From Alphaproteobacteria bacterium (GTDB lineage: Bacteria; Pseudomonadota; Alphaproteobacteria; UBA828), in contig CBDCQT010000012.1 in NCBI GenBank assembly GCA_965220745.1, positions 608,001 to 672,000 on the forward strand: DNA of 64,000 nt, read 5' to 3'. How positions within the stretch are numbered: position 1 is the stretch's first letter; every line of letters begins with the position of its first letter. Shown here piece by piece: positions 1 to 64,000 of the stretch. The notes under the pieces are model-generated. The model was given only the letters and a program-made list of their open reading frames with translations. It was not told where the DNA came from and made no database searches. A program made the translations under genes and the position numbers.

Positions 1-2
1 CG

Positions 3-1616
3 GGCGACTTGCCGGACGTGCTGGTCTGCATGAATCCCGCCGCGCTCAAGGTCAATCTCTCCGAGCTCAGGGAAGGCGGCCTGATCATCGTCGATACCGG
101 CACCTTCACCGACAAGAACCTGCAGAAGGCGGGCTACGAGGCCAATCCCCTCGATGACGGCAGCCTCGACCGTTATCGGATCATGGCCATCGACATCTCC
201 AAGCTGACGCTGGAGGCGGTCAAGGAATGCGACGTCTCCAAGAAGGAAGGGCTCCGCGCCAAGAACCTCTGGACCCTCGGCCTGATCTACTGGATGTACG
301 ACCGCGACGTGGCGGCGACGGTGGAGTGGCTCGGCACCAAGTTCAAGAAGCTGCCCAACATCGCGGCCGCGAATATTGCTTGCCTCAAGGCGGGCCATGC
401 CTTCGGCGAGACGGCCGAGCTGCCGGACGGCGCATTGGTCTACGAGATCAAGCCCGCGACCTTCCGGCCGGGACTCTACCGCACCGTTACCGGGACCGAA
501 GCGCTGGCCTGGGGCCTCGTGGCGGGATCGCAGCTCGCCGGACTCAAGCTGGTGTTCAGCTCCTACCCGATCACGCCGGCGTCCTCCGTGTTGCACGTGC
601 TCTCCCGGCTCAAGGCCTATGACGTGGTGACCTTCCAGGCCGAGGACGAGATCGCCGCGGCCGGCGCTGCGATCGGTGCGTCTTACGCCGGCGCCCTCGG
701 CGTCACCTCGAGCTCAGGCCCCGGCGTCGCGCTCAAGACCGAAGCACTCGGTCTCGCGATCACCGCCGAGCTGCCGCTGATCCTGATCAATTCTCAGCGT
801 GCCGGCCCGTCCACGGGCATGCCGACCAAGACCGAGCAGTCCGACCTCTACCTCGCCGTCTACGGACGCAACGCCGATGCGCCGCTGGTGGTACTCGCGG
901 CGCGCTCGTCGGCCGAAGCGTTCGATGTCGCCATCGAGGCGGTGCGCCTCGCCACCCGCTACATGACCCCGGTGGTGGTGCTGTCCGATACCTTCATCGC
1001 GAACGCGGCGGAGCCGTGGCGGCTGCCCGACGTCGGTACGCTCGAGCCCTTCCCGGTGGCGTTCCACACCGATGCGGAGGGCTTCCAGCCCTACCGGCGG
1101 GACGCGGAGACGCTGGCGCGGCGCTGGGTGAAGCCCGGCACGCCGGGTCTCGAGCACCGCATTGGCGGGCTCGAGAAGGACTACACGACGGGCAACGTCT
1201 CCTACGACCCCGAGAACCATCAGCGCATGACCGACGTGCGGCACGAGAAGATCGCCCGCATCGCGGACGACATTCCCGAGCAGGAGGTCGATCAGGGACC
1301 CGCGCAAGGCCCGCTTGCGGTGGTCGGCTGGGGCTCGACCTACGGGCCGATCAGCCGGGCCGTCGAGCGCAGCCGGGAGGCGGGCATCAGCGTCTCCCAC
1401 ATTCACCTGCGCTACCTCAACCCGTTGCCGCGCAACCTGGGCGATCTGCTCGGAGATTTCGACAAGGTGCTGGTGCCCGAGATGAACATGGGCCAGCTCA
1501 CCACTGTGCTGCGCAGCCGCTACCTGGTGCCGGCCGAGAGCGTGCCCAAGGTCACTGGCAAGCCCTTCAAGATCGCCGAGATCATGGACGCGATCAGCGC
1601 CCATTCGGAGGCATGA
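3..1616 (+). CDS. korA: 2-oxoacid:acceptor (ferredoxin) oxidoreductase subunit alpha, 5' end outside the window
   Basis: YPITPAS, QAEDEIAA, QRAGPSTGMPTKTEQ, EHRIGGLE and VPEMNMGQL motifs; frame open from the window edge; followed by the beta subunit. Confidence 0.93.
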   Translation, partial: GDLPDVLVCMNPAALKVNLSELREGGLIIVDTGTFTDKNLQKAGYEANPLDDGSLDRYRIMAIDISKLTLEAVKECDVSKKEGLRAKNLWTLGLIYWMYDRDVAATVEWLGTKFKKLPNIAAANIACLKAGHAFGETAELPDGALVYEIKPATFRPGLYRTVTGTEALAWGLVAGSQLAGLKLVFSSYPITPASSVLHVLSRLKAYDVVTFQAEDEIAAAGAAIGASYAGALGVTSSSGPGVALKTEALGLAITAELPLILINSQRAGPSTGMPTKTEQSDLYLAVYGRNADAPLVVLAARSSAEAFDVAIEAVRLATRYMTPVVVLSDTFIANAAEPWRLPDVGTLEPFPVAFHTDAEGFQPYRRDAETLARRWVKPGTPGLEHRIGGLEKDYTTGNVSYDPENHQRMTDVRHEKIARIADDIPEQEVDQGPAQGPLAVVGWGSTYGPISRAVERSREAGISVSHIHLRYLNPLPRNLGDLLGDFDKVLVPEMNMGQLTTVLRSRYLVPAESVPKVTGKPFKIAEIMDAISAHSEA

Positions 1617-1617
1617 G

Positions 1618-2649
1618 ATGAACGATACGGTCGCGATCCCCGCGCTGACGCCGCAGGACTTCACCTCCGACCAGGAGGTCCGCTGGTGCCCCGGCTGCGG
1701 CGACTACGCCATCATCAAGGCGGTGCGCAAGGCGCTCGCCGAAATCGGTACCGACACCAAGGACGTGGTGTTCGTCTCCGGCATCGGCTGCGCGGCGCGC
1801 TTTCCCTATTACATGGACACCTACGGGTTCCACACCATCCATGGCCGCGCACCAGCGATCGCGACCGGGGTGAAGCTCGCCAATCCCGAGCTCGATGTCT
1901 GGGTGGTCTCGGGCGACGGCGACGGCCTCTCGATCGGCGGCAACCACACGCTGCACGCCCTGCGCCGCAACGTCGACCTGAACATCCTGCTGTTCAACAA
2001 CGAGATCTACGGCCTAACCAAGGGCCAGTACTCGCCGACCTCGCGCGAGGGCACGCGCTCGCCGTCGACACCGCTCGGCTCGGTCGACCATCCCTTGTCC
2101 GCGACCCGCTTTGCGCTTGGCGCCGGGGCGCGCTTCGTCGCCCGCGCGGTCGATACCGACCAAAAGCGGCTCCCCGACATCCTCAAGGCGGCGCATGCGC
2201 ACAAGGGGACCTCGTTCCTCGAGATCTTCCAGAACTGCATCGTCTACAACGACGGCGCGTTCGACGCGTTTGCCGAGCGGAAGAACGCGCCCGAGACGCA
2301 GATCTTCCTGGAGCACGGCAAGCCGCTGATCTTCGGTAAGGAGCGGGACCGCGGGCTCCGGCTCGCGCCCGGCACTTTCTCGCTGGAGGTGGTGCCGCTC
2401 GGCGAAGGCGGCGTGGACGAGTCCGAGCTCCTGGTTCACGACCAGACCAACCGGCCGCTCGCCGGCATCCTGGCGGAGATGGAGCCGCCGGACTTCCCCA
2501 TGGCGCTCGGCGTGCTCTTCTGTAGCCCGGAAGAGAGCTACGAGGCGGCGGTCTATGCGCAGATCGAGGACGCCAAGGCAAAATCCAAGGCCGACGGAAT
2601 CGACGCTCTGCTGCGGACCGGCCATACCTGGACAGTCGAGGCGCGCTGA
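1618..2649 (+). CDS. korB: 2-oxoacid:ferredoxin oxidoreductase subunit beta
   Basis: WCPGCGD, SGIGC, HTIHGRA, TPP motif GDGDGLSIGGNH...NNEIYGLTKGQ. Confidence 0.93.
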   Translation: MNDTVAIPALTPQDFTSDQEVRWCPGCGDYAIIKAVRKALAEIGTDTKDVVFVSGIGCAARFPYYMDTYGFHTIHGRAPAIATGVKLANPELDVWVVSGDGDGLSIGGNHTLHALRRNVDLNILLFNNEIYGLTKGQYSPTSREGTRSPSTPLGSVDHPLSATRFALGAGARFVARAVDTDQKRLPDILKAAHAHKGTSFLEIFQNCIVYNDGAFDAFAERKNAPETQIFLEHGKPLIFGKERDRGLRLAPGTFSLEVVPLGEGGVDESELLVHDQTNRPLAGILAEMEPPDFPMALGVLFCSPEESYEAAVYAQIEDAKAKSKADGIDALLRTGHTWTVEAR

Positions 2650-2702
2650 TCGCCGATCCCGCCGCCCCGGCACCCCGTCACTGACTGGCCCATGAGGCTG
2701 CG

Positions 2703-3419
2703 ATGATCGAAGCCTTGATCTTCGACGTCTTCGGCACGGTGGTCGACTGGCGCACCGGCGTTGCCCGCGAGGTCGAAGCCTTCTTCGCGGAGTCGGATCG
2801 GACGGTCGATCCCGTCGCCTTTGCCGATTCGTGGCGGGCCAAGTACCAGCCATCGATGGAGGAAATCCGCTCCGGTCGGCGCGGCTACACGGTGCTCGAC
2901 GTGCTTCATCGCGAGAACCTGGACGCGACGCTCGCTGAGTTCGGGCTCGACGACGCCGTGGACGACGAGGGCCGCGCGCGCCTCAACCGGGCGTGGGAGA
3001 AGCTGCCGCCCTGGCCGGATGTGGCGCCGGGGCTGGAGGCTCTGCACGGCCGCTATCTGCTCGCGCCCTGCTCCAACGGCTCGATCGGGATGATGGCGCG
3101 GCTTGCGCGCTTCGCCGGGCTGCCTTGGGACGCCATCGTCGGCGCCGATATCGCGCACGACTACAAGCCGCAGGCTGCGGTCTACACCGCCTCTGCCGCT
3201 GCGCTCGGCCTCGCACCCGAGGCGGTGATGATGGTCGCCGCGCACAACTTCGACCTCGCGGCCGCGCGCGCAGCAGGACTCAAGACGGCCTTCGTGTCGC
3301 GTCCTGATGAATACGGCGATGGCCCGGTCGGCACCCCCGATCTCGCCCCCAGCGACGACTGGGACGCCGTGGTGCCCGACTTCGTGGCCCTCGCCCGGCA
3401 GATGGGGGCGGCGGAGTAA
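2703..3419 (+). CDS. Haloacid dehalogenase type II (HAD superfamily)
   Basis: FDVFGTVVDW motif I, SNG, YKP, MVAAHNFDL. Confidence 0.88.
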   Translation: MIEALIFDVFGTVVDWRTGVAREVEAFFAESDRTVDPVAFADSWRAKYQPSMEEIRSGRRGYTVLDVLHRENLDATLAEFGLDDAVDDEGRARLNRAWEKLPPWPDVAPGLEALHGRYLLAPCSNGSIGMMARLARFAGLPWDAIVGADIAHDYKPQAAVYTASAAALGLAPEAVMMVAAHNFDLAAARAAGLKTAFVSRPDEYGDGPVGTPDLAPSDDWDAVVPDFVALARQMGAAE

Positions 3420-3440
3420 CTTCCGGGAATTATCCCGGTC

Positions 3441-3626
3441 CTATCGTTCAGCCTGTACTTTGGACTGATCGAGAGGATGGTGCTCGGCTTCCCATGCCTC
3501 CACGAGCGCCACCAGAGTGTCGAGACGATCGCCCTCCGGGGTGTTGGGCTTTGCCGCCATCAGGCTCTCGATCTCCTCCAAGGCGCGTTGGTGGTCCCGT
3601 TCGCTTTTGATCGGTTCGATACTCAT
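3441..3626 (-). CDS. 61-aa protein matching only the N-terminal part of HigA-type antitoxin/regulators (no HTH)
   Basis: MSIEPIKSERDHQRALEEIESLM...TPEGDRLDTLVALVEAWEAEHHP resembles the HigA N-terminal pattern; stops before any HTH. Confidence 0.7.
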   Translation of the reverse strand: MSIEPIKSERDHQRALEEIESLMAAKPNTPEGDRLDTLVALVEAWEAEHHPLDQSKVQAER

Positions 3627-3636
3627 GACTCGATAC

Positions 3637-4437
3637 TCACTCTTGGGTCGGTATATGGCCGTGGCGGGCCAGGAATTCGAGCACGTAGGTGGGCAGGCCG
3701 AAGTCCACGAGGTCGGCGTGGTCGGCTTCGGGGATGAACATAGCTTCCTTGGGCGCGCGCGCGCGTTTGTGGAGCTTGCGCGCGAGGCGCACGGGGATGG
3801 TGCGGTCGCGCTCCCCGTGCACGATGAGGACAGGCGCTGCAATCTTGCCGATCTTGGCGGCCGAATCGAAGCGGTCCACGATCAGCGGGCCGACTGGAAG
3901 CAGCGGGAAGCGGCCCGAGGCGATATCCACGACCGAGCTGAAGGGAGCTTCGAGCACCAGGGCCGCGGGTGAGGCCTCGCGTGCGAGGTGGACCGCGACG
4001 CCGGTGCCCAGGGATTCGCCGTAGAGGACCTGGTGCTCGTCGCCTGCACCCTGCGCCCGGAGGAAGGCCCGCGCGGCTCGCCCGTCGGCGTAGAGCCCGT
4101 CTTCGGTCGGCGTGCCGGGGTTGCCGCTGTAGCCGCGCCAGGTGGTGAGCAGGACACCGAGCCCGGCGTTGAGATAGGCCCGCACCTTGAAGCCCCGCAT
4201 ACCGATGTGGCCGGCATTGCCGTGGAAATAGATCAGGCTCGGTGTGTCCGCGGCGCGGGGCGGGGCATACCAGGCGAGCAGCGAGAGCCCGTCCTCGGTC
4301 TCGAGCGTGACGGGCGCAAGCTCGGGAACGTCCGACTCGGCCGGCGTCGGCCGGGTCCGGTCGGGATAGTAGGTGAGCGAGCGCTGGAACGCCGCCACCG
4401 GACCGGGTGGTCCATGACGCCAGAGCCATCCGAGCAT
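3637..4437 (-). CDS. Alpha/beta hydrolase
   Basis: FHGNAG, RGYSG, nucleophile elbow GESLG, HGERD, C-terminal His (ADH). Confidence 0.88.
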   Translation of the reverse strand: MLGWLWRHGPPGPVAAFQRSLTYYPDRTRPTPAESDVPELAPVTLETEDGLSLLAWYAPPRAADTPSLIYFHGNAGHIGMRGFKVRAYLNAGLGVLLTTWRGYSGNPGTPTEDGLYADGRAARAFLRAQGAGDEHQVLYGESLGTGVAVHLAREASPAALVLEAPFSSVVDIASGRFPLLPVGPLIVDRFDSAAKIGKIAAPVLIVHGERDRTIPVRLARKLHKRARAPKEAMFIPEADHADLVDFGLPTYVLEFLARHGHIPTQE

Positions 4438-4446
4438 GGTTCAACG

Positions 4447-4482
4447 AAAAGGGCACCGGGCGTTGGCGGCCCGGTGCCCTTT
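4447..4482 (-). terminator. Rho-independent terminator after the YccA-family gene
   Basis: Inverted repeat AAAGGGCACCGGG...CCCGGTGCCCTTT with a U tract on the minus strand, just downstream of the stop at 4503. Confidence 0.7.
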
Positions 4483-4502
4483 GTCCCTATCCGGCCGCGC
4501 CG

Positions 4503-5219
4503 CTATTCGCGTGCGGCACCAAAGAGATGCAGCAGCAGGATGAAGATGTTGATGAAGTTGAGATAGAGCGAGAGCGCGCCCATCACCGACTTCTTCACCA
4601 TGACCGCCTGGCCGTCGGTCTCGCGGTAGACGTCCTTGATCCGCTGGGTGTCGTAGGCAGTGAGCCCGAGGAAGACCAGCACGCCGATCACCGAGATCAC
4701 GAAGTGAAGCAGCTCCGACTGCAGGAAGATGTTCACCACCATCGCGATGATGACGCCGATCAGGCCCATGAACAGGAACGAGCCCCACGAGACCAGCGAG
4801 CGCTTGGTGGTGTAGCCGTAAAGGCTCATCGCGCCGAACATGCCCATGGTGATGAAGAACACGCGGACGATGCTGGTCGCCGTGTAGGCCATGAAGATGT
4901 AGGAGAGCGAGGCCCCCATCAGGATCGAGAAGGCCCAGAACAACCACTGCGCCGTGGTGTGCTTCATGTTCTGGATCTTGATTCCTAAGAAGAACACGAT
5001 GCCGAGCGGAGCCAGCATGACCACGAAGCCGAGGCCCGAGCCGTAGAGCACGTTGAAGAGCCCGGTATTGGCGATGATGTAGGCCGTGACGCCCGTGAGG
5101 GCGAGGCCCGAGGCCATGTAGTTGTAGACCCGGAGCATGTAGCTCCGGAGACCCTGGTCGACCTGTGCCTGGGTCAGAGTCGTGCCAGCGAACGGCTGAC
5201 CTTGCGTCCCGAGTGCCAT
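4503..5219 (-). CDS. Bax inhibitor-1/YccA family membrane protein
   Basis: GLRSYMLRVYNYMASGL, GYTTKR, LTAYDTQRIK, GALSLYLNFINIF; multiple TM helices. Confidence 0.93.
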   Translation of the reverse strand: MALGTQGQPFAGTTLTQAQVDQGLRSYMLRVYNYMASGLALTGVTAYIIANTGLFNVLYGSGLGFVVMLAPLGIVFFLGIKIQNMKHTTAQWLFWAFSILMGASLSYIFMAYTATSIVRVFFITMGMFGAMSLYGYTTKRSLVSWGSFLFMGLIGVIIAMVVNIFLQSELLHFVISVIGVLVFLGLTAYDTQRIKDVYRETDGQAVMVKKSVMGALSLYLNFINIFILLLHLFGAARE

Positions 5220-5340
5220 CGAAGCGTCCTCTAGTGCCGCAAACTGTCGGATTCGAAGACTCATATTAGGTAGCCCGCGGCTCACTTTCAACGCCTGGGC
5301 GAATTACAATTTCTCCAGCAGCGAGCCTGCAGGCGGCCGA

Positions 5341-6105
5341 TCAGGTCGCCGGCGGAGGGCTTCCCGCGGTCCCCAGCGGGGATACCGGCGTGTTGAGTTT
5401 GCGGTAGGCGACCGAGACCACCGCCACCGGGATGCTCACGGTGAGGAAGGTCAGCGCGTTGAAGAAGGACACCATCGCGCCCGGTCCGAACGTGGCGAGA
5501 ATCAAAGATCCGAGCACGCCGCCGAGCAGGAACAGGATGACGGTAATCGCCACGAAGGAGAGCAGAATCGCGCCTACGAGCTGAAGCGTGGCGCCGCGCA
5601 GCTTGCGCCGGGCGGCGAGGAGCCCCTGGTACTCGTCGACCGCCGTCGCCGGAAAGGCCAGCGCGAACGGTGCGGCGACGAAGAGCGTGATCAGCAGCAG
5701 CACCAGGACCAGCAGCAGGTCCTGCGCCTGCATCGCGACCAGGATGATCTCCTGCGGCAGCAGGAAGAGAATGAGCCGGCCGAAATACTTCACGTCCCGC
5801 ATGCCGGGCCAGAACTGGACCGGCACGCTCGTATCCCGCGTCCCCAGCAGCAGGTAGCGGTGCCAGGCGACCGCGAACACCGAGAGCAGGAAGAGCCGGG
5901 CGAGCGCGTGGATGACCAGCAGCTCTTCGGAGGCCATGGACTCGAGGTCGAGTCGCATCACCGCCGGCAGCAGCACCGCCAGCACCATCGGCGCCAGCGC
6001 GAGCCCGAGCATGGTACGGAAATTGCGGAAGGTGAGTCGGAAGGCCTCACCGACCGTTTCATACACCCTGAGCCTCGGCGGCGAGGGGGCTCCGTGGCCG
6101 TACAT
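5341..6105 (-). CDS. Hypothetical polytopic membrane protein
   Basis: 254 aa, about 6 hydrophobic segments, FAVAWHRYLLLG motif; ATG abuts the stop of the upstream permease. Confidence 0.7.
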   Translation of the reverse strand: MYGHGAPSPPRLRVYETVGEAFRLTFRNFRTMLGLALAPMVLAVLLPAVMRLDLESMASEELLVIHALARLFLLSVFAVAWHRYLLLGTRDTSVPVQFWPGMRDVKYFGRLILFLLPQEIILVAMQAQDLLLVLVLLLITLFVAAPFALAFPATAVDEYQGLLAARRKLRGATLQLVGAILLSFVAITVILFLLGGVLGSLILATFGPGAMVSFFNALTFLTVSIPVAVVSVAYRKLNTPVSPLGTAGSPPPAT

Positions 6106-8628
6106 CTATTCCACTCGCAGGAGGGGCGCGGCCTTGCGGCCGAGCGCGCGCCATGTGCTCGCGAATCCGAGAACGAGCGTCATGGTTATACAGGCTGCGG
6201 CGGTCACGGCCACATATTCGGGCAGGAAGCGCCATTGCAGGTCGAGCACCTGGGTCACGAAGGCCCAGGCGGCCAACGTGCCGATGCCGATGGCGAGCCC
6301 GGCGATGGCGCAGCCGAGCAGGATGTGCTCGGCGAGGAAGGCGCGCAGCAGGTCCCCCCGCCGGGCGCCCAGCACCTTGAAGACGACCGCGTCGTGGACC
6401 CGGCGCTCGTGGCCGGCGGCGGTTGCGCCCGCCAGCACCAGCAGGCCCGCCGCCACCGTCAATCCGGCCACCGCCTGAATTGCCGCGCCGACTCGTCCCA
6501 TGAGTTCGTCCAAGGCCTCGATGATCGCGCGTATGGGGATCGCCGTGATGTTGGCGAAGCGCTCCGTCACCGCGCGCTCGAGCACGGGTTCCGCCTCCGG
6601 TGTCGCGTGCGCGGTGGCGAGCTGCGTCTGCGGCGCTCCCTCCAGGACTCCGGGCGAGAATATCACGAGGAAGTTGATATCGAAGGCAGTCCAGTCGACC
6701 CGGCGCAGACTCGCGACCTCGGCCGTGAACTCGCGCCCGAGCACGTTGATCGAGAGGGTGTCGCCCAACTCCAACCCAAAGTCGAGCGCCTCCTCTTCGG
6801 CGAGCGAGACCAGCGGCGGCCCGTCGTAGTCGGAGGGCCACCATTCGCCCGCGACGATCTCCGCATTGGGCGGCGCCTCGGCGGCGTAGCTGAGGCCGAT
6901 ATCGCTCTGCACCACCCATTCCGAGCCCGGCGCGACCTTGGCGTCCCGCACCGGGACGCCGTCGATGCGGACGACTCGGCCGCGCAGCATCGGCACCCGG
7001 CGGCCATAGTCGACGCCCGCAGTCTCTTCGATCAGCCGCTCGAACGGCGCGATCTGCTGCTTCTGGATATCGAGGAAGAAGAATGCCGGCCGCTCGTCGT
7101 TGCGCTGCTCGCTGAGCATCGCGCCGAGATTGCCCTCGACCAGCGCGATCGAGACCAGGACCGCGAGTCCGGTGCCCAAGGACATCGCGACAGGAACCGT
7201 GGGCGCCCCCGGCCGCGCCAGATTGGCGAAGCCCAGCCTCAGCGCGGGGAGCCGCCGCGGGCGCGTGCGCCGTGCCAGGACGACCACCAGGGCCGCCGCT
7301 GCCCTGAAGATCGCAAGCGCCACCGGCGCGCCCAGGACGAAGCCCAGCGCGATGCTCATGCGCGGTGCGGTGCCGACGGCGATGCCGGCAAGCGCCAGCG
7401 CGGCGAGCGCCGTGCCCATGATCGCCACGAGGGGCGGCCAGCCCGAGGCCGGCGCGGCGGCACCGCGAAAGAGCACGCCGGGGCGGGTCCGCGCGGCGCG
7501 GCCGAGCGGCCAGAGCGAGAAAGCGAGCATGGTCAGCGCGCCATAGGCTGCGGCGAGGGCGAGCGGCGCCCCGTGGATCACGCCCGCCAGCGGCACCGGC
7601 AGCGTGTCGCCGAACAGGGCGGAGAGGACGGGCGGTGCCGCAGCGCCGAGGATCAGACCCGCCGCGATGGCCCCGAGCCCGAGCACGCCAAGCTGGAGCA
7701 GGAAGGCGCGTTGCACAGTGGCCTGCGTCGCGCCCACGCACTTGAGCGCCGCGATGGTGTGCAGCTTGCCGTGCAGGTGGCTCGAGACGGCGCTGGCGAC
7801 GCCAATGCCGCCGACCAGCAGAGCGGCGAGGCCCGCGAGGGTGAGGAACAGCCCGACCCGGTCGAGCTGGCGCCGGAGCGACGGGTTGGCGTCGCGGGTA
7901 TCGCGCAGTCGCCAGACTGCATCGGGAAATGCCGTCTCCAGGCCCGCCACCCAGCCCCCGACTGCCGTGCCGTCGGGCACGAGCGCGCGGTAGCGGTGCC
8001 GCACCAGGGTGCCCGGCCGCACCAACTGCGTCTCTTGCAGCGACGCGTGGTCCATCATCAGGCGGGGGCCGAGCGCGATGCCGCCGGTGAGCCGGTCGGG
8101 CTCGCGCACGAGCACGCCGCGTACCGTTAGGAGCGCCGCGCCGATCCGGACCCTGTCGCCAATGCCGATGCCGAGGCGGTCGAGCAATCCCTTGTCGACC
8201 GCAGCACCCCCATCGGCCAACGCGTCCGCGAGCGTCGTGCCGTCCTCCAGGCGCGCTCGATCGACCAGCGGATAGGCGCCGTCCACCGCCTTGAGCTCGA
8301 CCAGCGAGCGGTGCGCGCCGTCCTCGTCGCGGGCCATGCCGCGCATGGTGACGACATGCGAGAGCGCGGCGGTGTTCGCCTCGAGGTAGGCCATCGGCTC
8401 CTGGGCGAGCGGTTGCGAGAATTGGACCAGCTCGACATCGCCGCCGAGGATCATGCGGGCATCGCGGGCGAGACCGGCCTTGAGCGCCTCGCCGAGCGAG
8501 CCGACGGCGGCGGTAATGCCGACGCCCAGGATCAGACAGGCGAGGAAGACGCGGAAACCGCGCACGCCCCCGCGCAGCTCGCGCCGGGCGATGCGCCACG
8601 AGGCCGGCGCCTGAAAGGGCAGTACCAT
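6106..8628 (-). CDS. ABC transporter permease, YbbP/FtsX-like
   Basis: 840 aa; ARRELRGG, LGGDVEL, IAALKCVGA, PAFFFLDIQ, VFKVLGA; adjacent to ATPase and tesA. Confidence 0.9.
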   Translation of the reverse strand: MVLPFQAPASWRIARRELRGGVRGFRVFLACLILGVGITAAVGSLGEALKAGLARDARMILGGDVELVQFSQPLAQEPMAYLEANTAALSHVVTMRGMARDEDGAHRSLVELKAVDGAYPLVDRARLEDGTTLADALADGGAAVDKGLLDRLGIGIGDRVRIGAALLTVRGVLVREPDRLTGGIALGPRLMMDHASLQETQLVRPGTLVRHRYRALVPDGTAVGGWVAGLETAFPDAVWRLRDTRDANPSLRRQLDRVGLFLTLAGLAALLVGGIGVASAVSSHLHGKLHTIAALKCVGATQATVQRAFLLQLGVLGLGAIAAGLILGAAAPPVLSALFGDTLPVPLAGVIHGAPLALAAAYGALTMLAFSLWPLGRAARTRPGVLFRGAAAPASGWPPLVAIMGTALAALALAGIAVGTAPRMSIALGFVLGAPVALAIFRAAAALVVVLARRTRPRRLPALRLGFANLARPGAPTVPVAMSLGTGLAVLVSIALVEGNLGAMLSEQRNDERPAFFFLDIQKQQIAPFERLIEETAGVDYGRRVPMLRGRVVRIDGVPVRDAKVAPGSEWVVQSDIGLSYAAEAPPNAEIVAGEWWPSDYDGPPLVSLAEEEALDFGLELGDTLSINVLGREFTAEVASLRRVDWTAFDINFLVIFSPGVLEGAPQTQLATAHATPEAEPVLERAVTERFANITAIPIRAIIEALDELMGRVGAAIQAVAGLTVAAGLLVLAGATAAGHERRVHDAVVFKVLGARRGDLLRAFLAEHILLGCAIAGLAIGIGTLAAWAFVTQVLDLQWRFLPEYVAVTAAACITMTLVLGFASTWRALGRKAAPLLRVE

Positions 8629-8634
8629 CGGGCC

Positions 8635-9318
8635 TCAGCCCTCGGCGGGCGCCACGATCCGCCCGTCGGCGATATGCACCATGCGGTCGCAGCGCGCGGC
8701 GAGGTCGTGATCGTGGGTAACGAGGATCAGCGTCGAGCCTCCCACGGCGCGCATGCGGAAGAGTTCCCCCATCACCGCATCCCCGGTCTCGCCGTCGAGG
8801 TTGCCGGTGGGCTCGTCGGCAAGCAGCACGTCCGGTTGCGGCACGAAGGCCCGGGCAAGCGCCACGCGCTGCTGCTCGCCGCCGGAGAGCTGGCTCGGGT
8901 AATGCTGCACGCGCTCGCCGAGGCCGACGCTCGCCAGCGCCTCCCGCGCAGCGCCGAAGGGGTCGCCGTGGCTGCCGAGTTCCAGGGGCAGCGCGACGTT
9001 CTCCAGCGCCGTCATGGTCGGGATCAGGTGGAATGCCTGAAACACGATGCCGACGGCGCTGCGCCTGAAGGCGGCGAGGTCGCTCTCGCCCAGGCCGCCG
9101 ATGTCGGTGCCGCTCACGACGATGCGGCCCTGGTCCGCCCGCTCCAGGCCCGCGATGATCGCGAGCAGGGTCGACTTGCCGGCGCCGGACGGCCCGAGCA
9201 CGGCGATGCTCTCGCTTCGCTCTGCGGTGAGCGAGACGCCCCGCAGAATGTTGACGGGACCAGCCTTGCTGGTCAGGGTGAGGTGCACGTCATCCAGCAC
9301 CACCGCCGGATCGCTCAT
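8635..9318 (-). CDS. ABC transporter ATP-binding protein, YbbA-like
   Basis: Walker A GPSGAGKS, LSGGEQQR, LADEPTGNLD, VTHD. Confidence 0.92.
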   Translation of the reverse strand: MSDPAVVLDDVHLTLTSKAGPVNILRGVSLTAERSESIAVLGPSGAGKSTLLAIIAGLERADQGRIVVSGTDIGGLGESDLAAFRRSAVGIVFQAFHLIPTMTALENVALPLELGSHGDPFGAAREALASVGLGERVQHYPSQLSGGEQQRVALARAFVPQPDVLLADEPTGNLDGETGDAVMGELFRMRAVGGSTLILVTHDHDLAARCDRMVHIADGRIVAPAEG

Positions 9319-9976
9319 GTCATCCCGCCGCTCCTCCGGCCGCGTCATATCGTGGATCGGAGCCGCCTTGTGCGCGTGGCTCCTGCTGCTCGGCCCGGTG
9401 TCGGGCGCCGCCGAGGAGCCCCGAATCGCCGTGCTGGGGGACAGCCTGACCGCCGGCTTCGGATTGCCGCGCGAGGACGCCTTCCCGGCGCGTCTGGAGG
9501 CCGCGCTCAGGGCCAAGGGCCACGCCTGGCAGGTGATCGACGCCGGGGTCTCCGGCGACACCAGCGCCGGCGGGCTGGCGCGGCTCGACTGGGTGCTCGC
9601 CGACGAGCCGGAGGTCGTGATCGTCGAGCTCGGCGCCAACGACGGTCTGCGCGGGCTGCCGACGGAGCAGATGGAGGCCAATCTCGACGCGATCCTGACG
9701 CAAGTGCGCGACTCCGGCGCGGCGACGCTGCTCGCCGGCATGCGTGCGCCGGCCAACTTCGGCCCCGACTATGAAGCCGCGTTCCACGCCGTCTATGAGC
9801 GCCTCGCCGCCAGGCATGGGGTGGCGTTCTATCCGTTCTTTCTCGAAGGGGTGGCCATGGAGCCCGACCTCAACCAGTCGGACGGTATCCATCCCAACGC
9901 GGCCGGCGTGGCCGAGATCGTGCGGCGCATCCTGCCCCATGTGGTGGCCGTCATCGCCCGGCACAAGGGCGGCTGA
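9317..9976 (+). CDS. tesA: Arylesterase / acyl-CoA thioesterase I (SGNH hydrolase) with signal peptide
   Basis: GDSLTAG, AGVSGDTS, ELGANDGLRG, DGIHPN; divergent from the ybbA-like gene. Confidence 0.9.
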   Translation: MSSRRSSGRVISWIGAALCAWLLLLGPVSGAAEEPRIAVLGDSLTAGFGLPREDAFPARLEAALRAKGHAWQVIDAGVSGDTSAGGLARLDWVLADEPEVVIVELGANDGLRGLPTEQMEANLDAILTQVRDSGAATLLAGMRAPANFGPDYEAAFHAVYERLAARHGVAFYPFFLEGVAMEPDLNQSDGIHPNAAGVAEIVRRILPHVVAVIARHKGG

Positions 9977-10000
9977 AGGGCAGGGGAGGGGGCACGACCG

Positions 10001-10552
10001 ATGATCCGCCTGTTCGTCGCTCTCGCGCTGCCGGAGGACGTCCGCCGCCGCATGGAGGGGTTGCGGGGCGGCTTGCCCGGCGCGCGCTGGCAGAGCGCGG
10101 AGCAGATGCACCTCACGCTCCGCTTCATCGGCGAGGTGGATGGCGGTGCTTTTCGCGAGATCGGGGACGCGCTCGGCGACATCGAGGCGGAGACCTTCTC
10201 GCTGACGCTGGATGGCGTCGGACACTTCCCGCCGCGCGGGCGGGCGCGCATCGTCTGGGCCGGCGTGGTGCCGAATCCGGCGCTCACGCACTTGCGCGAG
10301 CGCACCGAGTCTACGATCACCAGCCTCGGCTTCGAGCCTGACGGCCGCAATTTTGCGCCCCACGTCACGCTCGCGCGCCTCACCGCCCGCGTGCCGGCCC
10401 ATCGGATGCAAGACTTCGTCTCCTACCACGGCATGTTCAACAGCGGGCCGTTCGCGGTGCGCTCGTTCGAGCTTTTCTCGAGCCATCTCGGCGCAGGCGG
10501 CGCGCATTACGAGATCGAGGCGAGCTACCCGCTGGTGGGCGCGGAAACCTAG
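10001..10552 (+). CDS. thpR: RNA 2',3'-cyclic phosphodiesterase (2H family)
   Basis: MIRLFVAL start and two HxT motifs (HLTLRFIG, PHVTLAR). Confidence 0.9.
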   Translation: MIRLFVALALPEDVRRRMEGLRGGLPGARWQSAEQMHLTLRFIGEVDGGAFREIGDALGDIEAETFSLTLDGVGHFPPRGRARIVWAGVVPNPALTHLRERTESTITSLGFEPDGRNFAPHVTLARLTARVPAHRMQDFVSYHGMFNSGPFAVRSFELFSSHLGAGGAHYEIEASYPLVGAET

Positions 10553-10582
10553 TTATCGGTCGAGGCTCCGGCGCGCGCCACG

Positions 10583-10981
10583 TCATCCGGTTTCCTCGAT
10601 CCGTTCCATGTCCTCGTCCGAGAGGCCGAAATGGTGGCCGATCTCGTGGATCAGCACGTGGCGGACCACGTCCTCCAGGCTATTGCCGGTCTCGACCCAG
10701 TAGTCGAGGAGCGGCCGGCGGTAGAGGAAGATCAGGTCGACATCCTCGCGGATGTCGTGGACCCCGCTCTGGTCGAGGGAGACGCCCTGATAGAGGCCGA
10801 GTAGCTCGTAGGGGCTCTCCAGTTCCATCTCCTCCTGCACCTCGTCGCTGGGAAAGTCCACGACCTGGATCATCACCGGGTCGACCTTCTCGCGCATGAA
10901 GGCGGGGATGCGGCGGTATTCACGGTCCGCGATCGACTCGATGTCCGCCGCGCTCGGCGCCTGGGTTTTTTGCCCGCTCAT
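10583..10981 (-). CDS. Zincin-like metallopeptidase family protein (DUF1025 type)
   Basis: LLGLYQG, IFLYRRP, HVLIHEIGHHFGLSD. Confidence 0.88.
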   Translation of the reverse strand: MSGQKTQAPSAADIESIADREYRRIPAFMREKVDPVMIQVVDFPSDEVQEEMELESPYELLGLYQGVSLDQSGVHDIREDVDLIFLYRRPLLDYWVETGNSLEDVVRHVLIHEIGHHFGLSDEDMERIEETG

Positions 10982-11076
10982 GGCGGCAAGCCTAAAGCCT
11001 ATGCGGCCTTAGAGAAATCGTGCGGGGCGCTATACTGCGCCGCTTCGAGGGAATGCAGGCTGGGGAGGCCGGGACG

Positions 11077-11907
11077 GTGAGCAACAGAGAGGCGCTGCTG
11101 CGCGCACTCCGCGAGCAGGCGCTCGACATCCGGCGCAATACGTGGCGGGCGTTGCGTGCGGCGGGTTCCGGCCACATGGGGGGCTCGCTCTCTGCGGCCG
11201 ACCTGCTGGCTGCGCTCTACTTCCACTACCTCAACCTCCGACCCGACGAGCCCGACTGGCCCGAGCGCGACCGCTTCGTGCTTTCCAAGGGGCACGCCAA
11301 CACGGCGCTCGGCGCGGTGCTGGCCCAGGCTGGCTTCGTGGACGACGGGTTCATCGACACCTTCTACGCCTACGAATCGCGATTCGGCATGCACCCGGAC
11401 ATCAAGGTCCCCGGCATCGAGATGTGCACCGGCGCCCTCGGCCACGGCCTCTCGGTCGGGCTCGGCATGGCGCTCGGGTCCAGGCTGCAGGGCAAGGACT
11501 GGCGCACCGTGGTGATGCTGGGCGACGGCGAGCTGCAGGAAGGCTCCAACTGGGAGGCGGCGATGGCCGCCGCCCATCTGGCGCCGCTCCGACTCACCGC
11601 CATCCTCGACTACAACAAGGTGCAGCAGAGCGGCCACGTCGCCGAGATGCTGGGGCTGGAGCCGCTGGCGGACAAGTGGCGGGCCTTCGGCTGGTCCGTG
11701 CCCGAATGCGACGGGCACGACATGGGAGAGATCGTCGATGCCCTGGACGCGCTGCCCGCCGCACCTGACAAGCCCTCGCTGCTCATCGCCCACACGGTCA
11801 AGGGCAAGGGCGCGAGCTTCGCCGAGGACACCTACCTCTGGCACAACAACGCGGTGGGCGACGAGGTCTACGAGAAGGCCATGGCCGAGCTGGGAGAGCC
11901 CGCATGA
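11077..11907 (+). CDS. Transketolase, N-terminal (TPP-binding) subunit
   Basis: GHMGGSLS, RDRFVLSKGHA, GDGELQEG..WEA, AHTVKGKG; GGAGG RBS before the GTG at 11077. Confidence 0.9.
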   Translation: MSNREALLRALREQALDIRRNTWRALRAAGSGHMGGSLSAADLLAALYFHYLNLRPDEPDWPERDRFVLSKGHANTALGAVLAQAGFVDDGFIDTFYAYESRFGMHPDIKVPGIEMCTGALGHGLSVGLGMALGSRLQGKDWRTVVMLGDGELQEGSNWEAAMAAAHLAPLRLTAILDYNKVQQSGHVAEMLGLEPLADKWRAFGWSVPECDGHDMGEIVDALDALPAAPDKPSLLIAHTVKGKGASFAEDTYLWHNNAVGDEVYEKAMAELGEPA

Positions 11908-12884
11908 ATGCGCCCAAGCAGGGCAACGGGGCGGAGCCCGCCTGGGTCAAGGCGGCGGCCAACCAATCGCGATTGGCCTTCGGGCTGGCCGTGACCGAGC
12001 TTGGCCGGCGCGACGAGCGGGTGGTCGCGGTCGGCGCCGATACCCTCGACCTCATCGGGCTCAGGGGCTTCATCGAGCACGCGCCCGCGCGGGTCATCGA
12101 CGTCGGCATCGCCGAGCAGAACGCCATGGGCGTGGCCGCGGGGCTCGCCACCACGGGGCTTCGCCCCTTCGTCTGCGGCTACGCGCCCTTCATCACCGCG
12201 CGCTCCATGGAGCAGATCCGCAACGAGGTCGCCTACGCCGATCAGCGCGTGGTGATCGGTGCGGCGGCGAGCGGGGTCTCGCTCGCCGTCTCCGGCGGCA
12301 CCCATCATGCGCTGGAGGACCTGGCGCTAATGCGGAGCCTGCCCAACATGACGGTGCTGGTACCGGCGGACGCCCACGAGGCCTGGCACGCGACGCTGGC
12401 CACCGACGAGATCGACGGCCCCGCCTACATTCGCCTCGGCGGGCGCGTGCCCGAGCCCCCGGTGACGCCCGTCGATGCGCCGTTCAGCCTGGGCCGGGCC
12501 GCGTGTCTAGCCGAGGGCTCGGACGTCGCCGTGATCGCCTGCGGGGCCCTGGTGGCGCCGGCCGTGGACGCGGCAAAGGAACTCGCCGAGCAGGGTATCG
12601 GCGCGCGTGTCCTCAACATGTCTACGATCAAGCCGCTGGACGAGGATGCGGTCCTCGCCGCTGCCGAGGAGACGCGCGGCATCGTCACCGCCGAGGAGCA
12701 TCATCTGACCGGCGGGCTCGGCGGCGCGGTGGCGGAGTTGCTCGCCGTCAGGCGGCCGACGCCCATGCGCATGGTCGGCATGCCCGACGAGTTCGCGGTC
12801 GTCGGCCCTACCGACCGCATCCGCGCGCGCTACGGCATGAGCGCCCGGCACATCGTGGACGCTTGCCTCGACCTGTTGGGCTAG
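11904..12884 (+). CDS. Transketolase, C-terminal subunit
   Basis: DVGIAEQN, GGTHHALED, TIKPLD, EEH...GGLG; ATGA overlap with the N-terminal subunit. Confidence 0.9.
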   Translation: MNAPKQGNGAEPAWVKAAANQSRLAFGLAVTELGRRDERVVAVGADTLDLIGLRGFIEHAPARVIDVGIAEQNAMGVAAGLATTGLRPFVCGYAPFITARSMEQIRNEVAYADQRVVIGAAASGVSLAVSGGTHHALEDLALMRSLPNMTVLVPADAHEAWHATLATDEIDGPAYIRLGGRVPEPPVTPVDAPFSLGRAACLAEGSDVAVIACGALVAPAVDAAKELAEQGIGARVLNMSTIKPLDEDAVLAAAEETRGIVTAEEHHLTGGLGGAVAELLAVRRPTPMRMVGMPDEFAVVGPTDRIRARYGMSARHIVDACLDLLG

Positions 12885-12927
12885 GGGCGCTGCGCCACAA
12901 CCGCTTCCACTTGCGGGGAGAGTGGAA

Positions 12928-13623
12928 ATGAGACGCACGACAGTTCTGGGATGCGCGTTGTTGGTCGTTGCCGGTTGCGGTGGCGGAAGCAACAGCGTCG
13001 AAGAGATGATGACCACGGGGCCGGTTCAGCCTGCCAGCGAAGCCACGCTAAGCACCACTGGCGAATTTCGAGCCGTCCCGATCAATGGCACCGGAGTTGC
13101 CTTCACGGCGGAATTCTACAAATGGGGGGTATGGGGAGGAGTCCTCAGAGACGACTATGTCACGTGCACGGCCATCGGTTGTCCGCCCGCGGGCGAAGCA
13201 ATCTTTTGGGCGTACCTGACCAGCGAGACCGACGGGACGATCACCGCAACAGTGCACGGCGCACAGTCGGGAACGTCGCCGGTGAGCGGGAGCGCCGTGT
13301 GGAGCGGCGATGTCCACGCCTATGAGACGGAAGACGTTACGACCTCCGGGGGGATGTCCGTCACGACTTACGCGCCAGTGGAAGGTGACGCGCGGCTGGA
13401 GGTCGACTTCGCGGCCGCTACCGTCGATATCGATTTCACGAACTTGGACAACAGCCAGGCAGACATGTCCTGGGACGGGCTCGCCGTGGACAACGGCGCG
13501 TTCGGGAGCGGAGCCGCGGGCATAGCGGGCTCGTTCTATGGCGCGGGTCATGAAGGCGCCGCCGGCACCTTCGCCCGCGACGGCCTTGCGGGCGTGTTCG
13601 GCGCTCTCCGCTCTTCCAACTGA
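12928..13623 (+). CDS. Surface lipoprotein with a transferrin-binding-protein-like C-terminal beta barrel
   Basis: Lipobox VAG-C followed by GGGS; SGSAVWSG...GDARLEVDF...GSFYGAGHEGAAGTF...GVFGA barrel signature. Confidence 0.7.
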   Translation: MRRTTVLGCALLVVAGCGGGSNSVEEMMTTGPVQPASEATLSTTGEFRAVPINGTGVAFTAEFYKWGVWGGVLRDDYVTCTAIGCPPAGEAIFWAYLTSETDGTITATVHGAQSGTSPVSGSAVWSGDVHAYETEDVTTSGGMSVTTYAPVEGDARLEVDFAAATVDIDFTNLDNSQADMSWDGLAVDNGAFGSGAAGIAGSFYGAGHEGAAGTFARDGLAGVFGALRSSN

Positions 13624-14061
13624 GCCGGCGCAGGCGGTTCCACCGTCGCCACCTGTACCCTCCTTTTGCCCCGGACCATGGTGCGGTGCTCGGCGGGCAG
13701 CGGCCGCGTCATGATCGCGCCATGCGGAACGAGGGCGAGCGGCGCGCGATGGTAGTGGCAAGGGGGCGCTTCCCGGTCGAGGGGTTGCCGTCTGCGCCGG
13801 CGGCCGCCCGTCCGGCAGTCCCGAACTTGTCCCACGCATCCCGCCTAATCCCGGCGTGTCTCGCCTCAAATTTTTGTTTCGCGTCCCATGTCCTTGGAGC
13901 GGGCCGGCATCGTCGATCCAGGCGCACCCGTCTGGATTACGAGGTCTGCACCCGTCGCGAGCTTGCGTCTCCTCAGCGATGACATGAGAATGGCAGGCGT
14001 GGCCGGGGCGGCGGCTAAGCGCCCCGGTGCCCCGGAAATGTCAGCGTGCGGGAGGTCGGCG

Positions 14062-15552
14062 ATGCTCGAACGCTCCGAATGGTACGATATCGCGCGGGAT
14101 ACCAACTGGACGCCCTCCTACGTCTCGCAGGAGGCGCTGTTTCCGCCCGAGATGGGCGATCCCTACGGCATTCCCACCGAGGAGTGGGAGACCTTCGACG
14201 AGCCTTACAAGGTCTCCTACCGCGAGTACGTGAACATTCAGCGCGAGAAGGATTCGGCCGCCTACTCGGTGAAGGCGGCGCTGGCGCGCTCCAAGTTCCA
14301 CGACGAGGCCGATGAGGGCTGGGCCTGCGTGCTCAAGCTGCACTACGGCGCCGTGGCGCTCACCGAGTACCAGGCCTGCCAGTTCCAGGCGCGGATGTCG
14401 CGCTTCGGCCCGTCGCCCGCGATGCGCAACATGTCGGTCTACGGCATGCTGGACGAGCTGCGGCACACGCAGCTTCAGCTCTTCTTCCCGCACGAGCTGG
14501 TCCACCGCGACCGCCAGTACGACTGGGCCCACGAGGCCCAGCACTCCAAGAACTGGGCGGTTTTAGGCGGCCGCCACGCCATGGACGACATCATGATGAC
14601 GCGGGACGCGATCACGTCTTCGGTGATGGTCTCCTTCGCCTTCGAGACCGCGCTCACCAACCTGCAGATGATCGGGCTTTCGACCGACGCCGCCAATCTG
14701 GGCGACCACACCTTCGCCAACCTGATCACCAGCATCCAGTCGGACGAGGCCCGTCACGCCCAGCTCGGCACGCCCACCATCGAGATCATGATCCGCAACG
14801 GCCGCAAGGAGGAAGCGCAGCAGGCCATGGACATCGCGCTCTGGCGGGTCTGGCGGCTCTTCTCGATCACTGTCGGCATCCCGATGGACTACTACATCCC
14901 GCTCGAGCAGCGGCACATGTCCTTCAAGGAGTTCATGCACGAGTGGGTGATCAACCAGTGGGAGCGGCAGGTGCAGGACCTCGGCCTGGAGCGGCCGTGG
15001 TACTGGGACATCTTCCTCCTCGACATCGACAATCACCACCACTGCCAGCAGGGCGGCATCTGGTCGTGGCGGCCGACGGTCTGGTGGAACCCGCCGGGCG
15101 CGGTGGGGCCCAAGGAGCGTGCGTGGCTGGAGGAGAAGTATCCCGGCTGGAACAAGAGCTACGGCAGCTATTGGGATGTCATCACCAACAACCTGCTGCA
15201 GGGGCACGAGGAAAAGACGCATCCCCAGTGCATCCCGATCATCTGCAACATGTGCCAGATTCCGATCTCGCACCGGCCGGGCCCGGAGTGGGGCGCCCGC
15301 GCCTACCAGCGCGAGTACGGCGAGCGGCGCTACAACTTCTGCACCGAGGTGTGCCGCTGGATCTTCGATACCGACCCGGAGCGCTACAAGGACCACGAGA
15401 CCATCGTGGACCGCATGTATTCGGGCGAGATCGATCCGCCGACGTTGGAGAACGTGCTCACCTACATGGGCATCGGCGTGATCAGCGAGGGCGGCCGCGA
15501 CGGTCACGACTACCGTTGGGTCGAGGGTTTTCGCGCCCAGGCGGCGGAATAG
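14062..15552 (+). CDS. tmoA: Soluble di-iron monooxygenase hydroxylase alpha subunit, toluene/alkene monooxygenase group (TmoA/TouA-like)
   Basis: WYDIARDTNWTPSYV, DEPYK.SY.EYV..QREKD, di-iron motifs DELRH and DEARH, WLEEKYPGW, C-terminal YHS-like region; GGAGG RBS at 14051. Confidence 0.93.
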   Translation: MLERSEWYDIARDTNWTPSYVSQEALFPPEMGDPYGIPTEEWETFDEPYKVSYREYVNIQREKDSAAYSVKAALARSKFHDEADEGWACVLKLHYGAVALTEYQACQFQARMSRFGPSPAMRNMSVYGMLDELRHTQLQLFFPHELVHRDRQYDWAHEAQHSKNWAVLGGRHAMDDIMMTRDAITSSVMVSFAFETALTNLQMIGLSTDAANLGDHTFANLITSIQSDEARHAQLGTPTIEIMIRNGRKEEAQQAMDIALWRVWRLFSITVGIPMDYYIPLEQRHMSFKEFMHEWVINQWERQVQDLGLERPWYWDIFLLDIDNHHHCQQGGIWSWRPTVWWNPPGAVGPKERAWLEEKYPGWNKSYGSYWDVITNNLLQGHEEKTHPQCIPIICNMCQIPISHRPGPEWGARAYQREYGERRYNFCTEVCRWIFDTDPERYKDHETIVDRMYSGEIDPPTLENVLTYMGIGVISEGGRDGHDYRWVEGFRAQAAE

Positions 15553-15585
15553 CCAAGCGGCACCTATCGCGTTGCTGAGGGCGGC

Positions 15586-15858
15586 ATGAGCGCGTTCCCG
15601 ATTCTCTCGCGCTTCCAGCAGGACGCGCACATCAAGACGGTGGAAATCGAGCCGGGCCAGACCATGGACGAGGTGGCGGCGGCCTGCGCCTTCCACTCGA
15701 TCGGGCTGCACGTGGCGGACAAGCCAGGCCGGACGCTGCGCGTGCGGCCCACCACCGAGGACGACTCCGCGCCGCCCTGGCCGCGCGATCTCACGGTCGA
15801 GAAGGCGGGCATCCGCTTCTACGACTGCATCGACATCTATTTCGAAGAGCCCCGGTAG
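15586..15858 (+). CDS. tmoB: Monooxygenase hydroxylase gamma subunit (TmoB-like)
   Basis: MSAFP start, TMDEVA..CAFHS, PRDLTVEKAG, IDIYFEE. Confidence 0.88.
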   Translation: MSAFPILSRFQQDAHIKTVEIEPGQTMDEVAAACAFHSIGLHVADKPGRTLRVRPTTEDDSAPPWPRDLTVEKAGIRFYDCIDIYFEEPR

Positions 15859-15891
15859 CCCACGCGCACCGGGGATTGGAGTGACCGACGC

Positions 15892-16227
15892 ATGGCGTTC
15901 AAGAAGGCCTGCACGCTGGACGACATCTGGGAAGGCGACATGGAGACCTTCGACGTGGATGGCACCGAGGTGCTGCTCGTCCATGTCGAAGGCGAGGGCA
16001 TTCACGCGCTCCAGGCGCAGTGCCCGCATCAGGAGGTGGACTTGGTGGACGGCGATCTCGACGGCCGGGTGCTGACCTGCATGATGCACCTCTGGGAGTT
16101 CGACGTGGTGGCGGGCAAGGGGGTGAACCCAGCCGATGCCGAGATCGCCCAGTATCCGGTCAAGATCGAGGGCGAGGACGTCCTGGTCGATGTCGAGGGC
16201 ATCGAGCCCAAGCATGCCAAGCCCTGA
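15892..16227 (+). CDS. tmoC: Rieske [2Fe-2S] ferredoxin (TmoC-like)
   Basis: LDDIWEGDM, QAQCPHQ...LTCMMHLWEFD (CxH/CxxH), GKGVNP. Confidence 0.9.
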   Translation: MAFKKACTLDDIWEGDMETFDVDGTEVLLVHVEGEGIHALQAQCPHQEVDLVDGDLDGRVLTCMMHLWEFDVVAGKGVNPADAEIAQYPVKIEGEDVLVDVEGIEPKHAKP

Positions 16228-16254
16228 CGGTGCGGCTTAGCGGGAGGAACGGCG

Positions 16255-16560
16255 ATGAGCGGTGACGACACGGCACGCAAGAACGCGGTCGGCCCGGTGC
16301 TGCGCGCGGGCGAGGTCGCCGATGCCGTGGTCGAGGCCCTGGAGGAGGATAATCCCGGCAAGGAGTTCACGGTCGAGGACCGGGTCGCTTACGTCCGGGC
16401 CGAGACCGAGGGCGAGTGCGTGGTGCGGGCAGAGACCGTGGCGCGGGTGCTCGGCCGGCCGTTCAAGATCGCCGAGCTGGAGGTCAATCTCAGCTCATTC
16501 TCGGGCCGGATCGAGACCACTGATGACACCATGCGCTTCTACTTCGAGAAGAGGCTGTAG
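16255..16560 (+). CDS. tmoD: Monooxygenase effector/coupling protein (TmoD/MmoB/DmpM family)
   Basis: NAVGPVLRAG, EEDNPGKE, VEDRVAYVR, LGRPF, ELEVNLSSFSGRI. Confidence 0.9.
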   Translation: MSGDDTARKNAVGPVLRAGEVADAVVEALEEDNPGKEFTVEDRVAYVRAETEGECVVRAETVARVLGRPFKIAELEVNLSSFSGRIETTDDTMRFYFEKRL

Positions 16561-16636
16561 GCACTATCCAACCGGACAGGATCGTATCCAGTTGCTGCAA
16601 GTTTCCATTTCGCCTGAAGTGCGGCTAGAGACCCCC

Positions 16637-16743
16637 CCACCTCACCCCGGCCCTCTCCGCCCCCAGGGGCGGAGAGGGAGAGCCGCGTCGGCCCCACCCA
16701 CGTCCCCCCTCCGCCTTTGGGGGAGGGGGACAGGGGGAGGTGG
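16637..16743. repeat. Alphaproteobacterial palindromic element (CIR/RPE-like, two hairpins)
   Basis: 13-bp stem CCCTCTCCGCCCC/GGGGCGGAGAGGG (16651-16678), second stem at about 16703-16730, outer ends CCACCTC.../...GAGGTGG. Confidence 0.7.
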
Positions 16744-16831
16744 TTGTTCTTCGGACCGCAGTGATCCAGTCAGGCCGGATAATGCTCCAGAGACTCGCTC
16801 GCGATGGACGCGAAGGGCATTGGGCTGAGGC

Positions 16832-17131
16832 ATGGCGAGTGAGGCGCAGGGCGGCCGCGTTCAGGCCGCGATCCGCCAAAAACTGAGCGAGGCGCTGGCA
16901 CCCAGCCGCCTCGACATCGTGGACGATTCCGCGCGCCACGCCGGCCATGTCGGCGCGCGGCCCGAGGGCGAAAGCCACTTCATCGTGGAAATCGCCTCCG
17001 AACGCTTCGCCGGTCTCTCCCGCGTCGCCCGCCAGCGTCTGGTTCACAAGGTGCTCGAAGACGAGTTGCGCACCGACGTTCACGCCCTCGCACTGAAATC
17101 CCTCACCCCGGAAGAAGACGCCGCGCTGTAG
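16832..17131 (+). CDS. bolA: BolA family protein
   Basis: DDSARHAGH, GESHF, F.GLSRVARQRLV, VHALAL. Confidence 0.93.
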   Translation: MASEAQGGRVQAAIRQKLSEALAPSRLDIVDDSARHAGHVGARPEGESHFIVEIASERFAGLSRVARQRLVHKVLEDELRTDVHALALKSLTPEEDAAL

Positions 17132-17137
17132 GACGGC

Positions 17138-18070
17138 CTACTCCGCCGCCATCAGCGTCTCGACGTGGGTTGCCGCGCTGGCGCCGAGGGCGCGCAGGTC
17201 GTAGCCGCCTTCGAGGGTCGAGACGACGCGGCCGTCGCAAAGCTCGCCTGCCAACCGGGTCAACTCCGTGGTGATCCAGCGGTAGTCGTCTTCGACCAGC
17301 TCGAGGTTCGCCAGCGGATCGTCGCGGTGCGCGTCGAAGCCGGCAGAGATCAGGATCATCTCGGGGCGGAAGGCGCGGAGTGCCGGCAGCATTCGGCTCT
17401 CCATCGCATCGCGGAAGCCGGCGGAGCCCGTGCCCGGCGAGAGCGGCGCGTTGACGATGTTGCCGACGCCGGTTTCGCTTGCCGCGCCCGTGCCCGGATA
17501 GAGCGGCCACTGGTGGGTGGAGCCGAAGAAGAGGTCGCCGTCTTGCTCGAACGCGGCTTGCGTGCCATTGCCGTGGTGGACGTCGAAGTCGATCACGGCG
17601 ATCCGCGTCAGCCCGTGGGTGCGCCGTGCCCGCTCAGCCCCGATCACGACGTTGTTGAAGAGGCAGAAGCCCATCGGCCGGCGAGGCTCCGCATGGTGGC
17701 CCGGCGGACGCACCGCGCAGAAGGCGTTGTCCGCCTCGCCGGCGAACACCGCATCCACCGCAGCCGCGACCGCGCCCGCCGCGCGCCGCGCCGCTTCGCC
17801 CGAAGCGGGCGACATCACCGTGTCGGCGTCAATGGCGACCCGCCCTTCGGAGGGCACGTTGGTAAGAATGGCGTCCACCAGCTTCTCGTCGTGCGCCCAG
17901 GCAAGGATCTCGGCATCGCCCATGGGCGCCTCGCGGCGATCGAGCGGCTCGAAGGCGTCGGCGGCCAGCGCATCCTCAATCGCCCCCAACCGCGCGCCCG
18001 ATTCCGGGTGACGCGCGCCGGGGTCGTGGTCCGCGCACACGGGATGGCTGTATAGGATCGTCTTCGCCAC
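17138..18070 (-). CDS. Histone deacetylase family protein (acetyl-lysine/acetylpolyamine amidohydrolase)
   Basis: HPESGARL, RPPGHHA, MGFCLFNN, DFDVHHGNGT, SAGFDAH..DPL, LEGGY. Confidence 0.93.
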   Translation of the reverse strand: MAKTILYSHPVCADHDPGARHPESGARLGAIEDALAADAFEPLDRREAPMGDAEILAWAHDEKLVDAILTNVPSEGRVAIDADTVMSPASGEAARRAAGAVAAAVDAVFAGEADNAFCAVRPPGHHAEPRRPMGFCLFNNVVIGAERARRTHGLTRIAVIDFDVHHGNGTQAAFEQDGDLFFGSTHQWPLYPGTGAASETGVGNIVNAPLSPGTGSAGFRDAMESRMLPALRAFRPEMILISAGFDAHRDDPLANLELVEDDYRWITTELTRLAGELCDGRVVSTLEGGYDLRALGASAATHVETLMAAE

Positions 18071-18151
18071 GGCCTGCCCTCCAGTTGCCCAGAGCCTAGC
18101 ACGGCCTTATCGACGATGTTCCGCCGAAGCAAAATTCGCGGCTCATTGGGG

Positions 18152-18424
18152 CTAGCCCGCATTTCTCACCAAGGTCATGGTCTGCGCGGCGCCCTCGGGC
18201 CGACAGAGCAGGAAAGCGGCGCAGCGCGATGTGGTGCATCGGGCAAGAGCGGTTTGGCGCACTCTGTCGGCCCGAGGGCGCCGCCCTTCGGGTCGCGCCC
18301 AAGCGCCCGCCCGCGTCGTCGCGGACCTCAACCGTATTCCCTGATACGCTTTTCGGCCCGCTCCTTGCGGATCGAACGCCTGGACGCGACGCAGGCCGTG
18401 ACTTTGGTGAGAAATGCGGGCTAG
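18152..18424. mobile_element. Non-autonomous MITE: 265 bp between two CTAG copies, about 31-bp terminal inverted repeats, IS1380-like ends
   Basis: Left CTAG-CCCGCATTTCTCACCAAGGTCATGGTCTGCG; the right end is its reverse complement with 3 mismatches, then CTAG at 18421; no transposase inside. Confidence 0.8.
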
Positions 18425-18477
18425 ACCTGCGCCGGATAATCGCCACATTGTGGATTAACGATTCGAGGGAGGAATCG

Positions 18478-19857
18478 ATGCGCTTCCCGCTGTTGCTGCT
18501 CACCCCCATCGCGCTCGCGGTCGCGCTCTTCGCCGCGGCCCCGGCGCACGCGCACATGACGGCCGACGAGGTGCCTTCGCTGGCACCGCTCGTGAAGGAG
18601 AGCGCGCCGGCGGTGGTCAACATCAGGACCGTGGGCCAACTGGAGGAGGCGCCGCAGCATCCCTTCTTCGACAATCCGTTTTTCGAGCGCTTCTTCGGCG
18701 AGCGTGAGCGCGAGCGCCCGCGGCGCCGCCAGCCGCGCCGCAGCCAGGCGGCCGGCTCGGGTGTGATCGTGGACGCGGAGCAGGGCTATCTGCTCACCAA
18801 CCAGCACGTGATCGCGGACGCGCACGAGATCGCCGTGACCCTCACCGATGGCCGCAGATTCGAGGCCGAGGTGGTGGGCGCCGATCCGGGGACCGACGTG
18901 GCGTTGCTCAAGATCGACGCGGACTCGCTTTCCGCCATGCCGCTCGCCGATTCGGACGCATTGCAGGTGGGCGACTACGTCGTCGCCATCGGCAACCCGT
19001 TCGGGCTCGGCCAGACCGTCACTGCCGGTATCGTGAGCGCGGTCGGCCGTTCGGGTCTAGGCATCGAATCCTATGAGGACTTCATTCAGACCGACGCCGC
19101 CATCAACTTCGGCAATTCGGGCGGCGCGCTCATGAATCTCAAGGGCGAGCTCGTCGGCATCAACACCGCCATCTTCGCGCGGGCCGGCGGCAACATCGGC
19201 ATCGGCTTCGCGATCCCGATCAACATGGCCCGCCAGATCATGGACCAGCTCCTCACCCACGGTGAAATCCAGCGCGGCCGCATCGGCGTGCAGATTCAGG
19301 ACCTGACGCCCGATCTCGCCGAGGCGCTCGGCACCTCCCACCAAAAAGGCGCCGTGGTGGCCCAGGTAATCCCAGGAACGCCGTCGGAGGCGGCAGGGAT
19401 CCAACCCGGCGACGTGGTCGTCGGGATGAATGGTGAGCCGGTCTCTGGCTCGTCCGACCTCCGCAACATGGTCGGCATGCTGCGGGTGGGCGATGCGGTT
19501 CAGCTCACCATCGTCCGCGAGGGAGAGACGATGACGATCGATCTCGCGGTCGGCGAAATCGGCGAGGTGGCGCTGGGCGCCGGGAGCCAGATCCCCCAGC
19601 TCGAGGGCGCGGTGTTCGGGCCGCTCGGCTCATCCTCGCCGCTCTACGGCAAGGTGAAGGGCGTGCTCGTCGTCAGCGTCGAGGCCGATACGCCCGCCTG
19701 GGACGCGGGGCTTCGCGAGGATGATGTTATCACCTCGGTTAACCGCCGCCCGGTGGAGACTCCCAACGAAATCATCCAGGTGGTGGAGGAGACCGGGCTC
19801 CCGATCCTGATGAACGTCAGGCGTGGCGACGGGGCACTATTCCTGTTGATCCGCTGA
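18478..19857 (+). CDS. degQ: DegP/DegQ (HtrA) periplasmic serine endoprotease with two PDZ domains
   Basis: Signal peptide, [42 protein letters not shown]. Confidence 0.92.
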
Positions 19858-19895
19858 CGTTCTGCCGCAGCCGAGCGTTCGCGTGTGCCGCACGC

Positions 19896-20663
19896 TCAGG
19901 CGGTGATGCGCATCTGGATGGGGCCTTCGGCGCGCTGGTTGATCAGTTGGTCCAGGTAGGCGTTGCCGCTCTCGTCGATCTCGTCGGGTGCGCCCTGCCA
20001 CATGATCGTGCCCTCGTGCAGCATGGCGAGGCGGTCGAAGCTGCGCCGGGCGATCGCCATGTCGCTGGTCACGGTGAGCGCGGTCGCGCCGCTCCGTTCG
20101 ATGGCGCCCTGGATGAGCGAGACGATCGTGCCGGTCAGGATCGGGTCGAGCCCGGCGGTGGGGTCGTCGAGCACGAGAAATCGGGGCTCGGCGGCGATCG
20201 CGCGGCCCAGTGCCACGCGCTTCTGCATCCCACCGGAAAGCTCCGCCGGCGACAGGTCAGCCACGTCGGGTTTGAGCCCCACCGAGGCGAGGGTTTCGAG
20301 CGCCCGGTCTCTGGCGGTGCGCCGGTTCATCCCATGGCCGTGGATCAGGGTGAAGGCCACGTTCTCCCACACGGTGAGACTGTCGAAGAGCGCGTTCTGC
20401 TGAAACAGGACGCCGACGTCGCGCATCAGGCGCTCCAGCCCGCTCTTGTCGAGGGTCGCGAGAGCGGTGTCGCCGTAGCGGACGCTGCCACCGTCCATCG
20501 GCAGCAGCCCGAGCAGGCATTTCAGCAGCACCGACTTGCCACCCGAGGAGGGGCCCACCAGAACGGTCGAGCGCCCCTCCGGCACGTCGAGATCGGCGCC
20601 GCGCAGCACCGGCTTGCCGTCGAACGCCTTGACCACGCCGCGCGCCGTGACCGTAATGCTCAT
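19896..20663 (-). CDS. MlaF-like ABC ATP-binding protein with degenerate catalytic motifs
   Basis: FQQNALFDSLTVWENV, PAELSGGMQKRV, C-terminal AEGPI; Walker A GPSSGGKS, Walker B VLDDP, switch TSD. Confidence 0.85.
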   Translation of the reverse strand: MSITVTARGVVKAFDGKPVLRGADLDVPEGRSTVLVGPSSGGKSVLLKCLLGLLPMDGGSVRYGDTALATLDKSGLERLMRDVGVLFQQNALFDSLTVWENVAFTLIHGHGMNRRTARDRALETLASVGLKPDVADLSPAELSGGMQKRVALGRAIAAEPRFLVLDDPTAGLDPILTGTIVSLIQGAIERSGATALTVTSDMAIARRSFDRLAMLHEGTIMWQGAPDEIDESGNAYLDQLINQRAEGPIQMRITA

Positions 20664-20754
20664 GGCACGTCTCTAGCGCGGCCCGCGCCTAAAGTCGAAC
20701 CACACCCTGGGGAGAGGTCGGTGTCCTGCCGGCTGACAAGTGAGGACTCCGGAC

Positions 20755-22011
20755 ATGTCAAACGACACGCTGCTTGAACGCCGGCACCGGCTGCTGGGCG
20801 CCGGCGCGCCGCTCTTCTACGACCGTCCGCTCCACCTGGTGAAAGGGGAGGGGGTCCGGGTCTGGGACAGCGACGGGCGCGTCTACCTCGACGCCTACAA
20901 CAACGTGCCCCACGTCGGCCACTGCCATCCCCACGTGGTGGAGGCGCTGGCGAATCAGGCCGGTCGGCTCAATCTCTCCACCCGCTATCTGGACGAGCGC
21001 ATCCTCGACTACGGCGAGGCCCTGACGGCCACCTTTGCGGACGAGCTCTCCCGCGTCTCGCTGGTCTGCTCGGGCACCGAGGCCAGCGAGCTCGCGCTCA
21101 GAATGGCCCGCGCCTGCACCGGCAACGAGGGCGTCATCGTCACCGACTTCTGCTACCACGGGAACTCCGCCGTGGTCGCCGGGCTCTGCACTGCGTTCGC
21201 GATGCCCGAGGGCATCGACACCAGGGTGCGCACGATCAGAGTCCCCGAGGCCGACGACGACCCGGCCGAGGCGGCGGCCGAGGTGGAGGCGGCCATCGCC
21301 TCGATGGCCGAGGCCGGCATGAAGCCCGCCGCGATCTTTTTCGACACGATATTCGCGACCGAGGGCATGCCGGCCGTGCCCGTGGGTTACGTAGAGCAGG
21401 CCGTCGCGCTCACCCGCCAAGCCGGCGGGCTCTACATCGCGGACGAGGTGCAGCCGGGCCTCGGCCGCACGGGCGCTGGAATGTGGGGGCATCAGCTCTA
21501 TGGCGCCGTACCGGACCTCGTGACCCTCGGCAAGCCGCTCGGCAACGGCCATCCGCTCGCGGGCGTTGTTGCCCAGCCTGACCTGATCGACGGTTTCGCG
21601 GACAAGGCGATGTACTTCAACACCTTCGGCGGCAATCCGGTGTCCTGCGCGGTGGGGCATGCGGTGCTGGAAGTGGTCGAGCAGGAACGCCTCATGGAGA
21701 ACGCGCGCAAGGTCGGCGCGCATCTGCAGGAGGGGCTGCTGGCTCTCGGCAACAAGCACGCCATAATCGGCGCGCCGCGCGGGCGGGGTCTCTTCACAGG
21801 CGTTCCGTTCTTCGCCGACGGGGACAGGGAAACGCCGGCGCCGGAGCTGACCAAGGCTGCCGTGAACGGGATGCGCGAGCGCGGCGTGCTGATCAGCCGC
21901 ACCGGCCGGCATGACCACGTGCTCAAGATTCGCCCGCCCATGCCGTTTTCCACTGCCGATGCGGATCAGCTTCTCGCCGCCCTCGACGAAACCCTTGATT
22001 CGCTCGCGTGA
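20755..22011 (+). CDS. Class III PLP-dependent aminotransferase family protein (AGXT2L/phospho-lyase-like)
   Basis: YLDAYNNVPHVGHCHP, YHGNS, ADEVQPGLGRTG, TLGKPLGNGHP, YFNTFGGNP, LKIRPP. Confidence 0.88.
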   Translation: MSNDTLLERRHRLLGAGAPLFYDRPLHLVKGEGVRVWDSDGRVYLDAYNNVPHVGHCHPHVVEALANQAGRLNLSTRYLDERILDYGEALTATFADELSRVSLVCSGTEASELALRMARACTGNEGVIVTDFCYHGNSAVVAGLCTAFAMPEGIDTRVRTIRVPEADDDPAEAAAEVEAAIASMAEAGMKPAAIFFDTIFATEGMPAVPVGYVEQAVALTRQAGGLYIADEVQPGLGRTGAGMWGHQLYGAVPDLVTLGKPLGNGHPLAGVVAQPDLIDGFADKAMYFNTFGGNPVSCAVGHAVLEVVEQERLMENARKVGAHLQEGLLALGNKHAIIGAPRGRGLFTGVPFFADGDRETPAPELTKAAVNGMRERGVLISRTGRHDHVLKIRPPMPFSTADADQLLAALDETLDSLA

Positions 22012-22021
22012 CCACGCGCCC

Positions 22022-23041
22022 ATGACCGACTTCTATCGCCTGCCGCTCGATGAGCGGGCCGAGCGCCTGCGCGCGCTCGCCGTCGAGGCTCTCCTCCTCT
22101 GGGGCGTGGAGGGATGCGAGCCCGAGATCGTCAAGTTTCGCGAGAATGCGATCTTCCGGGTGGTTTCAGCGGATGGGGACGACGCAGTGCTCCGTGTTCA
22201 CCGGCACGGCTACCACAGCGACGCGGCGCTCCGCTCCGAGCTCACCTGGATGGAGGCGCTGCACGCCGAAGGCATCGACGCGCCGGCGGTGATCCCGAGC
22301 GCCGCCGGCGAGCGGTTCGAGACAGTGCGGACCGCCGGCGTGCCGGAGCCCCATCAGGTGGACATGCTGACCTGGATGCCCGGCATCCCCATCGGCACCC
22401 TCGAGGAGGGCCTGAACCCGGCGATCGGAGACGTGCACGCGGCTTTCGTCGGGGTCGGCCGCCTTTGCGCCCGTCTTCACAATCAGACCGAAGCGTGGCC
22501 GCTGCCGGCCGGATTCACCCGCCATGCCTGGGATCGCGACGGGCTCGTGGGCCCGGAGCCGCTCTGGGGCCGGTTCTGGGAGTCCACCGCGCTCGGCGCC
22601 GAGGAGCGCCGCCTGATCGATCGCGCCCGCGCCAGCGTTCACGAGGCGCTGACGGCCTACGGCCGCTCTCCGCGCCGCTACGGCCTGATTCACGCAGACT
22701 TCAACCTCGACAACATGCTGCTCGACGGCGACCGGGTGATCCCCCTCGACTTCGATGATTGCGGCTTCGGCTGGCACCTCTTCGACCTGGCGACGGTCTG
22801 GACGATGTTCCACGGCAGCGATCTGGCCGAGGCTATCCGTGCCGGGGTCGTCGAGGGCTACCGCCGCCACCGCGCCCTGCCGGACGAGGAGCTCGCTCAC
22901 CTGTCGCTCTTCGAGCTTGCGCGCGCCTTCAGCTACCTCGGCTGGGTCCATACGCGGTCGGAAACCGCAAGCGCGAAAAGCTTGGCGCCCGAAGTCGCCC
23001 GGCTCGCATGCACCCTGGCGGAAGAATATCTTCGCGGGTAG
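22022..23041 (+). CDS. Aminoglycoside-phosphotransferase-family small-molecule kinase
   Basis: RENAIFRV, LRVHR.GYH, SELTWM, IHADFNLDN, LDFDDCGFGW. Confidence 0.87.
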   Translation: MTDFYRLPLDERAERLRALAVEALLLWGVEGCEPEIVKFRENAIFRVVSADGDDAVLRVHRHGYHSDAALRSELTWMEALHAEGIDAPAVIPSAAGERFETVRTAGVPEPHQVDMLTWMPGIPIGTLEEGLNPAIGDVHAAFVGVGRLCARLHNQTEAWPLPAGFTRHAWDRDGLVGPEPLWGRFWESTALGAEERRLIDRARASVHEALTAYGRSPRRYGLIHADFNLDNMLLDGDRVIPLDFDDCGFGWHLFDLATVWTMFHGSDLAEAIRAGVVEGYRRHRALPDEELAHLSLFELARAFSYLGWVHTRSETASAKSLAPEVARLACTLAEEYLRG

Positions 23042-23050
23042 CCGGCCGGC

Positions 23051-24166
23051 TTACGGGAAGAGGGTGAGCACGCCGGTGTAGCCGTAGAGCCGGTTGTGCG
23101 AAATCTCGCCGTTGCAGAAGAAGCCTACCAGCGGCACGTCGCCGAGAGTGCGCTCGATCAGCCGCAGTTCCTCGGACGTTTCGCCGAACATGTTGGGGCC
23201 GCGGGCGAGGCAACTGAAGTAGAGGGCGCCACGCGGCTCGGCGCCGGCCCGGCGCTTCACCGACTCCACCATGCGGTCGAGATCGTGCTCTGCGGCGGCC
23301 GCGTCCCGGCGGCAGAACTGCACCTGGGTGCCGCGTTCCACCAGCTCACCGATGCCGATCAGCCCCCGGTCGACGTCGAAGCCGACGATGTTGCGCACCA
23401 GGTAGTCGCCGGTGTCGCTGCCCGAAACCGGGAGGGCCGCGAAGATGAGGCCGCCGACCCGACGCAGGTCGCTGGCGAGCTCCTCGCCGATCTCCTCCTT
23501 GAAAACCTCCAGCGCCGGTCGGCCGTCGAGCTCGATCAGGATGTTGGCCCGGCAGTCGGTGATCTCGTGGATCGCGCCGATGGGCATGCAGCTCTGGCTG
23601 AGCGCGGTGGCGACGGAGACGGTGTCCGACAGGAGGACGCCGGAGACCCCGCCCTCGGTAACGCCGCCCGCGATCTGCGCCGGCACCGCGCGCGACGACG
23701 AGAGCCCACCGACCAGGAAGCCGTCCAGCTCGTCGGCGAGATCCGCAACGATATCGCCCGTGCGCTGGTTGCGCGGGTCGGCGTGAACGATGCCGAAGTG
23801 TGCGGGCGAGCGGGCAATCCACGCGCCGTTCGAGCGGCTGAACTCGCCGAGGTCGTCGCGGATGGTCTCGAAGACCCGGTAACTCTGCTGATCGAGGTCC
23901 GCAATCATGACCGCCGCCGCGGGCTCGTCGAAATACTCCCGCCCGGTGGCGCAGATTCCGATGCCGACCGAGCCCACCCACTCGTCGAGGCCGGTCGCGC
24001 GCTTGAGCCGGTCCAGAGCCGCGGGCAAGTGGTCGCCAATCGCGTCGGTCACGTAGAGCATGCCGAGGCCCTGCTGCGGCAGCGTGGGGCCCAACTGCTG
24101 GATGCAGGCCTCGATGGCGGCTTCGCCGGTCGGCCCGCCGGCGTGGGCGAAATGAAATCGCGTCAT
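23051..24166 (-). CDS. FIST domain sensory protein
   Basis: FLVGGLSS, SQSCMPIG, ELDGRPAL, YLVRNIVG, YFSCLARG, GFFCNGEI...LYGYT. Confidence 0.9.
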   Translation of the reverse strand: MTRFHFAHAGGPTGEAAIEACIQQLGPTLPQQGLGMLYVTDAIGDHLPAALDRLKRATGLDEWVGSVGIGICATGREYFDEPAAAVMIADLDQQSYRVFETIRDDLGEFSRSNGAWIARSPAHFGIVHADPRNQRTGDIVADLADELDGFLVGGLSSSRAVPAQIAGGVTEGGVSGVLLSDTVSVATALSQSCMPIGAIHEITDCRANILIELDGRPALEVFKEEIGEELASDLRRVGGLIFAALPVSGSDTGDYLVRNIVGFDVDRGLIGIGELVERGTQVQFCRRDAAAAEHDLDRMVESVKRRAGAEPRGALYFSCLARGPNMFGETSEELRLIERTLGDVPLVGFFCNGEISHNRLYGYTGVLTLFP

Positions 24167-24205
24167 CCTCTGCGTCCCGGCGCTGTGGCGCAGCTAATGG
24201 TGCGC

Positions 24206-25552
24206 TTACTCGCCCGCTTCCTGCAAGCGGGCGCCGCACCACGCCGCCGCGCGCAGCGTCGTCGCGTCGGCGCCTAAGCGTCCCACCACCTGCAGGCCGA
24301 GCGGCAGCCCGTCCACCCAAAGCTCGGGAACGTTGACCGCCGGCACGCCGAGCATGGTCCAGAGCATGGTCTGCAGGCGGCTGCCGGTGAAGGCCAGGCC
24401 CTCGGGCGCAGCACCCGGCGCGGCGGGGGTGAGCGCCGCATCGTAGGGCCGCATGGCGTGCTCGAACGCGCGCCGCATCGCGTCCGCCGCGTCGAGCAGG
24501 GCGAGATAGGCGTCGGTATCGATTTCCCGGCCCGCTTCGATGTGGGCGCGTATGGTATCGGAAAGGTCTGCGGCGCCGCGCTCGTACCAGGGCGCAAGCG
24601 CGTGGGCGATCTCGCGCCGCATGATGCCGAGATGCACCGCTGCCGCGTCGTCGAAGGGAGAGTCGAGGGTGAGCGGCGCCGCGCCACACGCTTCCGCCGC
24701 GGCCTCGTAGGCCGCTGCGGCGTCCGGCTCGACCTCCTCCCAGGCCGGTTGTCTGATGAAGGCAAGCCGGGGTGGCCCAAGAGGCAGAGCGAGGGCGGCG
24801 GCGAGGCGAGTCGGCGCGCGTCTGGCGCTTGCCTGATCCACCCCGTCGTCGCCGGAGATTGCGTCGATGCCGAGCGCCACGTCCTGCACCGAGCCCGCGA
24901 GCACGCCGACGTGGTCGAGGGTGCGCGACAGCCGAGTGACTCCGGTGCGGGGGATCGTGCCGAAGCTCGGCTTCATGCCCCAGACGCCGCAGAAGGCCGC
25001 AGGCCGCACGACCGAGCCGGCAGTCTGGGTGCCGAGCGCCAGCGGCACGCCGCCGGCCGCCACTGTCGCGGCCGAGCCCGAAGAAGAGCCGCCGGGCGTG
25101 CGTGCTGGATCGTGGGGGTTGCGGGTGGCGTTGGCGGCACCGCAGGCAAGCTCGGTGGTTACGGTCTTGCCGAGGATCAGCGCGCCCGCCGCGCGCAGCC
25201 GGCTGACGACCGTGGCATCCGCGCGCGGCCGGCGTCCTTTGTCGAGCGGCGTGCCGTTCTCGGTCGGTTGGTCGGCGGTATCGATGATGTCCTTGACGGC
25301 CACCGGAACGCCCGCGAGCAACCCGCGCGCGCCGGCAGCGTCAATCGCTTGCGCCCGCGCCGCAGCCTCGGCGGGGTCGAGATGGCACCACGCCCGAACC
25401 GCAGACTCGGTCGCGGCAACGCGGTCCAGCGCCGCAGCACAGGCCGCCGCCGTGCTCTCGCGCCCGGCCCGTACCCCGGCTGCAATCTCATCCGCGCTCG
25501 GGCATTGCGGCAGCGCAGGCGCCGCCAATTCGCTCCTATCGGTCGTCGTCAT
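24206..25552 (-). CDS. Amidase signature family protein
   Basis: GVPVAVKD, GKTVTTE, TPGGSSSGSAA, GTQTAGSVVRPA. Confidence 0.9.
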   Translation of the reverse strand: MTTTDRSELAAPALPQCPSADEIAAGVRAGRESTAAACAAALDRVAATESAVRAWCHLDPAEAAARAQAIDAAGARGLLAGVPVAVKDIIDTADQPTENGTPLDKGRRPRADATVVSRLRAAGALILGKTVTTELACGAANATRNPHDPARTPGGSSSGSAATVAAGGVPLALGTQTAGSVVRPAAFCGVWGMKPSFGTIPRTGVTRLSRTLDHVGVLAGSVQDVALGIDAISGDDGVDQASARRAPTRLAAALALPLGPPRLAFIRQPAWEEVEPDAAAAYEAAAEACGAAPLTLDSPFDDAAAVHLGIMRREIAHALAPWYERGAADLSDTIRAHIEAGREIDTDAYLALLDAADAMRRAFEHAMRPYDAALTPAAPGAAPEGLAFTGSRLQTMLWTMLGVPAVNVPELWVDGLPLGLQVVGRLGADATTLRAAAWCGARLQEAGE

Positions 25553-25653
25553 TGTGTGCTCACCCGTGCGTTTTAGTCCTCGTCCTCGCCGTCCGGCCCC
25601 CGGCACTCTGCCGTTGCTTGGCAAGCATAGCGGGCAGGGCTATAAGCCGACGC

Positions 25654-26691
25654 ATGCTTGTCACCTTGGTTGACGATTCCATCCCATTCAACGGGATGAC
25701 CCCGGCATATCAACCCATCGGTGGCGCCGAAAAGGCGTTCGCCAGCTTGCCGGCTGCGCTCGCGCGCCAGGGCCACGTCGTGCGCGCGGTCAACCGAAGC
25801 CCCAACAGCCTCGGCTTCGAGAACGTAAGCTGGATTCACTGGGAGGGCCGCAAGCCGCCGATCACCGAGGTGCTGATCGCCTTTCGCAAGCCGGCGCTGC
25901 TCGAGTTCACGCGGGCAACGCGGGCGCGCATCCTCTGGGTCACCGGGCCGCCCGACTATCTCCACCGGCCGCCGGTTCACGAGGTGCTGAACCGCACGGA
26001 TGCCAAGCTCGTTTTTCTGGGCAATACCCATTCCGAAGCCTATCGGACCCAGGGCGAGAACCTGGTCTACTACCGCTCGATCGCGCCGGGCGTGCGCGAG
26101 GAATACCGCAGCAAAACCGAGATGTCTCCAGAGGATCCGCCGACTGCGGTGGTCACGACCCACCCCAAGCATGATCTCGACTGGCTGCTCGACTTGTGGA
26201 TCGAGCGGATTCGCCCGCAGGCGCCGAACGCCCAGTTGCAGGTTTATTCGGCCGCTTTCAAACGCGCCGAGACCGCCGGTGACGCTCTCGCCGACGATCT
26301 CAAGCCGATTTACGAGAAGGCGCGGGCAGGCGCCGACCACGGGGTGACGATCATGGCCCCGGCCGGCGACCGGGACATGGCGAAGGCCTACGCCCGCGCC
26401 CGGGTGCACCTCTATCCCGGCTCCGAACGCGAGATGTACTGCTCGACGTTGGCGGAATCGCAGGCCGTGGGCCTGCCGGCGGTGGCTCGGCCGGTCGGTT
26501 CCGTGAAAGAGCGCTTCACCGATCGTCAGTCGGGCTTTCTTGCGCCCGACGACGATGCCTTCGTGGAGAACGCGCTGGCCATGTTGAAGGACGACGAGGC
26601 CTTCCAGGCGGCGAGCAAGACCGCCACCCGGAGCGGCCGGGGACGAAGCTGGGATGCCGCAGCCACCGAGTTCGAAACGCTCTTCCGATGA
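25654..26691 (+). CDS. Glycosyltransferase, GT-B/family 4-like
   Basis: IGGAEKA, HLYPG..EMYCSTLAESQAVGLP (Ex7E-like motif). Confidence 0.8.
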   Translation: MLVTLVDDSIPFNGMTPAYQPIGGAEKAFASLPAALARQGHVVRAVNRSPNSLGFENVSWIHWEGRKPPITEVLIAFRKPALLEFTRATRARILWVTGPPDYLHRPPVHEVLNRTDAKLVFLGNTHSEAYRTQGENLVYYRSIAPGVREEYRSKTEMSPEDPPTAVVTTHPKHDLDWLLDLWIERIRPQAPNAQLQVYSAAFKRAETAGDALADDLKPIYEKARAGADHGVTIMAPAGDRDMAKAYARARVHLYPGSEREMYCSTLAESQAVGLPAVARPVGSVKERFTDRQSGFLAPDDDAFVENALAMLKDDEAFQAASKTATRSGRGRSWDAAATEFETLFR

Positions 26692-26746
26692 AGAGTTCCT
26701 TCATCGCCGCGACATGGAGGGGTGACGCGGACCTTTAGAAGCGTTG

Positions 26747-28480
26747 ATGGCCCGCCCGGACGACGCTGTCGCATTCGTGGTGCCGGTCTACAACAAGGCG
26801 CGCTGGCTGCCGCGCGTTTTGGAGCAGATCGCCGCGCAGCGCGGGAGCTTCGCCCGCGAATACATCTTCGTCGATGACGGCAGCACCGACGGGTCGCTGT
26901 CGGTCCTGAAGCGCCACACCGCGGGCTGGCGCAACGTCACGATCGTCGAGCAGCCGAACCACGGGCCGGCACACGCCACGAACCGGGGCATCGAGAGGGC
27001 GACGGCGCCCTTCATCAAGCTCTGCGACGCCGACGACCTGCTGGCCGACGATGCGACGGCGGTCTTGCTGGACGCTCTGTGCCGGGACGAAAGGCCGGTT
27101 CTCGCCTATGGCGGCGGCGAGGACTTCGATGACGAAGCGGATATCGTCCTGAACGCCCCGCTCGCGGGCGCCCCTGCCGCCGTCATCGCGAGGCCGCTCA
27201 GGCCGGCGCTCAGGCACAAATCCTTCGGGCCGGCCCAGTGCCTCATTCGGACCGCTGCGGCCCGAGACTGCGGCGGCTGCGACGAGCGCATTCCATTCGC
27301 ACAGGACTATACACTGGCGCTCAGGCTGACAGGGCAGGGGCCGTTCCTCCGCGTGGGGGCCACGGTCGCGTTCTTTCCGCGCGACGTGCCGGACCGGCTG
27401 AGCGCGGACACACCCCGTGAGTTACGCGATGCGACGACGACCCTCGCGCGTTTTGTCGAAGACCGACCGCAGCTCCCGTGGCGTCACAAGCAGTTCGCGT
27501 GCCGGCGGGCCGCAGGCCGGTGCCGCCGCTTCGCCGCCCGCAGCGGGGCAGGGGCGGGTGCACTGCGGCGCGGGAATGCACTCTACCGGCGCAGCCGCCT
27601 GCCGATCATGCGCAATCATGCCGTATTCATCGAGCGCTGTGCCGAGGTCATCGCAACGAGCGCTGGCACGGCGGGGCCATCGGCGCGCCCCCGCCTCTCG
27701 GCCCTTGTGGTCGCGCGCAACGAGCAAGAGCAACTCGCGGACTGCCTGGAGACGTTGCGCTTCGCCGACGAGATCGTGGTGGTGCTCGACCGCTGCGCCG
27801 ACGGCTCGCGGGCGATCGCGGAGCGCTACAGCCGGACGATCGTCGAGGGCGCCTGGTCGCTCGAAGGACCGCGCCGCCATGCCGGTATCGATGCCTGCAC
27901 GGGTGACTGGATCTTGGAGGTCGATGCCGACGAGCGGGTGCCCGAGGCGCTGGCGCGGGAAATCCGCGAGACCATCCGCGATGCGACGCCGGGCTACTTC
28001 ATGGTTCCGTTCGAGAACTTCGTCGGCGAGCGGCTGGTGCGCCACGGCTGGGGCGGCGTGTGGGGGGTCACGAAGACCGCGCGTCTGTTCACCCCTGGCG
28101 CCAAGCATTGGGGCGATCAACGCATCCACCCGCGGGTCGCTCTGCGAGGGCCGGAGCGCCGCTTGACGGCGGCCATGCATCACCATGTCGACCGGGATCT
28201 GGCGGACATGGTGGAGCGGCTGCAGCGCTACACCGACGCGCACGCCGCCGACCTGCGCGAGTCCGGCTCGCGCCTGCCGCCGTTGATCTGGACGTTCCGC
28301 CGCTCGCTCTCGCGCTTCCTGAAGTGCTACGTGAGCCGGCGCGGCTACCGCGAGGGTCGATTGGGATTTGCCATTGCGCTCATGGCCGCACTCTACCCGC
28401 TGCTTTCACACCTCAAGGCCGAGCTGGACGGGCGGGCCGCCGAGGAGGGGGGTCCTCCCGCCGGCCAAGGCCCTACATGA
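26747..28480 (+). CDS. Tandem fusion of two family-2 glycosyltransferase domains
   Basis: Domain 1 VVPVYN...VDDGSTDGS...DADD; domain 2 ALVVARNE..LADCL...DEIVVV...LEVDADE (WaaE/KdtX-like). Confidence 0.85.
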   Translation: MARPDDAVAFVVPVYNKARWLPRVLEQIAAQRGSFAREYIFVDDGSTDGSLSVLKRHTAGWRNVTIVEQPNHGPAHATNRGIERATAPFIKLCDADDLLADDATAVLLDALCRDERPVLAYGGGEDFDDEADIVLNAPLAGAPAAVIARPLRPALRHKSFGPAQCLIRTAAARDCGGCDERIPFAQDYTLALRLTGQGPFLRVGATVAFFPRDVPDRLSADTPRELRDATTTLARFVEDRPQLPWRHKQFACRRAAGRCRRFAARSGAGAGALRRGNALYRRSRLPIMRNHAVFIERCAEVIATSAGTAGPSARPRLSALVVARNEQEQLADCLETLRFADEIVVVLDRCADGSRAIAERYSRTIVEGAWSLEGPRRHAGIDACTGDWILEVDADERVPEALAREIRETIRDATPGYFMVPFENFVGERLVRHGWGGVWGVTKTARLFTPGAKHWGDQRIHPRVALRGPERRLTAAMHHHVDRDLADMVERLQRYTDAHAADLRESGSRLPPLIWTFRRSLSRFLKCYVSRRGYREGRLGFAIALMAALYPLLSHLKAELDGRAAEEGGPPAGQGPT

Positions 28481-29129
28481 CGCCGTATTTCTCCCAGGCC
28501 TCGGTGGTCGAGAGTCCAGCCTCGATCTCCTGGGCAATGATGTTTTCCATGCGGCGCTTCTCCAGCGCTTTCTCTACGCATTCGGCCGCGACGTCGCCCG
28601 GGACCACGAGCACGCCGTCGTCGTCGCCCACGATCAGGTCTCCCGGCCGGACGGCGACCTCGGCGATGCGAACCGGCTCCCGATAGGCGACCACCCGGCC
28701 CCGGCCGCGCTGGTCCTGCGCGTAGGAGCCGCGCGCAAAGACCGGCAGCGTCATGGCACGAATCTCCCGCGTATCGCGCATGTAACCGTCGAGCACGGCG
28801 CCTGCCGCGTTCTGCGCCAGCGCACGGGTGGTCATCAGCTCGCCCCAGAGCGCGAAGGGCGGCGCGCCGGCGGCGGCGACGTAGACCTCGTCCTTACCGA
28901 GAGAATCGAGGGCCTCGAACATCAGGCCGAAGCTGTGATCGTCGGGCGTCGCAGCAACCTCCAGCAGCGGCATCGCCCGGCCGACCAGCGTGGTGCCGGG
29001 CATGGCCGAGCAGATTTCGGGTGGCAAGAATTGGTGGCGGCGGCCGAGGGTGTCGAGCACGTCCCCCAACTGCGCGGTGGAAAGCTCAGCACGGACCTTC
29101 GCGAGAAGCGTGTCGGGAACCTGGGTCAT
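28473..29129 (-). CDS. RraA family / HMG-CHA aldolase-like protein
   Basis: DVLDTLG, LVGRAMP, ALWGELM, GAVLDGYMRD, PGDLIVGDDDGVLVVP. Confidence 0.87.
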   Translation of the reverse strand: MTQVPDTLLAKVRAELSTAQLGDVLDTLGRRHQFLPPEICSAMPGTTLVGRAMPLLEVAATPDDHSFGLMFEALDSLGKDEVYVAAAGAPPFALWGELMTTRALAQNAAGAVLDGYMRDTREIRAMTLPVFARGSYAQDQRGRGRVVAYREPVRIAEVAVRPGDLIVGDDDGVLVVPGDVAAECVEKALEKRRMENIIAQEIEAGLSTTEAWEKYGVM

Positions 29130-30037
29130 GGCGATTCTTCCTCCGGCTGGGTCGGGCGCGTGCGGTCGATCAGGGTCGCGATGACGGGATGGTAGCGCGC
29201 GCCGAGCCCGCACTCGATGGCTTCGGTGAACAGCGCCTTGACCAGCGCTGCGCCCTCGGACTCGACTCCCGATTCCTGCGCGAGATCAAGCGCGTAGTCG
29301 AGGTCTTTCAGTGCGTATGTGACGGGAAACGCGCCCTCGGGGAAGCGCCCTTTCAACATCGCCTTCATGCCATGATTGCGCAGCGCGAAACTGTCGCCTG
29401 AGCTTCGCCCCACGGCCTCCAGGAACGTCTGGGGCTCGATCCCCTGACGGCGCGCGATCGCGAGCCCCTCCGCCAGCGCCCGGACGTTCTGGAAGAGGAT
29501 CATGTTGTTCAGGATCTTCACCGCCTGGCCGCTGCCGACCGGGCCGCAATGGGTCACGTCTTGCGCGATGTGGGCGAGCAGGGGGCGCAGTCGCTCCACC
29601 AGCGCGGTATCGCCGCCCACCATGATGCTGAGCGTTCCGTCGACGGCGGCTTGGCGGGTGCGCGCGATCGGCGCATCGGCGAAGGCGATGCCGCGTACTG
29701 CGAACGTGCTTTCGAGCTCGCGGGCGAGCGCGGGCGGCGCGGTGCTCGTGTCGACCACGGTGCGCCCGGTGGGGAGGTGGTGGATCAGGCCGCTTTCGCC
29801 AAGGCACACGGTCCGCACCTCGCGGCCGGAAGGGAGCGACAGGAAGATCAGATCGCAGGCCTCGGCGAGCGCCGCAATGGAGGACGCGATTCCCGCTCCG
29901 TCGGCGGCGAGCCGCTGCAACGGTGCCGGGTCGAGGTCGTAGGCGGTGACCGGCCCGTCGTGCTTGCGCACGAGGTTGCGGCACATGGGCTCGCCCATGA
30001 CGCCCACGCCGATGAAGCCGATGCGCTCGCCGCTCAC
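29126..30037 (-). CDS. NAD(P)-dependent beta-hydroxyacid dehydrogenase (3-hydroxyisobutyrate/tartronate semialdehyde reductase family)
   Basis: GFIGVGVMGEPM, DAPIAR...GTLSIMVGG, GQAVKILNN, YALKDL. Confidence 0.88.
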   Translation of the reverse strand: MSGERIGFIGVGVMGEPMCRNLVRKHDGPVTAYDLDPAPLQRLAADGAGIASSIAALAEACDLIFLSLPSGREVRTVCLGESGLIHHLPTGRTVVDTSTAPPALARELESTFAVRGIAFADAPIARTRQAAVDGTLSIMVGGDTALVERLRPLLAHIAQDVTHCGPVGSGQAVKILNNMILFQNVRALAEGLAIARRQGIEPQTFLEAVGRSSGDSFALRNHGMKAMLKGRFPEGAFPVTYALKDLDYALDLAQESGVESEGAALVKALFTEAIECGLGARYHPVIATLIDRTRPTQPEEESP

Positions 30038-31536
30038 GACGCGCCCTCCATTGCGAATTGGGCGGTGCCCGTGCCGGCGAGGCGGCCGAAGACCGCCCCC
30101 GAGACCAGGCCCGTGCCGCCCGGATAGTTGCCGTAGAAGAGCCCGCCGACCAGCTCGCCCGCCGCGAAGAGGCCGGGGATCGGCGCGCCGGAGACAGCCT
30201 GCACCCGCGCGCCGGGGTCGATGGCGAGACCGCCGAAGGTGAAGGTGATGCCGCAGGTCACGGCGTAGGCCTCGAAGGGCGGAGTCTCGATCCGGTTGGC
30301 CCAATTGGACTTGGGCGGGGCGAGGCCGCGGGTGCCGCGGCCGTCCTTCACGGTGGGGTCGAAGGGCACTTCCGTCATCACGGCGTCGTTGTACGCCCGC
30401 ACGGTTGCGAGAAAGCGCGTACCGTCGATGCCCTCCATGCGCGCGGCAAGCTCCTCCAGCGTGTCGGCCTTCGCCTTGGTGACCTGGCGGATGCGGTACT
30501 CGTCGCGCAGCAGGTGGCTCACCTGCGCGTCGAAAACCTGCCACGCAACTTGACCGGGCTGCTCCAGCACCCGGCGGCCATAGGCGGCGTAGGTGTAGTT
30601 CCGAAAATCCGCGCCCTCGTCGACGAAGCGCTCGCCCGCCGCGTTGACGATGATGGAGAAGGGGTAGCTGTGCTTCTGGAAGCCGTCGCCCACGGCGAGG
30701 TCGCCGAATTCCGGCGCATTCCGGTCCCAGGCGACCGCGTGACAGCCCGACCAGTTGCCCGCTGGCATGGCGCCGGCGTCGAGCGCCATGCGGATGCCGT
30801 CGCCCTGGTTGAAGCGGGTCCCGCGCACCTTGGCGAGGTCCCAGCCGGGCCCGAGATAGCGCGCCCGCCACGCGGCGTTGGCCTCGAAGCCGCCGCAGGC
30901 GAGCACCACCGCCGGCGCATGGACCTGGACCGTGCGGCCGCCTATGCGTGCGATCACACCGCGCACGCCCGAGTCATCGGTGAGCAGAGAGAGACCTGCG
31001 GCTCGGTAGTGGACGGTGATGCCCGCCTTTACCGCGGCCTCGTACAGCGCTTGGACGAGACCCGGCCCGCCGCCCCAGGCCTCGACCGCGAGCCCGCCCC
31101 AGAAGCGGAAGCGCCCGTCCTCCCGCTTGAACGCCTGACGGCCGTAGCTCGGCTGAAAGCGCACACCCCTTTCGCGCATCCAGACGAGCGTGGCGTGGCT
31201 GCGGGTCACCAGCTGCTCCACGAGGTCGGGATCGGCGCGGTACTGGGTGAGCCGCGCCATGTCGTCGTAGTAGTCGGCCTCGGTGTAAGCGCCGAAGTCG
31301 GTTTCGGCCAGCTCGCGCTCGGAGAGATCGGGCATCAGGGCGCGAAGCGAATCGGGCCCGTCGAAGACCACCCGCATGGCGCCGGCGGTATAGGTGCTGT
31401 TGCCGCCGCGCTCCTCTTCCGGCGCGGCTTCAAGGAGCCGCACGCGGGCGCCGGCCTCCGCCGCGGCGAGCGCCGCCGTGAGCGCGGCGTTGCCGCCGCC
31501 CACGACCACGACATCGGCTGAGAGCGCCTCGGTCAT
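30034..31536 (-). CDS. tcuA: FAD-dependent tricarballylate dehydrogenase TcuA-like flavoprotein
   Basis: VVGGGNAAL, RGGNS.YTAGAMR, LACGGFEAN, LGPGWDLAKVRGT, GITFTFGGL, NYPGGTGL. Confidence 0.82.
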   Translation of the reverse strand: MTEALSADVVVVGGGNAALTAALAAAEAGARVRLLEAAPEEERGGNSTYTAGAMRVVFDGPDSLRALMPDLSERELAETDFGAYTEADYYDDMARLTQYRADPDLVEQLVTRSHATLVWMRERGVRFQPSYGRQAFKREDGRFRFWGGLAVEAWGGGPGLVQALYEAAVKAGITVHYRAAGLSLLTDDSGVRGVIARIGGRTVQVHAPAVVLACGGFEANAAWRARYLGPGWDLAKVRGTRFNQGDGIRMALDAGAMPAGNWSGCHAVAWDRNAPEFGDLAVGDGFQKHSYPFSIIVNAAGERFVDEGADFRNYTYAAYGRRVLEQPGQVAWQVFDAQVSHLLRDEYRIRQVTKAKADTLEELAARMEGIDGTRFLATVRAYNDAVMTEVPFDPTVKDGRGTRGLAPPKSNWANRIETPPFEAYAVTCGITFTFGGLAIDPGARVQAVSGAPIPGLFAAGELVGGLFYGNYPGGTGLVSGAVFGRLAGTGTAQFAMEGAS

Positions 31537-31715
31537 CCTATTCCCGTGGTCCTGGGTCGCGCCGCTGTCACCGCAAGCTCCGCATGACGCTGTCTCAACA
31601 GACGGTTCGCCGTGTCGCGCATGCCGCCGGCCGCAGTTCGTCCGATCGAAGCGTCGCGGTCAAGGTTCGAGTGGAGATCGATTTCGACGGCAGCGGTGGA
31701 CGCTCGCACCGCAGC

Positions 31716-31733
31716 TGTTGTATCGTGTCAACA
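31716..31733. promoter_or_regulatory. Putative operator palindrome TGTTG-N8-CAACA overlapping the start codon of the HicA-like gene
   Basis: TGTTGTATCGTGTCAACA; the last A is the A of the ATG at 31733. Confidence 0.45.
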
Positions 31734-31984
31734 TGCCTCGGGCGAAGCATCCGAAGAAGGAGGTCGAAAGTGCCCTACGCGATGCCGAAAGCGCCGGTTG
31801 GACCGTGACGCCGACACAATCTGGGCATCGCTGGGGCATGATGAGATGCGGCGTGGAAGGTCCTTACGGTTGTCAGATGTCAATCTGGTCCACGCCCCGC
31901 AACACTGGCAACCACGCCAAGCAACTGCGGCGGTTCATCGCTCGCTGTCCGCATACGTGGGCCCAGCGAGCGGGAGAAGGCTGA
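31733..31984 (+). CDS. Small basic protein, putative HicA-like toxin
   Basis: 83 aa: HPKKEVESALRDAE..GW....GHRWG..RC...C..SIWSTPRN..NHAKQLRR. Confidence 0.65.
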   Translation: MPRAKHPKKEVESALRDAESAGWTVTPTQSGHRWGMMRCGVEGPYGCQMSIWSTPRNTGNHAKQLRRFIARCPHTWAQRAGEG

Positions 31985-31985
31985 A

Positions 31986-32546
31986 ATGTCTACGTTTCAC
32001 TTCACTCTGATTGTCGAGGGGCCCGACCTTCAGGAAGAGTCGCGCATCGACGCGTTGTTCGAGGCCGGGTGCGGCGATGCCGCCATCGGTCGAAGCGATG
32101 GAACCCAGTTCGCCGACTTCGATCGTGAGGCCGACTCACTCGACCGTGCCATCCTGTCGGCGGTGGATGACCTGGAGACGTTGGAGGGGGTCGAGGTCGT
32201 GCGCATTGCCGACGCAGGTCTTGCCTCACTGGCGGATATCGCCGCCCGCCTCGGTCGCACCCGAGAGAGTGTTCGATTGCTGGTAAGCGGTGCCCGCGGC
32301 CCCGGCGGATTTCCGAATCCGGTTACGGACCCGCGCGGCCGCTATCGGTTGTGGCGCTGGTCCGATGTGGAGCGTTGGTGCGCGGATCAGCTGGGAGAGT
32401 CATTGCCGATTTCCCAGGATGAAGTCACGGCGGCCTTCAGCGCCGCGTTGGAGCTTCGGCACTTCCGGCGTGCACTGGCGCCCGCGAACCCGATCACACT
32501 GCGGGAGCTGGTTGGCGTGGACGAGCTACAGGCGCCTGCGGATTAG
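31986..32546 (+). CDS. Putative HicB-like antitoxin with HTH DNA-binding domain
   Basis: FHFTLIV...DALFEAGC.DA...FDREA.SL..AI.SA..D; HTH SLADIAARLGRTRESVRLL; GPGGFPNP...LWRWSDV. Confidence 0.7.
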   Translation: MSTFHFTLIVEGPDLQEESRIDALFEAGCGDAAIGRSDGTQFADFDREADSLDRAILSAVDDLETLEGVEVVRIADAGLASLADIAARLGRTRESVRLLVSGARGPGGFPNPVTDPRGRYRLWRWSDVERWCADQLGESLPISQDEVTAAFSAALELRHFRRALAPANPITLRELVGVDELQAPAD

Positions 32547-32612
32547 GGGCAGCGTGAGCCTTCTGCACGGGGTGAGTGTACGATACCGGCGGCCGATCGC
32601 AGGAGGGAACGA

Positions 32613-34664
32613 ATGAGCGCAGCCGCAGCCGAGGGCAATCAATCCGTGTCCGAGCTTCGCCTAGTGTGGGAGCCGCTGGAGATCGGCTCCACGCGCGTGA
32701 AGAACCGGATCATGATGACCGCCCAGACCACGCTCTACGGCAAGGACAACATCCTCAGCGACCGACACATCGAGTTCTTCCGGGAGCGCGCGAAGGGTGG
32801 CGCGGCGCTCTTCATCACCGAGCAGCAGGCTGGCCACCGGACCGCCAAGGGGTCGTTCGTGAATGGCTGCACCGCCTGGGAGAAACGCGCCATCCCCCAA
32901 TACGCCAAGCTCGCCGACGCAGTGCACGAGCATGGCGCGCGGCAATTCATCCAGCTTTTCGGCTGCGGCGTGCACGACAAGGGCACGACGATCATGGACG
33001 AGTGGCACCCGCTCTGGGGTGTCTCCAAGCTGCCCTCGATCGTGCACCACGAAATACCCATGGTCATGGAGCAGGAGCACATCGACGATATCGTCAGGGA
33101 GTTCGGCGAGGCGGCGCTCAACGTGAAGGTCGCGGGCTGCGACGGGGTGGAGTTGCACGCTGCGCACAGCTACCTGCTCGGCCAGTTCCTGAGCCCGGTC
33201 TACAACGACCGCACCGACCGCTACGGCGGCTCGGTGCACAAGCGCTGCCAGATACTGCTCGAGATCGGCGAGTCGGTGCGCGCGCAGGTCGGCGACGGCT
33301 TCACGGTCGGCGTCCGGCTCTCGTTCGACGAATTCCTGGGCGAGGCCGGGATCACGCCGGACCAGGCCGAGGAGCAGCTGGAGATTCTCTCGACCAGCGG
33401 CCTCTTCGACTTCTTCAACATCTCCGGCGGCGGCTACTACACGCTGCACCATGCCGTCGCACCGATGGACGTGAAGAACGGCTTCATGCTGCCCTTCGCG
33501 AAGCGCGCCAAGGCGGTGGTGGGCAACCGGGCCAAGGTCTTCACCGTCGGCCGCATCATCGACCTGCACCAGGCGGAGCAGGCAATCGCCGAGGGCACCA
33601 CCGACATGGTCGCCATGACCCGCGCGCAAATGGCCGAGCCGCACCTGGTGAAGAAAACCCGCGAGGGCCGCCAGAAGGAGATTCGGCGCTGCATGGGTGC
33701 CAACGAGTGCGTCGCCCGCCTCTTCGACAACCGACCGGTGACCTGTGCGGTCAATCCGTCGGTCGGCCGCGAGGCGCGGTGGGGGAGCGACACGCTGCAG
33801 CCGGTGGCACCGGAGGAGGCGAAACACATCCTCGTCGTGGGCGGTGGCATCGCCGGGATGAAGACTGCCGCAGTTGCGGGGAGCCGCGGCCATCGGGTGA
33901 CACTGCTGGAGCGCGAGGAGCGCCTGGGCGGCCACCTGAACCTGCTGCTTAGCTTGCCGACGCGCAAGGAGTGGGACATCGCCATCGACAACCTGGTGCG
34001 CGCGATGGAGGTGGCGGGTGTGGAGGTGAGGCTCGGCGCGGAGGCGACTCCCGAGGTGATCGAGCGGGAGCAGCCCGACGCCGTGGTCGTCGCCACCGGC
34101 GCGCGCTGGGACTGCGACGGCCGCAGCGAGTTTCGTCCGGGCCAGGCGCGTCTCGCCGGGACGGAGCAGGAGAACGTCATCGACGTCGGCACGGCGACCG
34201 AGCGCGCGCTGGCTGATGCGGGCGCGCTCGGCCAGAGGGTCGTGATTCTGGAGGAGACCGGCTTCTACCTGCCGCTCGGGCTCGCCGAAATTCTGGCGGA
34301 CGGGGGCGCCCATGTGGAGGTCGTCACGCCCCGCGCCATGGTGGGCGAAGACGTCATGCGCACCCTCGATCTCCCGTTCGTGATGCCGCGCCTGGAGCAA
34401 GCCGGCGTGGTTTGCAGCGCCCACACCAACGTCGACAAGATCGAGGGCGATACGGTGCACGTGCGCTCGGTCTGGGGCGGGCGGCCGCGCTTGATCGAAG
34501 GGGTGGATACCGTCGTGATTTCGATGCTGCGCTCGCCCAACGACGCGCTCTACCGGGCGCTCGAGGGTCGCGTCGCCGCGCTGCACCGGGTCGGCGACGT
34601 GGTCGCGCCGCGCCGCCCGGTCCAGCTCATGTACGAGGGCGAAGAGCTCGGCCGCGCCCTGTAG
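32613..34664 (+). CDS. NADH:flavin oxidoreductase (Old Yellow Enzyme barrel, Fe-S and FAD/NAD domains)
   Basis: KNRIMM, DGVELHAAHSYLLGQFLSP..N.RTDRYGGS, RCMGANEC...CAVNP, VVGGGIAGM. Confidence 0.9.
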   Translation: MSAAAAEGNQSVSELRLVWEPLEIGSTRVKNRIMMTAQTTLYGKDNILSDRHIEFFRERAKGGAALFITEQQAGHRTAKGSFVNGCTAWEKRAIPQYAKLADAVHEHGARQFIQLFGCGVHDKGTTIMDEWHPLWGVSKLPSIVHHEIPMVMEQEHIDDIVREFGEAALNVKVAGCDGVELHAAHSYLLGQFLSPVYNDRTDRYGGSVHKRCQILLEIGESVRAQVGDGFTVGVRLSFDEFLGEAGITPDQAEEQLEILSTSGLFDFFNISGGGYYTLHHAVAPMDVKNGFMLPFAKRAKAVVGNRAKVFTVGRIIDLHQAEQAIAEGTTDMVAMTRAQMAEPHLVKKTREGRQKEIRRCMGANECVARLFDNRPVTCAVNPSVGREARWGSDTLQPVAPEEAKHILVVGGGIAGMKTAAVAGSRGHRVTLLEREERLGGHLNLLLSLPTRKEWDIAIDNLVRAMEVAGVEVRLGAEATPEVIEREQPDAVVVATGARWDCDGRSEFRPGQARLAGTEQENVIDVGTATERALADAGALGQRVVILEETGFYLPLGLAEILADGGAHVEVVTPRAMVGEDVMRTLDLPFVMPRLEQAGVVCSAHTNVDKIEGDTVHVRSVWGGRPRLIEGVDTVVISMLRSPNDALYRALEGRVAALHRVGDVVAPRRPVQLMYEGEELGRAL

Positions 34665-34731
34665 GTTTAGGTGTCGCTCGCGGCAGTCGGCACTTCTACA
34701 GTTTCGCGCGCCTGTCGGCGCGACTGCCGCG

Positions 34732-36264
34732 TTACTCCGCCGCCCGCTCGCTGAGCCGCGATTGCAGCGCGGCGCAGAGCGTGCGCAGGACTTCGAGGCG
34801 GGCGTGCCTCTTGTTGTTGCCGGGGACCAGAGTCCACGGCGCCTCTCGGGTGCTGGTGCCGGCGATCATGTCGTTGGCGGCGTCCTCGTAGGCCTCCCAC
34901 TTCGCGCGGTTGCGCCAGTCTTCCTCGGTCAGCTTCCAGCTCTTGTAGGGGTTCTCCTTGCGCGCGAGGAAGCGCCGCTCCTGTTCGTCCTTGTCGATGT
35001 GGAGCCAGAACTTCATGAGCAACGTGCCGTGGCCGATAATCTGCTCCTCGAAGTCGCGGATCTCGGCGTAGGCGCGCCGCCATTCCGCCTCGGTCGCGAA
35101 AGACTCGACGCGCTCGACCAGGAGCCGCCCGTACCAGCTGCGGTCGAACACCGCGATCTGACCGGCCTCGGGCAGGCGCCGCCAGAAGCGCCAGAGGTAG
35201 TGATGCGCGCGCTCCTCGTCGCTCGGCGCGCTCACCTGATGCACGCGGTAGCTGCGGGCATCCAGCGCCGAGACCATGCGCCGGATGGCGCCGCCCTTGC
35301 CGCCGGCGTCCCAGCCTTCGAACACGAGCACGACCGAGAGGCCGTGCAGGAGGTTCTGCGCGGCAAGCCAGTAGAGATCGGCCCGCATGCGAGCCATCGA
35401 CTTTTCGTAGGCCTTGCGGCCCACGGTCTTCGTCTGATCGATCGTGGCCAGCGGCTTGACCTCCCGCACCGCCGCGCCGACCACCGCCGGACTCACGACA
35501 GGCGCACGGGCGCGGAAGCCGGCATCCGGCGGCGGCAGGCCGGCCAGACGCGCTTCGAGCGCCCGGTTCACCATACCCAGCACCCGGAGCGAGCGGTGCC
35601 GCGCGTGACGGCCATCGACCACGAGCCACGGCGCCTCGGCGGTGCTGGTGCGGGTGATGATGTGCTCGGCGGCCTCGTTGAAATGGTCGTAGCGGTGCCA
35701 GTTGCGCCAGTCCCACTGAGAAATCCGCCAGTGGTCGCGCGGGTGCTTCTGCAGGGCTTCCAGGCGCTGCTGCTGCGCCTTCTTGTCGAGGTGCATCCAG
35801 AACTTGAGGATCAGCGCCCCGTCGTCGGCGAGCGTCCGCTCGAATGCCGCGATGCGTGCGAGCTTCCGGTCGAGGGCGCTCGGCCCGATGCGTCCGTAGG
35901 CGCGGTCCAGCAAGGGTGCCGAGTACCAGGAGCTGAGGAAGAGCCCGAGCCTGCCGCGTGCCGGCAGGTCGCGCCAGTAGCGCCAGAACTCGGGTCGCTG
36001 GCCCTCTTCTTCCGTGAGCCTATCGTAAGCGTGGGTGACGATACGGCGCGGGTCGAGCCACTCGGTGAGAAGGTTGACCGTCTCCCCCTTGCCCCCGCCG
36101 TCCACGCCTGCGAACAGCACGACGACGGGAAAGTCCGCCTTGGCCAGCGCGCGCTGGGACTCCACCAGCGAAACCCTGAGTGCCGTCGCCTGTTCTTCGA
36201 ACGCGGCCTTGGAAAGCTCCCGTACCCGCTCGCGTTCGACCTCTTCGAATACCCGAGCGCTCAT
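34732..36264 (-). CDS. pap: Polyphosphate:AMP phosphotransferase (two-domain PPK2, class II)
   Basis: Two PPK2 domains: AGVDGGGKG and FEGWDAGGKGGAIRR, FDRSWYGR, WKLTEEDWRNR. Confidence 0.9.
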   Translation of the reverse strand: MSARVFEEVERERVRELSKAAFEEQATALRVSLVESQRALAKADFPVVVLFAGVDGGGKGETVNLLTEWLDPRRIVTHAYDRLTEEEGQRPEFWRYWRDLPARGRLGLFLSSWYSAPLLDRAYGRIGPSALDRKLARIAAFERTLADDGALILKFWMHLDKKAQQQRLEALQKHPRDHWRISQWDWRNWHRYDHFNEAAEHIITRTSTAEAPWLVVDGRHARHRSLRVLGMVNRALEARLAGLPPPDAGFRARAPVVSPAVVGAAVREVKPLATIDQTKTVGRKAYEKSMARMRADLYWLAAQNLLHGLSVVLVFEGWDAGGKGGAIRRMVSALDARSYRVHQVSAPSDEERAHHYLWRFWRRLPEAGQIAVFDRSWYGRLLVERVESFATEAEWRRAYAEIRDFEEQIIGHGTLLMKFWLHIDKDEQERRFLARKENPYKSWKLTEEDWRNRAKWEAYEDAANDMIAGTSTREAPWTLVPGNNKRHARLEVLRTLCAALQSRLSERAAE

Positions 36265-36421
36265 CTCCCTCCCCGTCGAGGACCATCCCTGCTCGATTAC
36301 GGGGACGCTCCCTCTTGCGCCGCAGGCGGCCTCTCCGGGCTCGTCCTGCACGCTCGGGTTATAACGGTATTACGCCCGCAAGACGATTTCGACATGGATT
36401 TGGCGGGGCCGGCCGCGCGGG

Positions 36422-37264
36422 TCAGCCGTGGATATCCTCGGTTTGCGCGCAGAGGGCGCCGTAGAGGTCCGGCCGGCGGTCGCGGAAGAATGGCTTCTTC
36501 TGGCGCACCTCGAAGACGCGGCGGCGGTCGAGCGTTGCCGTGATGATCTCGTCGCCTTCGTTGCCGGCGCAGGCCAGCACCTGACCCTCGGGATCGACCA
36601 CCATGCTTTCGCCGCCGAATTGCCAACCGCTCTCCGGCCCAACCTTGTTGCAGGGCGCGAAGTAGACCGCGTTCTCCCAGGCCCGAGTGATCATCATCTC
36701 GCGCCAGGGGCCGACGCGCGGGGCCGCGAACGGCACCACGATCAGCTCGGCGCCGTTGACCGCCGAGCAGCGGGCGTGTTCGGGAAAGAACGTGTCGTAG
36801 CAGATGATGATGCCGATTTTCCACGCGCCGACTTTGAAGACCGAGAAACGCGAGCCGAAGCGGAAGTACATGCGCTCGAGACTGAGGTAGAGCCCCGGCA
36901 TCACCTTGCGGTACTTGCCGATGATGTCGCCTGCGGGGTCGATGACGAAGGTCGTGTCGTAATAGAGGCCGGCTGACTCCTCCTCGTAGAGCGTCGCGAT
37001 CAGGTGAATCTTGTGCTCCGTCGCCTTGGCCCGCATTGCGGTGATGCTTGGCCCCGTTGCGGGCTCGGCCCGCTTCAAATGCTCGTGGTCGCGCTCGTTG
37101 AAGACGTAGGGGTGATTGAAGAATTCTGGGATCACCACTAGGTCGGGCCGCTCGGTCTCCACCGCGCGGTCGATATGGGCGGCGGCCTGGGCGATGTTCG
37201 CGTCGCGGTCCGGCACGCTGTTCATCTGCACCAGGCTGAGTGTGATCTGATCGCCGAGGCTCAT
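36422..37264 (-). CDS. Carbon-nitrogen hydrolase (nitrilase superfamily)
   Basis: Catalytic triad contexts IPEFF, KYRK, ICYDTFFPE; TRAWEN. Confidence 0.9.
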   Translation of the reverse strand: MSLGDQITLSLVQMNSVPDRDANIAQAAAHIDRAVETERPDLVVIPEFFNHPYVFNERDHEHLKRAEPATGPSITAMRAKATEHKIHLIATLYEEESAGLYYDTTFVIDPAGDIIGKYRKVMPGLYLSLERMYFRFGSRFSVFKVGAWKIGIIICYDTFFPEHARCSAVNGAELIVVPFAAPRVGPWREMMITRAWENAVYFAPCNKVGPESGWQFGGESMVVDPEGQVLACAGNEGDEIITATLDRRRVFEVRQKKPFFRDRRPDLYGALCAQTEDIHG

Positions 37265-37349
37265 GGGCCACTTCTCCCGCCGGAGTATTTCATTGAAGGC
37301 TAGCAGTTAGGCCCGGCGCGGTCAGCGGCTATGATGCACGTGGCGGGGC

Positions 37350-39164
37350 ATGGCCAAGCCCAAACGGCAGGGAGAGAGCGTGAATCGGGCTGCAGCCACC
37401 ATCGATCCGGTCACCGCGAATGTGATTTACGGCGCGCTGGAGACCATCGCCGTCGAGATGGGCTTCAAGCTCATGCGCATGTCGCATTCGAGCCTGATCC
37501 GGGAATCCGAGGATTTCGGTGCTGCCGTGCTGGACGCGGACGGCAACCAGATCGCCGAGACGCCGCAGAGCACGCCGCTCCAGTCGGGTCCGTTGCCTGG
37601 CTACGTGCGCGGCATTCGCGCGGCGCTGGAGAGGCGCGGCGAGGCCATCGAGCCGGGCGATGTCTACATCCACAACGATGCCTACGGCGGTGCCAGCCAC
37701 GTGCCCGATGTGGCGTTCTGCGTGCCGGTGTTCCACGAGGGCGTGCTAGTGGGCTTCACCGGGACCGCGGCACATCACGTCGATATCGGCGCCCACACGC
37801 CGGGCAGTGCCGGAATCGTCGATGCGGTCGACGCCTACGCCGAGGGCATTCAGCTCAAGGGCCTCAAGATCTACGACAAGGGGGTCCGGAACACGACGCT
37901 CTGGGCCGTGCTGGGGGACAATATCCGCGCCTCGCACCTGGTGCTGGGCGACATGGAGGCGCAGATCGCCGCCGCCCGAATCGGCGCCGAGGCGTTTCTC
38001 GCCCTGATCGAGCGCCACGGGCTCGAGACGGTGCAGGCGGCCTGCGCCGCGCTCATGGACTATTCCGAGCGCATGATGCGGCAAGCCATCGCGGCGCTCC
38101 CGGACGGCCGCTACCAGGCACAAGGCGCCATCGACGGCTTCCTGGACGACGACGACCCGGCGCGCCGCGAGCTCCCCATCGCGGTCACCGTCACCGTCTC
38201 AGGCAGCGACATCACCGTCGACTTCACTGGCACGTCCAAGCAGGTGGACGACCGGCCGATCAACATGCCGCTTCACGGCACGGTCGACTGTGCTGTCTGG
38301 ATGACGCTCCGCTCGATCCTGCTGGACTCAGCCGTGCACGGCCGCGTGCCGCTCAACGCCGGCCTGACCCGGCCGATCCGCATCGTCGCGCCCAGGGGGA
38401 CCCTGGTGAATCCGATCTTCCCGGCGCCCACGATCTCGCGCGCCTGCCCAGGGATTCAATGCGCCGACACGATCATGAAGGCGCTCGCCCAGGCCGTGCC
38501 AGGCCAGGTCTCGGCCGGCGTCGGCAACCTCAACGTCGTCGCCTACAGCGGGCTGCGCGAGGAGAGCCACTGGGTCCACATGGAGATCTACGAGGGCGCC
38601 TACGGCGGGCGCGCCGGCAAGGATGGCATGGACGCGGTGGACATCCTCTTCACCAACACGCGGAACAACCCCATCGAGGACGTCGAGTCCCACTTCCCGC
38701 TGCGCATCCACCGCTACGAGCTGCGCGAAGAGGGCTGCGCGGCGGGGCGGTGGCGCGGCGGGATCGGGCCGATCCGCGAGACAGAATTGCTCGACGATGC
38801 GGGCTTCTCGATCGAGGGCGAAGGCCAGCGCTTCCCGCCTTGGGGACATGACGGCGGTGCCGAAGGTCGGGCCAACAGCATCACCCTCGTTCGCGCCGAC
38901 GGTTCGGAGCAGGCGCTGCCCTCCAAGCTCGCGCATTTGAAGGCGGCAGCCGGCGACCGCGTGATCGTCACCTCGTGCTGCGGTGGCGGCTACGGCGATC
39001 CGCTGCTGCGACCGGCCGAACAGGTGGCGGCGGACGTCGTCGACGGTCACATCAGCGCCGAGGCCGCGCGGCGCGACTACGGCGTGGTGCTCACGGATAC
39101 GCTTGTGCTCGACGCTGCCGCTACTGCACGCGAACGCACGGCCCGCGCCACGCCGACACCGTGA
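37350..39164 (+). CDS. Hydantoinase B / oxoprolinase family protein
   Basis: IDPVT..VI, IRESEDF, HNDAYGGASHVPD, HHVDIG, NNPIEDVE, G.WRGG.G, GGGYGDP. Confidence 0.9.
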   Translation: MAKPKRQGESVNRAAATIDPVTANVIYGALETIAVEMGFKLMRMSHSSLIRESEDFGAAVLDADGNQIAETPQSTPLQSGPLPGYVRGIRAALERRGEAIEPGDVYIHNDAYGGASHVPDVAFCVPVFHEGVLVGFTGTAAHHVDIGAHTPGSAGIVDAVDAYAEGIQLKGLKIYDKGVRNTTLWAVLGDNIRASHLVLGDMEAQIAAARIGAEAFLALIERHGLETVQAACAALMDYSERMMRQAIAALPDGRYQAQGAIDGFLDDDDPARRELPIAVTVTVSGSDITVDFTGTSKQVDDRPINMPLHGTVDCAVWMTLRSILLDSAVHGRVPLNAGLTRPIRIVAPRGTLVNPIFPAPTISRACPGIQCADTIMKALAQAVPGQVSAGVGNLNVVAYSGLREESHWVHMEIYEGAYGGRAGKDGMDAVDILFTNTRNNPIEDVESHFPLRIHRYELREEGCAAGRWRGGIGPIRETELLDDAGFSIEGEGQRFPPWGHDGGAEGRANSITLVRADGSEQALPSKLAHLKAAAGDRVIVTSCCGGGYGDPLLRPAEQVAADVVDGHISAEAARRDYGVVLTDTLVLDAAATARERTARATPTP

Positions 39165-39224
39165 GACCCGTCGGTCCGCCCTCGGCAAGCCGGGACACCT
39201 AAGCGTCCGGCCGGATCAAGTCGG

Positions 39225-39671
39225 CTATTCCTCGGCCTGCTCGGCGGTGCTCTTCCTCAACGTGATGACGTTGAGCGCATCCCGGCGCTGGTAGTCCACG
39301 TCGTCCATCATCTGCTGCACGAGAAAGAGGCCGAGCCCGCCGAGAGCGCGCTCTTCGAGCGTCGCGTCGACGTTGGGTTCGCGCTCCAGCGAAGAGTCGA
39401 AGGCCCTGCCATCGTCGACGATCACCACGACCAGCGTGTCGCCTTCCTGGCGCAGGGTGAGATCGATGCGGTGCTCGGCCTCGTCGTCGTAGCCGTAGCT
39501 GATGGTGTTGGTCAGGATTTCGTCGATTGAGAGATTGACCGCATAGGCGATCTGCGGCGACAGACTCCGCGCCTCGCAGAACGCGTCGATCTTCTCGGCC
39601 GCGGCACCGATTTCCCGCAGGTCGTTGACCAGCGAGAGTTCGAGTGCGCCGTCGCTCACGGATTCGTTCAT
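39225..39671 (-). CDS. Anti-sigma factor / ATP-binding protein (RsbW, HATPase_c_2)
   Basis: L..DEILTNTISYG, DDGRAFD, R.LGGLGLFLV..MMD, N.ITL. Confidence 0.87.
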   Translation of the reverse strand: MNESVSDGALELSLVNDLREIGAAAEKIDAFCEARSLSPQIAYAVNLSIDEILTNTISYGYDDEAEHRIDLTLRQEGDTLVVVIVDDGRAFDSSLEREPNVDATLEERALGGLGLFLVQQMMDDVDYQRRDALNVITLRKSTAEQAEE

Positions 39672-39892
39672 CGGCCAAACGTGTCGCGGTGCCCGCAGGG
39701 CCACGTATCGGCCCTCATAATGTGCACCCTTTTCGCCTATTCGGGAGGACATGTTAACTGCTTTGCGCCGGCGCGAACGCCGCTGCTCCCAGTCTGGCGT
39801 CACTTGATCGAACCCGCCCTGCCGGCCACACTGGCAACGGAGGACTGGCCGGGCGGGCGCACGCGCGGTCGCAACAGGGAGGAACGACCGAG

Positions 39893-41239
39893 ATGTCCAA
39901 CGATGCCGAAGCTGCGCTGCTCGATCGAGACAACGCGCACCTGCTCCATCCGCTGCACAGCCATGCCGTCCATGCCACCGGCAAGGTCTGGGTCGGTGGG
40001 GAAGGGGCCTTCCTCGTCGATGCGAACGGGGATCGCTACATCGACGGTCTCTCCGGCCTCTGGAACAACACCGCCGGAAACGGCTGCCGTGAGCTGGTCG
40101 AGGCCGGGAGCAAGCAGCTCGCCGAGATGGCCTATGCGTCCGGCTACTCCGGCAGCACCAACCCGCGCGCCATCGAGCTTGCCGAAAAGCTCGCCCGGAT
40201 CACCTACCCGAACATCAACCACTTCTTCTTCACGTCGGGCGGCGGCGAGGCGACCGACAGCAACATCAAGATGGCCCGCTACTACTGGAAGCTGAAGGGC
40301 CAGCCGGAGAAGACCAAGGTCATCTCCCGCATCTGGGGCTACCACGGCGTCACGCTCGCCGCCATGTGCGCGACGGGCATGAGCATCTACTGGCCGATGT
40401 TCGAGCCGCGCATGCCGGGCTTCGTCCATATTCCAAGCCCCTATCCTTATCGCTACGAGGCGCCGGAGGGCGCGGAGAGCCAGGGCATCGCCGCAGCGGA
40501 CGAGTTGGAGAAGGCCATCCTCGCCGAAGGGCCGGAGACGGTGGCGATGTTCATTGCCGAGCCGGTGCAGGGCGGCGGCGGCGTAATCCCGCCTCAGCCC
40601 GACTACTTCCCGCGCATCCGCGAGATTTGCACCAAGTACGACGTGCTGATGGTCTCGGACGAGGTGATTACCGGGTTCGGCCGCACCGGCAAGATGTTCG
40701 GCCTGCAGCACTGGGACGTCGAGCCCGACATGATCCAGTACGCCAAGGCCATTACCTCGGGCTACTTCTCCCTCGGCGGCATCGGGATCAGCGACGAGAT
40801 CGCCAACACGATGCACGAGAGCGGCAAGCCCTGGATGCACGCCTACACCTACAGCGCACATCCCACCGGATGTGCTATCGGCTGTGCCATGATGGACTTG
40901 ATCGAAAGGGAGGATTTCCCCGGCCAGGCCGCGGCGAAGGGCAAGCGCCTGCTGGTTGGCCTCAAGGACGCGCTCGCCGATCATCCCAACGTCGGCGACA
41001 TCCGGGGACTCGGGCTCATGTGCGCCGTGGAGTACGTGAAGGACCGCGCGACCAAGGAGAGCTTCGATCCCGCCGACGGCATCGCCGCCAAGATCAACGC
41101 CGAGGCGGTGGCGCGCGGGCTCTTCAGCCGCTCCCGGCCGGACGTTTTCATGGTTGCGCCGCCGATCATCATCGACGACGAGACCATCGATCAGATGGTG
41201 GAGATCACTGCCGAGTCGACGCGGGCGGTCCTTGGCTGA
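39893..41239 (+). CDS. Class III omega-amino acid/amine aminotransferase
   Basis: LLHP, DGLSGLWN, GYHGVT, FIAEPVQGGGGV, SDEVITGFGRTG, AKAITSGY, YTYSAHP. Confidence 0.9.
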   Translation: MSNDAEAALLDRDNAHLLHPLHSHAVHATGKVWVGGEGAFLVDANGDRYIDGLSGLWNNTAGNGCRELVEAGSKQLAEMAYASGYSGSTNPRAIELAEKLARITYPNINHFFFTSGGGEATDSNIKMARYYWKLKGQPEKTKVISRIWGYHGVTLAAMCATGMSIYWPMFEPRMPGFVHIPSPYPYRYEAPEGAESQGIAAADELEKAILAEGPETVAMFIAEPVQGGGGVIPPQPDYFPRIREICTKYDVLMVSDEVITGFGRTGKMFGLQHWDVEPDMIQYAKAITSGYFSLGGIGISDEIANTMHESGKPWMHAYTYSAHPTGCAIGCAMMDLIEREDFPGQAAAKGKRLLVGLKDALADHPNVGDIRGLGLMCAVEYVKDRATKESFDPADGIAAKINAEAVARGLFSRSRPDVFMVAPPIIIDDETIDQMVEITAESTRAVLG

Positions 41240-42581
41240 GAGCGGCACGCAGGCCGTGCTGGGGGAGGATCGTCCGGCGCCACGGCCACCCATAGACTGG
41301 GAGGCGCCCGAATTCCTGGACGCCGGCGCGCTCGACGGCGAGTTGCGCCGCGTCGCGAGCGTCTGTCACACCTGCCGCCGCTGCGAGGATCTCTGCGAGA
41401 GTTTTCCGCGACTCTTCGATCTGATCGACAGCGCGGGCAGCGTCGAGGCGGTCAAGAGCGCCGACTTCGAGAGCGTGGGCGCGGCCTGCACGCTCTGCGA
41501 CATGTGCTACCCGGTCTGCCCCTACACGCCGCCGCACGTGCACGCGGTCGATTTCCCCGCGCTGATGATCCGCCAGCGGGCGCATGCCAAGAGCAAGGTG
41601 GGCCTCTTCGAGCGCGCATTGGGTTCGACGGACCGCAATGGCCGGCTGTTCGGCGCCATTGCCCCGCTCGCCAACTGGGCGGCGCGCCGTGGCAACCGGC
41701 TGACCCGGTCGCTCATGGAAGCGTTTGCCGGCATTCACCGCGATGCGGTGCTGCCACGCTTCCATGCCCGGAGCTTCAGCCGGCAGGCCGCCACACGTCC
41801 CCCGGCCGTCGCCGCGAACGCGCCGGCCGCCGGGCGCAAGGCGGTGCTCTACGCCACCTGCTTCGTCGAGTACAACAATCCGGGCATAGGCCGAGCAGCC
41901 CAGGGCGTGCTCGCGAAGAACGGCGTCGAGACCAAGATTGTCTACGACACATGCTGCGGGATGCCGCAATTGGAGCGCGGCGATATCGCGGAGGTCTGCC
42001 GCCGCGCTCGGCGCGTCGCCACGGCGCTCATCCCTTGGATCGACCGAGGCTGGGATGTAATCGCGCCGGTTCCCTCCTGCGCGCTGATGATGAAGACGAC
42101 GTGGCCCCAGTGCCTGCCAGACGATCCGGCGGTGGCGCGCCTCGCAGAGCACACGAGCGATATCTCCGAGTACGTCGTGGGCATCGCTCGCGAGGAGGGT
42201 CTCGCCGAGGGGCTGGCGCCGCTCGACGGCGACGTCGCCCTCCACCAAGCCTGCCACGCCAGGGCCCAGAATATCGGCGCCAAGGCTGCCGTCATGCTGC
42301 GCATGATCCCGAAGAGCAACGTGCTGATGATGCAGCGTTGCGCCGGTCACGGCGGCACCTGGGGCGTGATGAAGCGGAACTTCGAGACCGGCATGAAGGT
42401 CGGCGAGCCGGTCATCCGGCAGGCGGCCGAAAGCGGCCGTGCTTACCTCGCCTCCGAGTGTCCGCTCGCCGGCGACCACATCGTGCAGGGGATGGAGCGC
42501 CTGGATGCGGGCCGCGCCCATGCGAAGCGCGCCCACCACCCGATCGAATTGCTGGCCAAGAGCTATGGCATCGACGCCTGA
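41232..42581 (+). CDS. Fe-S oxidoreductase, GlpC/heterodisulfide-reductase-related (two 4Fe-4S motifs plus CCG domains)
   Basis: CHTCRRCEDLC, CTLCDMCYPVCPY, TCCGMP, PSC, CHARAQ, RCAGHGGTWG, SECPLA; TTG start is uncertain. Confidence 0.85.
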   Translation: MAESGTQAVLGEDRPAPRPPIDWEAPEFLDAGALDGELRRVASVCHTCRRCEDLCESFPRLFDLIDSAGSVEAVKSADFESVGAACTLCDMCYPVCPYTPPHVHAVDFPALMIRQRAHAKSKVGLFERALGSTDRNGRLFGAIAPLANWAARRGNRLTRSLMEAFAGIHRDAVLPRFHARSFSRQAATRPPAVAANAPAAGRKAVLYATCFVEYNNPGIGRAAQGVLAKNGVETKIVYDTCCGMPQLERGDIAEVCRRARRVATALIPWIDRGWDVIAPVPSCALMMKTTWPQCLPDDPAVARLAEHTSDISEYVVGIAREEGLAEGLAPLDGDVALHQACHARAQNIGAKAAVMLRMIPKSNVLMMQRCAGHGGTWGVMKRNFETGMKVGEPVIRQAAESGRAYLASECPLAGDHIVQGMERLDAGRAHAKRAHHPIELLAKSYGIDA

Positions 42582-42996
42582 CCGCGCGCTCGACGCGCAC
42601 GCGACCGAGACGCTGACCGCGATGGCGCGCGTGCTCTATCCCCACGACTTCCTGGACGACTCACCCTATCGCCAGGTGGTCGACATCGTGGCCGGGGAGG
42701 CGGATGCCGCGCAGCACACGCTGCTGGCGGAGGGCGTCGCGGCGCTGGATGGGGCCTCGGACCGTCCGTTCCTCGCGCTCGCGGAGGGGGAGCGGCTCGC
42801 GGCGGTCCAGGCGATCGAGCGCACGCCCTTTTTCGAGACGATGCGCGCGGCCACGGCGCGCCACCTCTATTCCAATCCGGCAGTGTGGCCCCACTTCGGC
42901 TACGAGGGGCCGTCCCACCATCGCGGCGGTTACATCGATCGCGGCTTCGACGATATCGACTGGATTTCCGAAGAGGACGTGAGGGTGGACGAATGA
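42565..42996 (+). CDS. Gluconate 2-dehydrogenase subunit 3-like small subunit, no Tat signal
   Basis: MARVLYPHD, FF, LY.NP.VW..FGYEG....GGYIDRGFDDIDW. Confidence 0.75.
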   Translation: MASTPDRALDAHATETLTAMARVLYPHDFLDDSPYRQVVDIVAGEADAAQHTLLAEGVAALDGASDRPFLALAEGERLAAVQAIERTPFFETMRAATARHLYSNPAVWPHFGYEGPSHHRGGYIDRGFDDIDWISEEDVRVDE

Positions 42997-44597
42997 TTGC
43001 ACCTCACCGCGACGACGACGATATCCCTGCCGTCACCTACGACCTGGACGACGACAGCGTTGTCGTGATCATCGGCTCCGGCGCTGGTGGCGGCACCATG
43101 GCCGACGAGCTGACCCGGCGGGGCATCGACGTGGTTCTGCTGGAGGCCGGCCCGCGCTTCAAGACGAGCGACTTCGTCAACGACGAGTGGGCGATGAACG
43201 ACCTTCTCACCTGGAAGGACAAGCGCGACTGCACCGGCGGCGCGCCCGTCGCCCGCGACTACCCCACTGCGCCCACCTGGACCTGCAAGGCCTTGGGCGG
43301 CACCACTCTCCACTGGACTTCCATGTGTCCGCGTCCCGAGGACTACGAGTTCAAGGTGCGCACGACTTACAGCGACATGGACGGTGCCGCCCTGGAGGAC
43401 TGGCCGCTCGATAATGAAGAGATGGAGCCCTTCTACCGCGAGGCCGAGATCAAGATGGGCGTCACCGGGCGGAACGGGATCCCGTTTCACCGATCCTCCA
43501 ACGCAGTCCGGGTCATGTCCCTCGGCGCGAAGCGCATGGGCTACCGAGACTTCGGCCCCAACAACCTGGCGGTCAACCCGCTGCCCCGCGACGGCCGCAA
43601 CGCTTGCGACCAGATCGGCTTCTGCATTCAGGGCTGCCGCTCCGGCGGCAAGTGGTCCACCTTCGTCTCCGAGCTGCCGCGCGCCGAAGCCACGGGGCGC
43701 TGCGAGATTCGCACCCGCTGCATGGTGCTCCGCATCGAGCATGACGCGAGCGGCCGCATCAGTGGAGTCCTCTATGCCGACGCGTTCGGAGACCACCATT
43801 TTCAGAAGGCGCGGCTGGTCTGCGTCGCTGCAAATTCGATCGAGACCACGCGGCTGCTGCTCAACTCCGAGTCAAGCGCGTGGCCTGATGGGCTCGCCAA
43901 CGGCTCGGGCATGCTCGGCAAGCACTACATGCGCCACGTGACCGCCTACATGTACGGGGAATTTCCGAGACCCGTGCGCATGTACCGCGGCCTGGTCGCC
44001 GCGGGCGTCATTCGCGACGAAGCCCGGCTCGATACCACCCGCGGCTTTGCCGGCGGCTACTACTATGGCTCCATCGGCCTTGGCTTGCCTTTCTACGCGG
44101 CGTTCCTGAGTCCGGGGCGCTGGGGCGCCGACTACACGAGCTGGATCGAGGCCTATGAGCGCGTCGCGGGCCTGTTCGTGAACGGCGAGGACATGCCCAT
44201 CGCCACCAACCGGGTGACGCTCCATCCCACCGAGAGGGACCAGCACGGGCTGCCGATCCCCCGTCTCAACCTCGACGATCATCCCAACGATCTGGCGATG
44301 AAGCGCCATGCCTACCGCAACGGGATCGCCATGTTGGAGGCGGCCGGCGCGCTCCGCGTCTTCTGCTCGCCGCCGCTGCCGGTCTCCCACAATCTCGGCA
44401 CTTGCCGCATGAGTGAGGATCCCGACGCCGGCGTGGTCGATCGCTGGGGCCGGAGCCACGAGATCCCCAACCTCTTCATCTCCGACGGCAGCCAGTTCAC
44501 GTCGTCGCTGGCGGGCAACCCGACGCTGACCATCGTCACCCTCGCCATCCGCCAGGCGGGCTACATCGCCCGACAGATGAGCCGCGGCGAGCTCTAG
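42993..44597 (+). CDS. GMC family flavoprotein oxidoreductase
   Basis: IIGSGAGGG, LGGTTLHW, CDQIGFCIQGC, IETTRLLLNS, HNLGTCRM, NPTLTI. Confidence 0.9.
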   Translation: MIAPHRDDDDIPAVTYDLDDDSVVVIIGSGAGGGTMADELTRRGIDVVLLEAGPRFKTSDFVNDEWAMNDLLTWKDKRDCTGGAPVARDYPTAPTWTCKALGGTTLHWTSMCPRPEDYEFKVRTTYSDMDGAALEDWPLDNEEMEPFYREAEIKMGVTGRNGIPFHRSSNAVRVMSLGAKRMGYRDFGPNNLAVNPLPRDGRNACDQIGFCIQGCRSGGKWSTFVSELPRAEATGRCEIRTRCMVLRIEHDASGRISGVLYADAFGDHHFQKARLVCVAANSIETTRLLLNSESSAWPDGLANGSGMLGKHYMRHVTAYMYGEFPRPVRMYRGLVAAGVIRDEARLDTTRGFAGGYYYGSIGLGLPFYAAFLSPGRWGADYTSWIEAYERVAGLFVNGEDMPIATNRVTLHPTERDQHGLPIPRLNLDDHPNDLAMKRHAYRNGIAMLEAAGALRVFCSPPLPVSHNLGTCRMSEDPDAGVVDRWGRSHEIPNLFISDGSQFTSSLAGNPTLTIVTLAIRQAGYIARQMSRGEL

Positions 44598-44684
44598 CCT
44601 GCCGCAACCGGTTAACGCCCCCGGTCCGGTTGCGCCTATCGAGCGAACCCGGCAACCGATCCACACGAATCACGGGAGGAAGAC

Positions 44685-45083
44685 ATGGCAACTCTGCCGA
44701 TGGTGGAGTACGACGACGCCCCGCCGGAGGTCCGCGCGGTCTACGACGACATCATGGAGACCCGTAAGACCGACTGGATCAACAACTTCTGGAAGGTGCT
44801 AGCCAACGATCCGCCGACCCTCGCGCGCGCTTGGAACAGCATCAAGGAGGTGATGGCGCCCGGTGCCCTCGACCCGCTCACCAAGGAGCTGATCTACGTC
44901 GCGGTGAGCGCCACCAACGGCTGCGAGTACTGCATCCGCTCCCACACCGCAGGCGCGCGTCGGCAGGGGATGACCGACGCCATGCTGGCCGAATTGATGG
45001 CGGTGGTGGGTATGGCGAACGAGACCAACGCGCTCGCCAGCGGCTACGCCGTCGACGTCGACGCGGCGTTTCTGAAGAAATAG
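44685..45083 (+). CDS. Carboxymuconolactone decarboxylase / AhpD family protein
   Basis: VYDDI, NNFWK, KELIYVAVS..NGCEYCI.SH. Confidence 0.88.
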   Translation: MATLPMVEYDDAPPEVRAVYDDIMETRKTDWINNFWKVLANDPPTLARAWNSIKEVMAPGALDPLTKELIYVAVSATNGCEYCIRSHTAGARRQGMTDAMLAELMAVVGMANETNALASGYAVDVDAAFLKK

Positions 45084-45099
45084 GGGGCGGCGCCCGCAC

Positions 45100-45300
45100 G
45101 TCCTATCTGCGCAAGATCGCCGACGGTCTCACGGCCCGGCGCCTGATCCGCGATTGGATTGCCTTTTACAATGCCGAGAGGCCGCACGCGGCGCAGCAGC
45201 TACAGGAAGATCGATTGAAGAGGATTCTGGCGGCCTGAACATCAACCCGAATACACCATAGCCGAGCCGTCAGGCTGTCCGAAAAGGCGAGGCCACCTCA
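45100..45300 (+). mobile_element. IS3-family remnant (3' end of transposase plus right inverted repeat)
   Basis: Translation YLRKIADGLTARRLIRDWIAFYNAERPHAA matches the IS3 integrase C-terminus; ends CTGTCCGAAAAGGCGAGGCCACCTCA with terminal CA. Confidence 0.75.
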
Positions 45301-45614
45301 CTCTTTCTCAGGCTGCCATCCCCGAGTGGTGCGCCCGACGCGGTTAGCGCCGGGTTCATTCCTGGTTGTTGATATATTGGAAACGACGGTGAACAATTGC
45401 TCGATTGTTGAATAATTCGGAATTGAACTTCTCATAAAATCGCTTGTCCTGTTGCCATCCGATCGTGCACCAATTGTCCGCTGCACGTATGCAATCCGAC
45501 GCCTCCATGTTCGAGCGGCTTAGGCACCCCACGGAGCTTGAATCAATTCCATTGCCGGCGACTGCACGGATTCTTCTGGGTGGCGTGATTTCGGCTGGGG
45601 CCGGCGCAGGGTAG

Positions 45615-47308
45615 ATGCCGATGCCAGCCAGGCCCCGCAACATCGCCTTCGGTCCCGTCGGCGCCCTGGTGGGTCGAGCCGTGGGCCGTTTCTTCGTCGG
45701 CACCCGCGCGGGAGCCACGTCCATCGTTACGGCAGCGGTCGCGGTGATGTCGGTCGCAGGCTTTGCGTTTGTCACCGACCACATCTGGCTGATCGATCAG
45801 CGCGACGTGCTCAAGAACGCCGCCGATGCAGCTGCGATCGCTGCCACGAAGGAGATGAATCGCCAGCTCATCCCCAGTCCGGACATGACCCAGGCCGATC
45901 TGACCACTGCGCTTACCCCTGTCGCGAGAAACTACCTTGAACTGAACCTCGCCTATCTGCCGACGGACCGTCTCACTCGTGCCAAGGAGACGCTCCAGGT
46001 GACCGTCACACCCAACAAGGACCAGGGCACGGTGAACGTGGCGACGACGGCGGACCTCGGCGGCACGCTGTTCTCCCGGCATCTGCCGATGCTCAGCAAC
46101 TACAAGGGACCCGCGACGGTCGGCACCCGTGCCGGCGTCGAGACCAGGGTGACACCTATCGAGGCCGTGCTCGCCATCGACGTAAGCACGTCCATGCAGG
46201 GCAAACTGGAGGGGGGATGGCCGGACAAGGCCGGGGGTGAGAAGAGCCGCATGGACATCGTCAAGGACGCGGCCAAGGCGCTCGTCAACATCCTCCGGCC
46301 CAACGAGCACAACCGCGTCGCGATCGGCGTGGTGCCCTGGCACTTCAATGTGCGCCTTGCGGACGCGACGGCCTCGGATTGGAGCACCAATCGCTGGGCG
46401 CGCTACCCGACGGAGCGAACTTACGGCGTGCCGTACGGCTGCGCCGACCTAATTAGCGAGTGGGACGTCTGCCAGCCTGCTGCCACCGACGACGAGCTCC
46501 CGCAGACCGCGCCAGAAGATTGGAAGGGATGCCTCGACAGCCACCGCATGGTGGGAAGCGGAACCCATGCCGCGAACGCTTCGACGAGCGACTTTTTCTC
46601 CCTGCCGTCGATCAGTCCTTTCGCCCAAGCATACTTTCCCGCCCTGTACGGGCCAAGTATGAGTGTTTTACCCTCGAGACGTTCCCTTCGGATGTTTGGT
46701 GGTACCGCTGTTACGATCTCTACGATCCTGACAATCCCAACCACTGGAGTTCGTACTATGAACCACAATACGGTTGTAGCGCCTCGGGACCGACCATGCT
46801 CTCCTTGAGCACCGACCGCGCGGCCATCATCGGCGCCGTAGACAACCTCTCGCCTGTTGGCAGTTCGACCCATTCGGGGCTCGGCGTCCTGTGGGGTCAA
46901 CGCATGCTTCTGTCGTCATGGCGGAGCGTGTGGGGTGGGACCGTCCATCCCGTGGACCCCACCTCCACCGACGGGAAGGGCGTCCGCAAGGTCATCGTTC
47001 TCCTCACGGACGGCGAAGACACCTTCTGCGGCCACAAGAACGTGACCTGCGCAGACAGCCGCGTAGGCATCTCGCGCACCGAGGCATGCGCCGAGGTGAA
47101 GAAGGCAGGGACCGAGATCTTTGTCGTTGCGGCCATGCACCCGGATCAGGTTTCGGCCGATCTCGGGACATCGCTGACCGAGTGCTCCAGCGAATCTGAC
47201 GACTCGGACGAAACTTACGCGTTTCTCAACAACGCGACCCCGGAGAGCCTTCAGACAGCGTTCGAGAGCATTGCGAACCAGTTGCGGGTCGTGCGGCGAA
47301 CTCACTGA
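45615..47308 (+). pseudogene. TadG-like pilus tip protein with vWA domain, split by a one-base frameshift near 46651
   Basis: GATSIVTAA..V and LKNAADAAAIAA (Tad domain), MIDAS DVSTSM, WKGC; the second frame gives T.SGLG..WG, KVIVLLTDGED, L..AFESIA..L. Confidence 0.78.
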
Positions 47309-47589
47309 CGTGCTCCGAAATCCCGCTTTCCTGGAATGCCTATGACCGGCCTCTTTGGGGCATCGCGCAGCGCGTTCGGGCGCCCGGACCAATCAGCCAT
47401 TGCTGTTGCTGGGCGCGCAATCTAGACCCAGCAGTAGCAAGAAGGTTCAAGAATTTGTCTTGCCGACAGGCGCACAACAACCGGGCTGAACATCAGGCGG
47501 AAAATGGGCCGTACCGGCATCAGCCTTTCATAGTCACCAGCGCAACCGCTCTCAGGTAAGGCAAGAGCGTTCCGTCTCGGGAGTATTCA

Positions 47590-47790
47590 ATGGAAAACGA
47601 TAACCTGATTCTTTTTCTGCTGCAGCGCTTCCCCGGATTGGACGATGAGGAACTTTCCAGACTGTCCGGGTTGATGCCGACCCGGCGCGTCAAGCGAGTC
47701 TGCCGCGATCTGGAAAACCGCCAGCTTCTGGAGCGCAGAGCCGGACATGAAGGCAAGATCGGAAACTATGTGCTCGGTTCCGAGTCGTAG
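47590..47790 (+). CDS. Small hypothetical protein, winged-HTH-like
   Basis: 66 aa IL.LLQRFPGLDDEELSRLSG..P.RRV..VCRDLE...LLER; GGGAG RBS upstream. Confidence 0.55.
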   Translation: MENDNLILFLLQRFPGLDDEELSRLSGLMPTRRVKRVCRDLENRQLLERRAGHEGKIGNYVLGSES

Positions 47791-48064
47791 TTCGTTTCGG
47801 TCAGGTTGAGCGCGGTGACCGGCGCGCGGGAAGCTATACGCTGCGTCACCGGTGTTCCGAGACAAAGTTCCCTTGGATGGCTGGCTCTATGAGCCATTCC
47901 ACGAGGTCGTGCGCCAGCGACATTGAGTACTCCCGACGGAGATTTTGCCACACGCGACCACGGCGGCTGGCGCTTCTTGGATTTCGCGCGCCTGCGCGGG
48001 CGCGCCGCTGAAGCGGCGGGCCACGGTCGCGGCTTGTCACGCATCCGTCAAAGACGGACGCGCT

Positions 48065-48943
48065 CTATCTAGAGGGACCGTCTGCCGGTGCGAGTGCGAC
48101 CCCGAGCCGCCCGGCGAGGTCCTGCACGAACTGCCAGGCCACACGGCCCGAGCGGGCGCCGCGGGTCATGCTCCACTCGATGGCTTCCGCGTGCAGGGTC
48201 TCGCGATCGACGGCGAGGCCGAAATGGTCGGCATAGCCCTCGACCATGGCGAAGAAGGTCGCCTGGTCGCAGGGGTGGAAGCCGAGCCAGAGCCCGAAGC
48301 GGTCCGAGAGCGAGACCGATTCCTCCACTGCTTCGCCGGGGTGGATCGCGGTCGAGCGCTCGTTGTCGATCATGTCGCGCGGCATCAGGTGGCGGCGGTT
48401 CGAAGTGGCGTAGAAGAGCACGTTGTCGGGCCGGCCGCTGATGCCGCCCTCCAGCGCTGCCTTGAGCGACTTGTAGGTGGTGTCCTCGGATTCGAAGGAG
48501 AGGTCGTCGCAGAAGAGCAGGCACTGGTGCGCGCAGCCGCGCAGGCGCCCGAGGAGGACCGGCAGAGAGGAAATCTCTTCCCGGTGAATCTCGATCAGCT
48601 TGAGGCCGCTTGCGGCGTCCGCCGCCACCACGCCGTGCACCGCCTTGATGAGCGAGCTCTTGCCCATGCCTCGTGCGCCCCAGAGCAGGGCGTTGTTGGC
48701 CGGCAGGCCGCGGGCGAAGCGTTGGGTGTTGTCGAGCAGGATGTCGCGCACCCGGTCGATGCCCTTGAGCAGCGAGAGCTCCAGACGGTTGATCCGGGGC
48801 ACGGCCTCGAGGCGGGCGCCGTCTGCGTGCCAGACGAAGCCGTCTGCCGCGTCCAGGCCCGCGTCCTCCACCCCGGCCGGTGAGAGACGCTCCAGCGCTT
48901 CCGCGACCCGCTTGAGCAGGGGCGCCAACTCCGTGTCCGACAT
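48065..48943 (-). CDS. AAA+ ATP-binding protein, DUF815 family
   Basis: PANNALLWGARGMGKSS, FCDDLSF, YATSNRRHLMP, SLSDRFGLWLGF, RSGRVAWQF. Confidence 0.92.
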   Translation of the reverse strand: MSDTELAPLLKRVAEALERLSPAGVEDAGLDAADGFVWHADGARLEAVPRINRLELSLLKGIDRVRDILLDNTQRFARGLPANNALLWGARGMGKSSLIKAVHGVVAADAASGLKLIEIHREEISSLPVLLGRLRGCAHQCLLFCDDLSFESEDTTYKSLKAALEGGISGRPDNVLFYATSNRRHLMPRDMIDNERSTAIHPGEAVEESVSLSDRFGLWLGFHPCDQATFFAMVEGYADHFGLAVDRETLHAEAIEWSMTRGARSGRVAWQFVQDLAGRLGVALAPADGPSR

Positions 48944-49020
48944 GGGTGCACCGGCTGGTTGAAAGGCGCGCGGACCCTAGCCCGCATGTCTCCCCAATGT
49001 CACGGCCTGCGTCGCGGCGC

Positions 49021-51870
49021 CTATCCCTCGGGCCCGACGAAGGCGCGGGTGATCTCGACGGCCTCGGCGAGGCCGACGCGCTCCACCGCGACGCCGGGGG
49101 GGAAGGCGCCCTTGAGCCGGCTCGGCAGCGCGGGGTCGAGCAGGACGAAGACACCGCGATCGTCCGCCCGCCGCACCAGCCGGCCGTAGGCCTGCCGGAG
49201 CCGCCCGCGCGTGAGCCGGTCGTCGTAGCGGCCGCCGCCGAAGACCCGCCGGCGCGCCTTGTGCAGGATGTCGGGGCGGGGCCACGGCACCCGGTCGAAG
49301 ACGATGAGGCGCAAGCTCCGCCCCGGCACGTCGATGCCGTCCCGCATCGCGTCGGTGCCGAGCAGGCAGGCGTCGGTCTCGCTGCGGAAGATGTCGACCA
49401 GCGTGGTCGGGTCGAGCGGGTCCACGTGCTGCGCCCATAGCTGCAAGCCCGCTTCGTCCAGCGCGCCCGCGATGCGCTCGTGTACCCCGCGCAGCCGCGC
49501 GATCGCGGTGAAGAGGCCGAGCGCGCCGCCGCCGGCAGCCGTGAAGAGCGCGCGGTAGGCCGCCGCGACCCGGTCGGGCGCGCCGCGGCACACGTCGGTC
49601 ACCACGAGCACGCGGGTCTGCGCGCCGTAGTCGAAGGGGGAGGGGAGGGCGGCACGGATCGCCGGGGCCTTCAGGTGACGCCCGCCCGTGGTCGCCTCGG
49701 CCGCGGCCCAGTCGTGCTCCGGATCGCCGCTGCCGTCCCGCAGCGTCGCCGAGGTAATGAGCGCGCCGTGGGAGCGGCCCGTGACGAAGGCGGCGAAGGG
49801 GATCGTCGGGTCCACGTGGTGGCGGTGCATGCCGACATCGACATCGCGCCCGTCGATGCGGGAGATCGCGAACCAGTCGACGAAGCCCGTGGCGGCAGTG
49901 TCCTCGTCGTCCTGCGACCGCTCCTCGTCGGCGACCGGGGCGGCCGTTATGTCCCCGAGCATGGCGCGCCAGGAATCGAGCTGCTCGCCCACCCGGCGCT
50001 CGATGCCGCGCACCACGGCCTCGATGCGCTGGCGCTCGGCGGTTTCCAGACTCTCGGCCTCGGCATCGAGATGCGCTGCGAGTGCCACCGCGAGCCGCCC
50101 GAGGGGCCGGGCGATTCCCTCGAGCGCCGTCTCCAGCGCCGCCGCGGCGTCGGCGATGCCGGGAATGAGCGGCTGCACCGGCGCCTCGATGCTGTAGCCG
50201 CTCCGGGGCTCCGGCGCGCGCGCCATGACCTGCTCCCGCACCAGCGCGAGGAAGCGCTCGCACGGCCCCTGCGCCGAGCCCGAAGCGAGCCGCTGGTGCC
50301 ACTCGTTGCCGGGCAGCGCGTGCGCGGCTTTCAAGGCATCATCGAGGGTCTCGCGCGCCGCCTCGCGGTCCGCGATCAGGTCCTCGATCCGGCTGCGCAA
50401 GCCCCGCGCGCGACCTCCGTCGCCGCGGCCTCGCGATTCCGGCCCGAGCAACCAGCGCCTCAGCTCCAGCGCCTCTTTGCCGGAGAGGTGGGCGGAGAAG
50501 GCGCTGTCCGCCGCGTCGAAGAGGTGGTGCCCCTCGTCGAGCACGTAGCGAGTGGGCACGCTCCGCTCGTCGCCGGTGCCGAAGACCGCGCGTGCCGCCT
50601 GCACCATGAGCAGCGCGTGATTGGCGATCACCATGTCCGCCCGCCGCGCCTTGCGCTGGCTCTTCTCGATGAAGCAGCGGCGGTAATGGGTGCAGGCGCT
50701 GTGGATGCACTCGCCGCGCCGGTCCGCGAGGCCCAGGGTGCGGCCGTAGCCGAGCAGGTCCGCGAGCCAGGCCGGCAGGTCGCCGCCGGTGATGTCGCCG
50801 TCCCGCGTCGCCGCTGCCCAGCGCGCCATGAGACCGAGCGCGATGCGGTCCCCCGTCATCAGCGCGCTGCGGCCGAGCGCTTCCTCCATGTTGAGCAGGC
50901 AGAGGTAGTTCTCGCGGCCTTTGCGCAGCACCACCTTCTCCGCCTTGACCTTGGGCTCCGGGTAAAGCCGGTCGAGCTCCTGGTCGATCTGGCGCTGGAG
51001 GTTGCGGGTGAAGGTGGAGAGCCAGACTGTGCCCTCGTTGCGCTCGGCCCAGAGGCTCGCCGGCGCGATGTAGCCGAGGGTCTTGCCGACTCCGGTGCCG
51101 GCCTCCGCCAGCACCACGTGGGGCTCCTCCTCCGCCTTGATGGGATCGAAGGCGGCGCAGGCGGCGGAGGCGTAGTCCGCCTGCTCGGGCCGGGGCTCCG
51201 CGCCCTCGCCCAGCAGGTGCGCGAGGCGCTGCCGCGCGGCTGCGGTGGGCACCGGGTCGTGGCCGGGCGCCGGTGGCGGTGCGCTCTCCTGCCATTCCTT
51301 GAGCCGGGTCCAGACCGCGAGCGCGCCACCATCGCCGGTGCGGCCCGCGGCCGGCGCCGAGCGGCCGCCTGCCGCCAGCGCCGCCACCACCGCATCGCCC
51401 CAGAGCCAGCCGGCGCGGGCCATGACGCGCGCGATGGCGGGCGCGTCTTTCTCGCCCGTGAGGCCCGGTGCTGCGAGGGTAGCGAGGAGGGTCTCGGCGG
51501 CCTTGAGCAGCGTCGATGCCTCGTCCTCGATGCTCGCGGGCAGCGCAAGCCCGAGCGCGCGCGCGAGCCCCCGCACCGTCGGCACCGCCTGCCGCGCCGG
51601 ATACACGAAGGCGAAGAGCTCCAGAACGTCGAGCGCCGCGAGCGTGTGCAGGCCGAGCCGGCGCGCGGTCGCCTTGGCGTGGCAGACGTAGGGCGGGCGG
51701 CCGTCGGCGGCCAGCCGTTCCGCGGCCTCGCCGTGGGAGAGCCGTGCGAGCGCGCCGTGCTCGTCCAGCCACGCCGCGTGGCGCGGCGCCACCGCGAGCA
51801 CCGGCGCGCGCGGCAGCAGCGGTGCAGACGGCGGTGTAGAAGGCTCGCGTGACTCGAGGGGCGCTGGCAT
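49021..51870 (-). CDS. ATP-dependent DNA helicase, DinG family
   Basis: [18 protein letters not shown], Fe-S cysteines, [23 protein letters not shown]. Confidence 0.9.
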
Positions 51871-51941
51871 CGGACGGGAGTATAGCGGTTGACGCGCGGC
51901 GGCGGCCCGGCGCATGTTCCGCCGGCTTTCGGACCCGGACG

Positions 51942-53537
51942 ATGAACGAAACCTCTCACGACCTGCGGGCGCTGGCTCAGAACGCCAAGGCCTGGCCTTT
52001 CAAGGAGGCCGCGGCGCTCCTGAAGCGCATCGGCGGCACGACGCCGGCGAAGGGCTATGCGCTGTTCGAGACCGGCTACGGCCCCTCGGGCCTACCCCAT
52101 ATCGGCACCTTCGCCGAGGTCGCGCGCACGACCATGGTGCGCCACGCCTTTGCCACGCTTTGCGACATTCCGACGCGCCTCGTGGCCTTCTCGGACGACA
52201 TGGACGCGCTGCGCAAGGTGCCGGACAACATTCCCGAACGCGCGATGGTCGAGCAGCACCTGGGCAAGCCGCTGACCCAGATTCCCGACCCCTTCGGCAC
52301 GCACGAGAGTTTCGGGGCGCACAACAACGCGCGGCTGCGGGCCTTCCTCGACGACTTCGGCTTCGACTACAGCTTCAAGAGCTCGAGCGAGGCTTACCGG
52401 TCAGGCGAGTTCGACGGCGCGCTCATGGACGTGCTGCGTCACTACGACGAGATCATGCGGATCATCCTGCCGACGCTGGGCGCCGAGCGGCAGGCGACCT
52501 ACAGCCCCTTCCTGCCGCTCTGCCCCAAGACCGGCCGCGTGCTGCAGGTGCCGATCACGGCCCGTGACGAGGACGCTGGCACCGTGAGCTACGTGGACGA
52601 GGACGGCGAGACCATGACGGTCCCGGTCACGGGCGGTCGTTGCAAGCTGCAGTGGAAGGCGGACTGGGCCATGCGCTGGCATGCGCTTGGCGTCGATTAC
52701 GAGATGGCGGGGAAGGACCTGATCAGCTCGGTCGAGCTTTCGGGCAAGATCTGCCGCGCGCTGGGCTCCAGGCCGCCCGCCGGCTTCATCTACGAGCTCT
52801 TCCTCGACGAGAACGGCGAGAAGATCTCGAAGTCGCGCGGCAACGGGCTCACGATCGAGGAGTGGCTTACCTACGGGCCGCGCGATTCGCTCTCGCTCTA
52901 CATGTACAACGCGCCGAGGCGGGCCAAGCGGCTCTACTTCGACGTGATCCCACGCCATGTCGACGATTACCTGACCCATCTCGCGAAGTACCCGGCGCAG
53001 GGGGAGACCGAGCGGCTGGAGAGCCCGGCCTGGCACATTCACGCGGGCCACCCGCCCGCGCCCGAGACCGGATTGAGCTACGGCATCCTTCTGAACCTCG
53101 CGAGCGTCTGCAACACCGAGGACCCGGCCGTCCTCTGGGGCTTCATCGCCCGCTACGTGCCTGGTGCCTCACCGGAGACCGCGCCCATCCTCGATGAGCT
53201 GGTGGGCCACGCCATCTGCTACTACCGTGATCGGGTGAAGCCGACGAAGGCGTATCGGGCGCCACTGGCGGAGGAGCGGGCGGCGCTCGACGACCTGCGT
53301 ACCGTGCTGGCCGCGCTGCCGGCGGACGCGAGCGCCGAGGACATCCAGACCGAGGTCTACGAGGTGGGCAAGCGCCACCCGTTCGAATCCCTGCGCGAGT
53401 GGTTCCGTGCGCTCTACGAGATCCTCCTGGGCCAGAGCCAGGGCCCGCGCATGGGCTCGTTCATCGCGCTCTACGGGCTCGCGGAGACGGTCGTGCTGAT
53501 TGACCGCGCGTTGGCTGGCGAGGACCTGGCTGCGTAG
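51942..53537 (+). CDS. lysK: Lysine--tRNA ligase, class I
   Basis: [38 protein letters not shown]. Confidence 0.95.
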
Positions 53538-53821
53538 CAGGGGCGATCCCGAAGCGCCGCGCCGCCGCCTCCGCGACATCCCAAGCGTCCCTTCGACCTC
53601 GACCTCCCTGTTGGGGCTAGGTGAGAATAGAGCCACTCCAACTCTTCCTCTTTCAAACATCTAACCTGATTTAGGCTGCTCATTGCGGCAAATGAACCGG
53701 CATGATTTGCAAAATATAATCTGGAGATCGATGCGGTATAGTGCTATATTAATTGGCTGCGACTGACACCACGACACTCGTTGTTTTGCGTTAATGTAGG
53801 TCTATCGCAAGATCATGGTAA

Positions 53822-55096
53822 ATGCCCGGTATATCTAAATTCACTCGCCCAGCGTTCGGAAAACGCATTGCCATACTGGCACCCAGCCTAGCTGGGCAAG
53901 GAGCCGAGAGGAAGGCACTGTGTATCGGAGCCGGGCTGCTTGAGCGAGGCCACAAAGTCGATCTTCTCCTCTATCGACTCGTTTGCCACTATCCTGAAGA
54001 AGTACCGGATGGGATGCGCATTTACTATGCTTCAGGCCGAAATGACAGTAGAACGCGTTTGAATCTGGACCGAGTCACTGCGATTCACCAGCCTTTCGTG
54101 CCCGATCCTCTTCCTTGGCGCATTCGCCTTCCGCGTCTGGGAACGGTGAACCGTCTGTCGCGCAAGCACTTGCCGCTGCTCACGAGTACGAGACTTCCTC
54201 GATGGGCCGTTTGCATCGCCGCATACATGGATCGAAAGAAACCGGACGCGCTTCTGGCCATGCATGTTCTCGCGACTACAGCGGCAGCAATGGCAACGCA
54301 TCTCACTTCCCACAGGGCGAAAACGGTAGCCACATTGCACGGGCCGTTAACGCGTCGGCTTCTGCATCGAGCACGCCGCTCGTATCCCTACGCGGATGAG
54401 GTTGTTGGAGTGTCTCATGGTATAACGAGCGAGTTTTCCAAAGTCCCAAACTTGTCAGGTGGTCGGGTTCACACCGTCTATAATCCCATTGACATCGGCT
54501 ATATCAAACGGAAATCAAGAGAGCCAGTCAACCATTGTTGGCTTGTTAATCCTAACTGTCCAGTCATATTGGCCATCGGTAAGTTGATTAAGAGGAAGGA
54601 TTTTGTCACTCTTCTTCGCGCCTTCGCGCGTCTCGTGTCCAAGCGGAAGGCGCGATTGATCGTTCTTGGAGAAGGTCGTTTTCGGTCAAGCCTGCATTCG
54701 TTGGCAAATAGACTTAGCGTGGCTGAACATGTTGACTTTCCGGGGTTCGCAGAAAATCCTTTCGCCTTTCTCGCAAAAGCCGATTTATTCGTACTCTCAT
54801 CCCGAAACGAGGGGCTTCCTACCGTTCTCATCGAAGCGATGGTTTGCGGATGCCCGGTCGTCAGCACGGACTGTGACTTTGGGCCTCGGGAAATTCTGGA
54901 AGACGGCCGCCAAGGGCCTCTGGTACCCGTGGGAGAGCCGGAGGCACTTGCAGGCGCCATGCTCTCCGTTCTGGACAACCCGCCGCGGCGCGAGGCGCTG
55001 CAGACTCGAGCGGAATTCTTCAACGCCGCTCGGGCAGTAGACCGGTACGAAGAGCTGCTGTTGGGTGAGGAACGCTGGGTAGAACAGCGAGCGTGA
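53822..55096 (+). CDS. Glycosyltransferase family 4 (AT-richer DNA)
   Basis: GQGAER, VYNP, GKL..RKDF..LL.AF, FVLSSRNEGLPTVLIEAM.CGCPVVSTDC..GP.EIL. Confidence 0.9.
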   Translation: MPGISKFTRPAFGKRIAILAPSLAGQGAERKALCIGAGLLERGHKVDLLLYRLVCHYPEEVPDGMRIYYASGRNDSRTRLNLDRVTAIHQPFVPDPLPWRIRLPRLGTVNRLSRKHLPLLTSTRLPRWAVCIAAYMDRKKPDALLAMHVLATTAAAMATHLTSHRAKTVATLHGPLTRRLLHRARRSYPYADEVVGVSHGITSEFSKVPNLSGGRVHTVYNPIDIGYIKRKSREPVNHCWLVNPNCPVILAIGKLIKRKDFVTLLRAFARLVSKRKARLIVLGEGRFRSSLHSLANRLSVAEHVDFPGFAENPFAFLAKADLFVLSSRNEGLPTVLIEAMVCGCPVVSTDCDFGPREILEDGRQGPLVPVGEPEALAGAMLSVLDNPPRREALQTRAEFFNAARAVDRYEELLLGEERWVEQRA

Positions 55097-55177
55097 ACCT
55101 CGCGAGATGGGAGGCCTCCTCGTCCGTCATTGGGTCGATCCGTTTGAGGTTCTGAATTTAGCTCGTAAGTAAAGTGT

Positions 55178-56230
55178 ATGGTCCAGATTTCCGATATCCA
55201 TGTTGTTGCGCCACACTTCAAGCGCCGGTACTCGGGCGTGACCAGCACGATCATTCAGTTAATCCCCAAACAGGCAGAAAAAGTCGGAATTGCCACGCTA
55301 GGGCCGGGCTTGCCCAACGGCCTTCCCAAGATCGCTTGGTGGCAGATGCCCTTGCTCCTTAAGCGACCGCGCCAGCGCCCCCTCCGCATTTGGCACGCCC
55401 GGCGAAATAACGAGATGCTGATTGGGTTGTTCCTGAAAGCCGCGTTTCGAGCGCCGTTGACGCTCGTTTTCACCTCTGCCGCGCAGCGTTCGCGCAGTTG
55501 GTTCAGCCGGTTCCTGATATCGCGAATGGACTCTGTTATTGCAACCAGCGGTCCATCTGGGCAAACCTTGACGGTACCCCACACCGTTGTAATGCATGGA
55601 GTGGATTGTGCGCGATTTCGCCCGCCCATGGGCCCGGACGATCAGTGGGAACGCAGCGGATTGCCAGGTCGGTATGCAATCGGGTGTTTTGGCCGTATCC
55701 GATATCTGAAAGGAACCGATCTATTCGTCGATGCGATGGTGCATCTGTTGCCAGACTATCCGGACTGGACCGCTGTAGTGGCGGGAAGAGTGACTTGTCA
55801 TAACCGTTACTTCTATGAAACATTACTGCGTCGCATTGTGCGTGAAGACTTGGAGAGGCGGATCGTATTTCTGGGAGAAGTATCTAATGCAAATCTTTGG
55901 TTTCGGCGGCTGACGTTACATGTTTCACCTTCGCGATATGAGGGTTTCGGACTGACCCCGCTCGAGGCCATGGCCTCTCAAACCGCGGTCGTGGCGAGCG
56001 ACGCCGGGTCGTATCCGGAAATGATCGTGGAGGGTGTAACAGGGGCTGTCGTATCAGCCGGGGACGGCGATGCACTCGTCGAGGCAATCAGACGCTATAT
56101 GGCAGATCCTGAGCTTGCGGCCGTACATGGACGCAACGGTCGCAAACATGTGTGTGAGAACTTCCCTGTCGAGAAGGAAATGAGCGGCATTAACGCCGTT
56201 TACGATCGGATTTGGCGAGACAGCAAATGA
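55178..56230 (+). CDS. LPS core glycosyltransferase family 4, LpcC/LpsB/WadC-like
   Basis: FKRRYSGVTSTI, IWHARRNNEM, FTSAAQR, FGRIR..KGTDLFV, EGFGLTPLEAMAS. Confidence 0.85.
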   Translation: MVQISDIHVVAPHFKRRYSGVTSTIIQLIPKQAEKVGIATLGPGLPNGLPKIAWWQMPLLLKRPRQRPLRIWHARRNNEMLIGLFLKAAFRAPLTLVFTSAAQRSRSWFSRFLISRMDSVIATSGPSGQTLTVPHTVVMHGVDCARFRPPMGPDDQWERSGLPGRYAIGCFGRIRYLKGTDLFVDAMVHLLPDYPDWTAVVAGRVTCHNRYFYETLLRRIVREDLERRIVFLGEVSNANLWFRRLTLHVSPSRYEGFGLTPLEAMASQTAVVASDAGSYPEMIVEGVTGAVVSAGDGDALVEAIRRYMADPELAAVHGRNGRKHVCENFPVEKEMSGINAVYDRIWRDSK

Positions 56231-56420
56231 GCTTCGTAAGGTGCCCCCGTCGGCAAAGGCTGACCGTTTCCCGCATTTGCCAGAGTTCCGCTCATGGTCA
56301 TCGTCTGGCGAGGGGGGCGAGAGCCCCGCCTGGCACGTTTTCTGCCACGAAGGATCGACGGACTTCGTCGATCTCTCATCATTAATTTCGTCACGGAGGA
56401 ATGGCGTAACCGTCACGCGT

Positions 56421-57386
56421 GTGCTTGTCCCAACAAACCCGTCGGTTAGAACCGTCTGGGCTGTGACCACCGGTGAAGCCGGCAAGGTGTCTCAGGCGGA
56501 GGGGTTGGCCGAGGCGCTCGGCTGGCCGTTCGAGAGCATCGTCGTCCGGCTGCGCCGGCCCTGGTCGTGGTCGCCGGCACATCGGCAGCCACCGGGCCTC
56601 CTGCGCTTCGGGGTGGAGGGAAACCTCCCGCAGCTCTGGCCCGACCTGCTGATCAGCTGTGGCCGGCGTAGTGTCCCGGTTGCGGCCGCGGTAAGGCGCG
56701 CCGCCAGCGGGCGAACCTTCGCCGTGCACATCCAGAATCCGCGAACGCCTCTCCCTTGTTTCGACCTGATTGTGCCGCTGGCGCATGACGGGCTCGCCGG
56801 GCCCAACGTGGTGGCGACGCAGGCCGCGCTGCACCGTATAACGCCCGAGAAGCTCGCGTCGGCCGGCGCGGAATGGCAGGAACGGCTCGGCAATCTTAAC
56901 GTCGCGGTGCTGCTCGGCGGCCGCTCGCGGTCATATCGCTTCACGCGGGAGACAATCGACAAGCTGGCGGGCGAACTCGCAAGCCTTCATGGGGAAATCG
57001 CGGTGACGGCATCGCGGCGGACGGACCCCGGATTGGTCGATGCGCTCAAGGCCCGTGTGCCGCGGGCCTGGTTCTGGGACGGCACCGGTCCCAACCCCTA
57101 TCTGGGCATGTTGGCGCTGGCCCGCCACATCGTGGTCACGGAGGACTCGGTCTCCATGATCAGCGAGGCCATATCGACGGGGAAGCCCGTCTACGTTGCC
57201 GGGATGGCGGGCGGCAGCCGCCGGCTCGCGCACTTCCACGCCTCGCTCAGGGAAGCTGGCATCGTCCGCCCCTTCGACGGCCGGCTCGCCGAGTGGCGTT
57301 ACGAGCCGATCAACGAGACGCCGCGCATCGCCGCGGAAGTGCTCTGGCGGATGGAGGCCGCTTCAGCCGCCGCGCCGTCCCCCTAG
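56421..57386 (+). CDS. ELM1 (mitochondrial fission ELM1-like) family protein
   Basis: G..SQAEGLAEALG, WPDLLISCGRR, FDLIV..HD, TASRRT, NPYLG.L, VTEDSVSMISEA..TGKPV; start codon uncertain. Confidence 0.85.
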   Translation: MLVPTNPSVRTVWAVTTGEAGKVSQAEGLAEALGWPFESIVVRLRRPWSWSPAHRQPPGLLRFGVEGNLPQLWPDLLISCGRRSVPVAAAVRRAASGRTFAVHIQNPRTPLPCFDLIVPLAHDGLAGPNVVATQAALHRITPEKLASAGAEWQERLGNLNVAVLLGGRSRSYRFTRETIDKLAGELASLHGEIAVTASRRTDPGLVDALKARVPRAWFWDGTGPNPYLGMLALARHIVVTEDSVSMISEAISTGKPVYVAGMAGGSRRLAHFHASLREAGIVRPFDGRLAEWRYEPINETPRIAAEVLWRMEAASAAAPSP

Positions 57387-57497
57387 ACCTGTCACCGGGG
57401 TATGCCTCTCTCGCAGGGTTTGGGAAGGTCTGCTACTGTCCCCGCCAACCGTTGTGTACGGCTGTGTACGGCGATTTCCGGGAGAGGAGACCAGTCA

Positions 57498-58808
57498 ATG
57501 ACAACCAAGAGCAGCGCGGCGGAGAGGGCCGGCCGCACCCGTCGAGAAATCCTGAAGGCTGGCGCCGCCGGCGCCGTCGGGACCGCCGCGCTCAGCGCTG
57601 GCTTTCCCTCCATCGTCCGCGCTGCGGACACGGTGCGGATCGGCTACGTCAGCCCCAAGACCGGGCCGCTCGCGCCCTTCGCCGTTTCCGACGAGTTCAA
57701 CGTCGCCACAGTGCTGGAGGCCATCGGCGGCAAGGTCGAGTCCGGCGGCAAGAGCCTCGATGTCGAGATCATCGTCAAAGACAGCCAGTCGAACCCGAAC
57801 CGCGCGGCGGAGGTGGCGAGCGAGCTGATCCTCTCCGACGAGGTGCACCTGCTCTGCGCCGGCAACACGCCGGAGACCACCAATCCGGTCGCAGACCAGG
57901 CCGAGATCAACGAGGTCCCCTGCGTCACCACGCTCTGCCCGTGGCAGCCCTACTTCTTCGGGCGCGGCGGCAATCCGGCGGAGGGCTTCCAGTGGACCTA
58001 CCACTACTTCTGGGGGCTGGAGGACGTGATCGCGGTCTTCCTCAACCTCTGGGCCAAGATCGAGACCAACAAGGTTGTCGGCGGGCTGTTCCCCAACGAC
58101 GGCGACGGCAATGCCTGGGGCCATCCCGAGCTGGGCTTCCCCAAGCCGCTCGCGGCCGCCGGCTATACCCTGATCGATCCGGGCCGCTATCAGAACCTCT
58201 CCGACGACTTCTCGGCCCACATTTCCGAGTTCAAGGAAAACGGCGTCGAGATCGTTACCGGCGTCGTACTGCCGCCGGACTTCACCACCTTCTGGACTCA
58301 GGCCGCGCAGCAGGGTTTCCGGCCCAAGGCGGCGACCGTGGGCAAGGCGCTGCTCTTCCCCGAGGCGATCGGGGCACTCGGCGACGCCGGGCACAACCTG
58401 AGCTCCGAGATCTGGTGGAGCCCCTCGCACCCCTTCACGTCGAGCATCACCGGCCAGAGCTGCGGCGAGCTCGCCGCCGCCTTCACCGCCGCCACCGGCA
58501 AGCAGTGGAGCCAGCCAGTGGGCTACGGCCACTCGATCTTCGAGGTCGCCCTCGACGTCGTGAGCCGGGCCGAGGATGTCAACGACACCGAGGCCATGCT
58601 GGCGTCCATCGTCGCCACCAACGTCTCGACGATCGCAGGCCCGGTCTCGTGGGGCTCGGGCCCGGTGAAGAACGTCGCAAAGATGCCGCTGGTGGGCGGC
58701 CAATGGCGGCGCACGCCGGACGGCCCCTTCGACCATGATCTCATCGTCACATCCAACGAGACGGCGCCGGACGTCCCTGTCGGCGGCGATATGGAAGTCA
58801 TCGGCTAG
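57498..58808 (+). CDS. ABC transporter substrate-binding protein (Liv/HAAT family), Tat signal
   Basis: TRREILK twin-arginine, [32 protein letters not shown]. Confidence 0.9.
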
Positions 58809-58865
58809 GAGGGAGCAAGACCTGCGGACGGCGCCCCCGGCGCCGCTCCGCAGGCGCGTGCCGGC

Positions 58866-59591
58866 ATGACGGCGCTGATCGCGCTGGAGGGGGTCTCCAA
58901 GAGCTTCGGCTCGGTCAGGGCGACCGACCAGTTCAGCATGGAGCTTGAGGACGGCGAGGCGCTCGGCGTCATCGGCCCCAACGGCGCCGGCAAGAGCACG
59001 ATGTTCAACATCATCACCGGCGCGGTGCGGCCGAACGCGGGGCGTGTGCTCTTCGCGGGCCGCGACATCACACGCACACCGGCGCACGAGCGCTGCCGCA
59101 TGGGGATCGGACGCTCCTACCAGATCCCCCATCCCTTCGCGAACATGACCGTGTTCGAGAACCTGCTGGTGGGCGCGGCCTTCGGCGGCAGTCGTTCGGA
59201 AGCCGCCTGCTATGAGGACTGCCACGAAATCCTGGGGCGCACCGGCCTGCTGGAGAAGGCGAACGCGCTGGCCGGCGCGCTCACCCTGCTGGAACGCAAG
59301 CGGCTGGAGATGGCGCGCGCGCTCGCGACCCGGCCTCGCGTGTTGCTTCTGGACGAGATCGCCGGCGGGCTGACCGAGCACGAGTGTGTCGCGCTGGTCG
59401 AGACCATCAAGACGATCCACCGCACCGGCGTTTCCATCGTCTGGATCGAGCATGTGGTCCACGCGCTGCTCTCGGTGGTGAGCCGCCTGATCGTCATCAA
59501 CTTCGGCCGGAAGCTCGCCGAGGGTGATCCGCAAGAAGTAATGGCGAGCGCCGAAGTGCAGGAGGTCTACATGGGGATCAGCGCCGAATGA
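58866..59591 (+). CDS. ABC transporter ATP-binding protein (LivG-like)
   Basis: [22 protein letters not shown]. Confidence 0.9.
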
Positions 59592-60301
59592 GCGGGACGC
59601 CCGAGACGGTGCTGGCGACCCACGACCTCACCGCGTTCTACGGCGACTTCCAGGCGCTGTTCGGGATCGACATACATGTCGCGCGCGGCGAGACCGTTGC
59701 CATCATCGGCGCCAACGGCGCGGGTAAGTCGACGTTCCTGAGAAGCGTGGTCGGGCAGCTGGCGAGCGCGCGGGAGCAGGTGACGTTCGAGGGCGAGCCC
59801 ATCGGGCATCTGCCGGCCCACGAGATCGTGCGCCGCGGCGTCGCATTGGTGCCCGAGGGGCGGCTGCTCTTCCCCTCGCTCTCGGTCGAGGAGAACCTGC
59901 GTCTCGGCGCCTACGGCAAGCGCGCAGGGCCGTGGAAGATCGAGCGCGTGCATGAGCTGTTCCCGGTGCTGCGGGAACGCTGCGCGACGCCCGGCACCGC
60001 GCTCAGCGGCGGCGAGCAGCAGATGTGCGCCATCGGCCGCGCGCTGATGAGCAACCCGACGCTGTTGCTCTGCGACGAGCTCAGCCTGGGGCTCGCGCCG
60101 GTCATCATCCGGCAGATCTACGCCGTGCTGCCGATGATCGTGGCCGAGGGGACGACGGTCGTCGTGGTCGAGCAGGACATCAATCAGGCGCTCGCTGTTG
60201 CCGACCGCGTCTACTGCTTTCAGGAAGGACGCGTTTCGCTTCAGGGCAGGCCGGACGACCTCTCCCGCGAAGACGTCGCCACGGCCTACTTCGGGGTCTA
60301 G
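59588..60301 (+). CDS. ABC transporter ATP-binding protein (LivF-like)
   Basis: GANGAGKST, VPEGR, LSGGEQQM, DELSLGLAP, VEQ. Confidence 0.9.
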   Translation: MSGTPETVLATHDLTAFYGDFQALFGIDIHVARGETVAIIGANGAGKSTFLRSVVGQLASAREQVTFEGEPIGHLPAHEIVRRGVALVPEGRLLFPSLSVEENLRLGAYGKRAGPWKIERVHELFPVLRERCATPGTALSGGEQQMCAIGRALMSNPTLLLCDELSLGLAPVIIRQIYAVLPMIVAEGTTVVVVEQDINQALAVADRVYCFQEGRVSLQGRPDDLSREDVATAYFGV

Positions 60302-60347
60302 CTTCGTGTCCTGGAATCAAGAATGAGTAATGCCAACAACCCCTTGA

Positions 60348-60437
60348 CGTCATGGCCGGGCTTGTCCCGGCCATCCAGGAACGAGCGCCGCTCTCGCTTG
60401 GATCGACGAGATGCCCGGATCAAGTCCGGGCATGACG
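60348..60437. repeat. Alphaproteobacterial REP-like palindromic doublet inside the transporter operon
   Basis: CGTCATGGCCGGGCTTGTCCCGGCCATCC ... GATGCCCGGATCAAGTCCGGGCATGACG, two hairpins in inverted orientation. Confidence 0.8.
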
Positions 60438-60499
60438 GTAGAGGGCGAGCGCCATCTGTGCGTATTTCCGGGACAGGCACCAGGAGCGCCTGACCCGCG

Positions 60500-61369
60500 A
60501 TGGAGTGGCTCGACGCCATCATCCAGGGCGTGCTGCTGGGCGGGCTCTATGCGCTGTTCGCGACCGGGCTCTCGCTGATATTCGGCGTGATGCGGCTGGT
60601 CAACATCGCGCATGGCGATTTGATCGTGCTCTCCGCCTTTCTCGGCCTCGCCATGGTCAACGGTACCGGCGTGCACCCGCTCATCAGCCTGATCGTCATC
60701 GTGCCGGTGATGGCGGCCATCGGCTACGCGCTCCAGCGCGGCATCCTCAACTTCACGCTGGGCCGCGACATCCTGCCGCCGCTGCTGGTGACCTTCGGCC
60801 TTTCCATCATCATCCAGAACGTGCTGCTGGAGGTGTTCTCCGCCGACACGCAACGGCTCAAGGCCGGCGCGCTGGAGACCGCGAGCATCGCCATCGGCGA
60901 GCAGATTGCCATCGGCTGGTTCCCCCTCATCGTCTTCCTCTCTGCGGTCGGCGTGATCGCGGCCTTGCAGCTCGTGCTCTTCCGCACCCGGCTGGGCACC
61001 GCCTTCCGTGCGACCTCCGACGACCACGAGACCGCGGCGCTGATGGGCATCGACAACCGCCACGTCTTCGCGCTCGCCATGGCGCTGGCGCTAGGGGTGG
61101 TCGCGCTCGCGGGAACGTTCATGGCGATCCGCACCAACTTCTCGCCCTCCATCGGGCCTGCGCGGCTGCTCTACGCCTTCGAGGCGGTGATCATCGGCGG
61201 GCTCGGGAGCCTCTGGGGCACGCTGGCGGGTGGCGTGATCCTGGGCGTCGCCCAGGCCATCGGCGCGAAGTTCCACCCCGGCGGGCAGATCCTGGCGGGC
61301 CACGTGGCCTTCCTGATCGTGCTGGTGCTGCGCCCCAACGGGCTCTTCCCGCGCACGAGGGACCGGTGA
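60500..61369 (+). CDS. Branched-chain amino acid ABC permease (LivH-like)
   Basis: GLSLIFGVMRLVNIAHG, G.AFRA, AVIIGGLGS, RPNGL. Confidence 0.9.
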   Translation: MEWLDAIIQGVLLGGLYALFATGLSLIFGVMRLVNIAHGDLIVLSAFLGLAMVNGTGVHPLISLIVIVPVMAAIGYALQRGILNFTLGRDILPPLLVTFGLSIIIQNVLLEVFSADTQRLKAGALETASIAIGEQIAIGWFPLIVFLSAVGVIAALQLVLFRTRLGTAFRATSDDHETAALMGIDNRHVFALAMALALGVVALAGTFMAIRTNFSPSIGPARLLYAFEAVIIGGLGSLWGTLAGGVILGVAQAIGAKFHPGGQILAGHVAFLIVLVLRPNGLFPRTRDR

Positions 61370-62436
61370 GCGAGGGCGCCGCCACCTATCGCGTCGCGCG
61401 CGGCACGCGCGCGAGCCGCTACGGCGCGCTGGTCGCGATCGCAGGCCTCGCGGTCCTGATCTCGCTCCCCTTCTGGGGCGGGCGCGCGGACATGCGGACC
61501 ATCGTCGAGATCGCCTACTACCTGGCGCTGGCGCAGCTCTGGAACCTGCTCGCGGGCTACGCGGGACTGGTCTCGGTCGGCCAGCAGGCGTTCCTGGGGC
61601 TCGGCGGCTACGCGCTCTTCGTCTTCGCGATGAACGCGGGCGTCCACCCCATCGCCGCGATCCCGCTCGCCGGCATCGCGGCCGCGCTCTTCGCCGTGCC
61701 GACGGCGTTCATCGTGTTCCGCCTGCGGGGCGCCTACTTCGCCATCGGCACCTGGGTGGTGGCGGAGGTCTACATGCTCTCCTTCGCCCAGGTGTCTGCG
61801 CTCGGCGGCGGCTCCGGCATGAGCCTGCCGGCGGCGGTGGTGAAGGGCATCGCCGCAGGGCGCATGTGGCGGGAAACGGCGATCTACTGGACCGGGATTG
61901 CCATCGCGGTCGGCGCCATCGCGCTGGTCTACCTGCTGCTGCGCTCGCGCCACGGCCTCGCGCTGACCGCGATCCGGGATTCGGAGGAGGCGTCCGGCAG
62001 CCTCGGCGTCGACAATTTCCGCACCAAGATCTGGGTCTATATCGTGGCCGCCTTCGGCACCGGCATGGTCGGCGCGCTGGTCTTCCTGACCAAGCTCCGC
62101 ATCTCGCCCGAGGCCGGCTTCAACGTGATCGACTGGACCGCCAACGTCATCTTCATCGTGGTGATCGGCGGCATCGGCACAATCGAAGGGCCGATCGTCG
62201 GGGTCATCGTCTTCTTCGTGCTGCGCGAGCTGCTCGCGGACTTCGGCAGCTGGTACCTGATCGTGCTCGGCGCGGCCGCGGTGCTGATGATGCTGCGCGC
62301 GCCGCAGGGCATCTGGGGCCTGATCGCCGAGCGCTTCGATATCCGGTTCTTCCCGGTGCAGCGGCGCCTCGTGTTCGATCCCGCGTCCTTCAGCTTCGTC
62401 GCGGACTCCCGAGACGAGAACGATCGCAGGTCGTGA
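61366..62436 (+). CDS. Branched-chain amino acid ABC permease (LivM-like)
   Basis: WNLLAGYAGLVSVGQ, RLRGAYFAI, AIRDSE, VIGGIGTIEGP; GTGA overlap. Confidence 0.9.
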   Translation: MSEGAATYRVARGTRASRYGALVAIAGLAVLISLPFWGGRADMRTIVEIAYYLALAQLWNLLAGYAGLVSVGQQAFLGLGGYALFVFAMNAGVHPIAAIPLAGIAAALFAVPTAFIVFRLRGAYFAIGTWVVAEVYMLSFAQVSALGGGSGMSLPAAVVKGIAAGRMWRETAIYWTGIAIAVGAIALVYLLLRSRHGLALTAIRDSEEASGSLGVDNFRTKIWVYIVAAFGTGMVGALVFLTKLRISPEAGFNVIDWTANVIFIVVIGGIGTIEGPIVGVIVFFVLRELLADFGSWYLIVLGAAAVLMMLRAPQGIWGLIAERFDIRFFPVQRRLVFDPASFSFVADSRDENDRRS

Positions 62437-62469
62437 TCTTCGAGAGGGTGTGAGACCTTCGGCCTTCGC

Positions 62470-63285
62470 CTACTTCACGGCGCCCAGCGCCAGCCCGCGG
62501 ATCATGTGGCGCTGCAGCAGGAACACGACGATTACCATCGGCACCAGCTGCATCACCACGGCGGCCGAGATCGTGCCCCACAGCACAGTGTAAACGTCAA
62601 TCATCTTGGCGATCTGAATCGGCAGCGTCACCGCCGCCGATTGGGTGATATAGAGCGCGAACAGGTACTCGTTCCAGTTGAAGACGAAGGTGAAGATGGC
62701 GGTCACCGCGATCCCCGGCCCCGACAGCGGCAAGACGATGCGCCAGATGATGCCGAACCGGCGCAGTCCGTCGAGCCGCGCCGCTTCCTCGATGTCGCGC
62801 GGAAGGTCGAGCAGGAACCCGCGCATCAGCCATACCGCGAACGGCAGGCCGTAGCCGACGTAGATGATGATCATGCCGATGTGGGTGTCGATCATCCCGA
62901 GGCGCTGGGCCATGAGGAAATACGGCATCGCGATCACCACCCCGGGCATGAAGCGAAGCGACAGGATGACCAGCGATATCGTGTCCGCGCCCTTGAGCTT
63001 CATCCGCGCCAGCGCGTAACCCGACACCAGGGCCAGCACCATGGTGATGAAGGTCGCGCTCAAGACGATAACGCATGAGTTGAGGAGCGCCTTGTCGAAC
63101 TCGAAGCGGCCGAACGCCTCGGCGTAGTGCTCCAGGGTCGGCGTGAAATCCCACACCGGGACCTTGGAGTTGATGTCCTTCGTCGGCTTGATCGAGGTCA
63201 GCACGATCCAGTAGATCGGCGCCAGATAGATGGCGACGATGAAGACGGCGGCGACGTCGAAGGCGCGTCTCATCGGGCTGCGCAT
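62470..63285 (-). CDS. Carbohydrate ABC transporter permease (MalG-like)
   Basis: EAA motif IEEAARLDG, PFAVWLMRGF, WNEYLFA. Confidence 0.9.
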   Translation of the reverse strand: MRSPMRRAFDVAAVFIVAIYLAPIYWIVLTSIKPTKDINSKVPVWDFTPTLEHYAEAFGRFEFDKALLNSCVIVLSATFITMVLALVSGYALARMKLKGADTISLVILSLRFMPGVVIAMPYFLMAQRLGMIDTHIGMIIIYVGYGLPFAVWLMRGFLLDLPRDIEEAARLDGLRRFGIIWRIVLPLSGPGIAVTAIFTFVFNWNEYLFALYITQSAAVTLPIQIAKMIDVYTVLWGTISAAVVMQLVPMVIVVFLLQRHMIRGLALGAVK

Positions 63286-64000
63286 CAGGCGGTGACCTTA
63301 CGGCGGGTTTCGCGCTCCTGGCGATAGAGCACGCGCAAGAACGCGATGACGACGACGTTGATGACGATGACGATCAAGAAGCCGTACGCCGCCATGATGC
63401 CCAGACGACCGGCTTGGAAGTAAGTAAAGTCGTTCACGCTCGCGACCAGCGTGGAGGTGCCCGGCCCGCCGCGGGTGATGATGTAGATCAGATCGAAGAT
63501 GCGGATCGAATCGACCAATCGCAGCAGCAACACCACCGTGACCACCGGCCAGATCAGCGGAATGACGATACGCCGCAGGTAGGTCCAGCCTCGCACCCGA
63601 TCGAGGCGCGCGGCCTCGATCACCTCGGGCGATATCCCCTGCATGCCGGCCAGCAGGATCAGCGTCACGAACGGGGTCCACTGCCAGATGTCGGCGATCA
63701 TCACCGCACCCAGCGCGGTGCCGGTCTCGGTATGCCACGACCCTTCCGGCAGCCCCGCGCTTTCCAGCAGGTAGTTGATGATGCCGGTCACCGGCTCGAA
63801 CATGAAGCGCCAGGTCAACCCCATGGCGATGGGTGAGATGAACACCGGGATGACGATCAGCGTGCGCAACAACCCGATGCCGCGCGTCCGCGTGTCCAGC
63901 AGAAGCGCGAAAAAGAACCCGAGCGCCATCTGGACCGAGACCACGACGACACACCAGACAAGGGTCAGCCGGATGCTCTTCCAGAAGATGTCGTTGCCGA
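63285..64000 (-). CDS. Carbohydrate ABC transporter permease (MalF-like), 5' end outside the window
   Basis: ADIWQWTPF, EAARLD, FDLIYIITRGGPG; frame continues to the window edge. Confidence 0.88.
   Translation of the reverse strand, partial: GNDIFWKSIRLTLVWCVVVVSVQMALGFFFALLLDTRTRGIGLLRTLIVIPVFISPIAMGLTWRFMFEPVTGIINYLLESAGLPEGSWHTETGTALGAVMIADIWQWTPFVTLILLAGMQGISPEVIEAARLDRVRGWTYLRRIVIPLIWPVVTVVLLLRLVDSIRIFDLIYIITRGGPGTSTLVASVNDFTYFQAGRLGIMAAYGFLIVIVINVVVIAFLRVLYRQERETRRKVTA

Follow-up and report, generated by a model that had tools for sequence, protein, structure and literature searches.

Toluene monooxygenase (TMO)-type enzymes are four-component soluble di-iron monooxygenases, which appear as group 2 in older classification schemes. 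The closest described systems to the locus reported here are ToMO (touABCDEF; 1t0q), whose source organism is Pseudomonas sp. OX1, and T4MO (tmoABCDEF; 3dhg, 1vm9, 3dhh). In the parts of a 2025 review that were consulted (PMC11825192), the class is named 'group 1 TMOs' and its six genes are ordered alpha, gamma, ferredoxin, coupling protein, beta and reductase, while phenol hydroxylases are given the order accessory-beta-effector-alpha-gamma-reductase. A possible precedent for a TMO-like cluster outside the six-gene set is HpdABCDE, the 2-hydroxypyridine 5-monooxygenase of Burkholderia sp. MAK1, a di-iron enzyme named with five genes that is called 'atypical' in the consulted part of PMC8313251. 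No description of a TMO-type cluster without beta was found in the main texts of the part of the literature that was searched, where every match to 'tmoABCD' was in fact tmoABCDEF.

The present locus is a four-gene cluster in an alphaproteobacterial contig, located in a window (the whole stretch of DNA analysed) of 64 kb. It resembles ToMO in an alpha subunit that aligns from end to end, in the six iron ligands, in a gamma subunit similar to TouB and in the order alpha-gamma-ferredoxin-effector. In ToMO, however, TouE (beta) and TouF (reductase) are encoded by the fifth and sixth genes of the operon, whereas the operon in the window ends at the effector and is followed by bolA. It likewise differs from T4MO in having neither tmoE nor tmoF.

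Gene content and flanks of the cluster

Four ORFs, here called A, B, C and D, occupy positions 14062-16560 of the window; all are intact and on the plus strand (Table 1). The gaps A-B, B-C and C-D measure 33, 33 and 27 nt, and purine-rich stretches resembling ribosome-binding sites (GGGAGG) precede A and D. In a PDB sequence search, A matched the ToMO alpha chain 1t0q_A over residues 1-492 with 673 bits and T4MO TmoA (3dhg_A) with 663 bits; B matched the TouB/TmoB chains; C matched T4moC (1vm9_A) with 127 bits (2.9e-36); and D matched T4moD with 109 bits (9e-31). Phenol hydroxylases of the dmpKLMNOP type were considered and rejected, as their chains reached 146 bits against 673 for ToMO, and neither the gene order nor the Rieske gene fits that type.

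Table 1. Features of the four-gene cluster and its flanks, in window coordinates
Feature	Position	Strand	Description
Promoter-like block TTGCGT-N17-GAGAAT	13966..13998	+	About 65-95 nt 5' of the alpha start codon; conserved in relatives
A, tmoA/touA-like hydroxylase alpha	14062..15552	+	496 aa; PF02332 Phenol_Hydrox 6.6e-71 and YHS (Pfam)
B, tmoB/touB-like hydroxylase gamma	15586..15858	+	90 aa; PF06234 TmoB 7.7e-19 (Pfam)
C, tmoC-like Rieske [2Fe-2S] ferredoxin	15892..16227	+	111 aa; PF00355 Rieske 1.8e-17 (Pfam)
D, tmoD-like effector/coupling protein	16255..16560	+	101 aa; PF02406 MmoB/DmpM 1.2e-30 (Pfam)
Non-coding spacer D-bolA	16561..16831	.	271 nt; nested GC-rich hairpins/inverted repeats
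bolA	16832..17131	+	PF01722 (Pfam); right-hand neighbour conserved in L001, L003 and L004; marks the junction without beta

The six di-iron ligands of 1t0q_A align to E102, E132, H135, E195, E229 and H232 of A. In a set of 32 homologues, five of these residues (E102, H135, E195, E229, H232) never vary, and E132 is conserved in at least 90%. The translation of C contains the cluster ligands C44-x-H46...C63-x-x-H66, which correspond to the Rieske CxH...CxxH pattern. Thus the cluster has the features by which the TMO type is recognised in its first four genes, namely a Phenol_Hydrox alpha with two E...ExxH motifs, a TmoB gamma after alpha, a Rieske ferredoxin and an MmoB/DmpM effector; a beta after the effector and an NADH oxidoreductase with plant-type ferredoxin, FAD and NAD domains are not in the cluster. 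A sequence-only reading of this DNA had described intact and tightly spaced tmoA-B-C-D homologues with a good RBS and complete metal ligands, and the analysis confirms this description.

The same reading had reported no TmoE- or TmoF-like ORF in the 64 kb, and this was confirmed by two approaches. Forty-seven likely coding frames of the window were chosen by codon-position GC and all were scanned with Pfam (39 + 8); they contained neither a second PF02332 protein besides A nor a reductase with Fer2, FAD_binding_6 or NAD_binding_1 domains. Six-frame tblastn of the whole window gave no credible match, either with 5 beta and 3 reductase queries or with 11 beta and 6 reductase queries. The sole E-value below 1e-3 in the smaller set came from the out-of-frame head of the L005 beta ORF, which overlaps gene D, and it was discarded.

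The upstream neighbour, which had been taken for a lipoprotein, encodes a protein of 233 aa whose matches to TbpB_B_D and Slam-lipoprotein are weak. Upstream of A, the block TTGCGT-N17-GAGAAT is conserved in an alignment of the window with the related loci L001, L002 and L003; its exact 16-mer occurs in 3 of the 78 loci listed, and L004 has the near-identical TTGCTT-N17-GAGAAT. From this conservation we infer a promoter role for the block. A sigma-70 and terminator consensus scan of 13500-17200 called no promoter; it missed this block because the -35 element matches the consensus at only 3 of 6 positions. The one terminator-like site of the scan lies on the minus strand (17137-17120).

A non-coding palindrome followed by bolA had also been noted downstream of the cluster, and both are present. 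The spacer between D and bolA contains a perfect 13-bp stem (16651-16678) and outer arms at 16637-16661 and 16719-16743, then TTGTTCTTC; its fold has a z of -2.8. It is probably a terminator or an inserted structured element. The corresponding spacers of L001, L003 and L004 measure about 190, 177 and 41 nt, and the hairpin block is absent in all three. No remnant of a beta gene was detected in the window spacer by tblastn, and every Rfam match to it was below the gathering score and at chance level. The palindrome was also considered as a dispersed repeat, and this was rejected: the window contains 11 copies of the 13-mer when as many as 2 mismatches are allowed, against 7.6 expected, and its exact copies are the two arms only.

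Related loci and the loss of beta from the operon

An alpha-only scan of genome contigs yielded at least 78 related loci. Among the 78 listed, 75 have a D gene with at least 900 nt after it and could be judged for beta, which directly follows D in 71. One of the other judged loci, L063, carries a beta fragment of about 100 aa (1/75), and L001, L003 and L004 have none (3/75). The D-to-bolA junction of the window recurs in these last three, so that close relatives with ABCD-only clusters, for which the sequence-only reading had proposed a check, do exist; the contig of L002 stops inside D. Each of the loci L001 to L004 represents a different species of the collection. The order transketolase-lipoprotein-ABCD-bolA-deacetylase-DegP is common to the window, L001 and L003, while L002 shares the upstream half of it and L004 shares ABCD-bolA-deacetylase-DegP. 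Compared with these relatives, the window has a nucleotide identity of 82-95% and an alpha protein identity of 94.6-99.0%. No beta, reductase or remnant of either was found by tblastn in the window, L001 and L003 loci, the ABCD clusters of L001 and L003 have no beta up to 10 kb away, and no second alpha locus is present on the contigs of L001, L002 and L003 among the loci listed.

ABCDE clusters, with beta after the effector, were seen in L005, L006, L007 and L010-L013. The sister clusters L005 and L006 have alpha proteins 91-93% identical to that of the window, the same first four genes and no adjacent reductase; they differ, as do the other five, in keeping beta directly after the effector and in lying in other genomic contexts. 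A TmoF-like reductase gene stands beside the cluster in only 2 of the 20 judged loci of the window's alpha clade (27 rows and 24 loci, among the loci listed), so the lack of a reductase is not special to this locus. Unrelated genes lie between B and C in L006 and L012, and L014 and L016 have the arrangement A-B-D-E without a ferredoxin gene. Given these insertions, the ferredoxin-less loci and the scarcity of adjacent reductases, splitting of the operon is common in this alpha clade, which consists of uncharacterised enzymes from Alphaproteobacteria and Actinomycetota.

In the alpha tree (43 rows), the window and L001-L004 form one clade with an SH-aLRT support of 95. L005 and L006 together are its sister, and the seven rows are united with a support of 100. 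On this tree beta was lost a single time from its position after D, on the branch leading to the clade of the window, whereas the sister clade retains it; the loss is older than the divergence of at least four species. With stem lengths of 0.044 and 0.035, alpha shows no burst of change after beta was lost.

The dN/dS values against L001-L004 were 0.036-0.101 for A, 0.048-0.207 for B, 0-0.167 for C and 0.076-0.224 for D, as low as those of the flanking housekeeping genes (0.025-0.386). For A against the beta-carrying L005, L006 and L007 the values were 0.079-0.086 and show no relaxation. By this measure, which the sequence-only reading had proposed, the four genes (0-0.22) are under purifying selection and not decaying. 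The suggestion of a recently truncated operon therefore holds in one part, in that beta has gone once from this position, and fails in the other, as at least four species have diverged since the loss and the genes show no decay. A misassembly near 16560 is ruled out by the presence of the same junction in three independent assemblies, two of which are single-contig chromosomes.

Possible sources of beta and reductase

The best account of these observations is that the locus is probably a conserved and functional split operon for a soluble di-iron monooxygenase of the TMO (toluene/alkene monooxygenase) type, which would receive its beta and reductase in trans. Judged from the sequences, the missing beta is most likely encoded elsewhere in the genome, as opposed to the locus specifying a new kind of enzyme. 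The operon in the window encodes the catalytic alpha, the small gamma, the Rieske ferredoxin and the effector, probably with its own conserved promoter. The beta gene left its position after the effector in an ancestor shared by a small alphaproteobacterial clade, and the operon now abuts bolA. Alpha and gamma would assemble with a beta encoded elsewhere on the chromosome, a TmoE orthologue of the type represented by P0153, into the usual (alpha-beta-gamma)2 hydroxylase. Electrons would pass from an NADH reductase, also encoded elsewhere as in most relatives of the clade, to the operon's own ferredoxin. For the window itself, we infer that both beta and reductase are present in its own genome and that assembly takes place in trans. 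Of the suggestions made in the sequence-only reading, that of a cassette drawing its beta and reductase from a different locus is favoured, on account of the ABCD-bolA arrangement in four species-level genomes, the purifying selection and the betas outside ABCD in L004.

Evidence on such betas comes from L004. Adjoining its ABCD cluster is an intact set alpha2-gamma2-beta2, divergent from ABCD and without its own ferredoxin or effector, in which alpha2 keeps all iron ligands. In addition, P0153 is a beta of 330 aa, 82% identical to the L005 beta and 67% to L004 beta2. It is not inside the 21.5-kb L004 locus and seems to lie on the L004 chromosome, the sole basis for this placement being that the longest contig of its cluster and that of L004 both measure 4,150,400 bp. 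In a beta tree of 59 rows, P0153 groups with 7 further cluster representatives (support 99), and this group is nested in a larger clade of 30 rows, also with a support of 99, to which the betas of L005 and L006 belong; the placement mirrors the alpha tree. P0153 is thus of the beta type orthologous to the one that was lost. A smaller tree of 36 rows had pointed to L004 beta2 as the relocated orthologue; this was dropped, as the 59-row tree places beta2 outside the clade of L005, L006 and P0153. The 90% alpha cluster P0001 comprises 347 sequences, against 73 in all for the 8 P0153-type beta clusters, a mismatch that carries little weight because P0001 also holds L005- and L006-type proteins. 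In a search with the L009 reductase, none of the best 120 representatives lies on a contig with the length of an L003-L006 chromosome.

A second reading, that ABCD is one of at least two alpha-gamma pairs sharing a single beta and/or a ferredoxin and effector and conferring alternative specificities, is unlikely, even though it finds some precedent in the related loci. The L004 set described above borders ABCD and has no ferredoxin or effector; L010, ordered A-B-A'::B'(fusion)-C-D-E, combines two alpha-gamma pairs with one beta, one ferredoxin and one effector; and the iron ligands are complete in L004 alpha2 as well as in L010 A'. By analogy with L004, the 'swappable substrate specificity' of the sequence-only reading is plausible. 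The alpha2 type is rare, however, with 11 members in its 90% cluster (P0013) and 2 + 13 in the beta2-type clusters against 347 for the ABCD-type alpha, and neither the window nor the 10-kb surroundings of ABCD in L001 and L003 contain a second set. Moreover, the orthologous beta type seems to be present in L004 as a separate gene (P0153), and one beta per alpha may therefore hold. A broader form is given a similarly low probability: a modular system whose parts (alpha-gamma cassettes, betas, ferredoxin-effector pairs, reductases) lie dispersed over the chromosome and combine in trans, with one beta and/or ferredoxin-effector pair serving several alpha paralogues that differ in specificity and, at the extreme, an alpha that works without any beta.

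It is very improbable that alpha and gamma, with ferredoxin and effector, form an active oxygenase without beta. The absence of beta from the window and from the 10-kb surroundings of ABCD in L001 and L003 would agree with such an enzyme, as would the continued purifying selection on the four genes. Against it, every SDIMO hydroxylase is alpha2beta2 or alpha2beta2gamma2 according to the consulted parts of the 2025 review (PMC11825192), alpha is not accelerated on the branch where beta left the operon, and L004, the sole member with further genome data, appears to encode betas elsewhere. The earlier suggestion of a reduced system working without beta found no positive support. Least credible is a non-functional remnant of a five- or six-gene operon after a 3' deletion, or an assembly artefact near 16560: the prevalence of beta after D (71 of the 75 judged loci among those listed), the difference of only 7-9% in alpha from the nearest beta-carrying relatives and the break of the L002 contig inside D would suit it, but it is largely refuted by the identical junction in three further assemblies, of which two are whole-chromosome contigs, by ORFs that are intact in the window, L001, L003 and L004 with the low dN/dS values given above, by the conserved promoter-like block and by a spacer free of beta remnants.

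Implications for annotation and enzyme evolution

Since chemistry typical of the family is expected, the value of the split operon lies mainly in annotation and enzyme evolution. In genomes and metagenomes, TMO-type monooxygenases are usually identified and counted through the full six-gene operon; a 2026 survey (PMC13603553), in the part consulted, includes in its count only MAGs that have tmoABCDEF as a 'full operon'. Such rules would overlook, or rate as incomplete, a lineage that keeps a conserved and selected ABCD operon apart from its beta and reductase.

The heterologous expression of these enzymes is a known difficulty, as stated in the review sections consulted (PMC11825192). The locus offers a naturally occurring example in which to ask how far alpha and beta need to be encoded together and whether paralogous hydroxylases share components, a question that bears on this difficulty.

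Composition and surroundings of the four-gene cluster

The cluster in the window (G+C about 68% over 64 kb) consists of closely spaced ORFs for alpha (A), gamma (B), Rieske ferredoxin (C) and effector (D), all on the + strand. In PDB searches, A matches the ToMO alpha chain (1t0q_A, 673 bits) and the toluene-4-monooxygenase alpha chain (3dhg_A, 663 bits) from one end to the other, whereas phenol hydroxylase (146 bits) and methane monooxygenase (about 49 bits) match it much more poorly. Residues E102, E132, H135, E195, E229 and H232 occupy the positions aligned to the six iron ligands. The PDB counterparts by sequence are TouB/TmoB for B, T4moC for C, whose translation contains the CxH...CxxH cluster motif, and T4moD for D. 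In NCBIfam, A and B lack an equivalog, and C and D gave sub-threshold matches only. An RBS-like GGGAGG precedes A and D. The Pfam and PDB matches, ligands and motif agree with the sequence-only reading, which described four intact tmoA-B-C-D homologues.

Coordinates of features in the window and in related loci
Feature	Locus	Coordinates	Strand	Description
A	window	14062-15552	+	496 aa; Pfam Phenol_Hydrox plus YHS
B	window	15586-15858	+	90 aa; Pfam TmoB
C	window	15892-16227	+	111 aa; Pfam Rieske
D	window	16255-16560	+	101 aa; Pfam MmoB/DmpM
Transketolase halves	window	11020-12884		directly 5' of lipoprotein gene; N- half PF00456, C- half PF02779 plus PF02780
TTGCGT-N17-GAGAAT block	window; L001; L002; L003; L004	13966-13998; 9918-9933; 9915-9930; 9910-9925; about 9925-9957
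Nested hairpin block	window	16637-16743		GC-rich
alpha::TmoB fusion	L010	7104-8942		622-aa frame
alpha2, TmoB-like gamma2, beta2	L004	6882-9895	-	divergent from ABCD, about 260 nt apart; then rplM/rpsI

The same reading had reported beta and reductase missing from the 64 kb, and both searches bear this out. Among 47 likely coding frames chosen by codon-position G+C and all scanned against Pfam (39 + 8), A alone carries PF02332, with no second such protein and no Fer2/FAD_binding_6/NAD_binding_1 protein. When the beta and reductase proteins of related loci were run by tblastn against all six frames of the window, no match emerged. No likely coding frame was picked in 53537-56184, and G+C falls to 0.556 in 54001-56000 versus about 0.68 elsewhere.

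A lipoprotein-like ORF lies 5' of A, and beyond it a split transketolase, kept as two genes in L001-L003 (L001-L004 being the closest relatives of the window). A Mutator-family transposase (PF00872) is located just 5' of the transketolase genes in L003 (5376-6641); none occupies that spot in the window. The TTGCGT-N17-GAGAAT block, 65-95 nt 5' of A and conserved in the window and L001-L004, is a possible promoter, which a simple consensus promoter scan did not pick up. Downstream, a non-coding spacer of 271 nt separates D from bolA and contains a perfect 13-bp hairpin inside a longer imperfect one; its fold is more stable than shuffles (z = -2.8). The nested hairpin block is missing from the spacers of L001 (about 190 nt), L003 (about 177 nt) and L004 (about 41 nt) and looks like a later insertion of a structured element, not dispersed as a repeat within the window.

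Gene order in related loci

Of 8000 candidates scored, 829 were alpha homologues at E <= 1e-3. An alignment of 32 homologues, used as query against species-representative genomes, gave at least 78 loci, each with up to 10 kb per side, in which A-D were mapped by phmmer, and beta and reductase by HMMs built from the loci themselves plus tblastn. For beta, 75 of the at least 78 listed loci were judged; L002 (ends inside D), L060 (321 nt after D) and L065 (alpha only) stand outside the count. Beta lies directly 3' of D in 71 of the 75, including one actinobacterial group with the order A-B-D-E-(F)-C, where E is beta and F reductase. L063 has a beta fragment of about 100 aa only. As to whether close TmoA homologues also sit in ABCD-only clusters, L001, L003 and L004 do, with no beta detected after D by HMM or tblastn. 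A TmoF-like reductase adjoins the cluster in 42 of the 78 loci listed.

The alpha tree contained 43 rows out of 82 alpha-like ORFs, namely all those of the window and L001-L030, plus nine more distant loci. The window groups with L001-L004 in a single clade (SH-aLRT 95), whose sister is L005+L006 (support 100 for the seven), both with A-B-C-D-E. Since the beta-less alphas form one clade and the sister keeps beta, a single loss from the operon at the clade base explains the pattern. The stem branch of this clade (0.044) is no longer than that of its sister (0.035). About 0.9 kb 3' of beta, L005 encodes a protein with ankyrin repeats (five Ank-type Pfam families; 14364-15479).

In the wider alpha clade of the window (27 rows, 24 loci), the cluster has been broken up and rearranged repeatedly. 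Among the 20 loci of this clade with flank enough to judge, only L008 and L009 have a reductase beside the cluster; the other 18 lack one there. Unrelated genes separate gamma from ferredoxin in L006 (11796-14560; a periplasmic binding protein and an unknown ORF) and L012 (11784-14370; DUF6655, a ZIP-like protein and an opposite-strand GntR regulator). The order is alpha-gamma-effector-beta in L014 (478-3607) and L016 (1-3113), both short contigs, where tblastn detected no Rieske ferredoxin gene. L010 has two alpha-gamma pairs, one fused, with one beta (A-B-A'B'-C-D-E). The window arrangement adds one further break to a system already in pieces.

Alpha database matches also include fusions of about 600 aa (cluster representatives P0015, P0019, P0022-P0024, P0056 and P0083). 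Two nearly identical tandem alphas in L041 (9902-13204) and an alpha without B, C or D in L065 (10001-11461), on contigs of one MAG, may reflect the assembly. A PucR-family regulator comes after beta in L017-L022 (about 13050-15480 each; actinobacterial and one Chloroflexota relatives) and LamB/YcsF in L024 (13533-14270, with biotin carboxylase) and L035 (13102-14067); L020 also has a cytosine/purine-type permease (15254-16789). The regulator, permease and LamB/YcsF neighbours possibly hint at non-hydrocarbon substrates.

Possible sources of beta and reductase

The only direct data on beta location come from L004, in which a second hydroxylase gene set adjoins ABCD. Its alpha2 is 69% identical to the window alpha with all ligands kept, and no second ferredoxin or effector occurs at the locus. 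In the large protein collection, beta2 retrieved two close clusters (96% and 92%), then none above 74%. For a further beta-type representative, P0153 (330 aa), the longest contig recorded measures 4,150,400 bp, identical in size to the L004 contig; the protein was not found within the 21.5-kb L004 locus. It shares 82% identity with the L005 beta and 67% with beta2. A 59-row beta tree joins P0153 with seven other representatives in one clade (support 99), nested in a 30-row clade (support 99) that holds the L005 and L006 betas and excludes beta2; this placement mirrors the alpha tree. From the contig size, the tree position and the alpha2-gamma2-beta2 set, the L004 genome most likely carries, at a third site, the orthologue of the beta "missing" after D, and also a second complete hydroxylase that has to rely on borrowed ferredoxin and effector. 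With the nearest clade reductase as query, no reductase was tied to genomes of the beta-less clade among the matches listed.

The best-supported reading, and a probable one, is that ABCD is a functional split operon to which beta and reductase would be supplied in trans from elsewhere. A design in which components are shared with a second hydroxylase, such as L004 has beside ABCD, is rather unlikely. A true beta-less hydroxylase is more doubtful still; a 2025 review (PMC11825192) describes the hydroxylases of these enzymes as alpha2beta2 or alpha2beta2gamma2.

Age of the junction and novelty of the organisation

The window alpha is 99.0% identical to that of L001, 96.6% to L002, 95.8% to L003 and 94.6% to L004, and the neighbourhoods share 82-95% nucleotide identity. 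The order transketolase-lipoprotein-ABCD-bolA-deacetylase-DegP is common to the window, L001 and L003; L002 shares the upstream half and L004 ABCD-bolA onward. Because the D-bolA junction recurs in L001, L003 and L004, and two of the L001-L004 records are single-contig chromosomes, it is real and predates the divergence of at least four species. The proposed dN/dS check, run pairwise within the window and L001-L004, gave 0.036-0.101 for A, 0.048-0.207 for B, 0-0.167 for C and 0.076-0.224 for D, within the range of flanking bolA, deacetylase, transketolase halves, DegP and ABC ATPase (0.025-0.386); for A against beta-carrying L005-L007 it was 0.079-0.086, matching the within-set values. The shared junction and low dN/dS argue against the misassembly at about 16560 or deletion remnant considered earlier, and a dead remnant or artefact is the least credible explanation.

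The six-gene order is given for the toluene-monooxygenase (TMO) group in PMC11825192 (section 3.1), and none of the literature passages covered describes a TMO-type cluster that lacks beta. The four proteins are family members by sequence, and beta and reductase, two organisational features of the family, are not in cis. On this sequence evidence, the cluster would thus be new in gene organisation, the kind of enzyme being already known and not a new system.
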